IMG/VR virus record: IMGVR_UViG_2698536335_000010 | Direction: 5' to 3' (one strand) | Length of the DNA stretch: 5,290 nucleotides | Origin: a virus | Taxonomy: Duplodnaviria > Heunggongvirae > Uroviricota > Caudoviricetes | Shown here: one piece after another, positions 1 through 5,290 of the stretch | Numbering within the stretch: position 1 is the stretch's first letter | How the letters are laid out: each line of letters begins with the position of its first letter | Made by a program: the position numbers and the translations under genes | Notes under the pieces: model-generated | What the model saw: only the letters and a program-made list of their open reading frames with translations | Databases searched by the model: none | What the model was told of the DNA's origin: nothing

Positions 1-2
1 CC

Positions 3-110
3 CGTGAAGCCATAATGCTGCTGGCCCCGGGATCCGTCAGTGAAATGCAGGACTATATTCCGGAAAACCGCTGTTACCGTGCAACCCTGGAGTTTCAGGT
101 CACGGTGTGA
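3..110 (+). CDS. 3' end of an upstream structural gene (N-terminus outside window); possibly tail terminator / tail completion protein by gene order
   Basis: Only frame open from the window edge; reads ...REAIMLLAPGSVSEMQDYIPENRCYRATLEFQVTV and stops at TGA 108-110. Same strand and immediately upstream of the major tail gene. Product is inferred from synteny only; 35 residues are too few to assign a family. Confidence 0.4.
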   Translation, partial: REAIMLLAPGSVSEMQDYIPENRCYRATLEFQVTV

Positions 111-138
111 CTTTTTCTTTTTTTCTACAAAACCCATA

Positions 139-160
139 CCCCGCCGCGTGCGGGTTTTTT
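139..160 (+). terminator. Intrinsic-terminator-like hairpin followed by a T-run
   Basis: Stem CCCGC (140-144) pairs with GCGGG (150-154), 5-nt loop CGCGT, followed by TTTTTT (155-160). Lies in the 66-nt gap between the upstream stop and the major tail gene start. Confidence 0.5.
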
Positions 161-166
161 ATTATC

Positions 167-172
167 AGGAGG
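167..172 (+). promoter_or_regulatory. Shine-Dalgarno (AGGAGG) for the major tail protein gene
   Basis: Perfect AGGAGG 4 nt upstream of ATG 177. Confidence 0.65.
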
Positions 173-176
173 CAGA

Positions 177-893
177 ATGTCTGCTTTGTATGAACGCTCA
201 CAGCTGACGCAGGTGATGATTTCATCTGCCCCGGCGACTGCTGAAACTATGGATAAGGCGGAATATCTGCGCCTGGACTGCACCATCAAGGAAGTCCAGT
301 TCACCGCCGGTCAGAAACAGGATATTGATGTGACCACGCTCTGCTCCACCGAGCAGGAGAACATCAACGGTCTGGGGGCGTCGTCTGAGATTTCCATGTC
401 GGGTAATTTTTATCTGAATCAGGCCCAGAACGCCCTGCGTGATGCCTATGACAATGACGCGTTGTATGCGTTTAAGGTGCTGTTTCCGTCCGGTAAGGGC
501 TTTAAGTTCCTGGCGGAAGTGCGTCAGCACACCTGGTCATCCGGTACCAACGGCGTGGTGGCAGCAACGTTTTCACTGCGTATGAAAGGCAAACCGGTGT
601 CCTTTGTGGTACCGCTGGCGTTTGTGAAAAATCTGGATAAAACACTTACCGTGAATACAGGTGCGCTGCTGACAATGTCAGTCAGTGCCAACGGGGGAAC
701 GCCGCCGTATAAATACGCCTGGAAGAAGGATGGTCAGCCGGTTGACGGGCAGACGACAGACACCTTCAGTAAGCCAGGTGCGCAGTCCGCTGATGCGGGG
801 AAATATACCTGCGTGGTGACCGATTCGGCAGAGAAAGCACAGAGTGTGACGTCTGTTGAATGCACCGTGACAGTGAGCGCAGCCGCCGGATAA
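177..893 (+). CDS. Major tail (tube) protein with C-terminal Ig-like domain
   Basis: 238-aa ORF with a strong SD, placed directly before the chaperone cassette and tape measure gene, which is the canonical position of the tail tube gene. The C-terminal ~75 aa (...PPYKYAWKKDGQPV...DAGKYTCVVTD...VECTVTV) carry the W...D-x-G-x-Y-x-C signature of an Ig-like fold. Stop TAA 891-893. Confidence 0.8.
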   Translation: MSALYERSQLTQVMISSAPATAETMDKAEYLRLDCTIKEVQFTAGQKQDIDVTTLCSTEQENINGLGASSEISMSGNFYLNQAQNALRDAYDNDALYAFKVLFPSGKGFKFLAEVRQHTWSSGTNGVVAATFSLRMKGKPVSFVVPLAFVKNLDKTLTVNTGALLTMSVSANGGTPPYKYAWKKDGQPVDGQTTDTFSKPGAQSADAGKYTCVVTDSAEKAQSVTSVECTVTVSAAAG

Positions 894-907
894 GGGGATG
901 GGTCATC

Positions 908-1282
908 ATGAAAAAGGATCTGAAAACGCTGGCGCTGGCCAGACTGTCAGGGTTTCGTCATAAAACGGTGAAGGTGCCGGAATGGGGTAATGTCAGCGTG
1001 GTGCTGCGGGAGCCTTCGGCAGAGGCCTGGTATCTGTGGCAGGAAGTGCTCAATGGTGATGGAGAGGATGACGATACCCTGTCGGTGGTGGCGAAAACCC
1101 GCCGTAACCTGGAAGCGGATGTGACGCTGTTCTGCGATGTCCTGTGTGATACGGATCTGCAGCGGGTGTTCGCTCCGGACGACCGTGAGCAGGTGCTGGC
1201 CGTCTATGGTCCGGTACATGCCCGGTTGCTGCGTCAGGCACTGGAACTGATCGCTGATGCAGAGTCGGCCAGAAAAAAGTAG
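908..1282 (+). CDS. Tail assembly chaperone (lambda gpG analogue)
   Basis: ATG 908 (MKKDLKTLALARLSGF...) lies 14 nt after the tail tube stop, with GGGGA (894-898) as a likely SD. The ORF-track start at 860 is inside the preceding gene and lacks an SD. About 124 aa, acidic, ends ...ESARKK with the last codons forming the A_AAA_AAG slippery heptamer before stop TAG 1280-1282. Position between tail tube and tape measure genes is diagnostic. Confidence 0.75.
   Translation: MKKDLKTLALARLSGFRHKTVKVPEWGNVSVVLREPSAEAWYLWQEVLNGDGEDDDTLSVVAKTRRNLEADVTLFCDVLCDTDLQRVFAPDDREQVLAVYGPVHARLLRQALELIADAESARKK
1273..1279 (+). promoter_or_regulatory. Slippery heptamer A_AAA_AAG (copy 1) for a -1 programmed frameshift
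   Basis: X_XXY_YYZ heptamer in the last two sense codons of G. In this copy the -1 frame continues for only 33 codons (VARPEIRFLMRLALRLGRTLSELRHSLSDVIKR) and stops at TGA 1378-1380, because the tandem duplication junction interrupts it. Confidence 0.6.
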
Positions 1283-1376
1283 CCCGCCCGGAAATTCGCT
1301 TTCTGATGCGACTTGCGCTCCGTCTGGGGCGCACCTTATCCGAACTGCGGCACAGCCTGAGTGACGTCATAAAACG

Positions 1377-1691
1377 GTGAAGGTGCCGGAATGGAGAAAT
1401 GTCAGCGTGGTGCTGCGGGAGCCTTCGGCAGAGGCCTGGTATCTGTGGCAGGAAGTGCTCAATGGTGATGGAGAGGATGACGATACCCTGTCGGTGGTGG
1501 CGAAAACCCGCCGTAACCTGGAAGCGGATGTGACGCTGTTCTGCGATGTCCTGTGTGATACTGACCTGCAACGGGTGTTCACTCCGGACGACCGTGAGCA
1601 GGTGCTGGCCGTCTATGGTCCGGTACATGCCCGGTTGCTGCGTCAGGCACTGGAACTGATCGCTGATGCAGAGTCGGCCAGAAAAAAGTAG
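1377..1691 (+). pseudogene. 5'-truncated duplicate of the tail assembly chaperone gene (G'); lacks the first ~21 codons
   Basis: Frame opens after in-frame TGA 1362-1364. No ATG anywhere in this frame, only GTG codons (1377, 1383) without a convincing SD. Encodes ...KVPEWRNVSVVLREP...ESARKK, differing from G at G->R and A->T plus three synonymous changes. Ends with slippery heptamer copy 2 and TAG 1689-1691. Confidence 0.6.
1682..1688 (+). promoter_or_regulatory. Slippery heptamer A_AAA_AAG (copy 2), upstream of the intact T frame
   Basis: Same heptamer as 1273-1279 shifted by 409 nt. Here the -1 frame stays open from 1688 to TGA 1994-1996. Confidence 0.65.
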
Positions 1692-1996
1692 CCCGCCCGG
1701 AAATTCGCTTTCTGATGCGACTTGCGCTCCGTCTGGGGCGCACCTTATCCGAACTGCGGCACAGCCTGAGTGTGAGCGAGGCGATGATGTGGATGGAGTT
1801 CGACAGGGTATCCCCGCTGGGTGATGAGCGCGGGGATATCCGTAATGCACAGATCGTGAAAGCGGTTTTCGGGGCACAGGGGATGAATGTTGCACTGAAG
1901 GACGCCATGCTCTGCTGGGGCGAGGATGAGGATAAGCCGGAGGTGGATCCGTTTGCGGCGCTGGAAGACGCGCTGAGCTTCGCAGCACAGTCATGA
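1688..1996 (+). CDS. T portion of the tail assembly chaperone frameshift product (lambda gpT analogue); -1 frame relative to G'
   Basis: The -1 frame after the heptamer reads VARPEIRFLMRLALRLGRTLSELRHSLSVSEAMMWMEFDRVSPLGDERGDIRNAQIVKAVFGAQG...AAQS (~103 aa). Its first in-frame ATG (1715) has no SD, consistent with expression by frameshift fusion rather than independent initiation. Ends 47 nt before the tape measure start. Confidence 0.7.
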   Translation, partial: VARPEIRFLMRLALRLGRTLSELRHSLSVSEAMMWMEFDRVSPLGDERGDIRNAQIVKAVFGAQGMNVALKDAMLCWGEDEDKPEVDPFAALEDALSFAAQS

Positions 1997-2004
1997 ATGA
2001 TGAG

Positions 2005-2025
2005 AACCGCTGAGGCGGTTTTTTT
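2005..2025 (+). terminator. Terminator/attenuator-like hairpin followed by a T-run, between T and the tape measure gene
   Basis: AACCGC (2005-2010), loop TGAG, GCGGTT (2015-2020), with a run of seven T at 2019-2025. Stem is short, so strength is uncertain. Confidence 0.4.
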
Positions 2026-2043
2026 ACGCCCGGAGAAAGGTGA

Positions 2044-5000
2044 ATGGCGACGTTACGTGAACTGATTATCAAAATTTCGGCAAATTCGCAGTCATTCCAG
2101 TCGGAGATCCAGCGGGCTTCCCGCATGGGCAGTGAATATTACCGGACCCTGCAGAATGGCGGGCGTCAGGCTGCCGCAGTCGCCCGGGAGCAGCGACGCG
2201 CCCTGGCTGAGCTGAACAGCCAGTTGACGGAAATCCGCGCTTCAGCTGCCGGAACGGCGGGGGCATTTGCAGGTGCCTTTGCCACCGGACACCTGATTTC
2301 TCTGGCCGATGAATGGAGTTCCGTGAATGCCCGACTGAAACAGGCGTCGCAGTCATCCGATGAATTTTCGTCATCACAGAAAGTGCTGATGGATATCAGC
2401 CAGCGGACGGGCACGGCATTTTCAGATAATGCGGCCCTGTTTGCCCGCTCGGCAGCCTCAATGCGTGAATATGGTTACAGTGCTGATGATGTGCTGAAGG
2501 TGACGGAGGCCATTTCCACGGGGCTGAAAATCTCCGGTGCCAGTACGGCAGAGGCGGGCTCGGTGATCACCCAGTTCAGCCAGGCGCTGGCACAGGGTGT
2601 GTTACGCGGTGAGGAATTTAATTCGGTCAATGAAAGCGGAGACCGGATCGTACGTGCACTGGCTGCGGGTATGGGCGTGGCCCGTAAAGACCTTAAGGCG
2701 ATGGCGGACGACGGCAAACTGACGGCGGATAAAGTCGTTCCTGCGTTAATCAGCCAGCTGGGGGTATTGCGTGATGAATATGCCGCCATGCCGGAAACGG
2801 TCTCTGACGGGATCACAAAGGTGGAAAACGCCTTTATGGCCTGGGTGGGTGGCGCGAATGAAGCCAGCGGGGTGACAAAAACGCTCTCCGGCGTGCTGAA
2901 CGGTGTTGCCGGTAATATTGATAATGTGGCAACAGCCGCGGGGGCGCTGGTTGCCGTCGGGGTTGCCCGGTACTTTGGCAATATGGCCTCCGGAGCGGTG
3001 TCTGCCACGGCAGGACTTGTGACGGCAGCACGTAATGAAGTGGCACTGGCGGAAGCACAGCTCAGGGGGACGCAGATTGCCACGGCGCGGGCAAGGGCAG
3101 CCGTGTACCGTGCACAGCAGGCTGTGGCGGCAGCCCGCGGGACGGAGATGCAGATTGCTGCAGAAGCCCGTCTGGCGGCCACACAGGAACGCCTGAACAG
3201 AAATATTGCTGCCAGAACCGCAGCCCAGAATGAGCTGAACAGTACAACGGCGGTGGGCTCACGTCTGATGACTGGTGCGTTGGGACTGGTTGGTGGCGTA
3301 CCCGGACTGGTGATGCTGGGGGCAGCAGCATGGTATACGCTGTACCAGAATCAGGAGCAGGCCAGGGAGTCAGCGCGCCAGTATGCACTGACGATAGATG
3401 AAATCGCGCATAAAACGCCGTCAATGTCTTTGCCTGAAGCCTCAGATAATGAAGGACGAACACGGGCGGCGCTGGCAGAGCAGAACCGGCTGATTGATGA
3501 ACAGGCCAGCCGGGTGAAATCCCTGCAGGAAAAAATCGCTGGATATCAGTATGTTCTGGCTAACCCTGGCTGGACAACCGGTGACGGATTCATGATAAAC
3601 CATCTGACATCGGTGAAGACCGTGACGGAAGGGCTTTCTCAGGCAACAGAGCAGCTTGCCGTTGAGCAGTCCCGTCTGGCACAGATGCAGGAAAAAGTGC
3701 AGTCCATTCAGGATGTGCTTGCCGGGCTGGAAGACCGTCGTGTGGCGTTAATTCGTCAGCAGGCGGCAGAGCAGAATAAGGTGTACCAGTCCATGCTGGT
3801 TATGAACGGTCAGCATACGGAATTCAACCGTCTGCTGGGGCTGGGGAATGAACTGCTTCAGCAGCGTCAGGGACTGGTGAATGTACCGTTACGGCTGCCG
3901 CAGGCCACCCTGGATGATAAACAGCAGAGCGCCCTGACAAAAACAGAACGTGAGCTGGCCCTGTCCCGACTGAAGGGGGAGGAAAAAGAGCGTGCCCGGC
4001 TGGGGTATGCGGCGGATGACCTTGGTTTTGTGGGGGATTCGTATCAGGAGGCGAGACAGCGTTATATCAGTAATGCTCTGGAAGCCTGGCGTAATAACGA
4101 GGCGAACAAACCTAAATCCCGGGGTGGAAAATCAGAGACGGAAAAAGCGGAAGACAGTTTTTCCCGGCTACTGAAGCAGCAGAAAGAGCAACTGGCACTG
4201 GCGGGTCAGAATACAGAGCTGGCGAAGCTGAAGTACCAGACTGCGCAGGGCGAACTGAAAACCCTGACGGAGATGCAGAAGCAGGAACTGCTGCGTAACG
4301 CGGCCCTGATTGACCAGCAAAAAATCCGGGAACAGTTGCGATCCCGGGAAGAGACCCTGAAGAATGATAATGTGGCTGCGCGTGCATCAAATGAAGCCGA
4401 ACTGCTGGGATACGGGCAGGGAGAACGAGCCAGGGAACGCATGCGGGAGTTGCAGCAGATCCGCGACAGCTTCCGCCAGAAGGATGCGGACCTTCAGTCT
4501 CAGTATCAGACCGGGGATATCAGTGAGGATTTTTACAGACAGGCACGGGCACAGAACGCGCAGTATCTGAGCGAACGCCTTAAGGACCAGGCAGCCTTTT
4601 ATGCCGAATCGGATGCGCAGCGTGCGGACTGGCAGAAAGGCTTGCAGGAGGGGCTCAGTAACTGGGTGGACAATGCATCCGATTACGCTTCACAGGCAGC
4701 ACAGCTTGCGACGGAGGGTATCTCAGGGATGGTGAATAACATCACGGAGATGCTGAACGGAAACAAAGTGGAATGGCGCAACTGGGCCTCATCCGTACTG
4801 CAGGAAATCTCAAAAGTTCTTATGAATGCCGCGATTGTCAACGGAATTAAGACGGCGGCAAACGGTATGTCCGGTGCGGGAGGATTTATTGGCAGCATTG
4901 GTGACTGGCTGGGCGGTGCGGTGGCCAATGCAAAAGGCGGCGTGTATACCTCGGCAAACCTGAGTGCGTACAGCAACAGCATTGTGGACACGCCCACGTA

Positions 5001-5286
5001 CTTTGCGTTTGCAAAAGGGGCCGGGCTGATGGGGGAAGCCGGACCTGAAGCCATTATGCCCCTGACCCGGGCGGCGGATGGCTCGCTGGGCGTACGCGCG
5101 GTGGGCAGTATGAACGGCAGTGCCGGTCTGGTGTATTCCCCGGTCTACCACATCGCCATTCAGAATGACGGGGCTAACGGACAGATAGGGGCGGAGGCGG
5201 CAGGCAGTCTTGTGCAGCTGATTGACCAGCGGGTGCAGGCGGTGATGCTGTCCATGCGACGTGACGGAGGAATGCTGAGTGGCTGA
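2044..5286 (+). CDS. Tail tape measure protein (lambda gpH-like)
   Basis: 1080-aa ORF directly after the G/T cassette, with GGAG (2032-2035) 8 nt before ATG 2044. Long Ala/Gln/Arg/Glu-rich predicted helical and coiled-coil middle region, and glycine-rich hydrophobic segments (e.g. LMTGALGLVGGVPGLVMLGAAAWYTLY, ~3265..3345). The C-terminal region (...EWRNWASSVLQEI...GGFIGSIGDWLGG...IQNDGANGQIGAEAAG...MRRDGGMLSG) resembles the lambda gpH C-terminus (...NWRSFTRSVL...VGSIGSAIGG...INNDGTNGQIGPAA...MRDGGLFSG) as I recall it. Stop TGA 5284-5286. Confidence 0.9.
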   Translation: MATLRELIIKISANSQSFQSEIQRASRMGSEYYRTLQNGGRQAAAVAREQRRALAELNSQLTEIRASAAGTAGAFAGAFATGHLISLADEWSSVNARLKQASQSSDEFSSSQKVLMDISQRTGTAFSDNAALFARSAASMREYGYSADDVLKVTEAISTGLKISGASTAEAGSVITQFSQALAQGVLRGEEFNSVNESGDRIVRALAAGMGVARKDLKAMADDGKLTADKVVPALISQLGVLRDEYAAMPETVSDGITKVENAFMAWVGGANEASGVTKTLSGVLNGVAGNIDNVATAAGALVAVGVARYFGNMASGAVSATAGLVTAARNEVALAEAQLRGTQIATARARAAVYRAQQAVAAARGTEMQIAAEARLAATQERLNRNIAARTAAQNELNSTTAVGSRLMTGALGLVGGVPGLVMLGAAAWYTLYQNQEQARESARQYALTIDEIAHKTPSMSLPEASDNEGRTRAALAEQNRLIDEQASRVKSLQEKIAGYQYVLANPGWTTGDGFMINHLTSVKTVTEGLSQATEQLAVEQSRLAQMQEKVQSIQDVLAGLEDRRVALIRQQAAEQNKVYQSMLVMNGQHTEFNRLLGLGNELLQQRQGLVNVPLRLPQATLDDKQQSALTKTERELALSRLKGEEKERARLGYAADDLGFVGDSYQEARQRYISNALEAWRNNEANKPKSRGGKSETEKAEDSFSRLLKQQKEQLALAGQNTELAKLKYQTAQGELKTLTEMQKQELLRNAALIDQQKIREQLRSREETLKNDNVAARASNEAELLGYGQGERARERMRELQQIRDSFRQKDADLQSQYQTGDISEDFYRQARAQNAQYLSERLKDQAAFYAESDAQRADWQKGLQEGLSNWVDNASDYASQAAQLATEGISGMVNNITEMLNGNKVEWRNWASSVLQEISKVLMNAAIVNGIKTAANGMSGAGGFIGSIGDWLGGAVANAKGGVYTSANLSAYSNSIVDTPTYFAFAKGAGLMGEAGPEAIMPLTRAADGSLGVRAVGSMNGSAGLVYSPVYHIAIQNDGANGQIGAEAAGSLVQLIDQRVQAVMLSMRRDGGMLSG

Positions 5287-5290
5287 GATA

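Follow-up and report, generated by a model that had tools for sequence, protein, structure and literature searches.

Gene organization of the locus

The window, i.e., the whole stretch of 5,290 nucleotides analysed here, belongs to a lambdoid prophage of E. coli of the EHEC type and contains a G/T tail chaperone cassette of the ordinary lambda type; the genes, frames, repeat copies and slippery sites described below lie on the + strand. At its left end is the 3′ end of the gene for the tail completion protein gp17 (1..110, with the stop codon TGA at 108-110), which is 100% identical to the corresponding part of L001, the prophage locus of E. coli O26 strain 97-3250, whose gp17 CDS ends at the same point. 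This is followed by the gene for a V-like major tail subunit (177..893), whose C-terminal domain is Ig-like; the gene was recognized from its ORF and its Pfam matches and is annotated “major tail subunit” in L001. The Pfam families Ig_3, I-set and Ig_2 score above their cut-offs, while Phage_TTP_11 (24.6 vs 28.4 bits) and Phage_tail_2 (23.1 vs 23.8 bits) remain just under theirs. The Ig-like domain is encoded at 621-893 and corresponds to residues ~149-227 of the protein, an arrangement found also in lambda gpV and related tail tube proteins. Between the gp17 stop codon at 108-110 and the start of the major tail gene at 177 there are terminator-like hairpins with T-runs at 97-113 and 140-154; the number of such hairpins in the segment 97-164 is not above that of shuffled sequence.

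The G/T cassette comes next, and a large part of it is present twice in tandem, as copy 1 (956..1363) and copy 2 (1365..1772). In an earlier note on this DNA the resulting order had been read as G – T′ – G′ – T, a reading that is borne out by the Pfam assignments. As had also been claimed there, the G belonging to copy 1 is intact: its ORF (908..1282) encodes 124 aa, is matched by Phage_TAC_1 over profile positions 1-124 of 124 (206 bits, E = 1.7e-61), is of haplotype A as defined below and specifies a protein identical to WP_000710949.1 of loci L001 and L004. The last two sense codons of G, AAA AAG, which precede its TAG, are covered by the slippery heptamer A AAA AAG (site 1, 1273..1279), read from the sequence and in register with the G frame. 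A shift at this site would give access to the truncated T′ frame (1273..1380), which is −1 relative to G and consists, in full agreement with what the earlier note had stated, of KK plus 33 residues before the stop TGA 1378-1380. The translation predicts a G–T′ of 157 aa containing no part of the Pfam T domain, which begins at residue 19 of the ORF starting at 1715, i.e., at base ~1769; the Phage_tail_T domain is found only after copy 2 (ORF 1715-1996).

Copy 2, on the other hand, retains its own slippery heptamer A AAA AAG (site 2, 1682..1688, likewise read from the sequence) and a complete T frame, −1 relative to G′ and open from 1682 to 1996 (KK plus 102 residues; Phage_tail_T 67.8 bits), whereas it lacks, as had been noticed, the N-terminus of G and any in-frame ATG. 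What is left is a 104-aa ORF, G′, with an in-frame GTG start (1377..1691), which matches Phage_TAC_1 at positions 21-124 of 124 and is therefore devoid of the first 20 positions of the chaperone profile. The claims that the two copies lie in different frames and that no single ribosome path leads to a full-length G–T hold as well; indeed, the uninterrupted route that leads in all relatives from the start of G, by way of the slippery site, into the full T domain is broken in the window. Read-through of the amber codon TAG 1280 was considered and rejected, the G frame being in the phase of the copy-2 T but meeting a TGA seven codons further on.

The window ends with the gene for the 1080-aa tail tape measure protein (2044..5286), recognized by Pfam TMP_3, Phage_HK97_TLTM and Tape_meas_lam_C. 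The computed Shine-Dalgarno pairing is strong for V (−10.3 kcal/mol), G (−8.4 kcal/mol) and the tape measure gene (−6.6 kcal/mol), the window median being −3.5 kcal/mol; the ATG 1715 of the T ORF reaches just −3.5 kcal/mol, and T has no ribosome-binding site of its own.

Two further hairpins were recorded in this part of the window. The first, at 2002-2025, is a GC-containing hairpin of 9 bp (GAACCGCUGAGGCGGUUUUUUU) with a U-run, situated after the T stop codon (1994-1996) and before the start of the tape measure gene (2044); with a folding energy of −10.8 kcal/mol (z = −1.8) it was missed by the consensus terminator scan, which yielded nothing relevant to the repeat in the window, and it looks like a candidate intrinsic terminator or attenuator within the tail operon. 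A stable 8-bp GC-rich hairpin (GCGCUCCGUCUGGGGCGC) lies at 1314-1333, ~35 nt 3′ of the heptamer, and is repeated at 1723-1742; the 66-nt segment containing the hairpin at 1314-1333 folds with −22.6 kcal/mol (z = −2.3). This hairpin may be a frameshift stimulator, the distance from the heptamer being long for such a role.

On all the features tested except the continuity of the path from G to T, the cassette belongs to the lambda G/T family, with putative frameshifting. As in lambda, G is a Phage_TAC_1 and T a Phage_tail_T protein, the cassette is situated between the major tail protein and the tape measure genes, T lies in the −1 frame over the 3′ end of G with a heptamer of the type X XXY YYZ at the last G codons, and the T ORF is without a ribosome-binding site of its own. 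Unlike the lambda heptamer, which is G GGA AAG, that of the window is A AAA AAG; furthermore, the cassette of the window is split by the 409-nt repeat so that no single path joins G and the T domain. In lambda, gpG and its frameshift product gpGT are both required for tail assembly at a fixed ratio of ~30:1, the G part binding the tape measure protein and the T part recruiting the major tail protein (PMC5009743). The origin of the two lambda products by programmed −1 frameshifting is credited to Levin, Hendrix & Casjens 1993 and to Xu, Hendrix & Duda 2004, 2013 and 2014, and has been reviewed (PMC5009743).

Anatomy of the repeat

Tandem Repeats Finder reports a tandem repeat at 956-1772 with a period of 409, 2.0 copies, 98% matches, no indels and a score of 1592, and a separate repeat search returned the same 409-nt spacing; a repeat of such length and identity cannot be attributed to chance. 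Base-by-base comparison demonstrates that the homologous unit is 408 nt long (956-1363 and 1365-1772) and that the period is 409, instead of 408, because of a single extra base, A1364, at the junction. The tandem duplication of ~409 bp described in the earlier note is thus confirmed and at the same time refined to a 408-nt unit plus A1364. The identity between the copies breaks off abruptly, on the left at 955 and on the right at 1364/1773, and within the unit it is interrupted by six mismatches (copy 1/copy 2): 986/1395 G>A, 988/1397 T>A, 1153/1562 G>T, 1156/1565 T>C, 1162/1571 G>A and 1172/1581 G>A.

The base A1364 corresponds to neither of the two haplotypes to be described, since haplotype A has T at 955 and T at the 1364-equivalent and haplotype B has C at both. 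Derivation of this base from a third allele at 955 or 1364 was rejected, no allele A being found at either site in 5,426 E. coli genomes, in IMG/VR or in 74 aligned cassettes. As to the coding consequences, in an in-frame 408-nt version without A1364 the T′ frame still halts immediately (TCA TAA); the T′ frame stops with or without A1364 and, therefore, the extra base leaves the outcome unaltered.

Two haplotypes in series

The left part of the window (1-1363), which includes copy 1, has no mismatch with L001, and the right part (1773-5290) has 2 mismatches in 3517 nt (99.94%). This sequence, hereafter haplotype A, is that of the single-copy prophages of O26:H11 strains such as 97-3250, and copy 1 is 100% identical to it in L001, in L004 and in many complete genomes. 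Copy 2, which has 6 mismatches to L001, has none to L002 (O26 strain RM8426) and L003 (strain 2013C-4225), and the identical sequence is found in many complete genomes, at another prophage locus; copy 2 represents haplotype B, the G/T allele of another prophage. The two haplotypes are found at separate loci of one and the same chromosome, as in 2013C-4225, where B is located at 2.696 Mb (L003) and A at 3.006 Mb (L004), and their co-residence is seen also in the complete genomes of 2013C-3277 and SMN197SH3.

All six differences between the copies are common polymorphisms among 74 independent IMG/VR cassettes. Being pre-existing alleles, they indicate that the copies did not diverge in place and that two alleles are arranged in series. 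A tandem duplication of older date, confined to a single prophage and followed by point mutation of its copies, could account for a difference at 6/408 positions; this explanation, which deserves next to no credence, is contradicted by three facts: widespread natural alleles match copy 1 and copy 2 each at 100%, the six differences are common polymorphisms clustered at 986/988 and 1153-1172, and flanks 99.94-100% identical to single-copy relatives leave no time for six substitutions to accumulate in 408 nt.

The simplest arrangement, a single junction followed by a natural prophage consisting of copy 2 and the downstream sequence, was also rejected, since no natural prophage equal to this combination was found, the best match being 99.7%. 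It follows that copy 2 is a B patch in A flanks and that two switches are required within 409 nt. One of the switches could be accommodated by a block of 191 nt (1173-1363 in unit coordinates) in which A and B are identical.

Exchange between the alleles is not confined to the window. The SNP clusters 986/988 and 1153-1172 in G assort independently and produce at least 17 haplotypes in the 74 cassettes, an assortment seen also in loci L001-L104; this pattern indicates frequent short-tract homologous exchange among co-resident lambdoid prophages.

Within T, the sole difference from the closest relatives is a C at 1870, a synonymous change (TTC vs TTT). The C allele is common (IMG/VR loci: 45 C, 29 T) and is carried by the B-type loci L002 and L003, so that, given this base, the B-derived tract may extend beyond copy 2.

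Some of the related prophages carry lesions of their own. In L011 (GCA_964048225.1) an IS66-family element with three ORFs (2081-5259 of that locus) is inserted in the major tail gene of a prophage that is otherwise identical, and is an independent inactivation of the same prophage type. Six complete-genome loci (L002, 114-2697; L003, 438-2698; L004, 105-2689; and L021-L023) have a portal gene annotated as a frameshifted pseudogene; in L012 this gene is an intact 859-aa ORF, and in L001, where it is partly shown, it has no pseudogene flag. The portal frameshift could reflect genuine decay, a recoding site or sequencing errors in homopolymers.

Occurrence of the junction and position of the breakpoints

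The search for the junction covered ~2,900 homologous places, from 5,426 complete E. coli genomes, and 93 phage places. Among the matches listed, no record contains it in one piece in either set, and the arrangement is single-copy throughout. The exact junction, formulated as two patterns with 0-2 filler bases, gave 0 occurrences in GTDB representatives, IMG/VR and JGI metagenomes; in the corresponding positive control the normal continuation was recovered from 110 IMG/VR loci, 106 of which have one unit, 4 none (truncated loci) and 0 two. The comparison with the single-copy G/T locus of the closest relatives, which the earlier note had proposed, gives the same picture: these relatives, 99.8% identical over the whole window, span 4881 nt, i.e., 5290 minus 409. 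Furthermore, all 10 contigs on which the identical tape measure protein is encoded have a single G and a single T. Outside the window, the 104-aa G′ ORF was encountered in just two settings: six draft contigs open directly with it, and L024, a single-copy draft of low quality, has it in its interior.

The EHEC/Stx lambdoid prophages taken for comparison (L001 of O26:H11 strain 97-3250, phages 2851, YYZ-2008, JLK-2012 and BP-4795, and Stx1a/Stx2 phages) display 99-100% identity with the window and the same gene order once one unit is removed; unlike the window, which has two units of different haplotypes, each of them has exactly one. Had the duplication been inherited, its junction should be shared by relatives or by independent assemblies, and the differences between the copies should be new mutations; the junction is shared by none of those searched, and each copy is instead 100% identical to a different pre-existing allele.

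Both ends of the repeated unit adjoin sites at which these alleles differ. The bases directly flanking it, 955 and the 1364-equivalent, are each T in A and C in B and are common polymorphisms, with minor-allele frequencies of 0.19 at 955 and 0.27 at 1364. Sites with a frequency ≥0.1 occupy 19/680 cassette positions and sites with any polymorphism 82/680; the chance that both breakpoints adjoin sites of the former class is ~8e-4, increasing to ~1.5e-2 if any polymorphic site, including the rare ones, is counted. Contigs derived from an assembly graph end at the last shared base before a paralogue difference and start at the first shared base after one. Six draft contigs (L005-L010) begin at, or directly after, the polymorphic site 966 in the G gene, and this shows that assemblies do break in this gene at polymorphic sites.

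Origin of the duplication

Misjoining of paralogues predicts breakpoints at paralogue-discriminating sites and copies carrying the haplotypes of different co-resident paralogues; both are found, the former at 955 and 1364. Since the copies correspond to two co-resident haplotypes, the junction is unique and the breakpoints coincide with haplotype-discriminating sites, a misjoin is favored, and we regard it as likely that the duplication arose when two overlapping contigs or paths derived from co-resident prophages were joined into a chimera, and that it is not present in the living genome. Of the three readings left open by the earlier note, that of an artefact produced from two related prophages is therefore the favored one, that of a tail-defective prophage survives as a possible minority reading, and that of an unconventional route to G′–T finds no support.

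The assembly history, as we infer it, would be the following. The source strain would have possessed several nearly identical lambdoid prophages, two G/T haplotypes of which would have been placed one behind the other. A first stretch, comprising the A-type V, G and the start of T, would end at 1363, the last base before the differing site 1364, whereas a second would start at 956, the first base after the differing site 955, pass through the B-type variants, change over to the downstream sequence of A within the 191 nt that are identical in A and B, and then continue through T to the tape measure gene. The overlap of the first stretch with the second amounts to 408 nt at 98.5% identity; instead of being merged, they would have been concatenated with a spurious A1364. 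In terms of an assembly graph, the walk would pass twice through 956-985, 989-1152 and 1173-1363, via the A bubbles the first time and via the B bubbles the second. The real locus would then be a single-copy cassette producing G (124 aa) and, by −1 frameshifting at A AAA AAG, G–T (226 aa).

The likeness to contig-end overlaps and repeat-boundary misjoins of multi-prophage strains resides in the copies being co-resident paralogues and in the breakpoints lying at discriminating sites; unlike many of these, the window has no N run at the join, and its classification among them is made by inference. Several considerations count against a misjoin. Assemblers usually collapse repeats and do not expand them, and joins usually consist of N runs, not of one base. 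The breakpoint coincidence weakens to p ~0.015 when rare polymorphisms are counted. Genuine exchange is rampant in these prophages, and EHEC prophages are often defective, so that a real rearrangement is not far-fetched.

Such a rearrangement, real, private and very recent, which would leave G intact and abolish full-length G–T, is the alternative to be taken seriously, albeit a rather doubtful one. Here a 3′ end at 1363 of prophage A would gain one untemplated base during replication or repair, prime on a co-resident B-type prophage at 956, copy ~220-408 nt and return by homology within the 191-nt block. With a frameshift product ending after 33 residues, before the T domain, the phage would be incapable of independent tail building, and the near-identical G and G–T of co-resident prophages could serve in trans. 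The duplication is, after all, present in the sequence as given; homologous exchange is frequent here, as seen in the independent assortment of the clusters 986/988 and 1153-1172; relatives carry other lesions (the IS66 element in V of L011 and the portal genes annotated as frameshifted); and the rest of the window is undamaged, as befits a very young lesion. That lambdoid prophages can provide virion proteins to one another, as reported by Asadulghani 2009 (cited in PMC6379469), speaks in the same sense. These points are to be weighed against the need for an illegitimate join together with a homologous switch, both within 409 nt, the lack of a biological reason for breakpoints to fall at paralogue-discriminating sites (p ~8e-4 to 1.5e-2), and the lack of a second example in ~3,000 loci, among the matches listed. 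Moreover, a functional phage would lose such a lesion by selection, lambda requiring both gpG and gpGT (PMC5009743).

That the split cassette might be functional through a two-step recoding relay is highly improbable. According to this scheme, frameshifting at site 1 would bring ribosomes to the TGA 1378-1380, which overlaps the GTG 1377-1379 as GTGA; reinitiation at GTG 1377 would make G′ (104 aa), and a second frameshift, at site 2, would yield an N-terminally shortened G′–T of 206 aa capable of recruiting the tube protein. The stop/start overlap GTGA does exist at 1377-1380, site 2 and the T frame are intact, and G′ keeps positions 21-124 of the chaperone profile. Nevertheless, GTG 1377 is without a Shine-Dalgarno sequence or ribosome-binding site, its pairing of −2.4 kcal/mol being weaker than the window median (−3.5) and far from that of the G start (−8.4); a GTGA stands in the normal sequence of G as well, at 968-971, so that the motif was not created for a relay; and the arrangement is conserved in no relative, among the matches listed. 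Furthermore, G′ lacks 20 profile positions and two successive low-frequency events are needed; the yield, obtained by multiplying the frequencies of two rare frameshifts and of a reinitiation step, would be far under the ~1:30 of lambda (PMC5009743).

What the locus means depends on which of these readings is true. A relay would constitute a split, doubly recoded G/T system, and only this reading would add to what is known of recoding. If the duplication were real, it would represent one more route by which a lambdoid prophage loses independent tail assembly while being rescuable by its neighbours, a matter of modest interest. If, as we favor, two co-resident prophages were misjoined, the window is to be taken as a data-quality flag only: the G/T cassettes shared by co-resident EHEC prophages would be prone to assembly breaks and misjoins, and such misjoins would mimic frameshift-disrupting duplications or pseudogenes.

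Follow-up and report, generated by a model that had tools for sequence, protein, structure and literature searches.

Introduction

Tail assembly in phages of the lambda type requires the chaperone G together with a low level of GT, a fusion protein made by –1 frameshifting, in which binding of the tape measure protein falls to the G part and binding of the major tail protein to the T part, and the ratio of G to GT has a role in the process (PMC5009743). A second body of work that bears on such genes concerns the recombination of lambdoid prophages in EHEC, where near-identical sister tail genes are found in one chromosome and alleles are shuffled into many mosaics, as is also the case for the genes considered here (Asadulghani et al. 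2009, PMC2669165). The exchanges documented in that work are homologous and keep the gene structure, whereas the junction described below is non-homologous and duplicative. Tandem assembly errors and negative-gap contig overlaps are, for their part, recognised scaffolding problems (PMC5870766, PMC8849508), and the lambdoid prophages of O157 are hard to assemble (PMC4587872).

The stretch of DNA analysed here (5,290 nt, hereafter the window) is tail-module DNA of a lambdoid (EHEC-type) E. coli prophage, with genes for the major tail protein, the G/GT chaperone and the tape measure. It resembles the lambda-type G/GT locus in having a PF06222 G domain, a PF06223 T domain in the –1 frame and a heptamer of the form X_XXY_YYZ before the G stop codon, as well as in the position of these elements between the major tail and tape measure genes. 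Instead of a single pair, however, it carries one and a half G genes and two slippery sites, a layout of G and T that is present in no natural locus examined. The comparisons reported below suggest that the 409-nt tandem repeat behind this layout is probably an artefact of assembly or scaffolding, namely a contig join.

Gene content of the window

All genes described in this section are on the plus strand unless otherwise stated. The window opens with the probable 3' end of a gp17-like tail completion gene (1–110), placed by collinearity with loci L002–L009, to which the window is near-identical and in which 66 nt separate the end of the PF11367 gene from the start of the major tail gene. The latter follows at 177–893, recognised as an ORF with Pfam matches, and encodes a major tail protein that resembles gpV and has an Ig-like domain at its C-terminus; Ig_3, Ig_2 and I-set score above the Pfam cut-offs and Phage_TTP_11 and Phage_tail_2 slightly below them, while the RefSeq label of the gene in the relatives is “major tail subunit”. 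The tail assembly chaperone G is present at full length (908–1282, 124 aa), in the form here called allele A (Gly27, Ala89). Its product covers positions 1–124 of the 124 in the PF06222 profile (E = 1.7e-61), and its DNA is an exact match to the single-copy loci L002–L009 and L012–L017. Directly before the G stop codon TAG (1280–1282) lies the heptamer A_AAA_AAG (1273–1279), the –1 G/GT frameshift site that would be predicted from the literature (PMC5009743).

An identical heptamer recurs at offset 409 (1682–1688), within a second, N-terminally truncated G ORF (G', 1377–1691), which encodes 104 aa from a GTG codon and matches PF06222 profile positions 21–124. G' is without the first 16 G codons and has no obvious ribosome-binding site. 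A –1 shift at 1273–1279 would lead into a truncated T' frame (1279–1380), in which 28 T residues are followed by DVIKR and a stop codon at 1378–1380; the resulting extension of 33 residues in total ends upstream of the PF06223 domain and does not contain it. The full T frame, read by translation at 1688–1996 and in –1 relative to G', is continuous from the second slippery site, and is thus out of reach from full-length G and reachable only from G'. It includes the annotated T ORF (1715–1996, 93 aa), whose PF06223 match (1715–1993, E = 1.2e-18) begins at residue 19, at about position 1769. In the tetranucleotide GTGA (1377–1380) the GTG start of G' overlaps the TGA stop of the T' frame.

The remainder of the window is taken up by the tape measure protein gene (2044–5286, 1080 aa; PF20155, PF06120, PF09718). 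Apart from the G/T pair, all genes of the window are intact and nearly identical to those of the relatives, which agrees with an event that either is very recent or never took place. On the minus strand, an ORF of 358 aa (1050–2126) crosses the repeat junction, so that no locus with a single copy could contain it in that form; a gene caller could report this ORF, which is very likely spurious.

The repeat and its junction

Copy 1 of the repeat (956–1363, plus strand) takes in G codons 17–124 with the slippery site, followed by T-frame codons 1–28, all in the allele A version, and copy 2 (1365–1772, plus strand) comprises the corresponding stretch in the version here called allele B, which has Arg27, Thr89 and three synonymous changes. 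Compared in register at offset 409, the copies are identical at 402 of 408 positions. The mismatches (copy 1/copy 2) fall into a first patch at 986/1395 (G/A) and 988/1397 (T/A) and a second one at 1153/1562 (G/T), 1156/1565 (T/C), 1162/1571 (G/A) and 1172/1581 (G/A). These are exactly the six positions that an earlier reading of this DNA, made from the sequence alone (the sequence-only reading), had named, and there are no others. The codon effects agree with it too: the first patch changes Gly27 to Arg (GGT to AGA) and the second changes Ala89 to Thr, with synonymous changes at Thr82, Asp83 and Gln85. Its description of the differences as clustered rather than evenly spread is borne out by simulation, in which six random sites in 408 nt fell into two patches with a total span of at most 23 nt with P of about 3.6e-4.

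Between the copies there is a single extra base, A1364 (not assigned to a strand), which the sequence-only reading had not mentioned; across 1363-A-1365 the junction reads ...CCTGAGTG-A-CGTCATAAAAC.... This base differs from its equivalents in both flanks (955 and 1773, both T), and neither flank, nor any natural allele, supplies a template for it. The natural bases at the two junction-equivalent sites are T (102) or C (44) at 955 and T (48) or C (95) at 1773, and no allele with A at either site was found in IMG/VR or the GTDB representatives, in a search for which the T or C variants, used as positive control, returned 118 loci. At the ends of the repeat unit (GGTTT|CGTCA versus GAGTG|TGAGC) only 0–1 nt is shared, in addition to the one inserted base. 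Both ends coincide with polymorphic sites; since sites this polymorphic make up 3.5% of the region, both junction-equivalents would be polymorphic by chance with a probability of about 0.001, in a test that was designed after the data had been seen. The junction also forms an 8-nt palindrome, TGACGTCA, at 1362–1369, which contains an AatII site (GACGTC). The idea that it points to a hairpin or a ligation event was set aside, as the palindrome is a coincidence of about 1 in 64 given the flanking bases.

The same junction, for which the sequence-only reading had suggested a survey of related strains, was not recovered elsewhere. The exact junction has no match in 5,426 complete E. coli genomes, where all top matches span 772 nt, the single-copy length, in a check that is blind to a duplication with more than about six extra mismatches. 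Exact scans of the GTDB representatives, IMG/VR and the JGI metagenomes were likewise negative, and both BLAST against phage records and look-ups of the exact tape measure and major tail protein products returned only single-copy loci. Among the 118 loci from IMG/VR a second G is present in 0, and all near-identical loci that were examined have a single copy.

Alleles of G in natural loci

Each of the two copies has a natural counterpart. At all six variable sites copy 1 agrees with its nearest relatives, which are single copy, and the five closest of them (L002, L003, L005, L006 and L009), all with the copy-1 state at 6 of 6 sites, differ from the de-duplicated window at 2 of 4,881 nt. An identical tape measure protein is encoded on 24 contigs that were read, and the ten of these that were shown all have one G and one T. 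Copy 2 matches, at 408 of 408 positions, a single-copy allele carried by at least 60 complete E. coli genomes, O157:H7 EDL933 and PV15-279 among them; the G protein at the allele-B loci that were fetched is WP_001030063.1. The PV15-279 prophage with the copy-2 allele (L011) is strongly diverged from the window outside about 956–1978. In 152 natural loci of good quality, each of the six differing sites is a common polymorphism whose minor allele reaches at least 10%. The six differences are therefore standing differences between two natural alleles of one gene and not the result of drift after duplication, and in this the view of the sequence-only reading, that two alleles are involved, was correct.

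Both alleles can occur in the same cell. The chromosome of strain 2013C-3277 has one prophage with allele A (WP_000710949.1) and, about 175 kb away, another with allele B (WP_001030063.1). DNA near-identical to the window is found in 1,246 of 5,426 complete E. coli genomes, where a genome can have up to 7–8 such loci, and also in many Stx-converting phages. This sharing of one chromosome by sister alleles and the number of loci per genome were counted in favour of a contig join.

The G–T region (window-equivalent 900–2043) is extremely mosaic in the 118 IMG/VR loci, with about 28 haplotypes over ten common SNPs. All four combinations of patches 1 and 2 occur naturally, and strain 2013C-4538 has two copies of a third common allele (GGT + TCAA, WP_000710952.1). 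The haplotype formed by copy 2 and the DNA downstream of it (B at both patches, T at 1773, C at 1870, and a tape measure gene of the allele A lineage) was seen in 0 of about 190 natural loci; the best match to it among complete genomes, with 4 mismatches in 3,926 nt, has the third, hybrid allele (GGT + TCAA). An unseen haplotype of this kind fits a mixed path through several prophage copies, but is weak evidence because natural mosaicism is so high. The C at 1870 was also considered as a marker of a B tract reaching downstream, and was rejected because C occurs with allele A as well (L012–L017).

Origin of the repeat

If the repeat is a contig join, two sequence pieces sharing a 408-nt overlap would have been placed end to end and not merged. 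The first piece would carry allele A of G and end at 1363, and the second would start at the equivalent of 956 with allele B, its source being either a sister prophage or a path mixed from several copies of the prophage, with A1364 as a placeholder or filler base between the two. We infer that the join was made by software. Several observations are consistent with this proposal: both copies are alternative natural single-copy versions, the copy boundaries lie at sites that vary between paralogues (955 and 1773), and one untemplated base separates them. Ends on paralogue SNPs are what is expected of contigs, because the pieces of an assembly graph begin just after such sites or end just before them.

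A direct precedent is provided by the N-joined, allele-bearing duplications of locus L038 (LM997316.1, GCA_000936085.2), which was retrieved by look-up of a 94-aa G' product. This locus contains two staggered tandem duplications of the same head-tail module, one spanning 882–4779 with a period of 1951 and the other 5375–6602 with a period of 609, and a single literal N stands at each junction (2832 and 5991, respectively). The sites at which its copies differ are the same paralogue SNPs, such as the equivalents of 1153, 1156 and 1162, and the second copy of the 609-nt repeat begins directly after the equivalent of polymorphic site 988. It looks clear that these duplications are a scaffolding artefact in a public assembly, in which overlapping contigs were placed in series. 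The window shares with L038 direct tandem copies that differ only at sites of natural variation, one extra position at the junction, ends at variant sites, and a multi-copy prophage module of the kind that breaks short-read assemblies. It differs from L038 in that its junction position is A and not N, and in the length of the overlap (408 nt versus 609 and 1951 nt).

Look-ups of the four possible G' products (104, 102, 94 and 93 aa) returned contig-start fragments, error-rich long-read assemblies and L038. Outside the window, the only occurrences of the 104-aa product are in six draft contigs that open with it (L018–L023). These contigs come from different assemblies and all begin inside G, at positions 1–2 of the contig (window-equivalent 1376), and six contigs starting at one point indicate that short-read assemblies break reproducibly in G. 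That contigs of draft assemblies often start within this gene also speaks for a contig join.

Not every observation fits a contig join equally well. The junction base is A where N would be the analogue of L038, and a gap-filler working from either side should have given T or C; A1364 can be explained neither by an artefact nor by a real rearrangement. The ends of the window are not at branch points either. The relatives continue identically beyond both ends, so the window has been cut from a longer record, and the possibility that it is a whole contig ending at branch points was rejected for this reason. Finally, recombination between O157 prophages is real and frequent (PMC2669165).

If the tandem is instead taken as real, a private illegitimate recombination of co-resident prophages could have put an allele-B G behind allele A and so produced the two slippery sites, an origin that we regard as unlikely. 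Such a recent event between prophages would have joined allele-B DNA illegitimately (T frame at 1363 to G at 956, with one inserted base), followed by a homologous exchange within the identical stretch 1582–1772, and would have left a true tandem G...G' in a prophage that is now probably tail-defective. It could draw on A and B alleles that stand together in single chromosomes (as in 2013C-3277) and on O157 prophages with nearly identical sequences, which have been shown to recombine (PMC2669165), and it would be in keeping with the high mosaicism of the G–T region in nature; moreover, the junction base is a real nucleotide and not N, and k-mer assemblers make no junctions without supporting reads. 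Against this, at least two rare events are needed, one an illegitimate join without microhomology and with an untemplated base, the other a crossover within 190 nt, and the former would have taken place in an organism that is generally held to be without classical end joining. The arrangement is private to the window sequence, the coincidence of both breakpoints with common SNP sites is not something that biology predicts, and the product blocks a GT fusion with a full-length G domain while the other genes of the window are intact.

The repeat might also have arisen as an in-situ tandem duplication of allele A, after which copy 2 was changed by short-tract gene conversion from an allele-B prophage in the same cell, with tract limits between 1365–1395 and 1581–1772. 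The B-type states are indeed confined to the repeat unit, a tract of 187–407 nt would account for them, position 1773 is T but C in every natural “AA TCAA” haplotype seen, and patches 1 and 2 recombine independently in nature. Nevertheless this origin is very improbable, as it shares the lack of microhomology, the untemplated base and the SNP-flush ends, calls for two independent rare events in one private lineage, and has left no A–A duplication intermediate in the complete E. coli genomes, the 10 tape measure contigs or the 118 IMG/VR loci. Drift by point mutation in one copy after an in-situ duplication has in its favour only that the copies differ, and is effectively refuted, since the six differences recreate an existing allele exactly (408 of 408), all lie at common polymorphic sites and are clustered beyond what random sites would give. 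A microhomology-mediated or slipped-strand duplication is not supported either: the unit ends lack the expected end repeat, and copies made by slippage would be identical at birth and then differ at random, while the differences seen here are those of allele B exactly.

The contig join is thus favoured by a private junction, single-copy relatives, the lack of microhomology and an untemplated base. The same features, together with the SNP-flush ends and L038, disfavour unequal or illegitimate recombination or gene conversion, which the sequence-only reading had preferred. That reading had allowed that a chimeric assembly of two prophages fits equally well; the fit is good, but a chimera fits better than recombination does.

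Implications

The case calls for caution with EHEC and STEC draft scaffolds, in which many near-identical prophages are present and which can hold tandem “duplications” with a different allele in each copy. Such allele-bearing repeats mimic recombination or gene conversion, and in drafts of multi-prophage genomes they are not evidence of recombination. The argument that allelic differences speak against an assembly origin, because a simple assembly stutter would give identical copies, does not hold here, as joins of this type produce exactly these differences. Such joins also create false gene calls, in this instance the truncated chaperone G' and the spurious minus-strand ORF, and apparently break an essential frameshift gene pair, G/T.

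Should the tandem be real, it would be a private and probably inactivating rearrangement in one prophage, with a bearing on prophage decay and on G/GT stoichiometry, and even then the junction is no new kind of system. Full-length allele-A G would remain intact, but normal GT could not be made; to obtain full T, ribosomes would have to re-initiate and shift a second time, and the product would always be a G'(del 1-20)-T fusion, while the GTGA overlap would permit the termination-reinitiation coupling. The prophage would probably be tail-defective unless sister prophages help, and the locus would represent a natural experiment on the extent of G that is tolerated and on the G:GT ratio, possibly with rescue in trans by these sister prophages.

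Other features of the module

Between the T stop codon and the tape measure start codon there is a hairpin followed by a U-run (window about 2002–2025). An equivalent hairpin is found in the allele-B lineage (L011, just upstream of 5671), where the stem sequence differs (CCTGC...GCAGG versus CCGC...GCGG) but the predicted fold is the same, which suggests a conserved element that may act like a terminator or attenuator; the hairpin is absent from the output of a simple terminator scan of the window. Two terminator-like hairpins with T-runs (97–113 and 140–154) lie between the gp17-like and major tail genes, and the number of terminator-like hairpins in the window is no greater than in shuffled sequence.

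For almost all of the complete genomes that were fetched (L011–L017, L047, L167), RefSeq lists the portal gene as a “frameshifted” pseudogene, and the gene appears in other assemblies either as one ORF of 859–861 aa or as two of 454 and 405 aa. The call may reflect either a recurrent homopolymer error or a real site of recoding or decay. Finally, in L001 (GCA_964048225.1) the major tail gene of an otherwise near-identical prophage is interrupted at 2496–4831 by an IS66-family element with three ORFs (HTH_Tnp_1, TnpB_IS66 and DDE_Tnp_IS66).
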